This document shows positions 1-64,000 of a stretch of 64,000 nt of DNA, in pieces. Numbering within the stretch: position 1 is the stretch's first letter; each line of letters begins with the position of its first letter. The DNA is from Rhizophagus irregularis (Eukaryota). A program made the translations under genes and the position numbers. Location: positions 5,456,001-5,520,000 of the forward strand of contig NC_089431.1 in the NCBI RefSeq assembly GCF_026210795.1, given 5' to 3'. A model generated the notes under the pieces. That model did not search any database and was not told where the DNA came from. It saw only the letters and a list, made by a program, of their open reading frames with translations.

Positions 1-345
1 TCGTAATTAATCAAATCTGATTTAAGAGTTTAACACATTTGGTTTCTTTTAACTTACTAACGTTAAAAATACAGGGAATATTAACGTTAAATTTATAAAA
101 GTTTCATCATTATTCCTTTTATTTGTTGACAAAATTCTTCGCAAATAAAGAAAACGATAACTTAAGGTGACCGTATGAGAAAGAAACACTTTTATATAAG
201 GTTACATTGCCAATTTATTTTATAATTTATCTTTTATTCAATATGAGGTAATAAATCTGCAATAACAAATTCTCAAAAAATCTATATAAACCTATGTACT
301 GAAGCAAATAAATTTAATTTTCATAATTTTCAATATATACTAATA

Positions 346-2022
346 TTAGTAAATTGGTTCAATAAAACTTCTTTTAAAAGGTTCAGGATTATCATCAATT
401 GTGAATAAATTCCTGGCTTCTTCTAATACATCTTTTGAAAGTTTTTGATAACAAAAATAACGATATGAAGTTATAATTGAGTATCTAAAAACTTTTAAGG
501 AATTATTTTTACTTCTAGCATAATCTATGATTGTATTTAATATATCATCATGAATACAAGAACCCATACAAATACTAACTTCTTTAAGTTCACATTGCAT
601 ATTTTGAAATAAAGTTCTCAATATTGTAACAATCATAGATGAATCAATCTCCAAAATTTCCAAAATTTGTAAAGAAGAAGAAAATGAAAGAGCCAATTCA
701 GAAATTTGAGTAATTTTAAGATAATTATCCCAATCCAACTTTAAGAAAATAAGATGATTTAAACTTTTCAAAAATGAAATGATAGCACAAAGTTCTTTTT
801 GAAATATTCTAAGAAAAAGATGAGTAATATTTGTACAAAATGGAAGAATTAATTTTGTGATATTAATAATACTAGAATGAGTAATATATTTATCATAATA
901 AAGGGTTTTAATATCATTATTTGACATTAAAATAATTCTTTTGAATAAGGTAAGAACAGGAAGATAAGAGATTGTAATATGAAAATTCTTAAGATTATTC
1001 AATTTTGATTTAATAGGTTTATTTAATTCTGAAATATCAGTACTTTTATTACAATAAAAACTACTAAGTTCAATTGTTTCCAGATTTGAACAATGATCCA
1101 ATATACTAATAATTATAGTAAAATTACGTATTTCATATAATTTTAAATGAGTTAAAGATTGAGAATTATTTTTAATAAAATTTTTATCCTTCATAAAACA
1201 AGGCATTTCCAAAGATTTCAAATTATCCAATGAAATAATGAAAGAACTTAATATATCTAATAATTTATTAAATTCATTATCAAGTTTTTTTAATTTTTGT
1301 TGTTTAAATTCTTTCTTTGTAAATATTAATTGAATGTGTTTTATATTTTTATTATATTCAGAAATGATTTTAGTAAGTTTTGTTGCATTCTTTTGAATAA
1401 ATTTTAAAATTTCTAACTTTTTTACATCAAATCTAAATCCAAATCCAAAAGTGAATTTGTTGATATTTGATAAAACATATCCAAGAATTTTATCATCAAA
1501 AGAACTCATATCTATCTGATTTCTTTCATCATTCAAATCAACATTCAAGTATTTAAAATTACTTTGATTATTAAAAAATAATTTTTCCATAAAAGGATTA
1601 AGAATATGAACAACGCTATTAATTCGATTTTCTGTAGCTGGAGCGGAATAATATTGATAAAGGAAAGATCTCATTGATGTTTGTATATTAAATATTTCAA
1701 ATTCTTGAAGAAAACTTGGGTAATTAATAAAAGGTTTTGGAAAGTTAAAATCAGATTTACGAAAGAATGTTGTGACCTGCTTTTTTTCTTGATCATCAAG
1801 ACAAGAAAAATATGTTCGAAAGATGAGGCTCATTTTATTCTCATCTTGTTTAACATGTTTAAATGGATTTCTCCAAAGTATACGTACAACAACTTGACAA
1901 TAATCTCTATTTAAAACGACACATGAATGTAATGTTTTAATATCATGAATAATGTACTGTACAATCTCATATATACAGTCAGCTGGTAAATTTACTACAA
2001 TGTTATCTTGATTTCGAGACAT
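346..2022 (-). CDS. F-box-like / LRR (RNI-like) protein, 558 aa
   Basis: Single open ORF. N-terminal LPADCIYEI..TLHSCVVLNR..C...ILWRNPF is the F-box-like motif common in Glomeromycotina. LxxLxL repeats follow (LKSLEM, LTHLKL, LETIEL). Confidence 0.8.
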   Translation of the reverse strand: MSRNQDNIVVNLPADCIYEIVQYIIHDIKTLHSCVVLNRDYCQVVVRILWRNPFKHVKQDENKMSLIFRTYFSCLDDQEKKQVTTFFRKSDFNFPKPFINYPSFLQEFEIFNIQTSMRSFLYQYYSAPATENRINSVVHILNPFMEKLFFNNQSNFKYLNVDLNDERNQIDMSSFDDKILGYVLSNINKFTFGFGFRFDVKKLEILKFIQKNATKLTKIISEYNKNIKHIQLIFTKKEFKQQKLKKLDNEFNKLLDILSSFIISLDNLKSLEMPCFMKDKNFIKNNSQSLTHLKLYEIRNFTIIISILDHCSNLETIELSSFYCNKSTDISELNKPIKSKLNNLKNFHITISYLPVLTLFKRIILMSNNDIKTLYYDKYITHSSIINITKLILPFCTNITHLFLRIFQKELCAIISFLKSLNHLIFLKLDWDNYLKITQISELALSFSSSLQILEILEIDSSMIVTILRTLFQNMQCELKEVSICMGSCIHDDILNTIIDYARSKNNSLKVFRYSIITSYRYFCYQKLSKDVLEEARNLFTIDDNPEPFKRSFIEPIY

Positions 2023-5000
2023 ATTCGTAAAAAAAAAGTGGAAATATAAAAAAAAGTGGAAATGTAAATAAAGAGGAAACGTAAAAAAAGAGGAAATGTA
2101 AAAAATTTTTTTTTTTTGAGGATCTCCTTATTTATGACGCAAATTCTGTAACACAAACATGAAATTCAATGAACATTTCACATGATCTGTTTTTCTAATG
2201 CCTGATATATTAATTTTCGAAAATCTGAAATTTTTCAAAGATAACTCTATACTGAAAGTATATTATATCGATACTTGAAACCAAAAAATTTTGATATAAT
2301 TCTCTCACATAAAATATGAATTTAAAAATATACGATTTTATAATATATATATATAAAATAATAATTTCATTTCTTATACCCTTAAAAAAATTTTATTTTT
2401 AATAAATTTTAATTTAATATATATTAATCACGGTTTCAAATAAATTATCATAATTACGATACATGTATCATCATAGATTTTTTTGGAAAATGATCACGCC
2501 TTATGAAATTTGTGAAACATATGATCTAATAATTTATTAGCCATTTGGCTTTTATATATTTTAGTATCGTTACTTTTTAAGATCCAATGATACTTTTTTA
2601 TTTGATAATCAACAATTTAATAATTTGCCCCATCATGAGGTCACGTTAAGAGAACAATATGGGTCTGATACAATATTTATATATTTTAATACAGTAGGTC
2701 GTATTTTTCTTTACTACCAGCCTTACAACAATACCAGCCTTACTTGTAAACTAATAAATATATGTTAAAAATTATCTATTAATTACCATACTATACATAG
2801 TAAAGGATGATCCGCCAAGAGTTTTGTATTACCTTAAAATGAATTTTAGAAATGGTTTAGCCAAACAATTTCCTTTTTTTTTTGGCAATTCGTGTGACCA
2901 AAACGACCTTTCATTTTTATATATTGAGAGGTGTGAGAATCTTTACTGTGAGTCTGTATCTAGGATTGAGGATTTTTTAAAAAAATATAACGGAATAGCA
3001 GATCACCTGCTGACTAATAGAATTGCCAAAAATATCGTGGCTGGTTTTGGCAAAAATTAGCAAATCAGACTATAACTGATAATAATCTAATTAATTTCTG
3101 ACCTAAATTATTCGAATTTTTGAAGTATATTTATATCTTTTTGAAGTAATTCTAATTTCTAAAATAAATTTCCCATTAAAATACCAATTATAATAATAAT
3201 TTCTAAAATAAAGTATTGAACCTATCCTTCCTATGAATATCTTAATTTTAAAATAATGATCAACTAATATTTATCGTTCCCCTAAAATACCCCAAAATTG
3301 ATGTTAGTTTAAGGTCATTCCAGACGCAGTAAACACTTAAACTAAATATAATGCTGCGCCCCACAATTAATCCCAAATTTTCAAAAAAATATAAATTATA
3401 AAATTCACTAGATAAGTTCAGACGCTACACTATTCGTATCGGTTTCTTGTCCGTCCAGCACGTGATGACATGCAATGATAACTGCGCTTCGGACTTGATA
3501 ACGGTTTCCGTTTCCTAGTTTATTATACCTTTCTGTCGTTTCATCAAAAGTGGCCTTCGCAAAATAATTGTATAATGAATTATGTTCTTATTTGTTCTAC
3601 AATATTTTAAATTTTCAATGATTTATTGATACATCTTATGCTATTACCCATTCTTATTATGATATTTAAAAATTTATGGCGGAAATTTAATCCATCAAAT
3701 GCTTGCTTGTCTGCAATTATCTAATGCTCAGGGTTAATATTGCAATCGCATGTTGAAATATTGATTTAATTATGTTCATAGTATATAGGATGATTTTTTA
3801 ATCATTTGGTACGTTAGGTTTGGGGCTGATGTATTTATAGAACACCGGAACCTCATAGGTTATATATATATGGGCCGAACTTTTTTACTTAAAATGTACA
3901 TAAAATAATTGCGAACATTTTAATTGAATTTAAAGATCATCAGAATAAATAATTAACATTACAAGAACAAGGTAAATGGTTACAAAACAGTTTCGTCAAA
4001 ATTTTTCACACAGTATTTCAATTTGAAAATTGCTCAAAATTCTGGATTGAACGGAAAGAATGTAACTAAATCATAAAATAATGATAGTAATTTAGCCTTA
4101 TATTATTATATTATTTCAAAATTGTCCTGTATCAAGATTATATAATAATATTCATCATAATAATTACATGGAATGATAAATTAGAAATTTATTGCAAACT
4201 TCAAAGGGTAATATTATATCTTAAATAATTATGCATCATGAAATACATTTATAAGTTATAAGTAACGTTTATTAAATAGGAAATTAATATGTTACTTGTG
4301 ATTAGTATGTTGTAATATATATTAGTCATAACTCACATAACTCATAAGTCAATGAGTCATGACTAATCAATTTCACGTCACGTCGCGTATAATTAGTTAA
4401 TCATAGTTACTTATTTGAAGAAACATTAAAAATATATCACAAAAAAACTATATAAATATCTTACCTTACTTTTCCTTCAATATATATTTTATTTTTCTAC
4501 AATATTTTTTTCGCATTTTTTTATTTTCTACTTTATTTTCTTCGCAATATTTTCTTTATTTTTGCAATATTTTCGCATTTATATATTATTTACTTTACAA
4601 CAAGTGGAAAAAAATAGGAAGAGGAAAATCGCAACAATAATGCCAGTTACTTACGTAGACAAGCTTTAAGAAGCGAGATCAGAAGTGACCATCATCGCAG
4701 GTGAGTAGGTTTGGATGTTGAGACGAAGGTTACCTAGTCTCCGTTATTCCGTAGTTGCGATAAGGTGGCCATGAGCATAAGTGTGGCCGAGGTATACCAC
4801 TTTGGTCACTAGCGTATGTATGGTCACTACAAGTATACCATACAACCACCATCTATATGGTCACTTCATAGAAAACTATATGGTGCTGCAGAGTCACTTA
4901 CCCACTTTAGCTTCGCAAAACGCTTGCTTAGGCTGGTCCTAACACTCACATTGTATATTTGTAGATGTATGATTTAAGCCTATTGTTTTCATATAGAATG

Positions 5001-5137
5001 TTCGCGTAGGCAAAGAATACGTGACTTTTTGGGAATCTCACAGTCCCAAAATTTTATCTTTTCTTTTGAACAGGCTAATAGATTTACGTCTGATGGTAGA
5101 TGTACAATGTGTACATACAGAAACTGCACAAGATTCT

Positions 5138-5345
5138 AACTATAATAAAATCAGGCGCAAACATATCACGTTTTTCTGTGTTACGTAATTCAATTACTTA
5201 AATAGAGCGCTTAATCTAAATATCTCCGAATTTTTTAATTATATAGATTGTCTGGTTAATGAAAAAATAATTAAATAAATTTAGTTGGAAATGAGGAAAA
5301 GAAAAATATTCGTTCTACTGCGCCGATCGCGGTAACAAAAAAAAA
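5138..5345 (+). repeat. Dispersed direct repeat, copy 1 (copy 2 at ~8751-9145)
   Basis: Shared blocks: aactataata(a)aatcagg, atatcacgt, ttaatctaaat, tatatagattgtctggtt and ttcgttctactgcgccgatcgc. Copy 2 has a ~170-bp insertion. Confidence 0.75.
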
Positions 5346-5578
5346 AGAAATATGTTTTTAAAATGATTTTAATAACTTTATTATATAATTATTTAAATTA
5401 CAAACTAAGAACTCTCATCTTAGTGTTAATAAATGATAATAATTTGAATATAATACAATATTATTTTGATTTATAAAGTCAAGATAAAAAAATAACAAAT
5501 TAGTAAATTAATTAGTTGCTTTAAAAAGAAATACTTAAATTAGTATAAGGATTATTTGTTATTACGTAAATTTTCACC

Positions 5579-7584
5579 TACTGTCGACATTAATACTTTG
5601 CCTTTTATTTGTTGTTGAGTTATTTCTTTTTCATCATCTAAATTAAATAAAAGTCGCGTTTAATAAAGAATTTTATTTATTAGTAATTTATTATAAAATT
5701 TAAGATATTGATTTAATAAATAAAATCAATCTTTGTGATTTGAAAATAATTAAAATACATTACCTCTAAAAATGGTAACTATTTTTGATGATTTGTTATT
5801 ATTCTGCTTATTTGATTTATTAAAATTGTTAACTAAAATAAATAACAATTATTAAACATTTATTATATGATAATTCAATGCTATATAATATTAATAAATA
5901 CTTACTATTGTCAGGAATGTTAAAATTATAAAATTTACTATGAAACGCTATTAGTAGTAAAATAAAGTAAATTATTATAGTAACCAAATAAAATGGTAGA
6001 AATTATTATTTATATGGTTATACCTTCTTGTTCTTCTAAGATAACATTAATAATGTATTTTAAAATAAATACATTCGCTAATAAAATATTATACACTTAT
6101 ACCTTCTATTGCATTTCTTGGTTTAGGTAGATTTTCAAAGTTGTGAATTTTACTTGTAAATAATCTGCTATTCGTATAATTTTTTTCTACTTTATTCATT
6201 TCTAAATTATCTATTTCTGATTTGAATAATTCATATGACATATTTCGATTATTTAAACTAATTTTACGTATTTTGGTATCAAGTGCATCAGCATCAGGTC
6301 TTTTTAATGGATCAACATCCCAACATTCTTTCATTAAATTTTTATATTCTAATGGAGTTCCTGGCACAATTTTTGGCCTTATACCGTTAATAATATTCAT
6401 TACAATATCATTTTCATGTTCATAATTTATAAATGGTGTTTGTCCAGATGAAATTTTCCACATAAGAATTGCAATACTATAAATATCAGATGCAAAAGTA
6501 TATTCTCTTCCAAGTTCCAACAATAACTTCGGGTGCTATGTAAGGAAGATTTCCATATATACTTGTTGAAGATTTATCAGCAGGTCCACAAAATCCAAGA
6601 TCACTAATAAACCACCGACCATTAAATTGTGAATATAATATATTTCCAGAATGCAAATCTCTATGAATTGCTTTCTCTTTATGAATATAACGAAGTGCAC
6701 CAATTATTTCATTAATAATTTTAATTCTACCTCTCCATGTAAGTTGATTATGATTTTGTTGTAAATATTTTCTTAAATCCATATCCATTTTACCCATTAC
6801 AAGCATATAATGTCCATTTGATGGATTTTGTGTTAAACCATAACATCGAACGACATGTGCAGTGGCCATTTATTACTTATAGTTAAATGTGATTCAGTCT
6901 AAATGACAACATGCTGTTGTTAATACAAAAAACAGAATTTTATAAATAAATTTCAAATAAAATTATACAAACCTTTTTAAACCAACTTTGATTTGCACTT
7001 TCAACATTTTCTAACGTTTTAGGTACTACTTTTATCATTATGCTTTGTATTCCTTCTCTTTTAATTCTTTTAATTATTTTCTTTTCAGAATCCCATTCTT
7101 CATAATATCCATTAATCCAAACTGCTGTATAGATTTTAGAGAAACCATCTTTTGTTAAATATTTAATATTTTCCAAATTGTTATATGGAATCTATTCAAC
7201 TATCATTTTTGGATCAAGTGATTTCATTTGACATTTCCGTATTAAATTGTCAATACCATCATTCCCAGATGTCCAATTTGAAAAATTTTCTTTTAAATAA
7301 TTTCGGACACAATATTCACAATATAAAGTGGCTAAACATTCTTTGTTACAATTTTCACAAATTCTTTTTGTTCCTGAATTATTTCTAACTTTATTTAGAT
7401 CATAATCTCCAGTTAATGATCTTATTACTACAGTTTTTTCATCACTTGTAAGAATTTTATCAGCAAGGAATGTTTGTTTTTTAAATTCAAATTGTTTGTG
7501 TATATCATTGTAAATATTAGTATCTGTTAACATTAACGCTTTATTATTTGTTGCATAAATTAATTCTTGTCGAAGAGTGGACAT
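5579..7584 (-). pseudogene. TKL-type protein kinase pseudogene
   Basis: CxxC..CxxC and NWTSGN N-terminus, HRDLHSGN, DLG and PYIAPE motifs are split over several ORFs. In-frame TAG replaces W in VE*IPY (~7192). Frameshifts near 6870 and 6510. Intron 6899-6972, plus small 3' exons down to ~5580. Confidence 0.85.
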
Positions 7585-8304
7585 AATGTAATTTATAAAT
7601 TAAGGGAAAATAAAGTTTGTCATTAAAATGCAAATTGTTGATTGTGCCCACATAAATTTGTAACCTTTAGGCGTAATATTTGACGCCTCATGACCAAAAA
7701 AAAGAAAAATATAAAGATATAATATATTATATTATTTCTTACTGTTCTTAGTATTCTTTTATTTTTAATTTTTTTTCAGTGCATAATAAATTTAATGAAT
7801 AGATAGCCTTTGATTATATTGTCGATTAATACCGTATTCAAATAATTTGATAATAGACTATTAATTTGCATTTTTAAATCATACTTAATATAAACATGAT
7901 TGATGAAAGTCAAATTTCTTTAATCATTTCAAATTGAATCTATTTTAAATAAACAATGTAATGAATAATGAACTTTAATTTATCATTTTTAATACAAACG
8001 CAACAGGATTAATAAAATTTATGATCAAATAATTGGGTATATTAGATTTTATATAATAATAATTTAAGGTTTTATTTATTTATGATTTTAAATTTATAGT
8101 ATATGAAGAAGAATTGGCTAATATTTCAACAATATTGAAATGATAACAATTTATTATACTATTAAATACAATGTTATTTACAATTTATGTTATTAAATAC
8201 GATTATATTTACATTCCATATAAATAAATATTTTGAAAGATTTCTTTATATACGATATTTTTGGTAGATGATTATCAGATACTCTAAAGTAGTTGCCGTA
8301 GCAT

Positions 8305-9215
8305 CGTTCCGTCGTTCCGATCACCGATCCAAACCTAAATGGTAAAAGGATGGGAAATTTTTTTTTTTTTTCGGTTTAAAAAAAAAAGCCAAACCGAAAA
8401 AAAGAAAAGGGGAAAAAAATTTTTTTTTTCAGTTTGGAAAAAATGGACCAAACCGAAAAAAGAAAAGGTTAAAATGTTTGTAAAAAAACTTTCGAAAAGA
8501 AACAAAAAAAAATTCGAAAAAAAACTAAAATAAAATTTTTCAAGTTTAAACCAAAAAAAAGATTTCTTGATTTCTTTTTAAAAAAAGAGGAGATAGAAAA
8601 AGAAAACCTCGAAAAAAATTTTAGAAAAAAATACCGAAAAGAAAAATCAAAAAAATATTATGCGACCGATTGTATCATTTCAAGAGGATGAGAAAGAAAA
8701 AAATTAAATTTTTTGGATTAACTGGTCATTAGAACATGCAAATGATAATTAACTATAATAAATCAGGTGCAGAAATATCACGTCTTTCTGTGTACATAAT
8801 TCAAATTATTTATATAGAACTTAATCTAAATGTCTCTACTTGTGTAAATCAAATTTATAAGTAAATTTGTTTCTTTTTTTAGAAATTTGTTTCATGAAAT
8901 ATAAAGTCTTTTTCTCTTTTTTTAAAAAATTTTTGAGTTGCAAAAATATATAAAGTTTTTCACTTTTAAAAAGTAAATAGCATCACAATATAATAGACGA
9001 TCATTTAATATAAGTATATAGATTGTCTGGTTTAATGAAAAAAAAAATAATTAAATAAAGTTATTTGGTTTAACCATTAAAGGAAAAACCGAAAGGGAAA
9101 AGGAAAAAAGTTCGTTCTACTGCGCCGATCGCATTAACAAAAAAAGATGATTGATAAGAAACCTAAACTTTGTTTTTGCGGAAATATTGAAAATGGCTGT
9201 CGGAACGACGGAACG
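8305..9215. mobile_element. Possible non-autonomous DNA transposon remnant bounded by a 16-bp inverted repeat
   Basis: cgttccgtcgttccga (8305-8320) and tcggaacgacggaacg (9200-9215). No TSD recognised. Confidence 0.4.
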
Positions 9216-9859
9216 TCCACATGACCTGATAGCCAATCAAATGTTTCTAGCTATTATAAATACGGTATAAATCAGGCGCGGAAATATCACGTTCCACATT
9301 ACACAATTTAAAATTAGTTACGCAAATAGAATCCAATAAAAATGAGCCAAATTTTTTGTGCTTCTAATTTGGATTTTTTCCCTTTATTTCATTTAATTCT
9401 TTTATTTCAAAATTTTTTATTTTTCAAATTTCCGAATTTTAATTGTACTGTTATACAGTATTAAATCAAACTCCTGTCTCCTGAGATCCGTAATCATACT
9501 TTAAAATGTCTTTACCATAATGGTAACTTTTAATTACAATCAACTAATTAATACGTTAGTCGATAGAAAATTTTATTTTTCTTACTTAAACACGCAAACT
9601 TTTCAGTCTCAACATATGTGTGTAAACTAAAATGAGGAAAAGAGAATATAAAGACGCTACTGAACTTGAAGACGACGACGATGAAACTACGGATGACAGA
9701 CTGAGGACGAATACGAGTACAGAACCGAGGACGAGAATGAAGACGAACTTGTGGCTGAAAACGAACTCGTATCTGATATGAAGACGAACTCGTATCTTAA
9801 GATGAGGAACTTGAAGTATTTCAGAATCTAGATTTCGCCCATTACCAATCGATTATCTA

Positions 9860-10585
9860 GCGCCCGAACTGGACGTTAATACTAGATGGAATTCTATCTT
9901 TACATGTTGGAAAAGTGGAAAAGAATGGAGCCTGCTTTAAATTTACTTGCCGCCGATAATCCAAATGTTCGTCAAAGATATCTTACCGATTTCGATTGTA
10001 TTAACATTGATGTAAGTGAAATCTTTATCCTTTCCATATTTTTGATAACAATTTTGAGTCATTCGGTCGGATTTAAGCAACAATAATCATTTCATGACGC
10101 TTTGGAGTGTTCCGATTGACAAATTTTTAAAATTGTGGCAACTTACTATATTCCCAATTTATTAGGATACTATGGTTCTTTTAAGTCCAATCGAACGTGT
10201 AATCCGTTTCCTTTCAGCATTTAGTTACCCAACTCATGGTGACATTCGGTTCGTTTTCTCAGCATTCAGGAACATTTATCTCGATATTAGTGATGAAAGA
10301 TTTTCACAGCGTCTGCTTTCCAACCATTCATGCGTATTTTCTTATTGTGACAGATGCGATTTATCAAAAATTAAGTAACCACTGGCCGATTATGAGTGAA
10401 TCTTCGCAACTTTCTTCATTATTAGATCCAAGGGTAAAATTCTCCGCATTTGAAAATGAAATCGAAAGAACTAATGCAAAAATTTGGCGTTGAATCTTAC
10501 CAAATATTCTCCCCCATCATCACCATTACTTGCAGGACTACAAGAGGAGATGATATTATAGATACACGAAATTTTTTTCGTTTTT
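9860..10585 (+). mobile_element. Degenerate hAT transposase fragment
   Basis: Translates VNTRWNSIFYMLEKW, LLSPIERVIRFLSAFSYPT and SSLLDPRVKF, matching hAT TRWNS, S...PT and LDPR motifs. Broken by frameshifts. Confidence 0.8.
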
Positions 10586-11143
10586 TACTTGGGTTTCAGA
10601 GCTTCCAACACTACTATCAATTTGTACAACATTTTCAGCCATTAATATACTAGCAATAAATACTTTGACATTAAATTTATTTGGTCTCAAATTATTTTCA
10701 GCCCCATTATTACAAAGATCAAGGAAGATTATACTTTCATAAATATTTTTGTTGAAAGTACTTATATCTGGTGGATTACTAGTTATAGTAAATAAACTAA
10801 TTTTAAGATCGTATCACGCGTTAGGAGATGGTATCATCGACGCGATACAATTAGAGACTTTATTAGAAATAGACATTTATCAACCAGTTCTTTAAGATCA
10901 ATAAGGTCAAATGTTTAGCATTCTACTACAGATTTTTTATTTGTAAATTATGATATTACCAACAATTTAATAAAAATATAATACTTTAGACTGCGCCATA
11001 AAAATGTATTTTTTTTTTTGGAACATCGTTTATTGGATGAATATGAAAAAGATGATTATCTTTAATTTCTCTAACCCAAAAATAAATATTTTTCTTTTGG
11101 TCAATAAGAGCTTCATCATATTGTGTACTATATTTATATGACA
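10586..11143 (+). pseudogene. Truncated, decayed copy of the last exon and 3'UTR of the membrane-protein gene (26910-27540)
   Basis: Colinear similarity from tacttgg..tttcagagcttccaacact through gactgcgccataaaaatg to ttatatgaca, with internal deletions. Confidence 0.9.
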
Positions 11144-14100
11144 TGAAATTATTACACATGTACTACACAACTATACACATGAAACATATCACATTTCAGA
11201 TACTGAGCATTCAAATCGAAAATTCCAATTTGAAATTGGAAATTCTGACTTGGGAGTTTTAACTTGAACGTAATCGCATATGGGTCACAATATTTTAAAA
11301 TGCCCATTGATTGGATGTGACGTAGAAAATCGTGGTTTAATAATAAATATTGTTTGAGTGATCCAGAAGATCCAAATCATCAGTATTGGAAAGTATATGC
11401 ATCCTTCTTTGGATATGATTTAATGGACCTACAATGCTACAACGTTTGCATTGACTCTGAAAAATTAAATAACCATACATGGGGAAACATCATCCCACTT
11501 GACTTTAGGTCATACAAGTAAGTCTGAATAATGGACACCAAGTTTAATTTTTATCATTTAGCATAAAAAAGATTCTTTAATATTTATTCTCAAAACCACA
11601 ATTATTAGTCACGGTTAATCACAACTTTCTGAAGTCTAAATTTTATTACGATGAGAATTGATAATATGTTGTTTTTATCTCAAAATATGACAATCTGTAT
11701 TGTAGATTTAGCTACTTCCCCTGATTTTTACTTTTTTGGTGATTTTTGCTAGACACAAATGCTAAATAAAACCCTAATTCATTAAATCTTCGAATCGGGT
11801 CCACATCTTATAAGATTATTTCCATTTCCAAAATAACAAATTTTACACATCATGTCATAATTAACTCGACAATTAAGTTAAATTGATGTTTAATACCGAA
11901 ATATAATTTGGGAATTTTTATTTTATGTGCGCCCTTTATCATGTGATTATATAATTCATTTTCATAATCAAGTTGAACATTAAATGCCTTTAAACAAAAG
12001 AAGCGAATGGCACTTTTTGACAAGAAGATTGATTAAAATGAACACTTGTTTGATTAAAAAAAAGTGTAATGCTGGTATATTTAATTGGAATTTGAAATTT
12101 TTAGAATATCATGGTAGTATATAATGTTGATATTTTATGACCATTTAATTTAGATAAAGTGTAGACTCGATACCAGTGTAGATTGAACCACCATATAATT
12201 CAACTAATGGATCAAGGAGTAATTTTATCTGGAAACATTCTATAGCAAATTTTATTCAAACCCGTGATTTGGCAAAATATTCTATAATCAATAGTCGTAA
12301 GAAATATCAACGAAAAAATTAGATCCTTTAATATCATTAAATTATTTTTTTCTTAGTTGTTTACTAATTTATATAATTTATATTTTGTCGTCTATTATTG
12401 TCTATAGCTGCACGAAATAATTAAAAATTTGACTGGTTTACAGAATATTTGACTGATACACGCACGTGCCTTATCGCCTGCAAGATTAGCTGTTCTTACT
12501 CCAAAAACAACGCTATAAACAAATAATATACTATCGAAATATTGTGTTTTGCGGTAAAAGAGATGACGTTTTTATTATAACTATAGGCAGTATTAGAAAA
12601 GACAGTGATTATTTACTAGGTAGTTTTGTTCAAGCAAATACAGTATTATATTATGGATTACGCGAAATCTTTAACTTTTAAAAATAGTTTTCATAATGGT
12701 AGCTCAAATTTAGCAAAAAAATCATTAATAATACTGTAAATAATAATTATAATTTAATTTTAAAATGGATTGAATTTTCTCCAACTAGAAATGAATTATT
12801 AAAAATACGGAAATCGAATTTTAATATTTTAATGATGGATCGTTAATTAAGTGAAAATTGTAATATAACTAGTGGATTTATTTTTGAAAAAAATAGCGAA
12901 GTACAATCGTTTTTCTCAAAGAATGTAGAAAATTGTCTTCATCTCTAAGAGGTGAATTAATCGCGGTAGTATACAGCGACAATTTTTACTAAACATCAAG
13001 TTACCAAATATTTAACCACTATACATTAAACTATCAAGCATAAATGAGCTATTTAAGTGTAAAAAAATCACTAAAATTTAGTGGCATATCAAATTCTTTA
13101 GACGAAGAAGCCATCAATAAATGATAAAGAAATTGTATTTTATAGGAATTATAATTAATACAAATTAAATGATGATAATAGATAGTAAATAATGCTTTCT
13201 TTGTCAATAAAATTGTTCGTTACATATATAATCAGGGAGTGCTTACTATATAATATATGTGGGTACATACTTAATAAATTATCAGAAGACTACAAATATT
13301 TTATTTGACTGTCGAAATTTTATTTTTCAAATTTTAGAACAAATTTTGATCCCACGATGTAAAATTGTGAAAACAAACTATTAAAAATAGGTTAGATAAT
13401 ATTATTCAATTCTTTAAATAGTAGATTTTTTTGTGAAAAAAGGTATTAGGAATAATATTTGATATTTCGGGGGAATATAGTAGATTTCTATAATGTTAGA
13501 TAATACACTTTCCTTGTATTTAATTTAATTTATTTTTTTAGGAGGGTAGTAAGGAGGGTGCGTGTAGACTGTAGAGAAGATTGGCACGTCTAAGATTTTT
13601 AATCTTAGCCGATTATTTCCATTATTGTAGTTGACTGTAATATATTTCTTGCGGTTTAGTTTAGATTGCTATATCTTCAATTCTTGTTTAATAAAATAAA
13701 AATAATATAATATCGAAATGCTATCTAATCTCTAATTTTGAATTCCGTCATATAATAATTATAATAATAATTATAATGGGATCTCCTGGCCATAATAATA
13801 TCGAGAGTCTATAATCCTGACAAGGCCAACTTCAAATGTAAATCCCGATTGAATCAAAATCCTGACTAAGATTCTATCGGTAAAAAAAAAAAAATTTTAA
13901 TTTCAGCTTAAAATTTTTTGGTTTCAAAATGATTATGAGCAATTAGTACAAGCAATTTATAGGCTTTATTATTATAAAATTATTAAAATTATCATTTAAT
14001 AGTTTGTAATTTGTATTTTTTTTTTTATTATTTTGTATAAGTAAATTTACAAATAATTTATTCTAATTGAAATGTTTCATTTTTTTTTTAAGAAACAATT

Positions 14101-15344
14101 GTTTTTTAAAATTAAAATGATTTTTTACTCCAAGACAATCAATTTTTTTTAGTACATTTTTAATTATAATTGATTGGCAAATCCAACTCAGAATTAAATT
14201 TCATCTTGCATAAATGTTTTAAGAAATAACTGATATATAGTTATTTATTTTTTCATTATAAAATTTTTTGTAATCCTTCATATCCTTTCAAAGCATGTTC
14301 ATCACTTGACAAGTTATCATTGATCAGCAAAATACCAGCAACACTTACAAAATTTATAATGCGGGCCAAAACGTATAGTGCTGGCCAGACAATTTTTTGG
14401 CAACATGTATAGTTCCAACTATTGTATTTTGAAAACCAAAATGAACAGAATGCTATTTCTTATTATAAATTTCACAGCTCCCCATGAATGATGGACTCTT
14501 GTTTTATATAAATATTTTTTCCCGTTATGACTTTTTTTGTTATTTAATTTTTTTTATTTAATTTTTTTTTATCACTTTTTGATTTTTTTATTCAATTTTT
14601 TTTTATCACTTCTTTTTGTAATTTGATTTTTTTATTTAATTTTTTTATAACACTTTTTGTTATTTGATTTTTTTTATAATACTTTTTGACTTTTTTCAAT
14701 TATTTGATAAACGTTATTATTTTTTTTTAATAAAAATACTTTTTTTGTTTTTTTTTTACATAAATTTTTTTTTATAAAATAATAAGAAATAATTATAATT
14801 AATTAATAAAAATATTTGTAGTATTTTCACAATATTAAAGTTTTTTCGAAAATACTTCTAAAAAGTTAATCAATTTTTATTGATAATTATTTTTTCACAA
14901 TTCCTTAATTAATACGAATTTCATTCTATACTTAAACGTCAAATCTTTAATATAAATAACTACATTATTGTAAATATAATTGGGAATTGCTAAACGTCGC
15001 CTGGTTTTTTTTAAATATTTTACATGATGTACAATATATAAAGAGTAAATTTATTAATCGGCTGACGGCTGATTTTTTCAAACTTAGCTAATTTTTGATC
15101 GGCTAAACTTAAAAATTTCATCGCAAAGATCCACTTTAAAAAAAAAAATTTTTTTTTCAAACATATTTATCCAAAATAATCTTATCTAATAAAACTTTAT
15201 TTGTAAATATTAAAATTTAAATTACACATTTACGATTTTAAAGAAAAAAATCACTGTATTTATTTTTTAATGAAGTGATACAAATAAAAGAAAAGATAAG
15301 TAAATTACAATGATCAAGAAAAAAGATGCTAATAAAAAATGAAA

Positions 15345-15507
15345 TAACAATGGAGTAATGAGAAGTAATAGAAGATGAAAGGGAGTAAAAAAAGAGTAAT
15401 GAGAAGTGATAGGAAGTAAAAAGGAGAAATAGGACATGATGGAAGATGAAGAGGAGTGATGGGAGACGAAAAGAAGTAATGGGAAGATGAAGAGGAGTGA
15501 TGGAAGG
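15345..15507 (-). repeat. Inverted partial copy of the 18124-18478 minisatellite and its flank
   Basis: ataacaatggagtaatg...gaggagtgatgggagacgaaaagaag is the reverse complement of ~18320-18478. Confidence 0.8.
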
Positions 15508-17199
15508 TCAAGAAAAGAACATTTTTGTCACACATAATCATGTTGACCGGGTCAAGAAAGTAATACGATGAGGGTCAAGAACGTAACTCTTTTTTTCACA
15601 AAAAAAATTTGATCACAATTTTTAAAAGCTAATAATTAAACAAACCGGTATTTTAAATTGGATGGTACTAATTAAGATTTTTATTCAGTCGATCGTTTAC
15701 AAAATGAACCTCACAAAATTCCCCTTACGTTTTAAAATCTGATTTTATCACGTGAAAGAAAGGATTCGTAAGACCCGTGAAATTGTCATGTGATTCTGGT
15801 AACAAAAAGATTAACCTAAAACTATTTATATTCTAACCCCTATAATTTTACATATATATGGGATATCAATTATTGTTAAATGTGACCACAATGGACACTT
15901 ATTGCGGATTTGTATAAATCATTAAACGTAATTAATACCATTAAAAGAAAGCACTGTTCTAACAAATAAATATTGTTTTTTTCGTAATTTTGTATATTAT
16001 TAACCTTTTTTGAAATAAAATGCATTAAGCATTTTAATTTCCGTTATCACTATAACATTTTTAGGTTATTTTGTAACAATTATTACTAGTTCTTGATAAT
16101 ATGTACTCAAACGTTTAACCCCTAATTTATAAAAAGTGAATAATACGATACTTGAAACATGTAACATTTTCCGTTATAAATATCTATTATGATAATTATG
16201 AAAAACAAAAAAATCGAGAAATAGAAACATTTAATATATGTGATTGTATTTTTATTGAATAAATCCAAAAAAAGATATCAAATATTTAAAAATAAAATCA
16301 TCCAAACATTTTTTGAATCTTTCGGGTCACACTATGACGTTATATACTCTAAATTGGATTCAAACTCAAGAACTATCTATTATTCATCGATATTGATTTT
16401 AAAATGAATATGGTCTATTATAAAATTTATTTTTTAAAAGAGTTCTAAAATTAGTTCATTTATTCAGTTATTACAGTATTACAAAACCTCGCTTGATCTA
16501 ATTCTCATTATTTAGGCGTTTCATAGTCGTTTGAAACGTGTGTGTTTCATGATTGGTTTTATAATAATATATTGTTACTTATGGTTTATCCGTATAATGA
16601 TTGTTAAATAAAAGACATTTTAATTTTTTTTGATCACTGAGTTAATCGAAATTGAAAATAGTGTGACTCCGATAGATGAAGTATGTATGTGAATGCCAAA
16701 ACGATAGATTCTTGGTTTATTTCATTTTCAGATAATAAATATATTTAGGTCCAATGAACGATCAATACAACAAAAGAATATGGATGATAAAAGTGACACT
16801 AATAAATTAATAGATCAATCGTTTAGAATATCATATACTGTAAATGGAATAACTTTTTTAAAAAAAGCTAGTATCATTACATTTATTATGTACAATATGA
16901 TCATGCTGAATCAACTTTAGCTAAAAAAAATTATTTGATTATTTTATTATATTGTGATTTTGTAAAATCTACATAGCAAATTTCATTTTATGGTTATTAA
17001 TTTTTCTTTAGTTCGATTTTCTAAAGCATAAATATGTTATTTTATATGAGCTCAAAGATACTAGTATAACTTCAGTACATTGATATATCTGTGCTTGATG
17101 GTGTTTGATTTAATCCAACCATACTCGATAATTTTGTCAAAGATATTTTGTCGATCACATGTTTTTAAGTTTAGCGTAGTTTTAAAATTTTTTTTTTTT

Positions 17200-18050
17200 A
17201 TGGCTTTTTTTTTATAAACAAATTTTGTAGAGAATTTTTATTTTGTTTGATAGAATTTCTTTGGGAATTTTTTAATAAAAAGATTTTTTTTGATAAAAAA
17301 TTTCGTTAGAGAATTTTTTTCATTGATAGGGACATTTCTGAATTTTTTTTGATGGATAATTTCGTTAAAAACTTTTATTTGATAGAAATCTCATTGGAGA
17401 ATTTTTTTTAATAAGATTTTTTTTTTTACATATACTTAATTTGTTGGAACAATTTTTTTTAACAGGAGAGATTTTTTTTTTTGATAGAGAATTCATTGAG
17501 AATTTTTTTTTTTGTAGAAAATTATTTGAAGAATTTTTTTAATAGGGAAGTTTTTTTTTGATAGATAATTTCGTTAAGAATTTTTTTTAATAGGTGAAAG
17601 TATTTTTTGACGGAGAATTTTATTGAAGAATTTTTTTTTAATAGGGGATTGTTTTTGATAGAGAATTTCATTAAAAAATTTTTCTTTAATAGATTTCGCT
17701 GAGAATTTTTTTTTTGGTTTTTTTTTTTTTGATATAGAAATTCTTTGTGAATTTTTTTTAATAGGGAAATGTATTTTTGGATGGAAGTTTTTCGTTAAGA
17801 AAATTTTCTTTATCGGGGATATCTTTTTTGATTGAGAATTTCATTAGAGAATTGTTTGTTGAAAATTTTTTTTATTTTTTTGGTGGAGAATTTTGTTTAG
17901 AAATCTTAATAGAAAATTTTTATTGAAAATAGTTCTTTTTTAATAAGTGTATCGAGAATTTTGGCTTGAAATTTTTTTTTTTTAATAAAGAATTTCATTA
18001 GAGATCTTTTTTTTTTATAAAAAATTGATTGAAAATTTATTGGAAAATTT
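17200..18050 (+). repeat. Degenerate AT-rich tandem repeat (~55-60-bp unit)
   Basis: Recurrent tttttgatagagaatttc(a/g)tt..gaattttttttaataggg units. Confidence 0.7.
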
Positions 18051-18123
18051 AGAAAAAATAAAAGAGAAAACTCCAAAAACAAAAGGAGGTTTTATTAAAT
18101 TTTACGATTTTAATAAATTTTTA

Positions 18124-18386
18124 CTCCTCTTCATCCTTTCATCACTTCTTTTCATCTCCCATCGCTCCTTTTCGTCTCCCATCACTCCTTTTCATCTCCC
18201 ATCACTTCTTTTCGTCTCCCATCACTCCTCTTCGTCTCCCATCGCTTCTTTTCGTCTCCCATCACTCCTCTTCATCTTCCTCATCACTTCTTTTTGTCTC
18301 CCATCACTCCTCTTTATCTCTCATCACTCCTCTTCGTCTCCCATCACTTCTTTTCGTCTCCCATCACACCTTTTCATCTCTCATCA
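18124..18386 (+). repeat. 20-bp pyrimidine-rich minisatellite (~13 copies)
   Basis: Unit approximately catcactcctcttcgtctcc. It explains the spurious ORFs at 18025 and 15329. Confidence 0.9.
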
Positions 18387-20293
18387 TTTCCTATTTCTCC
18401 TTTTTGTTTCCTATCACTTCTCATTACTCTTTTTTAATCCCTTTCATCTTCTATTACTTTCCATTACTCCATTGTTATAATAATTTTTCTCTTCCCCACT
18501 TTCTTTATCCTCATTTCATATTCCTTTTTCTCATTTTTATTTCCTTCACAAGTTTGGAACCATGAAAGCGAGAGATTGTGCGACATATGAATGATGATGC
18601 ATTTACATATTGTAGTATATATGTTGTGCGATTTTCGTCAGGCCTAGTAATGCTGGCCAACCCACTTAAGGCATCATAATATTGGGCAATATTGGGCTGG
18701 TAATGTAGGCCGGCGTCATCTGACGCAAATCGGAATCTGACGCACAATATATTTATTGCAGTTCATCGATTTTAATTATTAATACTATAAATATTTTATA
18801 AATTTTTTAAATAATAATATATTAAATTCTTTTTAAACAGTAATAATAAAGTAATAGGAATAAAATATAATTACTTTAATTTTAATAGTAATAGAATCAT
18901 TAACTATTATTCATAAGAATATTGATTTATATGTAAAACGTAACTTCTGGAAAACTCCGTGAATATGATACATTTACGGGAAAATAACTTGAGCAACTTG
19001 GATTATTTTCAATGTTTGAGACTATAAATTCCGTGAATATGATACATTTACGGAAATAACAAGGAATAAATAACAAGGAATAAAAAACACGAAATAAATT
19101 TTTATAGGGGTAATAAATTGTCTCTAGTAAATTATTATATATTTAGATTACCCTGTATAAGTTAATTTTGAGTTGTATTACTGTAACGTGTAGCATGCCT
19201 CCGTAATTTATTACGGATTGTCATCTTAAAATAGATTGGGTTTAACCATTAATAAATGTTGATCATGTTGATCATGAAACAATAGGAATGTCTCATGTTA
19301 TAATGATGTTCTTAACAATATATTTTTTATGCTGTGTTACCGCTTCTCTATCATTGTTTTACGCTAAATTAAGCAAACTTTTATGCAATACTGCTCTGTC
19401 TCATCATACATATGGTAATGGTTTTATATAATATATGAGGAATAATTCATTTGTTTATTGCGTCATTTTGTATCCAGTAATCATAGAAAGATAAAACATA
19501 GCAGAGTGATAGAAAAAGAGTAATAATACATGTCAAAAATTGTCAGCCTTTCTGCCAGTAGTGATATCATAATTTTATCACTAAATTTAATAAATTTGAA
19601 GAATTTAATATTTTGTTCATTATATAGCTTGTCTCCAGAATATTATTTGTGTGCATAATAATTTACTATATGTTTCAAGTTCATTGATCTCAGTGTGAAG
19701 CAAATGGGCTGTTGCTAGTATGTATTAAAAAAATAAAAATTAATTATGTATCTAATTGTATTGATCCTAAATTTAAATTTTGATGAATGATGAGGCAAAT
19801 TATTATCATTTTCATACAATTATATTCATCATAAATTAGGCATGTAACAGACGTTTCACTAGTAACTCCTTTGATACTAAACGAATGTTGTGCATATATA
19901 CCAAACACTTGTATTTGTTGGACAATATTTTTAGTGTCAGAAATTTTTCAGCCATTATATTTGTTGCACGTTTTTTTACATGTGTATAAAACAATGCAGA
20001 TCGTTTTTGAAATACAAATTTGGTAGTATAATTAATATATTTTTTTTGAAACACATTTTATATGTTTGATTAAAAGAAAAGTTATTAATAGTAGTTGATA
20101 ATAAATCAGATTACAATGACAAGTAACATATATAAATGTTCTGTAATCCCTCTGAGTAAAAATTTAAAATTTTTCAAGTCTCTAAATTTGTTTCCATATT
20201 TTTCACATACATTTTCCCATCAAGTCTCTAATAATCAAGTCTTTTAATTTATTTCCACATTTTTCATACATATTTTCCCACCAAGTCTCTAAT

Positions 20294-23200
20294 ACTTTGC
20301 AGAAACCTTTGGTTTTTACAAAATATGTTAGCGATATTTTTAAAATATACCAGACATATGATATTCCTATTTATGTTATCTCTGTTTTAACTATATGCTG
20401 ACAATATGTTGAACATATAATATAAAAATCTTATTTTTATATAGTAACTATATGTTAGAGACATGGTAAAATATTATTTTGAATGTTAAATTTATATGGT
20501 TATTATATGCCAAATATGTGTCAGAGATGTGATAAAAATATTATTTGAAATATTAATTTTATATAGCCATCATATGGTAAATATGTATCAATAATATAAT
20601 AGAAATTCAATTTTATATAACAATCATATATTGAAAATATATCGAAGACAGAGTAATAATAATAAAATAATATAATAGCCATGTTTCAAAAATAATAAAA
20701 TAATATAATGATTGTATGATAAAAATTTCGATTTAAATTAAAATTTCCTCCAATAAATTCATGTACGACTTGATTTTTGAAAGAATTTCTCTAGTGTAAT
20801 ATAATAATATAATGTTAGCAATATAGTTGTCTAGCTGATTAAACTGCAGTATAATAAAAACTATTTAAAACATAACTTCAATTAGCCTCATCATGCTTGG
20901 TGCTACATGTACTTTTATATTCGTGAATAAAGTGAATTTGAGACGTGATCAATAAAATTGATTGGAAAGATTCAAAACTAACGTGATTCTTCCAGCTTCT
21001 GAATATTATAAAGTGGACATCTTGATATAAAATCAACATAGTTCGTCACCTGAAATTAAATAAAAAATAGTGTAAAATTTGACCATTGTTTGCTTTATAG
21101 CATATGCGACACCTTTAAATTCTTCATTTAGATCTACAATATCGCCAATATGAAGTTTTAATCGTACAGGTTCTTGATTGTCTTTAATAACCATGTATGA
21201 AATTGAACTATAAAATTCTATGTTTTGTTCAATATTGCTGCACTTTAATTTAAATAATCTGCATAAGCTCTATAGAGATTTCGATAAAATGGATGATTAT
21301 CAGCCAACTTTCTTGATACGTCTTTACACTTAACTTTTTTGGCACTCCATTGATCTTTAATAGCCACCTCTATTTCCAGAAAGAATCAGCAAAACCTAAA
21401 AGAGAAAAACCAAAGAATAAACTGTTAATAAGTTGTTAAAATAAAATTATTAAGAAAAAAAATTAAAATTACTTACCAAAATTTCATATCCAAAGATTTG
21501 AGAGAACGCCTTAAAAAACATAAAATGAACAGTTAGAAACCATTTGTTAAAAGGCGAAAAAAATTTTGAAAAGTGAAAACATATACTTACCAAAATCCAA
21601 TATCTTAAGAAATCCGAAAAACTGTCTAAAAAAAAAAAAATGTATTAGAAACTGTTCGTTGAAAGATGGAAAAGTTAAATAAAAAAATAGTCAAAAACTT
21701 ACCAGAATGTAACCTCTAAAAAAACCTGAAAGAACCATCTAAAAAAAAAGAAAAAACGAACAGTTAGTAACTATTTATTAAACTAAAAAAGAAAAAAATA
21801 AAAATTTTACTTGCCGAATTCCCACGTCCAAAGAGACTCAAAGAATTACCTAAAAAAAAAGAACTAAAACTGTTAATAATAGTTCGTTAAAATATTAAAA
21901 AAAAAGAATGAAAAATATATTTACCGAAATCTGGTTTCTTAAAAAATAAGTTTTGCAAAAATTGCGAAACTTTCTATATTCAGAAAAAAAAATGGAACCT
22001 ACAAAGAAATGAGAAAAGTTAGTAACTTTTCTCAAAAAAAAAAGTAAAAATTTGTTCGTAAAAACTTACTATATCAAAATCGAACCCAAAAAGGAAAAAG
22101 CTTATTTTTAGTTTAAATAAATAACTGCGGCTGTGGCTGCGGTTATATTAATATTGTATCACATGATTCATGTGATATATAATTTTATATAAAATAGTAT
22201 AAATAGGAGGCTTCCCCGAAATAAAATTTTTTTTTTATATTTTTAATGATATTTATATGTGCTCATATATATACACACATATATATATCTAATATAAATA
22301 ATATAAATAATGATATGTATTCGTCAGAGAATACATTATCAGTTATACTAAATATAATATCAAGTCTATTAAGAAGCTTAATAACGTTGCCTTGAGACTT
22401 TCATTAGATTAGAATGAATAAACCATATACTTTAATTAATTAACTCATTTTATTCTTTATGGACTCTGTATAATATTATATATTTAATACATTTTAAATG
22501 TTTATTTTACATATTCTTTACAATTATATCTTATACACTTTTAGATTGAACAATTATATTTTATTATTCTTTAAATCATTTCATCTCTTTTTTAAAAAAA
22601 GTATTTAAAGCTAATCTTTGACGAGATTAGACAGGAACCACTAGAGTAAGAAGCTTAAAGTTTTTGGATTTCCGATGAATATTTGCTCTTTAGATGGATC
22701 TAGATGCGTAAAATTTGGTTGATAATTGATATATTGATGATCATATGGCTGTAATTTTTCCGGGATTGTCTGTACAAGTCTGAAGTGTGAACTGTTATCT
22801 CAATTGATAACATGTGATTATAAACAAAATGAAAGTATTTTATTTTTTTTTTATTTTAATTTGATGAATGTTTACTAATTGCTCATTTAATTTTTTTCTT
22901 TTTAGGGATTCTTTGAAGTACCTTAACTATACTTATACTTTTTATTAGTGGTGCAAACAGTCTGGGTTTATTAGTATAACAGATTTGAGGTTAAAGGTCA
23001 TAAGCTATCCCACCAGCTGGCAAAGTGTATGAAATTTCTTTAATTCACAAAGAAAGCCTTGCTAAAGTCATCTTTAGTGTAGGTCTAGTAATACATTGCC
23101 TTAATTGAGCGTGGCTACGAAGTTTATGATTCTTAAGTAAGCTCCAACTATATATATATATCAAAATATCTTATGTTTAATTACACAATTTATTGACTAC

Positions 23201-24019
23201 CATTTAAATTTAACATGTGTATAAAAGTCACAATTTGTTATTATACATTTTTGCTATATATCAATAAATTAACAACTATTACTTTTTAACATTAGGTAAA
23301 TTTGAACACAATTTTATTTCAGATAATATTTTCGTTAATGGATTAATAAAAAAAATTGTTGTATTAACATTCTTATTGCCGAGTTGAAGTGAAAGGACAA
23401 AAAGGATAAAATCTATAATTTAAATTTTTTTTTTAAAAAAAAATATAATTGTATTATTTAAAATTAAAAAAAATTAAGGTTTCATAGTACTGCCTTCATA
23501 TAGCCAATATAGGACAGCCGAGACGAAAAAAAATGCCACTAGCGATCGACCTTATAGTCATATGATAGTCACATGCTAGAAGCGTTGTTATTCATATATC
23601 AACAACATATTCAAAATATATTATTCGTATTTTTACTTCAAATTGGTTTTTCTGAAACATAAAAATAAAAATATATTATTCGTATATCAACAACAGCATT
23701 CAAAATATGTTATTCATATAACAACAGCATATTTGAAATATATTAACAATGTATTCAAAATATTCACTATATCATTAGTTTGAGTACATATTTTAACATA
23801 CTTTGAAAATATTGTAAAATTATTTTATTCATATTACAAAATTATTTACTACATTAGTTTAAATTTCAACATATATTAAAAATATTATAACATTATTTTA
23901 TTAATATTACAAACATATTACGTATATTAAAATATGTAGAACATATATATACCATCTGTTAATAACATGTAGTGATTATGTCTAACATATTTTGTGAAAA
24001 TCAGAGGTTTCTGCAAAGT
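20294..24019 (-). mobile_element. Internally deleted TIR DNA transposon (possibly CMC/Plavaka-like) flanked by a ~61-bp direct repeat
   Basis: TIRs actttgcagaaacctttggtttttacaaaatatgttag (20294-20331) and ctaacatattttgtgaaaatcagaggtttctgcaaagt (23982-24019). Subterminal repeats at ~23590-23760. Coding relic on the minus strand at ~20839-21395. Confidence 0.7.
20839..21395 (-). pseudogene. C-terminal coding relic with a BAH-like segment, probably transposon-encoded
   Basis: Fragments IEFYSSISYMVIKDNQEPVRLKLHIGDIVDLNEEFKGVAYA and IHFIHEYKSTCSTKHDEAN*SYVLNSFYYTAV*, with stops and frameshifts. Family assignment is by resemblance only. Confidence 0.5.
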
Positions 24020-24084
24020 AATCAAGTCTTTTAATTTATTTCCACATTTTTCACACATATTTTCCTACCAAGTCTCTAATAAAA

Positions 24085-27000
24085 ATGTTAAAAATGTTCA
24101 ATTTAGCAAAGATGTTGATCATCTTTATATATTTAACCTCCATCTGTTGCTTTTTCATTACATCTCAAAACGTATTATCTCGAGATATTTTATCTCAAAA
24201 TATATCATCTCCAAATACACCACCCCAATATACATCACCTCAAGATATTTGGTACATTTATGAAGAGCCGATAGAAGATCTAAAACTATATGACACTTAC
24301 ACATTTAAAGATGGTACTTTGATGATTTGGATGGCCTTTAAAGATAAAGAAAATCCATCATGCATGTTACCTTATTTTCATCTACGATTGATAGAAAGAA
24401 CAGGACAAATAACATATATAGACCTTAATTACACTTTTCCTCCAGAAGCAGTTTGCCCTGTTAATATGGCTTTCATACCCTTAAGTTATAATTATATAAT
24501 GATAATTTATGTTAAGTCAAATAATGGTGTTAAGGGAAAGTATGGCTTGATAATTAATTATGACAGCAAGATTATAAGGTAAGTTAAGATGTTGTCATAT
24601 CCTCATTTATAAAGGTTGATAATAATTTATTTTATTTTTTTAGTGAAATCTATTTAGGAAGTGTTAATGAATATATTACAGATAGTGGAATATCTGAAAA
24701 AGGTTTTATTTGCATTGAAGAACATGATGAAAGAGGAATAGCAGCATGGCATTGGTATAGTGCCCCGTAAGTATTTTTACAAGTAAATACTTTTTAAATA
24801 TTTCTTTGTTCAGTTGATTAACTCTTTTCATCTTTACTTTAGAGATATTACAACAGGAAAAGTAGTAGAACTTGGAAGTGGCGAGTTTAGTGTACCAAAC
24901 CTATTATCATATACTTTTGTAAATAGTTTTAATTTTAATTTAATTGATGGTGGGTTTGGATATGCATATATTCTAAAATATGATGAAATGGGATCATCAG
25001 CAACAAATGATCCAAATATTCAATACTGGAAAATTTATGTTTCATTTTTAAGAGAGGAAACATATTCACCTACAACACCTTCACTTGTCGACCAAACTAC
25101 TACAAAATTAAATAGTATAGAATTCAAATCATGTTTTTATAACAATGATGCAGGATATATATGTATTGTATCATTAAACAATACAATTACAAATAAGGAT
25201 CAATCAAGGACCGAAGTGAATTATTATCAGTTAGAATTTTTAACAACTGGGTCTTTTGTACAATTTGGTATGGTCCCTAAAGTAATAAGTAATGCAAACA
25301 ATTTTAATTTGTCAAGTTTAGTTTATGGAGGATTTCTTGTAGAAAAATATTATACAAATACAAATGCAAAGAACTTTTATATTTTAGATAATAATGGAAA
25401 TTATAAATCAGGAGGATCTTTTGGCCCAGAGTTTGTTCATTATAATATGTTCAGAAGAAATGGTACTTTATTGGGAATAAAGAAACAAACTGGTAATAAA
25501 TTAGAAATTTTATTGAAACCTTTATTAAGATTAAATAATCAAGGTAAGTTTTTAATTTATTTATTACTTTTTAATTTTATTTTTTTTAATAAAAAAATTT
25601 TTTGATTTATAGGAGCAGAATATAATAATCCTGCAATTGAGTCAACAAAGCCAGCTGTCAATGAAGTTATTGATCCTTTAATCAATGAGATTACAATTAA
25701 ATATGGCATCCCAGTAAGGTTATCTACTGCAAATATTTCAATATTTCAGCTTAATGATGACCCATACAAACCAAGTTTATTACGGCAAACAATCTCAGGA
25801 GATTCCAAACTATGTACTATTGGAAGCGATAACCACACTGTGCATATTCCAATTTTCAGTAGTACATTTAATCAGCCAAACTCTTCTTATTATGTGGTAG
25901 TTGATAATAATTTTGTCATTTCTCAAGAGAGAAATGAACCTTTATTAGGAATTATTAAGAAAACTTGGATGATTTCAACAAGTAATATACATATTTTTTT
26001 TTAATTTTTAATTTTTTAATTTTTTACTGGTCAAATAGAAAATTAATTTAAACTTCTTTATTATATTTAGAACCATTTAAGATCGGACAACATTCAGTTT
26101 CAGTCACAGGGTTACTTCGATTGAATGAAGAAGGGAGTTCAAAATTTCTTCAACTAAATCATCAGTCGGAGTTTTTCAATAATATAATTCAAGAATTTTC
26201 CAAAATAATTCCGGTAGATGAACAAAGGATAACAACAAATGGTAAATGGCAAAATGACCCCACTTTTCCCAAAAAAGTGTTGTTGTCATTTACTATTAAT
26301 GAAGCTAAAAGTGCCATGGAACCAAGTTCCAAAACAATCTTTGATAATTTGGGCACTTTGATTGAAAGAAAAAGGTTTACTGCACTTTCTAATTATGAAT
26401 ATTCTTCATTAATCGATGAAAGTGCATCCTTTACAATAACCAGTAAGTGTTGTTCATTAAATATTTTTGATATTTGTAAATAATTAATATTTCATTAAAT
26501 TTTTAATTCTATTATTTTACAGGTTATTTTGGAAAATTTTTGCCACTAATTATAATATTTTTAGTAAGTATGATAATATTAATAATATTATATTTTTTGG
26601 CACGTTGGAAGAACCCTGAAGCTAGAAACATTGCCATATTTGAGACTGCATTAATAATGCAGGATTTTGCTGTGGATTTAACATTTGCATTATTAAGGGT
26701 TCATAATACTCCACACCTAATAATCCCAAAGTAAGAAATTTTGTTTAATGTTATGTTATTTTTATTATTTTAAAGATTAATTTAATTAATTGATAATTTT
26801 CTTATTTATTATTACTTAGTATGGTATTCCTTGTTGTACCGCATGTAGTCAGTTTATTATTGGCTATAAATATTCTTTTGTCTGAAGTAGCTATGAATCC
26901 AACATTCCATACTTGGTTTTCAGAGCTTCCAACACTATTATCAATTTGTACAATATTTTCAGCCATTGATATACTAGCAATAAATACTTTGACATCAAAT

Positions 27001-27321
27001 TTATTTGGTCTCAAAATATTTTCAGCCCCATTATCACAAAGATCAAGAGATATTATACTTTGGGGTAGTTTCATAAATATTTTTGCTGAAGATATACCAC
27101 AGTTGATTATACAGATATTATACTTTAATAGTGTTGTGACATACGATTTTATTCCATCACTTGTAATTATATCTGGTGGATTAGTTATAATGAATAAACT
27201 AATTTTAAGATCGTATCAGGCATTAATAAGATGGCGTCATCGGCGTGATGAAATTAGAAACTTTATTAGAGATAGACGTTTATCAGCTGGTTCTATAAGA
27301 TCATTAAGGTCAAATATTTAG
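24085..27321 (+). CDS. 922-aa protein: signal peptide, large beta-rich/Ig-like ectodomain, multi-pass TM C-terminus; 7 exons
   Basis: Exons 24085-24578, 24644-24766, 24843-25543, 25613-25981, 26071-26442, 26523-26730, 26820-27321. All introns are GT-AG and the frame is preserved (2769 nt). Hydrophobic N-terminus. About 6 hydrophobic helices at the C-terminus, including AEDIPQLIIQILY. Confidence 0.85.
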
Positions 27322-28698
27322 CATTCTACTACAGATTTTTATTTGTAAATTATGATATTTTTACCATCAATTTAATAAAATATAATCCTTCAGACTGCGC
27401 CATAAAAATGTATTTTTTTCAGAACATCATTTATTGTATGAATATGAATAAAATGATTATCTTTAATTTCTCTAACCCAACAATAAATACTTTTCTTTTT
27501 GATCAATAAGAGCTTAATATTGTGTGCTACTTATATGACAATCTTACAATCCATATGACTTACTTGAATGCTTGGATGTGGAGGTTCATTCTCACGAAGA
27601 TTGATATTAGAGAAAATGAGATATGAGATTTTTGGAAATCTCCGAGAGAAAATCAAGGGCAGCAAAATTGTCGTATATGTCATATAAGCAGAAGATGACA
27701 AGTTTCGGTCATTCCTGTTTTAGTTTTACAATAATTTTTATTTATTAAGATATTTTTAGAACAAAGAGTATGAGCCGTTGGTGCTGCTAGTGTGCTTGAA
27801 CGATCTCTTCTAATACTCCATCAATGATAATTGATAAATTTTAGCTAATCAGCGTAACCCTATGGAAAAAAAATGTTTTGGACCTCCAGATTTTATTCAT
27901 TGGAATTGATACTCATTTGATCTTTCATGACCAATTCATATTATTGTAATTAAATTGAAAAGAAATAACATACAGAAAAATTTCAAGATTATCCTTTACA
28001 TTAAATGATATTCATTAGTTTGTTTAGTATTTAAAAATTGGAATGAGATTATATTTAAACAAATTAAAATAATTTCGAAAATATTCAATCATGACAATTT
28101 ATATTATGGCGTGCAAATTAAAAGAAAATAGAAGGAGAAAATTTTCTTACCGTAAAAAGAATAAGTTTTCAGACGATTTTACTTTCCCAAATATATTTTA
28201 TTTATTTATTTATTTCTAAATAGTACGATTTTTTGGTAAAAAAAAACAAGTTTATCTTTTTTTATTGTTTCTGTATTGTTAAAGCTATTCTTTTTTAATT
28301 TAACAAGATTAATAAATAAATAACTGAAATATATATAATCAATTGATTAGAACTAATATAACAAATATATCAATATAACATAATTTTCTAAGCTTTATTA
28401 ATAATTATATTTTAATTAAAATGAGTTCAAAAAAAACTCATCGCTATTAATTTTCCCTAGTACACAATTTGAAACACCACCTTGGAATGGTGTGATGCCT
28501 AGCCATCACCGTTCAGTTCACGTGACTGCCGCGTTCGTGTTGTTTATATTTATCTCGGCGACTTAGAATTGGTGGTGTGGTAAGATGATCACGTTTAACG
28601 TTGCACAGGATAACAATATAAGGTTGACCATTTACAAATTTGGCTGAATTTTTTTCTCAATTCTTTTGTTTACGTTAAAACTTAAAAAAATATAAAAA

Positions 28699-29599
28699 AT
28701 GGAGGAGGATAAACTTTTACCAATTTTATCACAAAATCTATTCGAAATTTTGAATGATGAAAAATATTATGATGTTACCATTGAAGTTGGTAATGGCCCT
28801 TATGTAAAAGTTTTTCGTGCTCATATGGTTATTTTACATTATCGTTCTCCTTATTTGCGAAGAATTTTGTCAACTAATAAAAAAAAAAAATGATGGAACT
28901 TTGACACATATCAAATTATCAAATATTTCACCTGAAATTTTTCAAATAATTTTAAGGTAATAAATAATCAAGTATAAACAAAACTCAATTTAATATTTAT
29001 TTCTAATTTCACAATTTTTTTTTTAATTTAGGTATATTTATGGCGGAAAGCTTTTTTTAAATGAGTATGATAATTCATATTTAATTAAGGTCTTAGTTGC
29101 TGCTAATGAACTTAGTCTTCAAGAATTTGTCACATATTTACAATTCTTTTTGATCAAAAATAAAACAAGTTGGATGGATAAAAATTTAATTTTGTTTATC
29201 AAACAAGCTTTGAAAATAACTCATTATCAGTACTTCAAAAATATTGTATTGATTTAATATCTAAGGAGCCGGATAAATTATTCAAATCGCCCGATGATTT
29301 CTCTTCAATTCCGGAAAACTTTTGATTTCAATTATTCAAAATGATAATCCTTAAACGAGCGAAGTTCAAATTTGGGAACATGTACTTAAATGGGGATTTG
29401 CGAAGAAATCCTGAACTTCCTTCTGAATTCACTAACTTTTCAAAAGATGATTTTAATACTTTAAAGAATACCTTATAACAATGTATTCCTTTTACTAATT
29501 TTTACAATTTAACTTCTAAAGAATTTGTTGACAAAGTATTTCCTTATAGAGAAATTCTTCCCGGAGAATTATGTGCAGATTTATTAAAAACTTTCTTAG
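28699..29599 (+). pseudogene. BTB/POZ-BACK protein pseudogene, 3'-truncated
   Basis: YYDVTIEVG..FRAHMVIL.YRSPYLRRIL. Intron ~28957-29031. Frameshift in the poly-A run at ~28880, internal stops near 29323 and 29352, EVQIWEHVLKWG. Similarity ends abruptly at ~29600. Confidence 0.85.
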
Positions 29600-30199
29600 T
29601 TGTAATTTTTCTATTATTACATTTTGTCAGCTTTTTCACTTATTAATTATAGTCTAAGTGGAATCTTCTCTTGGGCAGTATGATATTATACAATGGATGC
29701 AAATAGACTAAACTCCAACTTAAATTCGTATAAATATCTTAGAACTTTTAAAAACTTTTGTATTGTAGTATATCATCATTGACACCAATATGAATGAAAG
29801 TTGAGAGGTTTGACTAATATAAAACATGTTAATAAATAATTAGACAATTTAATTTCAGTCTATATTGCTTATTGAAACTTTCAGAAATACTTATTACCAT
29901 ATTCAAATTCACATTTTTTGCTTGATCATCAATTTTTCATCGTTCAATAGATTCAGAGCTTTTGCTATTGGCAGCTATTTTTCATTTTGTTATAATTCAT
30001 TTTATCAATAAATTATACTCCCCATCTACATACCTCTAAAATCCAAATATTTATTCATTTATCCAGTAATAAAATATTACAATAATGAAAAATAAACAAA
30101 TAAAAATCAAACCATATCCTAGAATATTAGAATTTTTAATTTATCCAATAAGATTATTCAAATTATCTCAATAAACTAGCCAATAATTACTAATATATG

Positions 30200-30617
30200 T
30201 GGTGTACTATTAAAAAATTGTGCAATAAAGTCCATATCCAAGGATTTATCTTTATCAAATCTAGAAATAAAAACAAAGAAGAAGTTTTAGTAAAATGTAC
30301 TATTAAAAAAAATGCACTAATAGAACTAATAGAGTCAAACCATATCCAAGAATTTTATCTTATCTCAATTATTAACTCTAGAGAAAAAAACGAAAATCAT
30401 GTTAGTAAAATATACTAATAAAAAATCATGCAAAACTTTATCCAAACCATCTATCTTCAATTATTAACTCTAAAAATAGAAAAAAAAATGTTAATAAAAT
30501 GTTATAATAAAAAAAAATGTGCAAATAGAGTCAAACCACATCCAAGGATTTATCTTATCTTAATTATCAACCCTAGAAATAAAAAAAAAAACGAAAAACA
30601 TGTTAGTAAATGTACTA
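30200..30617 (+). repeat. ~105-115-bp tandem units (about 4), with inverted copies at ~32250-32411; probably transposon subterminal repeats
   Basis: Unit tgtgcaaatagagtcaaaccatatccaaggatttatcttatc...catgttagtaaa. Reverse-complement copies (tttgactctat(t)tgcaca) at ~32272 and ~32379. Confidence 0.7.
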
Positions 30618-32412
30618 CATCGATCGGGAAAGTTTTACAGGTGATATATAGCGATATATCTCACTTTATCGATATATATCCCATTATTAATAAAATGTGA
30701 TATATATCGATAATAATCGCACTCGTCGATTATTAACGATATGATTAAATTATTAAACAACTATCATCACTAACGATTATTATCTTACAGTAAAAACAAC
30801 GTTAGTGTATTAAATAGCATTATATTATTTATTATTAGATAACGTTAAATTATTTTATTGTTAAATGTGGTTCAGTTTTATTATATTAATAAAAACATCT
30901 ATGCTAAATCTATACTAAATTTTATACTAGTAAAACTATACAAATCTATTATGGTATCTAATAAATTCCATGCACCAAAAGATTTAGTTACCAAAAAAGA
31001 AAGGCCAATTTCACGTGTTCAGACCCGTCTAATAAAAAAAGAAATTTTGAAACGTTAATAAACGTTTCACTATTGTAAAAATAAAAAAAATAAGGAAACC
31101 CACCCACTGAATCCCAAAGTGTTCCAAAGACCAGGAGTCTAATAAAAAAGAGAAAAGTCAAAGCGTCAGTATAGAATAAATGAATTAAGACAGAAAAAAA
31201 AAGCTTTTACCGAAAACTGATATCTTGCTTCCAAGGAACTGACCTAATAAAACTAATAAGAAAAAGAATAGTTAGAAACCATTCGTTAAAATAAAAAAAA
31301 TTAAATAAAAAAAAATAATAAATCTACAGAATTGCCGCTAGAAACTGGAAAAAAAGAAAAATAACGAAACCTTAATAATCGTTTAATTAAAAAAATATTT
31401 TTTTAAAATAAACTACCTTGAAATCGATCACATAAAAAAAAGAAAATAATGAAACATTAATGATCGTTTCGTTATTTTTTTTAAAAAATATTAATACCCT
31501 CTCCTCAAAATCCAAAGAACCGATCACCTACAAAATAAAAAAAAAGAACTATTAATAAAGTTCGTTAAAATAATAAAAAAATTAAAATAAAAAAAATAAG
31601 TCTTTATACCAAAATGGCGAGTTTAAGTCAAAAGATTTACCAGAATGTCATGTCTAAAGAGACCGAAGAACGCCTAGAAAAAAGGAAAGGGAGGAAGAGA
31701 GAAAGAGCAAAGAGAAAGGAAGACAAGAAAGAGAGGGATATGGGAAAAAAGGAAAGAAAGGGAAGGGAAAAAAACGAAAAAGGGGAAGGGGAAAAATGAA
31801 AGAAAGGGAAAGGGAAAAAAACGAAAAAGAAAAGGAAAAGGGAAAATTTACGAAAAAAAATTTAAGCTTATTAAACTAAAAAAAGCTTAAATTTTAACGG
31901 TAAAATGATCAAACTGCCAACGAAAAAAACGGAAAAAATGAAATGAAACGAAAGGTGAAAATGAAAAAACAGAAAAGGAAAGCGTAAAAAGGGGTGAAGT
32001 GGGCGGGTGAAAGGGAAAGTGTGAAAGAAAGACAGATGAGAGGCGGGAGGAAGGAAAAAGAAGGGTAGTATTACTGACAAATGAAAATGTATGGAAGAGT
32101 AATAGAATAAGATTTTTTTTTTTATCATATTATCAGTCCATTAACTTCTATCTTTCTTTCTACCTTTTCTACTTTACATGGAAAAATAATAGATTTTAAA
32201 ATAGATGCTGAATAAATGTAGAAATGATATAAATGATATCAGATATAAGAAATTAAATCCTCGGATATGGGTTTGACTCTATTGCACATTTTTTTATTAG
32301 TATATTTCACTAAACATGTTTTTCGTTTTTTTCATTACTAGAGTTTATAATTAAGATAAGATAAAATCCTTGATATTGTTTGACTCTATTTGCACATTTT
32401 TTTATTACTATA

Positions 32413-33070
32413 TGATTTTAGAGTATTCTTAGAAAATATTTTTTATTAATAAATTGTTAATAAACCACAAAGAGGTGATGATGATATTTACATTACATAA
32501 AGGAATATAGTAACCCTGTAAAAAAAGTCAATCCGTTTTTTATATTCCATCTTTTTTCCGTAAAAGGCTCATATTTCCGGAATTAATAACCTTATATCGC
32601 GGAATTTATCGAATTATTTACATTTTCCGTGAATGGATCCGTGAAAGGCTCATTTTTACGGAGTTTTTACAGAAATAACGGATAAAAATTTTTATAGGGA
32701 GTATGAAAGAAAAAGAGTTTCTTTCATTTAGTTTTTGAAAAATTACTCTTTTTGAAATATTAAAAAAAATATTACTGACTGAGTACTGGCTGTAAGAAAG
32801 CCAAAAACTTATGTTAACAATATGTAAGATGAAGTAAAGAAATTTGAATCGCATAATATTAGGTATAGTGGTTTAGTTATTGACTTTATAAAGAATATTT
32901 GATTAGTTATAAAGATGAACAATCAATATATAATATAATTATTACAACTGATTAATTAAAATTGCTTTACAAATTTAATCTTATAAACAAAATTATTTAT
33001 TTATTTATTTATTAGAGATTTAGTGAGAGAATCTTTTGTTCATGATAAATTTATAAATATTAAATCATAA
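32413..33070 (+). pseudogene. 3' remnant of a tandem paralogue of the adjacent F-box-like gene
   Basis: Colinear with 36269-36710 (ttttagagtattctt, tgatgatatttacattacataaaggaatata, gatgaagt..gaaatttgaa, ttacaactgattaattaaa). Interrupted by a MITE. Confidence 0.75.
32514..32699 (+). mobile_element. MITE with CCCT...AGGG termini, copy 1
   Basis: Near-identical inverted copy at 39999-40175. Absent from the paralogous site at ~36370. Confidence 0.85.
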
Positions 33071-34751
33071 AGTTCGACACATCCACACAGATGTGTTCGT
33101 TCTAGAGGAATATCCAGCAGATAAACTAGCACTCATTACTTGCTCAGATGACGCGTCAACAGCTCTCAAGTTTGAGACCTCGGGTACTGCCACGTGAAAA
33201 ACACTAATCATTGAGCGGACAGTAAAAGTAATCTTTGGATACCCAAACCTACGGTCCCAAAAAAATTGGTTTTTTCAAGTGTAACAAAGGACTATATAAT
33301 TTTACGGAAGGTAAAACAAATATCTGGATGTCACACAGCTTTAATTAAATATATTACACACTATTAATCAGCATGAATTGTATTAATTGTGCGACAATCA
33401 GAATCATATATATTTCAATATAATACTAACTTCTCTCATCCATATACTATTCAATACTTCCAATTTGATACTTACTTTCAATTACAACATGTTGTGTTCA
33501 AATGCATTTTTAGGAGGTTTACCTGAATTAACTTAAAAAGTCATAAATTATCTCAAGAATGATTTTTCAACTTTATACTCATGCATTTTAGTTGATAGAT
33601 CATGATGTCGTCTAGCGATTCCATTATTATGGGAAAATCCATTTTCGATTCCTACCCAGAATCATGGTTTTATCAAAATTTACTTGGATAATTTAAATGA
33701 TGATTTTAAAACAAAATTAAATGAATAAAAATTATTAATATTTCATTATCTTCAAAGAATATCATACTGTTTAATTATTCAAAGTTTTTAAGATATTTGA
33801 ATATAGATAAGTTTATTTTCTCTGTTGAGCAGTGGTTGGCTGATACTATTACTACTGTATTAGTACAAAATCCTTAGTATATGATTCTGAACAGGATTTT
33901 AGGAGCTTAGTTCTTATATCACTATTTAAAATTTTTATTGAAAATGAAGTAGATTTATATACTCTTGAAATTAAGATCTCAAATCATGCATGCCTTGATG
34001 ATATTCTTGAGTTAATTATAAAAAATCAAAATTTCATTCACTTCGTATCGAAATTCGAAAATCATAATGATAATACGATAATTTATGATCGTATATCACA
34101 AATAATTCATTTACGTCAAAATCATAAGAAAATTAAAATTATAATACTAGTGAATAATCATACATCTTTATATCAATCATTGTTATTATCAAAAGATTAT
34201 AATTGTTCAAATACCTTAAATACAATCAATCATTTTCTATCACGTCAATTTTAAATTAATAAACAATCTTGATGAAGTATTAGAACAATTAAATGTTTTA
34301 GAATCCGTTCATATTTTTTATTGTTTTTCCTTGAATAGCTTTATTCAACAAATTATTAATTTTACTAAACTATTTAAATTAAAATCTTTATTTATTTCAA
34401 ATAAGACATCACAAAGTGAAACAGTACAGCAATTATTACAAAAATCTGGTGATTATTTAGAAAATTTAGGTTTCTCCTATAATGAATCATTAATTCAACA
34501 ATTATTATTAAAATATTGTAAGAATATCAAATTTCTTCATTTTGTTATGTCTGAAAGTTGGCTTACTTATCAATTAATTAATTTAATTGATTATATTAAA
34601 CAAAGACTTAGTTGTCTTTCAATCAATAGATTGGAAGATAATCATTTAACAAATTGTAGTTCAATGATATTACAAAATTTAGGACAAATTCTTCCTTCTA
34701 AATTAGATTACATAAATTTGTTTTTTAATATTAAAAAAAGTGATTTTAGAG

Positions 34752-36268
34752 ATAATGGTGTAGTTAGCCGAAAAATTCAGCCGAGGGCGCAGTAAATTTT
34801 CGGCCAACAACACCCAGCCGAAAAAAATTCATGTTGATCTTGAATATTTTATTGGTTCAACATCTAACTATTTTCGGCTGAATATTTTCGGCTAAATACA
34901 CTTTTTTTAAATAATAGTGTAGTTAGCCGAAATATCCAAATAGCAGACATTGTTCATGTAACCTCCTAATTCACTTTATTATGTTTGATAGCACCCTCTT
35001 CAAATACATAATACATTTGTAAAGTTTAAAATCAATCTAAACTTGTTTAATTGGCTAAATTAATGATTTTCGAATCCATAATTCTGGCCGAAATTTTCTT
35101 AATTCTGGCCTAAAATTGGTTAAATTGAAAATTTCAGGTAAAATTATTTATATAAAATAATCTCCAAACTAAATATGGAATATATAACTTCTTGTCAGTC
35201 TCTAAGTGTTTATTGAAATATTTTTTCAAATGCTTTTTGTTTTTTGAGTTGGATCTTATCTAAAAATTAGTATATTAAAAATAAAAAAATAATGCAAAAA
35301 ACTTGAAATTTGTCAAAGTTAGTGAATAATATAAGACTTTAAATTAAAACAAAAAATATTTTTGCCATTGTATAATAAAAAAAAAAAATAATAATGTACA
35401 TATATTTCAAATACAATTCAAATCCCTTAAAAAATTTTCCTTTTTTATTTTATTTGTATAATTGTGTTGTTATAGTTTTAATGGTTAAATAAACTAATCA
35501 TTAATTTAAAGAACAATTAAATATTAAAAAAATTTCTTTTTTACAATTAAATTACTAAAAATCTAATATTGAAGTATGATCGGACAGAAATAAATGAGTT
35601 AAAAATAACAAATATTTTGTAGTTTTATTTAATCAAAAATAATGCACTGTCCAAAAATAAGTATAGTAATGTTATGTACTTCTTGTTTCTATAATAAATG
35701 AAATTTTGTTATTATTTCATATTGACTGCTATTTGGATATGGGCGTGCGTCAGTTAAAAAAGGGGAAATCTACCTCAAAACCAAATTTGAGGTTTTTGGC
35801 TTATATTGTGTAAACCATCAATGTGCACTATTTTCACATAATATTGTATGCCGATAAGCATAATAAATTATCAAATAACTGAAATATGCTATAGGGACGA
35901 TCATTTCATTATTTGACGATCATTGACTTATTTAGCAATAGAATGACGTAAATGATGAAGGTAAAGTCACATGATATGGATAAAAGTTTAGCCACCAAAT
36001 TTCCCCCTTTGCAAATAAGTTAATTTCATTTTTCTCAAAATGATGAAAACGTAGATTTCCCCCTTTTTAACTGACGCACGCCCATATTTCGGCTAACTAC
36101 ACTACTATATAAAAAAAAGTGTATATAGCCGAAAATATTCAGCCGAAAATAGTTAGATGTTGAACCAATAAAATATTCAGGATCAACATGAATTTTTTTC
36201 GGCTGGGTGTTGTTAGCCGAAAATTTACTGCGCCTTCGGCTGAATTTTTCGGCTAACTACACCATTAT
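34752..36268. mobile_element. Non-autonomous Mutator-like element, ~190-bp TIRs, 9-bp TSD
   Basis: TIRs ataatggtgtagttagccgaaaaattcagccga... and ...tcggctaactacaccattat. TSD attttagag at 34743-34751 and 36269-36277. Confidence 0.92.
35741..36083. mobile_element. MITE nested in the right TIR of the MULE
   Basis: TIRs gggcgtgcgtcagttaaaaaaggggaaatctac and gtagatttccccctttttaactgacgcacgccc, flanked by atat on both sides. The host TIR continues at 35726-35740. Confidence 0.9.
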
Positions 36269-37623
36269 ATTTTAGAGTATTCTTAAAAAATTCTCAAGAT
36301 ATTGTCATTAATAAATTATTAATAATGCAATGTGGTAGTGATGATATTTTACATTACATAAAGGAATATATTATGAAGGAAAAAGAGTCAAATATTTGGC
36401 TATTAAGGGTATTAAAAGTGGCAAAGAATTGTTTAATTTGAAAGATGAAGTGAAGGAATTTGAAATACATAATATTAAAATTCGAAGTTATAATGATTTA
36501 GTTATTAGTGCTTATAGTAGCTTAATAAATAATATTAATAATTGGTTAGTTAAATAATATTTGATTAGTCTATAAAGATGAATAATCATATCTAAAATCA
36601 TTACAACTGATTAATTAAAGTTCTTTGTAAATTTACTTTTCTAAAACAAATTAATTATAGAGACTTAATGAGAATTTTTTTTTTGTTCATGACAAATTAT
36701 AATATTAAAAAAATATAACTGGAGTATGAAGTAATGCAAATTATTTTACATTATTTTGATTATACATTATCAATAGAAGTATTATATGGGTATAACTCAA
36801 TTTACCAATTGAATTAAACCCGGGGTATTTTGTATGGATTATGAAAAAATTGGCCGTAATTAGCCTAATTCTATTATACCCGGTATATTATAATGGTACA
36901 CTGGGTCGTAGTCTTTATGATATTTATACATCAATCATTTGTAATAAGGTTTCTAAAAATAGAACTACTAATACACAAGTTAAACTTATACAAACTAATT
37001 GTAATATTTTTAGTTGGTATTTTGAATAAATTAATCCAATCAATATTATTCCTGATTATAATCAGTATCCTGAGGTGAAAATTTTAGATATTTAAGATTT
37101 GGACAATTTCGATAAAATAACCCGAATCACTCTTTTGTTCTTATGACAAGTTTTACAGTTTAGTTATACTTTTTAATAATCTTGCGTGACTGACACAATG
37201 ACCTAGTTATTGGTTATGATGGATAAAATATCGTGTCACCCCTTCAAGGTGACCGATATTTTACCCCCAACTAATAACTATTATTTATTTATTACTATAC
37301 CAATATTGTTTAGTCATCATCAACATGAACAAAAAATTTACCGCCATTTTCAAAGTGGACAAAACCGTTAAATTCAAATAAAAAAAAAAGAAATGACGTG
37401 ATAAAAAGTATAGATATGAAAACAAACTATGAATCCTTTTAGTAATTTATAAGAACTGAAATAACGCTGAGTTTAATCTGAGACTAGTTATATAAGTTTA
37501 TAATCTGATATTAATATACAAAATACTATAGTACATGTTTAGATATAAACTTAATCATTTATAATATCAAATTTAGACTTAATAAACATGAATCTTACTT
37601 AAGTTCACAAAAAATGGTTATTG

Positions 37624-39103
37624 TTAAATTCTCTTTTTTTTAACTACTTGAAATACTTCATAATCTTCTACTTCAAAATTTGCTGGGATTCCGATTTTAG
37701 GATAACGATTTCCACTATCATCATTATTATAAAACCAAACATTATTTTCACAGAACAAATTACCCATAACTGGTCCATACCTAGGGTCACAAAAAACAGC
37801 CACACTATGTATACTGACATAACTTCTTTTTGCAGTAGAAATATCTCTTCCATTTGTAAAATTAAATAAAAAACTATCTGCTGTAGTTTTCCAATTACGA
37901 TTGCCCTTCCAATCAAGTGGATTATACCCACCAATTAATTGTGTAGAATTTTTAATTTTTGCGATCCAAATAGTAGCTCCTTTATTATCACAATTTTCAT
38001 GAAAAGATTTAGTATCATAACCATCCTGACTTGAGCGGTATAATAATTTAAAGTCATAAGGAATATTTTTTCTATTATAATGTGAAGAATCCATTTTATC
38101 AATCCATGAAGCAAAAATAGACATATGGTTTGATTCAATCAAGGTTGCACCTTTTAAATTTGGCTTTCTTGAAGGTGTCAAATTATCTTTAGGTTTCATA
38201 TTAGGAACTATATGAAATTCTAAAAGATTATAAATTAAATCTTGTGGTAAGACATCTTTATAACAATAAACTTTATAAAAGAAATCTGTAGGTCCAATAT
38301 CATAAAATCGAATTAAAGGAATAAATCTGTACAATTCCCTCTCAATTTTTGTAATATCTTCTTTATTCCATTTTGATGGTTCATTCTTTATATTTTGTTG
38401 AGAAAGACACCATTTTAACAAATTCTCCCAAATTTCAATTTCTTCTATATTTAAATCATCTCTTTTTAACAATAATTCTAATAAAGGAGCTTTTAAATCA
38501 ATAAATTTATCAGAATTGAATATAACTTTAGGTTCTTCACAAATTTTTTCGAGACAGAAATCCCATAAATCTGTAAATGTTTCATGTTGATAAACAGTTT
38601 CAAGAATTTCAGTTGGATTTTGGTATAAAAATTCAGTTTGATGTTCAATCAAAAATTCTTGAATATAAGAAACCAAAGGATGAATATTAAGTTCATCAAC
38701 TGCAATTAACAATTTCAATACATCAGGACCTTGTAAATTCTTTAATTCAATATTTCCACAATAAATAAACCTAATGCACAGTACAAATAATATAATATTA
38801 ATTAGACTTTCTTTTTATAACATAAATTTATTATAAACATTATAAATACCTAAGGATAATATTAAATAATTGTGGAGAAATGTTAGGTTTTTTGAAAATA
38901 AATTTTCCATCTTTTTTCTCAGCCCATTCATTAGAAAAAGCAGAGCGAAAATATTGAGACCTAATGCACAAAATATTTGAATGAGCATGAATTTCCTTAA
39001 CATATTGCTCTTCACCAGCATAAATAATAACGTCATATCCAATTTCTGACTCAAAAAGTTTTTCGTAATCGTTAGATAATTCTGCCCAAAATTTTGAAGA
39101 CAT
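37624..39103 (-). CDS. BTB/POZ-BACK-TLDc protein, 466 aa, 2 exons
   Basis: Exons 39103-38850 and 38770-37624 join in frame (ILR/FIYCG). BTB HSNILCIRSQYF, BACK EIEIWENLLKW, TLDc LLYRSSQDG..FHENCDNKG..IGGYNP..YEVFQV. Confidence 0.92.
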
Positions 39104-39611
39104 TGTTTTTAATTTTTAAATGTAATTAATAAGATAAGCAGGAAACGCAGTAAAAATTTAAGTTTTGGGTACAAACGCTTTTTATATTATTTTATGATGA
39201 TCAATTTCTATAACCGGAAACATTGCAATTCCATTCATACAACATTAACGACTGCGGTTTACGATCATTTAATAAAATTTATAAATATTTTTATAGGTTT
39301 ATATGCGGTTTGTTTGGTTGTCTTTGCAGAAATAATTATCACCTACATTATTTATATTATTATTATAGCAGTTGATTCAGTTTTATTTAAATTATAAAAA
39401 TTATATTATTATATTTAAATTCAAATGTTTAAAATTTTCACGTAATTTCATAATGAAGCATCTCAATTTTAGATTTAATTCTTTCAACATAGAGAAGATT
39501 ATAATTGCAAAAATTTTAATTAATTAACACAAGCATAAATACTCATGTATTTTTTTTTATTTTTTTTAATTACTCATAATCTTCTATTTCAAAGTTCTCC
39601 GGGATCCCTAT

Positions 39612-39843
39612 AGGACCCAGAAATATATATATAGGGGTCAGGTGATGAAAAAATTTTTTACTATGAGCTGTACGCATTTTTTCAGGCCCGGAATTATGAT
39701 AATGTCAGTCAGTTACTATAATAGGAAATAAAATTCTGACTGGCATTATCAAAAATTATCTAAAAAAGGAAAGATTTTCATGATTTTTTAGTACAAAATA
39801 TGCAAACTCAAACCTGACCCTTTTATATATATTTCTGGGTCCT
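39612..39843. mobile_element. MITE with 8-bp TSD (hAT-like)
   Basis: TIRs aggacccagaaatatatatataggggtcagg and cctgacccttttatatatatttctgggtcct. atccctat is duplicated at 39604-39611 and 39844-39851. Confidence 0.8.
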
Positions 39844-39998
39844 ATCCCTATTTTAGGATACCGATTTCTATTATCATAATTATTATAAGACCAAGCATTA
39901 TTAAGTATAAATTACTAATGACTATTGCCACCAAAAAAAAGCCACATCTTGCATACTAATATAACTTATTTTTACAATAGAGACTTTACTTATTTCAA

Positions 39999-40175
39999 CC
40001 CTATAAAAAATTTTATTCGTTATTTCTGTAATAACTCCGTAAAAATGAGCCTTTCACGGATCCATTCACGGAAAATGTAAATAAGTCGATAAATTCCGTG
40101 ATATAAGGTTATTAATTCCGGAAATATGAGCCTTTTACGAAAAAAAAATGGAATATAAAAAACGGATCGACAGGG
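39999..40175 (-). mobile_element. MITE with CCCT...AGGG termini, copy 2
   Basis: Reverse complement of 32514-32699, flanked by caa on both sides (3-bp TSD). Confidence 0.85.
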
Positions 40176-42854
40176 CAAATGGAATATTGCGAGTGGGTGA
40201 AAACGTTCTATTGATTATTAATTTTTTCTTTTTCTTTATTTTTTATCTTATTAATAGCCACGCTAATAAATTTATTTTCTTTTTACTTTAGACTTGCCTT
40301 TTGGAATCATAGCTAAATTTAATAAGACCTGAATGAAAAAAATAGAATTTTTTATTATTGTTATTTATTAGTAACTAATAATAAGCATTTATTTGTCAAT
40401 TTTGTAATTTTAGCAAAGAATTCAATTTAATTTTAGACCTAAAATAAACTTAATCAATCAAGTATTAAATGACAATCCAATTTATCCGTTCTAAACCTAC
40501 ATAACAAACTAAAAAAACATGCTAAACAATAACCCTAAACCCTAAACCTTGCAAATTACAAAAAAAAAATATCTTCCTAATGATAATTATTTTAAATTAT
40601 TTCATAAAAATATCATACTGCCATGACTGATACATAAAAATCTAAAAAAATAATAATTAAATCTCAACAAGAAAAAAAAAGAGGAACAAGATGAAACTAA
40701 TTCTAAAAAAAACTTGCTAAGTTAGGTAAATTTGAAAATAAAAAGCTATTCCTAAAAAGGAATAACAAGAGAGATAAAAATGCGTTGGTGATGAGAATGA
40801 AATAAAAGTCCAACTTTTTCCTATAATTTCAATATTTTGTTGTATGAAATAAGAAAAAACGAGGAATAGTGAAGAAAAAAGTTTAACACACAAAAGAAAT
40901 GAAAGTTTCCTTACCACAAAAAATTTAGGAACCTTGGCAGATTGGGCAGTCATCATCATAACTTATTCCCCCGTCCTTTATGAATATGATAAATTTATAA
41001 TAACATTCAATTTTTTCTTATCCTTTACCAAAATATTATACACCTTATTTCCTATTTAATAGTTTTGCCAGTATTAATTAAAATCTTAGCAGTGGACAAT
41101 GGTGGTCATTTTTCAACAATTTTTGGCAGTTCCAAATTTTAATATTCCGCAAGTGAAAGCATCAATACCTACATCTTCTGTAAAATCCTAAATATTCAAA
41201 TTCACAATCACACTCTTTTCCTATATTTTTTACAAGTTTGCCACCTCCATAAACTAGTCCACCAATTGCTGGTGCTGTCAGACCACCAGTGGAAGCGATT
41301 GCTGCTCCTGTCAGCCATTGTTACTCTCCCAGTAAACTTTGTTACTTCCCAAAATCCACTACAAAAACCCATGATTATTATTAAAAGTTAGTAAGTTGTA
41401 GGATAAAGAAAAAAGATAAAAAACTTGATTTTTTGAACCTTAATGGCTAAGATAAACAAAGACTTTCATAGGAAAATAAAAAAAATTGTAATCATTTAAA
41501 TCCTATTCTCTGATTTACTAAACTAAAAGCATGCCAAGGATTACACCAAAAAATACCTAGAACAATAGTAAAATGGACGGTTACTAGTTAAGAAAGACTA
41601 AACATTGTTAGTAGGGTTTAACGTTTAATTTCTTAAGAGCGCTGGTAAGACCTTTATTTTACGATTTTCTAACTTTTAATTCTGATTATTTCCCAGCCCG
41701 CATACCTAAAGGAAGAAGAAAATCCGGTATAAAATAAATCCGATGGGAAGATCAAGGAAAAAAAACCTATTTTGTTGGGGCAAACTATAATGATATATTA
41801 GTATTCATTTACCTTGAGATAAAAAAAAAATTTCATGTTATACGGATATAAAATGATAAGAATTTTCTTGATAGAAATTTGATTAATTTGGATTAACTTG
41901 GTAAGCATCATTATAATGATGTCACGGGATATTTTTTACTTTTTTTTATCTATTTTTATCTTTTATTTTTATTTACTTATTTTTAGTTATTAAATATAGG
42001 TATTTTTAGTTATTTTTGATTATTTGGTGATTAGATAAAAAACGGAAGCTTAGCGGTGGGAAAGTGACTGAATACAGGTGTCTGTATAGACAAATGTGCC
42101 CAGATCGCCACAATTGGCCGGGAGACAATTCTGTTTGAAAGACAGATTTGCACCAGAATTTTAACAATACTATAAAAAGGACCGTTGTTGGAGGTGCAGT
42201 TGGAGTAGGTTTTTATAAGTTCAGTCAGTTAGAGTTTAAGTAGTTATAAGTTCGTGTAGTTTTATAACGTTAAAAATTAGATAGCTGGATATTACCGAAG
42301 CGCGAAATATCGTATTTGAATAAACCTGCCGATCTGTTTCCACATTACTTATATACGTTTTATCATTTTTTAACACACTGTTTATTATTGTTTATTATCA
42401 TTTATTATCATTGTCTTTCATTATCACTTATCTATACACCGTTGATTATCCATATCACAACACGCCACCCGATCTATCCTCAATCTATCACATCACTTAT
42501 TATCGTTCATAATCGTTTATTATCGTTTATCCGTATACACTTTTACCTTATCACTCGTTATACATCGTTATATTACCTTGTCATTTATTAACCGATCCTT
42601 ATATTTCTTTCTGTTACTACCTACCGAACGTCAGAAACCGGTGGTAACAATTACAACATTTCCATATGTAAATTAATTATATTGAAACACGATCACATGT
42701 TCAAATATGATGAATCACAATTTCACAATTTACAATTTTATCTTTTGTTAAAAATTTTTTTACCAAATAAAAATTAAAATAAAATTAAATTAGGATTTAC
42801 TTACATTACATTTATTAGTAAAACCCTTTTTTAAAATAGTCCTTTTTGTCTTTC

Positions 42855-43340
42855 TTAATGATTTCCAAACATATTGGAGAGGCCACTATACGTGGTAAGT
42901 ATGAAGGGATGGTGTGCGCTGCTATTCAATTTGAAGGTCTCTTGTTCAAATTGAAATTCTTGTGAATATTCTTGTTCAATTTGAAATCCTTGTAAATCTT
43001 CTGGTTCAATGTGAAAAAGTTCTTGTTCTAAACTATTTTGTTCTTGATAATAATAAACAGTCCAACATTCCTTAAAATTACAATTTAATTCTTTACCTAA
43101 ATTATACATTTCAGTTCCAATATCATTAGAGATAAAACAATTATTAAATATTAAATTCATATCGTCTTTAAATTCACTTGGATTTGAATATTGATTATTT
43201 ACTAATTTTAAATTAATAGTAAATAAATCCATTGGATTAATTACAAGATTATAAGCATCTAATTTTTTTATCAAACTTATAAAATGGACAAGCTCAAATT
43301 GTATTTTCAAGTTCATACAAAATATTATAACAAAACATTA
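42855..43340 (-). pseudogene. Bromodomain-containing gene fragment
   Basis: NPMDLFTINLKLVNNQYSNPSEFKDDMNLIFNNC matches the bromodomain PMDL..I..KL....Y.....F..D..LIF.NC motif. The upstream ILYELENTI*ACPFYKF segment lies in another frame and contains a stop. Confidence 0.75.
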
Positions 43341-44839
43341 AATTTGATTTAATAATATTAGGAGTTTTTCTGATTGTTTTGCTTGTATAAATTGCACCAG
43401 GTATTAGTTTTTCAGTTTTATAATTTTTGATTACTTCCTGCCAGTACATTTGAAGATATTTTTATTGTTGTAAACGTTCTTTATTTATCTACTAATAAAA
43501 AAGTCGAGAGAATCAGGATGATTACCAAGCAAGATGAACAACTATTCTTCTCTTTTTTACCGAAAATGTTACATGAAATGCAAAGTCATTCTAGAAATAA
43601 AGTAAATATGAAGTAAAATGGTTGATTTGGTTATATTATTGAAAATTACTGCAATAACCTGATACCCTGGAAGAAGACTATAAACACATACTGGTTAAAA
43701 CGAGATTTTGAGAAAGGCCAGGTAATTACTGTATAGCAAAATATAATTAATGTAATTAATGTTTACAATCACTGTTACATCGCTTTCAAAAAACAGTTTT
43801 TGAAACCTTACAACCAGATGCATTACTTTCAAAGACTATTAAAAACCCTGTTAAAAATTTTTCTGAAACTTCACTATCAGAATTATAAAAGAATATTAAT
43901 CTTGTTAGCTTCTGTAATGATATTAATTGCTATTCTGGTCGGGTTATCCCATTTACTATTTGAATCAACTGTTCATAATACTGGCCAAATCTCGGTAATT
44001 CTGGCAATAATTTCGGCAAAATTTCGGCCGGCATTTAACAATAGTAGCTATATTTGGAAATGGTCGGCATGGCTTAAACTCTAAACCGAAAATTTTACCT
44101 TTTTACGAAATTACGATTAAAAAAAAAATTTTTTCATTATAAAATGAATTCTTTCTAATTTTTTGATGAAAAAATCAAGATAATAGTATTTCTGATTAAG
44201 TGGTTAATAGAAATTATCTCAGTACTATACTATGAATAAATAAGAAAGATTTTTTGCGCAAAAATTTTCAAAGTGTCCGATCAATACAAAAAAAAAAAAT
44301 TTAAAAACACAAGAAAAAATGTGTAAAGTATTTAGTAGGTTATAATTTTTTTTTTGTTCCCGTCTTACATCATTTTAAAAACGTCGATAAAAAAGATAAA
44401 AAAGGGTGCAAATTAATCTAATCGACCTTCATTACAGTATTTTACAATGAATATCAAGATTACAATAATAAATTATTTCTAAGCTAATCCTAGTAATCCT
44501 ATCTTTAATTGGATTGTGAGTCCGAAGGAAGGAAAAGGCAAAACTATATTTGCAATTTTATTAATAACTATCACGTGAATGACTGTCATAGTTTGTTGAC
44601 ATTATTGTCTTTCGCTCCACCCGTGCAATAAATGAGACAAAGAATTCATGTAGCTTAGAAAAATGGTAAAGGTTTGCCAAGACAACGAATTTTCTTTATC
44701 TGTTAAAAATTTTGATCGTTAAAGTAATGTGGCTGTGTAATTACGTCATTTATGCAAGAAATTTAACGCCCTTCATAGATGAGTGCAAAAGCACGTCATC
44801 TATGCAGGAAATTCAATACTTTCATAAATAACGCCAAGC

Positions 44840-45181
44840 ATGCCTGAAACAATTATGTAAGTTTAACTTTCTATTGTTCATCGTCTAAAAAAAAATATTT
44901 AAAGCGGCGGTGTTTCCTTCCTTTGCAAATTATTAAATACAAGTAATGTGTAAGTAAAATTGGTCATTGAGTCACTTAAGATTTTGATATGAATTCTAAC
45001 TTTCCCTGATATTATATAATTCGCCGACACAGACTAATAAATTCATTTGCTATTAGGTTGCTATTGCTGCGGAAATACCGGCAAAACATATGGAGATAGT
45101 TGTAACTGTGCCATGAGGTATGGCGGCGAAGGCTGTGGTAATGCTATACCCACTGTAATTGTGGTTAAGTACAGTTTTTAA
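44840..45181 (+). other. Possible small Cys-rich, metallothionein-like gene or pseudogene
   Basis: ATG CCT GAA ACA ATT AT|gtaagt. Branch point gactaat and acceptor at 45056. The exon reads CYCCGNTGKTYGDSCNCAMRYGGEGCG, then CYTHCNCG* in a shifted frame. Confidence 0.45.
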
Positions 45182-47075
45182 ATTTTCTTTCATTTATAAG
45201 ATGTTTTATCAAATTTAAAAGTGACTCAATGACCTATGATTAAATAATTCGTGACATGTTTTACTTTAAATCGAAATATTGTATTTAAATAAAAATTAAC
45301 AAAGATGATCCCTTTTCTGTTTTATATTTAAATATAACAAAATCAATTGCGTTTATTAGTACATAATATGAATGCTAAAAATGCCTTTTTAAGCCTTTCC
45401 ATTTCGCCTTCCTAAATCTTTATAATATTTTAATTACTGTACATTATATTTATCATCAACTGACGCTTTTTTATATAAGGTCAATTTTATTTGTTTCTAC
45501 ATTAAAATAATTGGTTCGAATTAAATGGTAAATAGATTCCAAAAGATGCAGCCTGTAGTTATTAATGTGTTAGAGACCTGCAATGTGCCGGGTATAAATC
45601 GGATTTTCAGCTGCGTTACAAATTTATAATACGCAACAATAATATGTTTTAGAATTCTTTTAATTTACTATTAGATTTTTTTTAGTGCATTTCTGCATTT
45701 CAATAATTTTTTGCTTTGTATTCACTATATATATTTTTACGTAAAATTTTATTTATCTTTAAATAAATTATTTTCGTATTAACAGCTGCGCTATATTTGA
45801 TTTAAATTACAATCAATATTATAAAATACTTATGATTTCTAGTACTTATATATTTTTAAAGTTTATAATATTTACTTTATAGATGTTAGTATTCTTAAAT
45901 AGCGATTGTAAAAATTTATATTTACCGAATAATCACTATGCTGCAAGATTTTTAGTTTCTAAAACATTTTGTTAAATCAAATTAAATATTAAATTATAAA
46001 ATATTATAATGTCAAAATAACTAGTATAAAACTTTAGACGATAAAAACGTGAAAAAAAACTATAAGAATTCCGATCCTGGTCGGGGTTTCAAAATATAGT
46101 TAAACGCATGCCTCTATAATGTACTATGCAATAAAGAAATCTGATGGAAGATACTAACTTGGTAAAAATAAAATAAAATAAATAAAATAAAATAAGGTAA
46201 ATTATTACATTTTACATTTCCTTTTGTTTGACCTAATTTGCGTGACGTAACCATTTATGAGAGTATTTTTTTAATTCAAAAGGAACAATCATATTTACTA
46301 AACTAATGTCACTTTCACGCCAGCAGCTAATCTTCTTGTCCAATTAAATAGAAATATGTTTAATTATATTTAAATAATAAAATATTTTTCATATTTACCA
46401 GACATATTCTTGTGTCGACTAAAACATCAACCGAGTGTTTTTCTCATTATGTTCAACTCCTTTTTGCTGAAGATACACGATAATTAATTTTGCAATATTT
46501 ACCAGGAGAGAATATTCTTCTATTATGGCTTCCGTGAATTGCGTTTTTTGAATGTTTTCAACTGTCAGTAATTTGATTATTTAAATTAATTTCTTGTGTT
46601 AAGCAAGCTAGAAACATTTGGGTAATGAACAGAATAATATATAACAGATGATCCGATTTGTTATTCATCCAATAAATCATTCTGCGTTCGTTTATATAAA
46701 TATTCAAATTTATAATTGCGTAAAAGATCTTAGATAAATTTTGTCACAGAGTTGCTATTAATATTTATTTTTACAAGACATATGAAATGTAAATGGAAGT
46801 TATTATACAAATACAGTATATATGGAATCATGTTTACTATATCATATATTATATTAAAAAATTATTGAATATAATGAGCATTCGTAAATATATCGTTCGC
46901 GAAATAAAAGTTGTGACAATAGGCTGTCGGTTAATATGCTCATTTCAATTTCTTAATAACAGAAAACGTAAACTTATGAGAGCTTAAATATAAATATCGT
47001 AAAAAAAATCGATTTATGTCTATTTATTTTAGAAACCACCACCTAAATATAAAATAAAAAAAAAAGATAAATATT

Positions 47076-47600
47076 TTAATATTGGTTTAGTGTAAAAGCA
47101 TTAATACAACGAGTTACGCCAAAGAAAAAACCTTTTTGATGGCACACAATATCGATAATATCATCGTTTTCCATCTCAAGCTATTTTAATGTTAAAAAAA
47201 AGATACATGTGTAATAAATATAAAATTCTTTTAAAGTATTTTAAAGTATTTTGATATTATTTTAGACTTACAGAATCTGGAGTATCATAATCCTTAATTT
47301 GGTGTCCATCAAACAAAAATAACATAAATTTAATATCCAAGCCATTTCTATCACAATGGACTTGCTTAAGTTTATTAAGAGGTTTCGTCTTTTTGACTTT
47401 GTAAACTGTCTCACTCTTAGACTATTGAAATTTACAAATAATGTTAATAAAAGAACTAAATTCACTTTAATTAATATATATATACTTATATACTTAACAT
47501 AATCTTGAACTTTAAGATTAACGAACGAATCAATTGATTCATTTGAATCAACTGCTTCTGTCTTGATAAATTGTAACAATAACTGATCGTTAGAAGCCAT
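47076..47600 (-). CDS. SUMO-like (Rad60-SLD/ubiquitin-fold) protein lacking diglycine, 118 aa, 3 exons
   Basis: Exons 47600-47499, 47421-47272, 47180-47076 give ..VNLKVQDY/SKSETVYKVKKTKPLNKLKQVHCDRNGLDIKFMLFLFDGHQIKDYDTPDS/LEMENDDIIDIVCHQKGFF.., which aligns with Smt3/SUMO. Confidence 0.85.
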
Positions 47601-49543
47601 TTTTCGTTCGTTTATTAGAAAGAAAAAAATATTTTTATGAAAGCAATAATGGTAATGATACAATGAATGAATAAAATTACAATGAATATACTGTACCTAC
47701 ACTGGATAAACTATTAAAAGATTTATTCATGTTGTGTCTCTATAATTATGCACGTTTATGTTACAGATCCCATGAATGATAATTCCATAAATTTTTTTCG
47801 GATTTTTGTTTACTTTTACAATATACAGAATTAGAACAATAGTTTATGGTCGCAAACGCAGTAAAAATTATGTATTGTGGCGATGTATCTTCTCATATAC
47901 TGTATTCGGTAAATTGCACTGTGACATTATTAAGTTTTTTAGAAAACTTTATTTGAACTCACGGAATGACTGAAAGAAAGACTTTTTATATTTTATAAAA
48001 TTAACGAATTCCAATTTGTTACGCCAAAATAAACCGGAAATAGAATAATAATGAATCAATTGACTGTATGAAATGAAAAGAACAAGAAACTTTTGAGCCA
48101 ATATGTTATTGAGTGCTAACAATTCATCGAATTTTCACTCAATGATGGTAACAGTATACAAGAAATTACTGTATGTGGTTTGGTATCTATAACGGCAACA
48201 CAAGAACGAAATAGGAAAATTTCATAGAAATGATCAACATAAACGCCAACGTAACATTGTACCCTCGAAGTAAAAATAAACAAACACATCTATTCTTATT
48301 TTTTTATTTATTATATACTACAAAATTTCATTTATATGCATCAAACAACACGAACAATATGATCACAAACTGGCACATGTTACACACTTAGTATTGTATT
48401 CTGTGCAATCAATAACATCAACGTAACTGGGGTTTATTCCCAAATTTTATCTTTTTATCAGTACTATCTCTACAATCATCGCTTTTACTACAAATATTTA
48501 CAGTGAATAATTGGCAAAAATTTGCCGGAAGGTCACACTTCATTGATCGAGATAAGATTAGAAATGTGATTTTTTTAAAAAAAATATATTACATTTAAAA
48601 AAAAAAAAATTATAAAAATCAGTGTTGAGCGACTTGAGCATTTAAAAAAAACTAGATGTTCATTTTTCAATATCACATGATTTCGCCCTTAATTTTCCGA
48701 ATTTTTAGAATAGACAAGGGTCAGAATTAGTAGTGGATTAGATATAGGTCTTTTCTTGATAATTAAAATTTTCTGCTCCCCACATTTTTATTTAGGTTGA
48801 GGAGAAACTGACCACAATCTTTACTACAAATAAACAAAATGATATATATATTTAATTGGAAGGTTATAAAACTTATATCAGCAGTGTTATCATAAATAAA
48901 ATCACATTTTATCGAAAGTTCATCTTGCACATGTAATTTCTTAGTATAAATGCTGTTCCATTTACAAAGTTCATAGAAGAGTCAATAAGCTAATTTTTAT
49001 ACTATATTCTATTAATACCTTAAGTTATGAAGTTTTAAAAAAAATTTTGTTAGAGATAAACTAATATCTTACAAATAATAATTATAAATATTTTAAATAA
49101 GTTAAAATAAGAAGAAATGCTATAATGTTAAATAAATTTAAAATTGTTATGAATTTTATAAGAAAAATTCATTTTAGTAATAATCGATCTCATTTACATT
49201 TTATAGGACCTCATTAACATTGTTCCAAAAGAATAGTATCACAATTTGGAATATAATATCATAATTTATATATTACTCGACAGTTTTATTTGGTTATTAT
49301 ATAATTATACGCAAAGTAAGAAACTGTTATTATTTTGATAACCAAACTTAAATAAAAAAAATTATAGATTCATTAATATTATTATCACTTAGGAAGAAAA
49401 AAATTCTGATTCTTCGCATGGTTTGCAAAATACATCTCCTTATGTTTGGCTGTGGTTTGAACGTGGAAGCGGAACACTTATTAACACACTGCATTTTTAC
49501 GGGATATGTAGAAAATAAAAACCATTATTATAAATTTTGTCAT

Positions 49544-50031
49544 TTATTTGATATTAATATTATTGCATTTTAAAAAAAAACCTATTCTCTCGGGCACATA
49601 ATCGATAATATCGTCGTCTTCCATTTCGAGCTGTAAAAAAAAATATATTTGCAAACAAATACTGTATAATAAATATAAGTATTTTAGACTTACAAAATCA
49701 GGAGTGTCATCATAATGAATCCTGCATCCATCAAATAGAAATCTTAGTGTGGCAGGGCTAAGTCCATTTATTTCAGAATGGGATTCCATAAGTTTTTTAA
49801 GAGGTTTTGCCCTTTCAACTATGTAAGTCGTCTCTTTACGTTTAATAGAATCATTTTTCTATTAACATTGCAAATGGTATTAGCAAAAAAATAACAAATA
49901 ACCTGATTTTTAGGACAAATGAACTTAACATAATCATAATCATAGTAGATCATAATACTAAAAAATGAATTAGCTGAACCAGTCGGTTCTTCTGTCTTGA
50001 TAAATTGGGACAATAATTGATCAGAATTCGT
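49544..50031 (-). pseudogene. SUMO-like paralogue 2; frame intact but the start codon is ACG
   Basis: Exons 50031-49930, 49858-49694, 49630-49544. KPLKKLMESHSEINGLSPATLRFLFDGCRIHYDDTPDF/LEMEDDDIIDYVPERIGFF. May still be translated from ACG, a downstream ATG or an upstream exon. Confidence 0.7.
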
Positions 50032-50211
50032 AATTACGTTCCTATATTAAAATGAAAAAATAATATAGAATATACGAATAAATGCAACAAAAATTGGATT
50101 ATATCGTACGCCAAGTGTAGGGCACATACAATATTTATGTTAAACATTCATGAAAAGTAACTCTAAAACTTTTTAATTTCTACGCATTAAATACACTAGA
50201 AATATAGTAGT

Positions 50212-50641
50212 TTACCGGATAGCAGGTGCAAATATAACATGAATTGAATCACCTTCTTCCATCTCAAGCTATATTAATATATAGAAACGAAAAATATCTT
50301 TATAAACATATGAAATATGTATTAAAAGTATTTTTAAATAAACTTACAGAATCAGGAGTGTCATTATCCATAACATTGAGTCCATCAAATAGAAATTTTG
50401 TTGCATGAATCTTTAATCTATTTCTTTTACAATAGACTTCCTTGAGTTTTTTAAAAGGTGTTGTTCTCAGAACGTCTTATTGTCATCCTAGTAAAATTGC
50501 AAATAGTTAAAAAAGGATTAAATTTACCCTTAATTTTGTAGATTCGTGTCACTTAACTTTACTCTTGACATGAAAACTAATAAATGAATCAATCGGATCA
50601 ACTGCTTCCGTCTTAATAAATTGTGGCGATAATTGGTCCAT
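50212..50641 (-). pseudogene. SUMO-like paralogue 3; frameshifted exon 2
   Basis: Exons 50641-50558, 50487-50348 (140 nt versus 150 in copy 1) and 50268-50212. TTPFKKLKEVYCKRN..KFLFDG..DTPDS/LEMEEGDSIHVIFAPAIR*. Confidence 0.75.
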
Positions 50642-52095
50642 AATTACTGTACTTGCTTTGTGTTAGAAAGAATTTATTTTTTTACAAAAGAAATAATGAA
50701 AATAAAATGAGTAGACACAACATAAATGATTGTCTTACACAAGAGTATTTTAATATGTATGTTTATGTTACATATCTATATTTGTAATTGAAATAATTTT
50801 ACTGCTAAATATAGCCGCAAGTACGGAAAACTAGTACCAACTTGAATAATACATATTAGATTATCATATAAGTACGAAAAAAAGTACTGTAAGTATATAC
50901 TGTATGATAAATGAACACTACTGCGCCATTTTTTTATTTATTTTGCAGAGAAGACTTCGAATCCTTAAATAAATACGATTTTAAATATAAATGTTTACGC
51001 TCTTCAAAATTATAGTTTTTCTTCTACTCATAAAATTAACGAAATAAAATTAACGAACTATAATTTGTTTCGAAAACAATCGTTCAATTGTCCATCCACT
51101 TCTGCGAAAACAAAGATTTAATTGATCGACATTGAACAACCTAAGTACCGTACTACTGTATTACTACCGTGTTACTGCTGACATTGTACTATTCGAAACA
51201 TAAAAATATTCCTATCCGTACTTTATTATAGCTTTTAGGTTGCCTATATAATCATATAACCGGTTAATGAAAGCAAGTCGAATGGCTTCTCGATCAACAA
51301 CTTGCATTCGTTACACATTTTTCTGTATCATTTTGTGAATTTTTATGGTTGCATACAATATACTATATTTATTATATGTGACATTAAGCAAAAATTTGAG
51401 ACTTTTAAATTAGTGACTTGATTTAGATTAGAGATGTTTTTCATACAAAGTGAATTTTTTCAAATGAATTTTTTTAATGAACGAATATTAATAGTATTAT
51501 TTCCGCAAATTTTTTATATACTTTTAATTTTTAGCATAAACAAGATAATGTTATTTGTATAATAAAAGGAAATTATCACAATATATTTATAAAAATTGTT
51601 TCATATCCGATGATAATCGTACAAGCGTTACAGAGTGATTTAACAGATTTCAAAAATGGTTTATAAAAAATCATTTTTTTTTTTTTGAAAAATGTTACTA
51701 TAATCCAAGAAAATAAAGTACTAAGGTTTGGTTCTTTTCAATTACTTTTGAAAATTTATGATACAATATTGCTTTGAAATAGAATCATTATAATCATAAA
51801 AAAATGTAATTTTCAGCTTAGAAATTAGGCCAAAAAATATTTATATACTTCTGAAATAAATAATAAATAATATTTTTTTTTTGATTTTTTTTTAAAAAAT
51901 TTTTTATAACTTTTCTTATAACAAAAAATACTTGAAAATAAGTTAAATAAATAAATGAATTGAAATTATATTTATTACCAGAAGATAAATTATTATTATT
52001 TATACTCCTAACTGCTAATATATCCGTTAATTGCTTGACCATAAAATAAATGAAGAATGAAGAATGAAGTTATTATTAATTTAATATTATGTTAA

Positions 52096-52931
52096 TAGTG
52101 CTCCGTACGGGTCGGGTCAGACCCGGGTGTTCGACCCGACCTGAATTTTTAAATCGAATCGGGATTGATCATTTTAATGACTTATAACCCGTATAAACCA
52201 ACCCGTCAGGTTAGGGTCATACTGTTGCTTTGACCCAGATCAACCCGGGTGACCCGAATGACACGTTTTTTTCATCACTATTGTTATTTTTATAGTTGGA
52301 AAAACTTTACTAATAAATAAAATATAATGTCTGGGGTTATTGATATTATTGCTGAGCCAACAACTCAACTCGGAAACAAATCTTCTTGAGGAAAAAAGAA
52401 CTCCTGCCATAACGTAAAGATGCAAATACGCATCATGAAGTCAGATGTCTTAATTGTCCGTAAGTATAGAAAAGTTTTGAAATATAATTTTTAGTTGATA
52501 ATATACACTTACTAATATTAATTAATAAAATTAATAATATGATTTCAGTTATTCAAGCTACGAGTGTTTCCAGTAGAGTGAACTTTTTCCAGTGGAGCTG
52601 ATCTTGTGGCGACAAAAATATTCAGTTTTAAGAAATTTGAAGTGAATTTTATATTAATTAATTAAATAAACAACATTATTATAATTAAAGTTGTAAAATT
52701 TAGTGAAGTGGTTGAAAAAATAAATCATGTAACTTGATCAATTTTGCTGATCATAAATTTAATATAAATTCGAGTTTGACCCGGGTTATCCGGGTTAAGC
52801 TATAATTGGGTCGAGTCAAGTTCAGGTTATACAGTTGATTGATCCGAACATTCGAATCGAATTACGTGAATATTCGAGTCGAATTCGAACATCCCTCAAA
52901 CCCGACCTAACCCGACCCGTACGGAGCACTA
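52096..52931 (+). mobile_element. Non-autonomous hAT element
   Basis: TIRs tagtgctccgtacgggtcgggt and acccgacccgtacggagcacta, with acccg subterminal motifs. Internal relic IQATSVSS..FSSGA (~52550-52600) resembles the hAT dimerisation domain. TSD not clear. Confidence 0.85.
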
Positions 52932-53164
52932 ATTATTTATGTATTTATCTTAAAGACGTCCTTCATTAGTGCTTGGCTCGCAAAGAAAAATCATTAGCAT
53001 TTATTTTCATCATAAAAAGTCATAACATTATATAAAGAAGGCGAGAACGGACAACAATTAATCATCAAGTATTATTATCAGGAATTATAATCTGATTATT
53101 TACTTTCTTTTATAATACTTCGTTATTTTTATTTCCTTCAAAGTTTTAATATAAGAGCAATAAG

Positions 53165-53912
53165 GTGGTGTCCGAACTTTCGAATCCCACTTCGCCGAAG
53201 CAATTTAGTGCCATTTTACTAAAATGACATTTCCCGAATGGACATTTCTCCGATGATATGGAGAATGCAACCGAATTGTTTATACATACGCAGTCAGATC
53301 AGTTTAAAAATTCAAAAATCAGCCAGTCATTATAATTGATCGGCATAATTCTGGCCAATTTATAATTCTGGCCAGAATTAATACACGTTCCATAAAAATT
53401 TTTTTTTTGAATTTTGACCAGAATTATAAATTGGCCCGAATTATGCTGATCAATAATAATCTTTGTATGTACAGACAGTACAGTACGACTGCGTATGAAA
53501 CTTAATAAATGAGTTGCCCGCTCTTTTTACAAATCTATTTTTAAAAATTAATAGGATAATCCTCACAATGTTTCTTTTCTTACATGATTCAAATATAAAA
53601 GTATGATCGTCGTTTACACAAAATCAAGTACCATTTTCCAAAACAAGTGAAAATGAGAATTTGTTCTTTGAATAATTTTTATTTTTTTTTTTGTATCGAA
53701 TTGTTACAGTAATGATTAAGGAAATAAACCAATTAATAACATTTTCAGCAAAATGTCCTTCGATAAAATGGACAATTCGGGAAAAGGCTCAGCAAAATAT
53801 CCATTCGACGAAATGTCCATTCGGCAAAATGTCCTTTTGTCGAAACTTCCCTATAGCGAAATGGCTTCGGTGAAATAGGTTTCGGTGAAATAGACTTCGG
53901 CGGCGAAATGTA
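53165..53912. mobile_element. Degenerate foldback/MITE with a nested palindromic element (53285-53497)
   Basis: ccgaatggacatttc (~53234) pairs with gaaatgtccattcgg (~53810). Inner TIRs catacgcagtc and gactgcgtatg. A ~45-bp inverted repeat at 53335-53379 / 53410-53454. Confidence 0.6.
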
Positions 53913-54824
53913 TTGTAACACTACTGTAACCGTGCAGTAAATTAATAATGTAAAAAAAATACAATAGATCCAAATTCATGTGTATAGATTTAATGAATTG
54001 AATCATAATTCATTAATGAATCGAACATAATATCGGTGTTATAACTATCAATACATAAAAGAGATTAATTTAATTGTTCGAATTGTAAAATAAATGAAAT
54101 AATATAAGAATCTAAGTTCGTAAACTTAACAGATTATAAATTTGTATACAATATTGTATTCTAGTACGAACCTTAGTTTTTAAGATTTCGTCACGTTACG
54201 CCATCAAAAATAAGATACACATGTCTACATAAAAAAAAAAATATTTTGAAAATTTACAAAATTTATACAGAAAGTTTGATGCATTTAAATTTAGATGTGA
54301 TCTATGAGGGATTTCAATTCCCGTTTATAATATATTAAATATTATAGAATTTGGCGTGTATGAAAACTCGGACTAATTTGGCATGATTTTAACCGAATAT
54401 TTAAACATCTTCAATGAAAACGTGTTTTGACCTGATAAAATTTTAATGAAAATATTTTTAAATATTCGACAATTTTAATAAAACAGAGAATTCACAAATA
54501 AACATGACTAAAATTTTCGTTAATTTTGGCCGGAATTAATCACGAATTGTTGGCCTAAATTAAGGAATTAATCTCTAATACTGGTCTAGTCAAAACGTAA
54601 AATAAATAAATACGAAATAGTAAAAACTAAATATAAATTCATAATGAATTAAACAAAATTATATTTATACCCAAAAAAATCTATTTAAAATATTTTGAAA
54701 TTCTTTTACCCTTTCTTCCTAGAATGAGATTAATTTTACAAGCTACAGGTAAACATGGTTATAATTAATACTGTAATCAATGCATTATCCTTGAATATGA
54801 CAAACGTGAAATTCTAGTTAATAC

Positions 54825-56171
54825 TTACGTTGTAAAGTCAATAATTTCTACGGAATTATTATTAACATTATCGTATTTTGAAATGTTCTTTGTAAAAGAA
54901 TTAAGTAATCGAGATGTATAAATAGCTTGTAAATGAGGATTTGATTCACTAGATAATGACTTTCGATGTTCTTCCGCTTCCTTGAATTGGTTTTCAATTT
55001 CATAATGCTCTTGTTTCTTTTCAATTTTCATTAGAGTTTTAAATCCTGATTCATTCTTTGTGTATGAAGCATAAAATATCAAAATTTCTTTTTTTAATTC
55101 AGCTATTTTCGGTCTTTTGTCTGGACTTGAATCCCAACATTTTTCCATTAATTCAACGTAACACTTTGGTGCTTCCGTCTTATTTATTACGGGTCTATCA
55201 CCTTTACATATGTTTATCGCTAAAAATTCGTCGTGTGGACAATTGGCAAAAGGTTGTCTTCCAGTTGCTATAAAATACATAATCATACCAGCACTATATA
55301 TATCTGACGCTTGGGTATAAGGGTTTCCTTTTAGCACGTTAGGGTCTAAATAAGGCATAACTCCAAAAATTTTTGTTTCATCGTTATTACTTGCTTCTCT
55401 ACACAATCCCATATCTGAAATATGTGGAAAATTACCATTTTTAATTAAAATATTTCCCGTATGAAAATCATGATGAACAAATCCTTTTTGATGAAGTTCA
55501 TCAAGAGCATTAAAAATATTAAATAATGATTTTAATTTATTTTTCCAACTTAAGTTAATAAAATTTTTATTTATCCAATCATTAAGACTTCCGCCTTCCA
55601 CAAATTCGAAAACCATAATATATTCTTTTGTTACTGGATTTTGTGATATTCCATATGCTTTAAGAATATGATGAGAATTCATTATTGTATGTATTTTAAT
55701 CTGGTAATACCGTAATAGAATTTATATTATTAGACTTTTTTTAAAAAAATAAAAATACTAATATTTGAAATTTCATACCTCGCTTAGAAATTCACTTGTA
55801 ATATTTTGTGAGTCAATTAAACATTTTAAAGCGACTTTTTTATTAGCTCTTTCTTTTCTTGTCGTCCATTCCATTTTATTCACATCATAATTTAATGGAC
55901 CATCCTTCCATATCGCTGAACATACTGTAGAAAAACCACCTTTACCTATTAATTCAACATCATTAAATTGATTATATGGTATCCATTCAAATAATAGATC
56001 ATTATAACAATTGATTTTTGAATTTATTTCTTGAATAAATTCATCAATTTTTTTATCTCCGCTGATTTTAGTATAATTTTTTAATCGATTTATTTGACAG
56101 GGTTTACACCATTTATATTTTATATTAAAAAAACCTTTATATGATTCACCACATTTTTCACATTTATCCAT
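54825..56171 (-). CDS. TKL-type Ser/Thr/Tyr protein kinase, 422 aa, 2 exons
   Basis: Exons 56171-55779 and 55700-54825 join in frame. CxxC..WCxxC, GKGGFSTV, VALK, HHDFHTGN, DMG and SDIYS motifs. Confidence 0.9.
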
Positions 56172-58030
56172 TTCTTTATTGTTTGTTAATATCTCGCTTT
56201 GGGATGTATATCTTGTTATTTAAAAGTTAAGAAGGAAAGAATAATTTTTTTTTTTTCTCAAACAATTTAAGTCCCTTCGTTATAAACATTTAAATAGTGT
56301 TTAGCTTGATTCGGTAAATTGTACTAATTAAAAAATGCAAAAACTTTATCTTTTTCGGAAAATTGTGCTACGTTTTTGAAGATCTGCTTCATACACAAAG
56401 AACCATTCTTTAGTTGTACAAAATTTTTCGAGAATAGTTATGATCGGTTTTGCCGTCTTTCGATTTTGTGTAAAGGCAAAAATTTTATAATTACTGTATA
56501 ATTAAATTTTTCATAAATCACGTCAAATGGTTTTTACGTATTACACAGTGCGTATTGACAATTCGATGTCCTACGGTTCGTAGTTAGAAATTTTAAGCAA
56601 AATAATCGGGCCCATTTCCGCATAACGAAGTTTTAATTATCTTTATATGTTTATCAAAGTTATTGAAAAATTTTTTTCTCAGAGTAATTATATCAAACTC
56701 TCTTTACATATTTGATAACTTTTCATAGTATGTATGGAACGACTGGAACGTTCCAATTTCATTGGCCGCAGAATCATACGAACCTCGGGTATCACAAAAG
56801 ACAGGTCTTCAAATGGCATCATTAACAGAAATAAAGATGATGAATAAAGTTGCATTAATAAAGCCACCTTTACGACGAACTTACAAGTACGAAATCGATT
56901 TAGGTGAGAGAAAACATTTGGTGAATCCCAGTTATCCGTAAGAATTGAAAGGTTACACTAATAAATAATAATTTGGCTTCTGTATAACTACCAATGGGGT
57001 AGCCTTGTTAACGAAAATAATATTAGAAGAATAATAATTTGTCAAATGAATATTTATTTTTTAAAATTATTATTAAATAAAAAACAATATATTTGTTGAA
57101 TCTGCGAATTTTGCCGAATCATTTAATATGTATTTCCGAATTATACAATATTAAACCAACCGTTATTGTAATAACAATTCATTTTTTTTTCTTTTTTTTT
57201 GAAATTACTAATACACGTAGATCATTTTGAGCTTAACGTATAGTCGTATAGTGCATAATTTCCATCTTTACTATATTAATACTTGAAGATTTTGTTTGTT
57301 TGAAAGTTGTGAACGGTAATACGTGGTACAAGAAATTAGAGCGCTTAGCTCAAATGCGCCCTTTAAACTTTTAAAGAACCCCCTAAGCTTTATTTTTCAT
57401 TTTATTTACTAAATAAATGTATGAAATTTTTTTTTTTTTGGGTTGATCATTTTAATATTTATGATTATATAATACATATTTGATATTCTGACAGTTTTTC
57501 TCTTTATAAAGGGTTCGTCTCATTGCATTTTTTTTAAATTTTTGGCCAATCAAAATTTAAACACTATTAATTTTATTAAATGGAGTTAACTGAAGACCAT
57601 ACGTGGATTAATAATTATTATTTATTTATTATATTTTCACATTAGAAATAAATGTACACTGGTAAAAAAATTCGAAATAAAAAATTTAAATCTTTATTTT
57701 GTGAATAATTTTTAAACGTAAATAAGTATTAAAACAACATTTAGATTATTTTATTTTTTATTTTGAAAAAAAAAAGCTCGTAGATAAATAAAAACCAAAT
57801 TAATAAAGGATTCAAAAACGAATTAAAATTAAATATATTTTTTTAAAATATTATTATTTGTAACTATTTTTTTTTTTTTAAAAAAAAAAGAAAGAAAATT
57901 AATAAACGAATGTTCATTTTTAGAAGTATTTAAAAAAAGAGTGAAATAAAATCCTGAAATAAAAAAACCAAAGATGAATTTGACTTTATTTTGAAAAAAT
58001 AAAGTTAGAGAACTCAAAATAAATGTATTT

Positions 58031-58135
58031 TCACATTATTGAGCATGAATTAGTCGGTTGTGCTGGATTTTCTGTAACTTCAGAAGTAACAACGACGGTT
58101 GGATTAGCAACGATATTGATGACGGTTTGATTCAT
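58031..58135 (-). CDS. 34-aa CAAX-terminated peptide; candidate lipopeptide (a-factor-like) pheromone precursor
   Basis: MNQTVINIVANPTVVVTSEVTENPAQPTNSCSIM*. A-rich context before the ATG, GC content higher than the flanks, upstream TATA box. Confidence 0.6.
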   Translation of the reverse strand: MNQTVINIVANPTVVVTSEVTENPAQPTNSCSIM

Positions 58136-58300
58136 TTTTTTTATGTTTATTGGAAAGTGTTAAATTTGTGTTGTGTTGCGTTGTTTTTTTTTTATTTTTT
58201 GATCGCAGATCAAAAGAAAAAAGAATATTTAATAATTTTTTTTTTGTTCTCTAACTTCTTTGCAAGTATTTGATGAGAAAGAAAGGTGGAAACAAAGGTG

Positions 58301-58308
58301 TATTTATA
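58301..58308 (-). promoter_or_regulatory. TATA box (TATAAATA) upstream of the CAAX peptide ORF
   Basis: ccctataaatacacc on the minus strand, followed by a pyrimidine-rich tract, ~165 bp upstream of the ATG. Confidence 0.5.
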
Positions 58309-59291
58309 GGGTAAACTGCGTATAATGCGCGCGTAACTAGATTGTTTTTTGATATTGTTGTATTGTTAGCTTTCTTTGAATTTATAATAATGTATTATGT
58401 GATTGTCTGAAACATAGAATTCATGTTCCACAATATCCATATGTGACATGAACATGCATGCATGTGCGAGGCACATGGAAATTTTTGGAAATTCGGATTT
58501 AAAGGCGCAAAATAAATATTTTGAAAGTATTCAAAGTATTCGATATATAAAACAATAATTCTTAACAAGGAACATAAATAAAACTATTTTTAAGAAATAC
58601 TGCGTTAATACGTAATTAAATTTTATTACTTCAAACGCCTTTATTATAATATGTTAATGCATCCATATTATATGCAATTAAAATGTTAGTCATGTTAATA
58701 AGAAATTTTTCGGATTTTTTGTATCTATTTTTATACATAATAAATGATTTTGAAATACTTTTAGGATTATTACATTATTTAAATTAAACAGACAATTTCG
58801 ATTACTCATGAGAAGTAAAACAAAAAAGAATTCTAGAAATCAATGGAATAAATAACCTCAAACTTGGCGCAATTATTCATCGATCTTGGATAAAAAAAAA
58901 ATTTTACTATACCAAAAGAAAAAATCTTTTTTCTTAAAAAGTAACTAAAGTAAAAAAAATTCTTACCTCACGTGCATTTCCAATGTCGATCATATTCTAT
59001 ATTTGATCAACAAAAGGTTGGTAGTATAATTTAAAATTTAAAACTAAAAGGAAAAACATACGGATGTTTCTTTTTTATCTGGATATGAATATAACCATAT
59101 TTATTTTATTGTTTTTTTTTGATACGTAATTAATTCCTAAACGTAAGCGGTTTGAAATTTGTTTTAATAGTAATAATGAACCGTAGCTAATTTTTCCCGT
59201 TTCTGAATCGGAATTTCTGACACGTCGATCATTTGTCGATCAAATTTTGTTAATTATAGTTTATAAATAGGCATAATTAAACTACCTTTTC

Positions 59292-59405
59292 AAAACATTG
59301 ATTGTTTTGTTGGATATTTTTTATTATCCAAAACATTGATTGTTTGCTGGATCGTTTTATTATCCTGAATATTGATTGTTTGCTGGATCGTTTTATTATT
59401 ATCCT
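59292..59405 (+). repeat. Three tandem ~36-bp units
   Basis: Three copies of aaacattgattgtttgctggatcgttttattatcc. Confidence 0.8.
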
Positions 59406-59444
59406 AAATAAAAATCTATTAATTCATGTATAACAAAGACATAT

Positions 59445-59896
59445 GGTCAGGTCATGACTGTGACCTTCTGACCGATCATTTGACGATTTTGGCCGAACGT
59501 TTAAAATTGTAAGTTACAATAATATCTGATCATTACAGTTGTTTTCATAATGTACTGGACATCTAGTCATTTTTAACTCTTTGCCGAAACACTCGGTATA
59601 TTCGGTAAAACTCGGTAAAGCTCACAATAGGAAAAAAATATATCATTACTCATTAGATTCGGTCATTTCGGTGTATTGTTTCGAGTATAATAATATTATT
59701 TTTTGTTTTATCCTGAGCTAAACCGAACATTATCAAATAATTCTTGGCAAGGAGTAAAAAATGGCCAGGTTTCTAAAAAAAAAATGAGTTTTTAATTCTT
59801 TTTGGTTAATCTGGTCTCGGTCAAACGGTCGGTCAAATGGTTGGTCAAAACGATCGGTCGGTCAAAGATTCTTGATTCGGTTATGACCGACCGATG
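59445..59896. mobile_element. Degenerate MITE-like foldback
   Basis: ggtcaggtcatgac pairs with gttatgaccgacc, with mirrored tgaccg/cggtca motifs. Inner imperfect pair actctttgcc / ggcaaggagt. Confidence 0.45.
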
Positions 59897-60742
59897 AGGC
59901 GTAGAAATTAAGGCGCAGTAAGGAATGAGGCGCAATTAATAAATTTTCGGATCCAATCATTTTACAGAATAATCACGTGAAAGCCGAGATTCTCGGCAAC
60001 AAAATTTTCAATTGTCTCGTTTATTTTGGATTTTGCTGTAAATGGTAAGTCGGATAATGACATTTCGGTGAAATAGGGTATACTAGGAAAACGGAAACCG
60101 TTTAAGTCCTTCGCGTTGCATAACTCGCAAGTGCATGTTACGATTGTTACGTGATCTACGTGTCATTTGGCATATTTCAGGGGTCAAATAACTAGTCTTA
60201 CATAAAATTGTGATACATATTCAAAAAAGGAAATAAATTGTCGATTGTGACAGGGACAAAAACGGGGTTAAACCATTCGCTAACGCTTCGGGCAATAGAT
60301 TTTCATGTCGGTAAAATGGAAGCCAGCAAATAAAATGGCGTTGGTTAATTTCATTTTTGTAGAATGGCTGTCTGTAAATTGTACTGTAACCCAAGTCAAT
60401 AACAATAACTTAAATTATTCTAAATTTTGGATAATAACATTATATAAAATTGAAACATGATATAGACAAGCAGAAATTAATAAAATTTATTCAATTACAA
60501 ACTGATTTATTTATAGAAAACATGTTTACAAATACTCTATCATCAGTGTTGAACAATAATTTTAAAATAAAAATAGGTAAAAAAATATATATTTGAATAA
60601 ACTATAAAGTTACATTATAACTTTAGTTTATAATAAACGATTTTTTCAATATAAAATTTTTCAATCATTCGTAATTTTAGTCCGTAGATCAACAATGATT
60701 TCAATTAATAAAGATAAAATTGTAATTAAAATTTAGCATAAC

Positions 60743-63700
60743 TTACTCTGCTGTAAAGTCAATATATTCTGCCGTAATATTATTAATATTATCATACATT
60801 GGAAAGTCTTTTGTAATGGAGTTAAGTAATCGAGACGTATAAATAGCTTGTGGATGAGTATTTGATTGAATAACTTCAATTGATAAAGGGTTTGCTTTTC
60901 TATATTCTTCTGCTTCTTCCAATTGATTTCTAATTTCTTGCGGTTGTTTGGAATCATTAAGTAACTTCATTGTTTCAAATATTTCATCTATATTTGGTCT
61001 ATGATCTGGATTTGCATCCCAACATCTCTTCATTAAATCAATATAACATTTTGGTGCTTCTGGCTCACTTATTTCAGGTCTAACTCCTCCGCATATGCTT
61101 ATTGCTAAATATTGATCGTGTGCACGATTGTAAAAAGGTTGTTTCCCAGTGGCTATAAAATACATTAACATACCAAGACTATATATATCTGATGCTTGAG
61201 TATATTTCCCTACTTTTAATACTACTTCAGGAGCTACATAAGGCAAAACTCCAAAAACTTTTTTTTCATCTTTTTCATCTATATCATAATTATCATCAAC
61301 TTTCCCACATAATCCCATATCTGCAATACAGGGCCAATATTCATTCTTAATTAATATATTTCCAGTATGAAAATCACGGTGAACCATATTTTTTTGATGA
61401 ATTTCTTTAAGACCTCTAACAATATTCCATAATGAAAGTAATTTATATGACCAATTAAATTTATCATAATTTTTATTTATCCACTTACTTAAATCTCCAC
61501 CTTCTACATATTCAAGAACCATAATATAATCTTTTGAATCTGGATTTTGAGATATTCCATATATACTTAGAATATAAATAGAAGTTTTCTTTGAATGTAC
61601 TTTAGCCTACAAAAATTTAAATTGTTTGTTAAAAAAATATATAGTTTATATATATATATACATATACTGTATATATGTTTATTTATTTAATTTGTTACTA
61701 GAATAAATTCTTACCTCACGTAAAAATTGTTCAGTGATATTTTGTGAGTTACGCATACATTTCAAGGCAACTTTTTTATTTGCTCCAGGTTTTCTTATCC
61801 ACTTCTTTATATTATCATCATAATATAATGGACCATCCTTCCATATTGCTGAATAAACTGTAGCAAAGCCTCCTTTGCCTATTTCTTTAATATCATTAAA
61901 CTGAGTATATGGTATCCATTCAAATGTATCGTTAAAATAACCATTACTCAATTGTGTCTTTTTAATAAAATCATCAATTGTTTCATTTTTACTTGTCCAG
62001 TTTGTAAAATTTTTTTTTAGATGGTGAATTTTACATGGATTATACCAACTATGTATTACATCTATATATTTTTCATCACATTTTTTACAATTTTCAGCTT
62101 GAATTACAATATAGTCTTTTGTATTTGGATCTTGAGATATTCCATATAAAGTATTGTACTATTAAACAAAAATTAAGTCAATAAATTAAAAGTGCTGGCT
62201 TAAATTTCAGTTATAGAAATTTTTCTGACTCATACCTCATTTGAAAATTCATTATTTATTTCTTGTGAATTGTGTAGATATTTTAAAATAACTTTTGTGC
62301 TTGTATTTCTTTTTTTTGTCCATTCTTTTATATTATCATAATAATATAATGGACCATCCTTCCATACTGCGGAATATACTTTAGCGTGATTATCAACCAT
62401 TTCTGTGATGTCATTAAATTGATCATATGGTACCCATTCAAATACTATACCGTTACAATAATCGGTTTTTAATTGTATCATTTGAATAAATTTATTGATA
62501 CTTTCATTCCCACTCGTCCAGTTTGTAAAATTTCTCTTTAAATAATTTATTTGACATGATTTAACCCATTTATGAGACATATCTGTATATTTTTTATCAC
62601 ATTTTTCACAATATTTACTGTTGATTTCGAGAACCACAATGTAGTCTTTCGTATGCGGATTTTGAGATATTCCATATATTTTAAGAATATCATCTCGTCG
62701 TTTAATTGAATTCGCATTAACCTATTAAAGCAAACTGAATTGTTATTAAAAAGATCTTTAAATTTAATGAATAGAAAAATCTTATACCTTAAGTGAGAAT
62801 TTATCGGCTTGTGAATTACAAAAAAGTTTTAGAGTGACGTTTTTATTTTTGTCAAATTGCTTCTTTGTATATTCAGTTCTATCACTATCATAGTATAATG
62901 ACCCATACTTCCATATTGCTGAATATATTGTTATATATTCATATTCACATATTTCTTTAATATTATCAAACTGGTTGTATGGTATCCATTCAAATACTAT
63001 ATCATCAAAAGAATCAATTTTTAATTGCATTTCTTGAATACGCTGATCAATTATTTTACTTCCACTCGTCCAGTTTGTGAAATTACTTTTTAAATAATTT
63101 ATTTGGCATGGTTTGCACCATTTATGAAATATATCCGTATATTTTTTATCACATTTTTCACAATATTCACTATTGACTTCGAGAACCATAATGTAATCTT
63201 TCGTATGCGGATTTTGAGATATTCCATATATTTTAAGAATATCATCTCGTCGTTTAATTGAATACGCATTAACCTATTAAAGTAAACTGAATTGTTATTA
63301 AAATGATCTTTAAATTTAATGAATAGAGAAATTTTATACCTTATCTAAGAATTTATCGGTTTGTGGATTACGAAAAAGTTTTAAAGTGACGTTTTTATCT
63401 TTGTTAAATTGCTTCCTTGTATATTCAGTTTCATTACCATCATAACATAATGTCCCATACTCCCATATTGCTGAATATATCGTGATATACCCATATTCAT
63501 ATATTTCTTTAATATTATCAAACTGGTTGTACGGTATCCACTCAAATACTATGTCATCAAAAGAATCAATTTTTAATTGCATTTCTTGAATACGCTGATC
63601 AATTATTTTACTTCCACTCGTCCAGTTTGTGAAATTACTTTTTAAATAATTTAATTGGCATGGTTTACACCATTTATAAGATGTATCTGCATATTTTCCA

Positions 63701-64000
63701 TCACATTTTGGACAATAACTATCTTCAAGAACCATGACGTAATCTTTCGTATGCGGATTTTGAGATATTCCATATATTTTACGAATATCATCTCGTCGTT
63801 TAATTGAATATGCATTAACCTAGTATTGAAACAAACCAAAAAAATTATTATTAAAAAGTTCTTTAAATTTAATGAATAAAGAAATTTTATACCTTGGATA
63901 GTTTCATATAGTAGCCTATATATTGTGGATTACATAAGTGTTTCAAAGCGATATTTTTATTCTGGTTTTCTTGATTATTTATTTTTTCATCATAACATAA
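60743..64000 (-). CDS. TKL-type kinase with tandemly repeated N-lobe modules (5' end lies outside the window)
   Basis: Exons >64000-63893, 63819-63340, 63273-62788, 62721-62236, 62158-61715, 61606-60743. All introns are phase 0 and the frame is open. The final unit has GKGGFATV, VALK, HRDFHTGN, DMG and APE. Confidence 0.88.

What the first reader, a model, noticed from the sequence alone, without database searches (positions are those of the whole stretch)
58031..58135. Hidden 34-aa CAAX peptide: candidate lipopeptide mating-pheromone precursor
Seen: the minus-strand ORF MNQTVINIVANPTVVVTSEVTENPAQPTNSCSIM-stop is below the ORF-track cutoff and sits alone in a ~4.5-kb intergenic region. It is a GC-richer island with an A-rich start context and a TATA box. 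Known: a-factor-type and basidiomycete pheromone precursors are ~30-60 aa, lack a signal peptide, have a Thr/Ser-rich pro-region and end in CAAX (X=M favours farnesylation). Yeast a-factor is cut after Asn (DN|Y), exported by Ste6 and sensed by Ste3. Inference: cleavage at EN could release farnesyl-PAQPTNSC-OMe. A pheromone in a putative AM fungus, a group with no observed sexual cycle, would be notable. It could instead be another prenylated signalling peptide.
Basis: partly seen in the sequence, partly recalled or inferred. Interest (0 to 1): 0.9.

Follow-up and report, generated by a model that had tools for sequence, protein, structure and literature searches.

The report
Candidate lipopeptide pheromones in mycorrhizal fungi
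This tiny gene belongs to a conserved, mostly unannotated or mis-annotated family in arbuscular mycorrhizal fungi whose products end in a lipid-attachment tag, and it likely encodes the farnesylated pheromone-type signal that was looked for and not found in these fungi, which have never been seen to have sex.

Summary
The 34-codon ORF (58031-58135, minus strand) is a real gene. Searches returned 62 relatives; the named ones are Rhizophagus irregularis, R. clarus and Acaulospora colombiana. 45 of 63 proteins end in a CaaX box, 42 in CSIM. Sixteen carry the unit twice in tandem, like rhodotorucine precursors. In 10 metagenome loci plus the window, variation is mostly synonymous (dN/dS about 0.16, biased low). 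TATAAATA precedes 9 of 11 and the leaders lack ATG. ACAAT, which resembles the fission-yeast HMG M-box, is the top-enriched 5-mer in 7 largely unalignable promoters. Three probable-RNA runs hold an unspliced contig across the ORF; one ends in an adapter-like tail 30 nt below the TATA box. Published work found STE3 and STE6 but no peptide pheromone in Rhizophagus, and showed that a-factor ending in CSIM supports yeast mating. Best reading: precursor of a farnesylated, exported Ste3 ligand (0.65). The proposed cleavage after Asn is unsupported, because Asn occurs there in only 3 of 60 units. Prenylation, export, receptor binding and a role in mating are all untested, and self-signalling remains a serious rival.

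The parts
58031..58135 (-). 34-aa precursor ORF, ATG to TGA
   Evidence: first ATG of the inferred transcript; no other letters inside the ORF in 4 of 4 runs laid
58034..58045 (-). CaaX box CSIM (Cys31), predicted farnesylation site
   Evidence: Cys in 58 of 60 and SIM in 51 of 60 distinct family units; CSIM works on yeast a-factor (PMC9231725)
58043..58072 (-). Glu22-Cys31, the 10-residue segment between the near-invariant Glu and the Cys: most likely mature peptide or its C-terminal part; holds the family's variable 1-5 residue patch (AQ here)
   Evidence: Glu-to-Cys span is 10 in 50 of 60 units; the cleavage site itself is inferred
58073..58102 (-). conserved pro-region: Pro, a short V/I-rich stretch, then S-E-V-T; too short for a signal peptide or membrane helix
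   Evidence: profile and hydropathy (best 19-residue Kyte-Doolittle mean 0.88); shortened in the repeats of P0050 and P0057
58136..58271 (-). likely 5' leader, A-rich and free of ATG; likely start near 58271
   Evidence: the contig of run X4 ends at 58271 in a 22-nt loose end that I recall as a template-switch adapter; 1 ATG in 1085 nt of family leaders against 18.4 expected
58301..58308 (-). TATA box TATAAATA
   Evidence: same 8-mer 77-173 nt above the start in 9 of 11 loci; the other 2 have under 125 nt of upstream DNA; 41 copies in the 128 kb of both window strands
58309..58558 (-). promoter zone with six ACAAT motifs (HMG-box-like) and one TGAAACA (Ste12-like; reversed, 58408-58414)
57870..58030 (-). 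likely 3' UTR; end not mapped
   Evidence: contigs of X7, X11 and X4 run unspliced from the ORF past 57900, but the DNA-like run X15 breaks at the same homopolymer

Best explanation
The ORF is one copy of a conserved multi-copy family of 30-35-residue CaaX peptides in arbuscular mycorrhizal fungi, and it likely encodes the precursor of an a-factor-type lipopeptide pheromone. SHOWN: a conserved gene with a TATA box, ATG-free leader, CSIM-stop and tandem two-unit versions. INFERRED, by analogy with Dikarya: (1) the peptide is made in the cytosol with no signal peptide; (2) Cys31 is farnesylated, SIM is removed by Rce1 and the Cys is methylated; (3) the pro-region is cut in or just after the V/I-rich stretch and S-E-V-T, leaving about 10-13 residues from an acidic residue to farnesyl-Cys methyl ester, with the 1-5 residues between the two prolines setting specificity; (4) the Ste6 ABC transporter exports it; (5) the single Rhizophagus Ste3 receptor senses it; (6) HMG-box factors at ACAAT sites, perhaps with Ste12, drive transcription. 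Two-unit precursors would yield two peptides, as in rhodotorucine A.
For: Family: 63 proteins including the query, with bacterial-type repeat protein P0005 dropped as unrelated. 45 of 63 end in C[STV][IV][MV], 42 in CSIM. Named members: R. irregularis (several loci), R. clarus (2), A. colombiana (1). Tandem units: 15 of 63 by pattern, plus P0050 by eye. They are contiguous in DNA in L010 and in a one-exon model in P0057. Selection: over 22 codons in 11 loci pS is 0.42, pN 0.09 and dN/dS 0.16; variable columns by codon position are 9/4/16. A stop follows CSIM directly in 8 of 10 metagenome loci. Promoter: in the 250 nt above the TATA box in 7 loci, ACAAT occurs 32 times against about 10-11 expected (0 of 1000 shuffles reach it) and is the top-ranked 5-mer; TGAAACA occurs in 5 of 7 against 0.65 expected. 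The promoters are unalignable except L002/L003. Without the window, where I first noticed the motif, and without L003, the count is 23 against 6.9. Six other window genes have 0-3 in a comparable stretch, against 3-6 in the family. ACAAT occurs upstream of the Ste11 box in the M-factor gene promoters of fission yeast (PMC1693924 Table 3; underlining lost, so the M-box assignment is my reading), and TGAAACA is the Ste12 site (PMC551538). Transcript: one unspliced contig bridges the ORF and its stop in each of X7, X11 and X4 (three studies); X4 ends 30 nt below the TATA box in an adapter-like tail (adapter identity recalled; RNA status is the tool's guess). Chemistry: a-factor ending in CSIM gave mating comparable to native CVIA and was cleaved by Rce1 (PMC9231725). 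Machinery: Rhizophagus has one STE3 and an STE6, and no peptide pheromone gene was found (PMC3834313). Short, multi-copy, CaaX and conserved mature region are the criteria that found a validated yeast a-factor (bioRxiv 2021.09.28.462209).
Against: No biochemical or genetic test exists. No Pfam family reaches its cut-off, pheromone families included (0 of 11 family proteins; 0 of 24), so there is no detectable homology to known pheromones. No STE3 or mating-type gene was seen among the window ORFs examined; neighbours are kinases, SUMO-like, BTB-TLD and bromodomain genes (only 6 window ORFs were scanned). The C-terminus PTNxCSIM is nearly the same from Rhizophagus to Acaulospora, which is more conservation than mate-discriminating pheromones usually keep (yeast homology fades by the S. 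cerevisiae-K. lactis distance). Only one STE3 copy is reported, so a two-partner system is not evident. Loci were found by peptide patterns, which biases dN low. 3 of 10 metagenome loci look decayed (L005 lost its start, L008 its stop, L010 its terminal Cys), and 18 of 63 proteins lack a terminal CaaX. Promoter motifs are weak predictors of pheromone genes, and TGAAACA also occurs within 700 nt above 2 of 6 control genes. A co-inoculation study saw no upregulated pheromone genes (PMC7490403), though it had none annotated to look at.
Confidence: 0.65

Rival explanations
1. The same lipopeptide and pathway, but used mainly as a self or kin signal (hyphal homing and anastomosis, density sensing, sporulation) and not for recognising a mating partner. 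This overlaps the best explanation in mechanism and differs in purpose.
For: Strong C-terminal conservation across two orders. One STE3 copy. No mating-locus gene seen nearby. Contigs hold the gene in probable-RNA runs from three studies. Autocrine pheromone signalling is reported in asexual Fusarium oxysporum (PMC13097639; title and abstract start only).
Against: Promoters are enriched for motifs like those of mating genes. R. irregularis entries show two different cores: AQ in P0001-P0003 and P0008, and DGN in the DAOM 197198 entries P0009, P0025, P0034 and P0044. That could be partner specificity.
Confidence: 0.2
2. A prenylated peptide aimed at the plant host or at other microbes (a lipopeptide symbiosis signal), or one acting through a receptor other than Ste3.
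For: All named members are AM fungi, and these fungi make other peptide signals (KEPs; PMC6339444).
Against: No signal peptide or Kex2 pair in 5 of 5 proteins checked. The structure and promoter match fungal a-type pheromone genes, and an otherwise orphan Ste3/Ste6 pair exists.
Confidence: 0.07
3. An intracellular membrane-tethered microprotein: farnesylated but neither cut nor exported, binding a partner through its conserved V/I beta-strand and EVTE motif.
For: The pro-region is unusually well conserved for a disposable leader.
Against: In two-unit forms the internal CSIM is kept intact, which makes sense if units are cut apart. The V/I stretch is shortened in the P0050 and P0057 repeats while xTExP...PTNQC is kept. 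High, changing copy number is typical of secreted pheromones.
Confidence: 0.07
4. A chance ORF, or the first exon of a longer protein, as some database gene models have it.
For: A strict CaaX ORF is expected in about 1 of 8 such windows. P0009, P0025, P0034, P0041, P0044 and P0056 are annotated with longer tails.
Against: 62 relatives, synonymous-biased variation, a conserved TATA box and an ATG-free leader. The tails are unrelated to one another (P0025/P0044 aside). The Met-stop junction reads ATGTAA/ATGTGA, offering gene finders a false GT donor. Contigs cross the stop unspliced (no joints).
Confidence: 0.01

Closest known systems
a-factor / M-factor type pheromone precursors (S. cerevisiae MFA1/2, S. 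pombe mfm1-3)
   Same: Under 40 aa, no signal peptide, terminal CaaX, several copies per genome, conserved C-terminal region; ACAAT in the promoter as in mfm1-3; CSIM functional on a-factor.
   Different: No sequence homology detected. No conserved Asn 5-20 residues before the Cys as an Axl1-type site (the invariant Asn is only 2 before it). The mature region is polar and Pro-rich, and the family lies outside Dikarya.
Agaricomycete B-locus pheromone precursors
   Same: CaaX with an acidic couplet upstream: EK in 40 of 60 units, resembling the 'ER' couplet placed 10-15 residues before CaaX (PMC5473757). Often missed by annotation pipelines.
   Different: The couplet is about 9 residues before the Cys and not always acid-basic (EN here). 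No linked STE3 cluster was seen in the window. Much less sequence diversity.
Rhodotorucine A precursors and Hypocreales h-type precursors (HPP1)
   Same: Tandem pheromone units separated by CaaX-like spacers; HPP1 also has a polar Ser/Thr after the Cys (PMC3068285).
   Different: Only one or two units were seen (search limited to 16-132 residues); no Kex2 pairs; no homology.
Glomeromycotina KEX2-processed repeat proteins (alpha-factor-like)
   Same: Repeat-containing peptide precursors in R. irregularis proposed as signals (PMC6339444).
   Different: Those have a signal peptide and Kex2/Ste13 sites and no CaaX; this family is the opposite.

Membership tests
a-type (prenylated) fungal pheromone precursor | Short ORF (<100 aa) ending in CaaX-stop | tested here: met
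   34 aa, CSIM-stop; 45 of 63 relatives end in CaaX
a-type (prenylated) fungal pheromone precursor | CaaX is a farnesylation, proteolysis and methylation substrate | not testable with these tools
   CSIM works on yeast a-factor (PMC9231725); not tested on this peptide
a-type (prenylated) fungal pheromone precursor | No signal peptide or Kex2 sites | tested here: met
   hydropathy and dibasic scan of 5 proteins; no dedicated signal-peptide predictor was run
a-type (prenylated) fungal pheromone precursor | Conserved mature region and several copies per genome | tested here: met
   PTNxC near-invariant; three or more DAOM 197198 loci, and 2219_t and 2220_t as consecutive models on contigs of equal length
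Saccharomycotina a-factor subtype | Conserved Asn cleavage site 5-20 residues before the Cys | tested here: not met
   Asn follows the Glu in 3 of 60 units; criterion
Agaricomycete B pheromone subtype | Acid-basic couplet 10-15 residues before CaaX | tested here: inconclusive
   EK/ER in 42 of 60 units, span to Cys 10; EN in this copy
Agaricomycete B pheromone subtype | Linked to STE3 in a P/R locus | tested here: inconclusive
   no STE3 among window ORFs examined; no whole genome held; other copies not placed
a-type (prenylated) fungal pheromone precursor | Sequence match to a curated pheromone family | tested here: not met
   no Pfam hit at cut-off; expected for pheromones of distant clades, so this lowers homology, not mode of action
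a-type (prenylated) fungal pheromone precursor | Exported by Ste6 and activates Ste3 | not testable with these tools
   STE3 and STE6 reported in Rhizophagus (PMC3834313); no Ste3 sequence was on hand
mating pheromone | Mating-type-specific expression or alleles; needed for cell fusion | not testable with these tools
   two cores among R. irregularis entries are a lead only
alpha-type / KEP precursor | Signal peptide and Kex2-bordered repeats | tested here: not met

The most novel reading that the evidence does not exclude
This family is the missing Ste3 ligand of Glomeromycotina, the first peptide pheromone outside Dikarya. The variable patch between the two prolines (AQ versus DGN within R. 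irregularis) defines partner types, so AM fungi keep a working pheromone-receptor mate-recognition system, separate from the HD locus, that could be triggered with a synthetic lipopeptide.
Probability: 0.4. Interest if true: 0.95.

Novelty: new variant of a known kind. Interest (0 to 1): 0.86.

Why it matters
Whether AM fungi have sex is a long-standing open question. The receptor and exporter for a farnesylated pheromone were reported in 2013 and the ligand was not found (PMC3834313). This family supplies a concrete 10-13-residue candidate that can be synthesised and tested on Ste3 in yeast and on living hyphae. If right, lipopeptide-Ste3 signalling predates Dikarya, and there is a handle for inducing fusion or mating in a major crop symbiont that cannot be bred. 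Even under the self-signalling rival it would be a new kind of defined signal between AM hyphae. It also shows an annotation blind spot: most named entries are mis-spliced or extended models.

Tried and rejected
No whole genome was held, so there was no genome-wide CaaX scan and no own check of STE3, STE6, RAM1, STE14, STE24, RCE1 or AXL1. The exact sequence is not in the protein collection. ESM Atlas gave no usable hit for P0001 or P0013 (not evidence either way). The PDB search gave 2 chance-level hits. Pfam gave nothing at cut-off. No second copy in the window. Sequencing runs: no RNA holder is listed on record; 20 of 24 rows hold half or more of the words, in 10 studies. 4 of the 24 runs were laid, on 761 bases only. 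Runs X7, X11 and X4 have no cover over 58290-58660 where X15 continues; missing cover is not counted as evidence. The ends at 58245 and near 57870 coincide with homopolymers where the DNA-like run also breaks, so they map nothing. Contig depth was not used to rank expression. P0005 was rejected as an unrelated repeat protein. P0003's two units were not counted as proof of tandem structure, because it is a two-exon model with CSII at the join and may fuse two adjacent genes. The ACAAAG (Ste11/Prf1-type) motif is not enriched (1 against 1.1 expected). No specific synteny: L004 also sits beside a kinase of the same expanded family, which is uninformative. The repeat scan of the gap showed mostly low-complexity matches. 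Earlier findings: 3 look-ups, none returned. No fold or complex prediction was run: the peptide is too short and no receptor sequence was available.

Full report
Observation. The ORF is as described: 58031-58135 on the minus strand, 34 residues ending CSIM-stop, in a 4.5-kb gap between two kinase genes. It has TATAAATA at 58308-58301 and GC of 0.38 against 0.16-0.26 in the flanks. Alone this is weak: 1 of 257 short ATG ORFs in the window fits a strict CaaX pattern, and 0.125 are expected per simulated window. The organism is not given and no genome is held. The closest named relatives are from Rhizophagus irregularis and share the TNSC variant, so I infer that species or a close one.

It is a gene family. 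An unfiltered search of 1.84 billion representatives gave 6 hits: the 5 short ones share the C-terminus, and P0005 was dropped as an unrelated repeat protein. Three word-indexed searches and a cluster look-up extended this to 63 proteins including the query, with some redundancy. Named ones are R. irregularis, R. clarus and Acaulospora colombiana; the rest are unnamed metagenome or assembly products. The pattern is M-N-P/Q, a few variable residues, K-P, four or five V/I residues, S-E-V-T-E-x-P, a variable patch of 1-5 residues, then P-T-N-x-C-S-I-M-stop. Among 60 distinct units from 54 of the 63 proteins, Asn is invariant, Thr and Glu occur in 57-59, Cys in 58 and SIM in 51; the Glu-to-Cys span is 10 in 50. 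45 of 63 proteins end in a CaaX box. Of the other 18, six are database models with tails after the unit, one is partial, and the rest look decayed or read through. The Met-stop junction spells ATGTAA or ATGTGA, a false GT donor; I infer that this explains the mis-annotations.

DNA-level evidence. Ten metagenome loci of 23-30% GC were fetched. Eight have a stop directly after CSIM; L008 has lost the stop, L005 the start, and L010 runs into a second unit whose Cys is Tyr. Over 22 codons in 11 sequences pS is 0.42, pN 0.09 and dN/dS 0.16; this is biased low because the loci were found by peptide patterns. Independent of that bias, TATAAATA sits 77-173 nt above the start in 9 of 11 loci (the other two are truncated), and the leaders hold 1 ATG in 1085 nt against 18.4 expected.

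Transcript. Four of 24 listed runs were laid on 57900-58660. In X7, X11 and X4 (three studies, RNA by the tool's guess) one contig of 391-431 nt bridges the ORF and its stop with no joint and no other letters. The X4 contig ends at 58271 in a 22-nt loose end which, read on the minus strand, I recall as a cDNA template-switch adapter. That position is 30 nt below the TATA box, at a CTCATCAA-like motif shared by several loci. These are contigs, not reads, so transcription, strand and start are likely but not proven, and the 3' end is unmapped.

Tandem forms. Fifteen proteins by pattern, plus P0050, carry the unit twice with an internal CaaX-like spacer. This is contiguous DNA in L010 and a one-exon model in A. 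colombiana; P0003 may be two fused genes. Tandem units separated by CaaX-like spacers are described for rhodotorucine A and HPP1 (PMC3068285, passages). In the P0050 and P0057 repeats the V/I stretch shrinks while xTExP...PTNQC stays, which points to that segment as the product.

Promoter. I noticed ACAAT repeats above the window's TATA box and then tested them. In 250 nt above the TATA box in the 7 loci with enough DNA, ACAAT occurs 32 times against 11.1 in dinucleotide shuffles (0 of 1000 reach it) and ranks first of all 5-mers; TGAAACA occurs in 5 of 7 against 0.65. The promoters do not align, except L002 with L003. Without the window and L003 the count is 23 against 6.9, and six other window genes have 0-3. 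ACAAT appears upstream of the Ste11 box in the fission-yeast M-factor promoters (PMC1693924, passages with Table 3), and TGAAACA is the Ste12 site (PMC551538, passages). The controls are few, ACAAAG is not enriched, and such motifs predict pheromone genes only weakly (bioRxiv 2021.09.28.462209, passages).

Mechanism. Most likely: cytosolic synthesis, farnesylation of Cys31, Rce1 trimming, methylation, N-terminal cutting, Ste6 export and sensing by Ste3. All of these steps are inferred. a-factor ending in CSIM supported mating like the native motif and was cut by Rce1 (PMC9231725, passages). Rhizophagus has one STE3 and an STE6, with no peptide pheromone gene found (PMC3834313, passages and section 12). 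The STE3 family was the one GPCR family generally conserved across fungi (bioRxiv 546531, passages). A product starting at the acidic couplet, as predicted for Agaricomycete pheromones (PMC5473757, passages), or three residues earlier fits better.

Against, and rivals. There is no homology to curated pheromone families, no STE3 or mating gene among the window ORFs examined, and one reported receptor. The C-terminus is conserved across two orders, more than mate-discriminating peptides usually are. A self or kin signal for hyphal fusion through the same pathway is therefore the main rival (0.2). Host-directed peptide and intracellular microprotein follow (0.07 each). The two cores among R. irregularis entries (AQ; DGN in all four DAOM 197198 entries that surfaced) could be partner types or just paralogues; I could not test this. 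PMC7490403 (passages) reports no upregulated pheromone genes in co-inoculation; PMC6339444 (passages) describes a different, alpha-like class.

Novelty. Six searches of the held library found no paper describing this family or a prenylated peptide pheromone in AM fungi; the exact-motif and locus-tag search returned 0. The library lacks most subscription journals, I read passages only, and I saw no supplements, where such peptides could be listed. I file it as a new variant of a known kind: it works like an a-type precursor by anatomy, fails the Asn-site test for the yeast subtype, and its membership as a mating pheromone is untested. Interest 0.86, because it makes an old question directly testable.

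Noticed in passing
P0009, P0025, P0034, P0041, P0044, P0056 (database gene models): Public Rhizophagus models of this family run on past the CaaX into mostly unrelated tails, probably by a false intron opened at the GT in ATG-TAA/TGA, which hides the CaaX from searches of annotated proteomes.
   Followed up: partly
P0001-P0003, P0008 versus P0009, P0025, P0034, P0044: Two different cores (AQ and DGN) within R. irregularis entries; DGN in all four DAOM 197198 entries that surfaced. Could be isolate- or mating-type-specific.
   Followed up: no
L001, L002, L003, L005, L006, L007, L010, 50-150 nt after the stop: A shared 3' UTR motif around GGCCTG(G/A), often preceded by TTTAATT, visible and absent from the first 200 nt after the window copy; possible RNA element.
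   Followed up: no
L005 start, L008 stop, L010 second unit; P0040, P0043, P0058, P0061-P0063: Decayed copies (lost start, stop or Cys), suggesting birth-and-death turnover of the family.
   Followed up: partly
window 60743-63929 (-): Kinase gene preceded by several tandem, intron-separated repeats of the Cys-rich N-terminal module, typical of the expanded Rhizophagus kinase family; a shorter relative lies at 54825-56219.
   Followed up: no
window 59300-60350: GC-richer non-coding stretch with short GACC(G)-type repeats and a 36-nt tandem duplication at 59319-59390; likely promoter or transposon remnant.
   Followed up: no
window 47268-49858 (-): Two nearby SUMO-like ORF fragments (Rad60-SLD hit for 49544-49858; none for 47268-47696).
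   Followed up: partly
L009 782-1330 (-): Fragments that look like a PIF1-type helicase (Helitron-like; label recalled, not scanned) next to a family gene.
   Followed up: no
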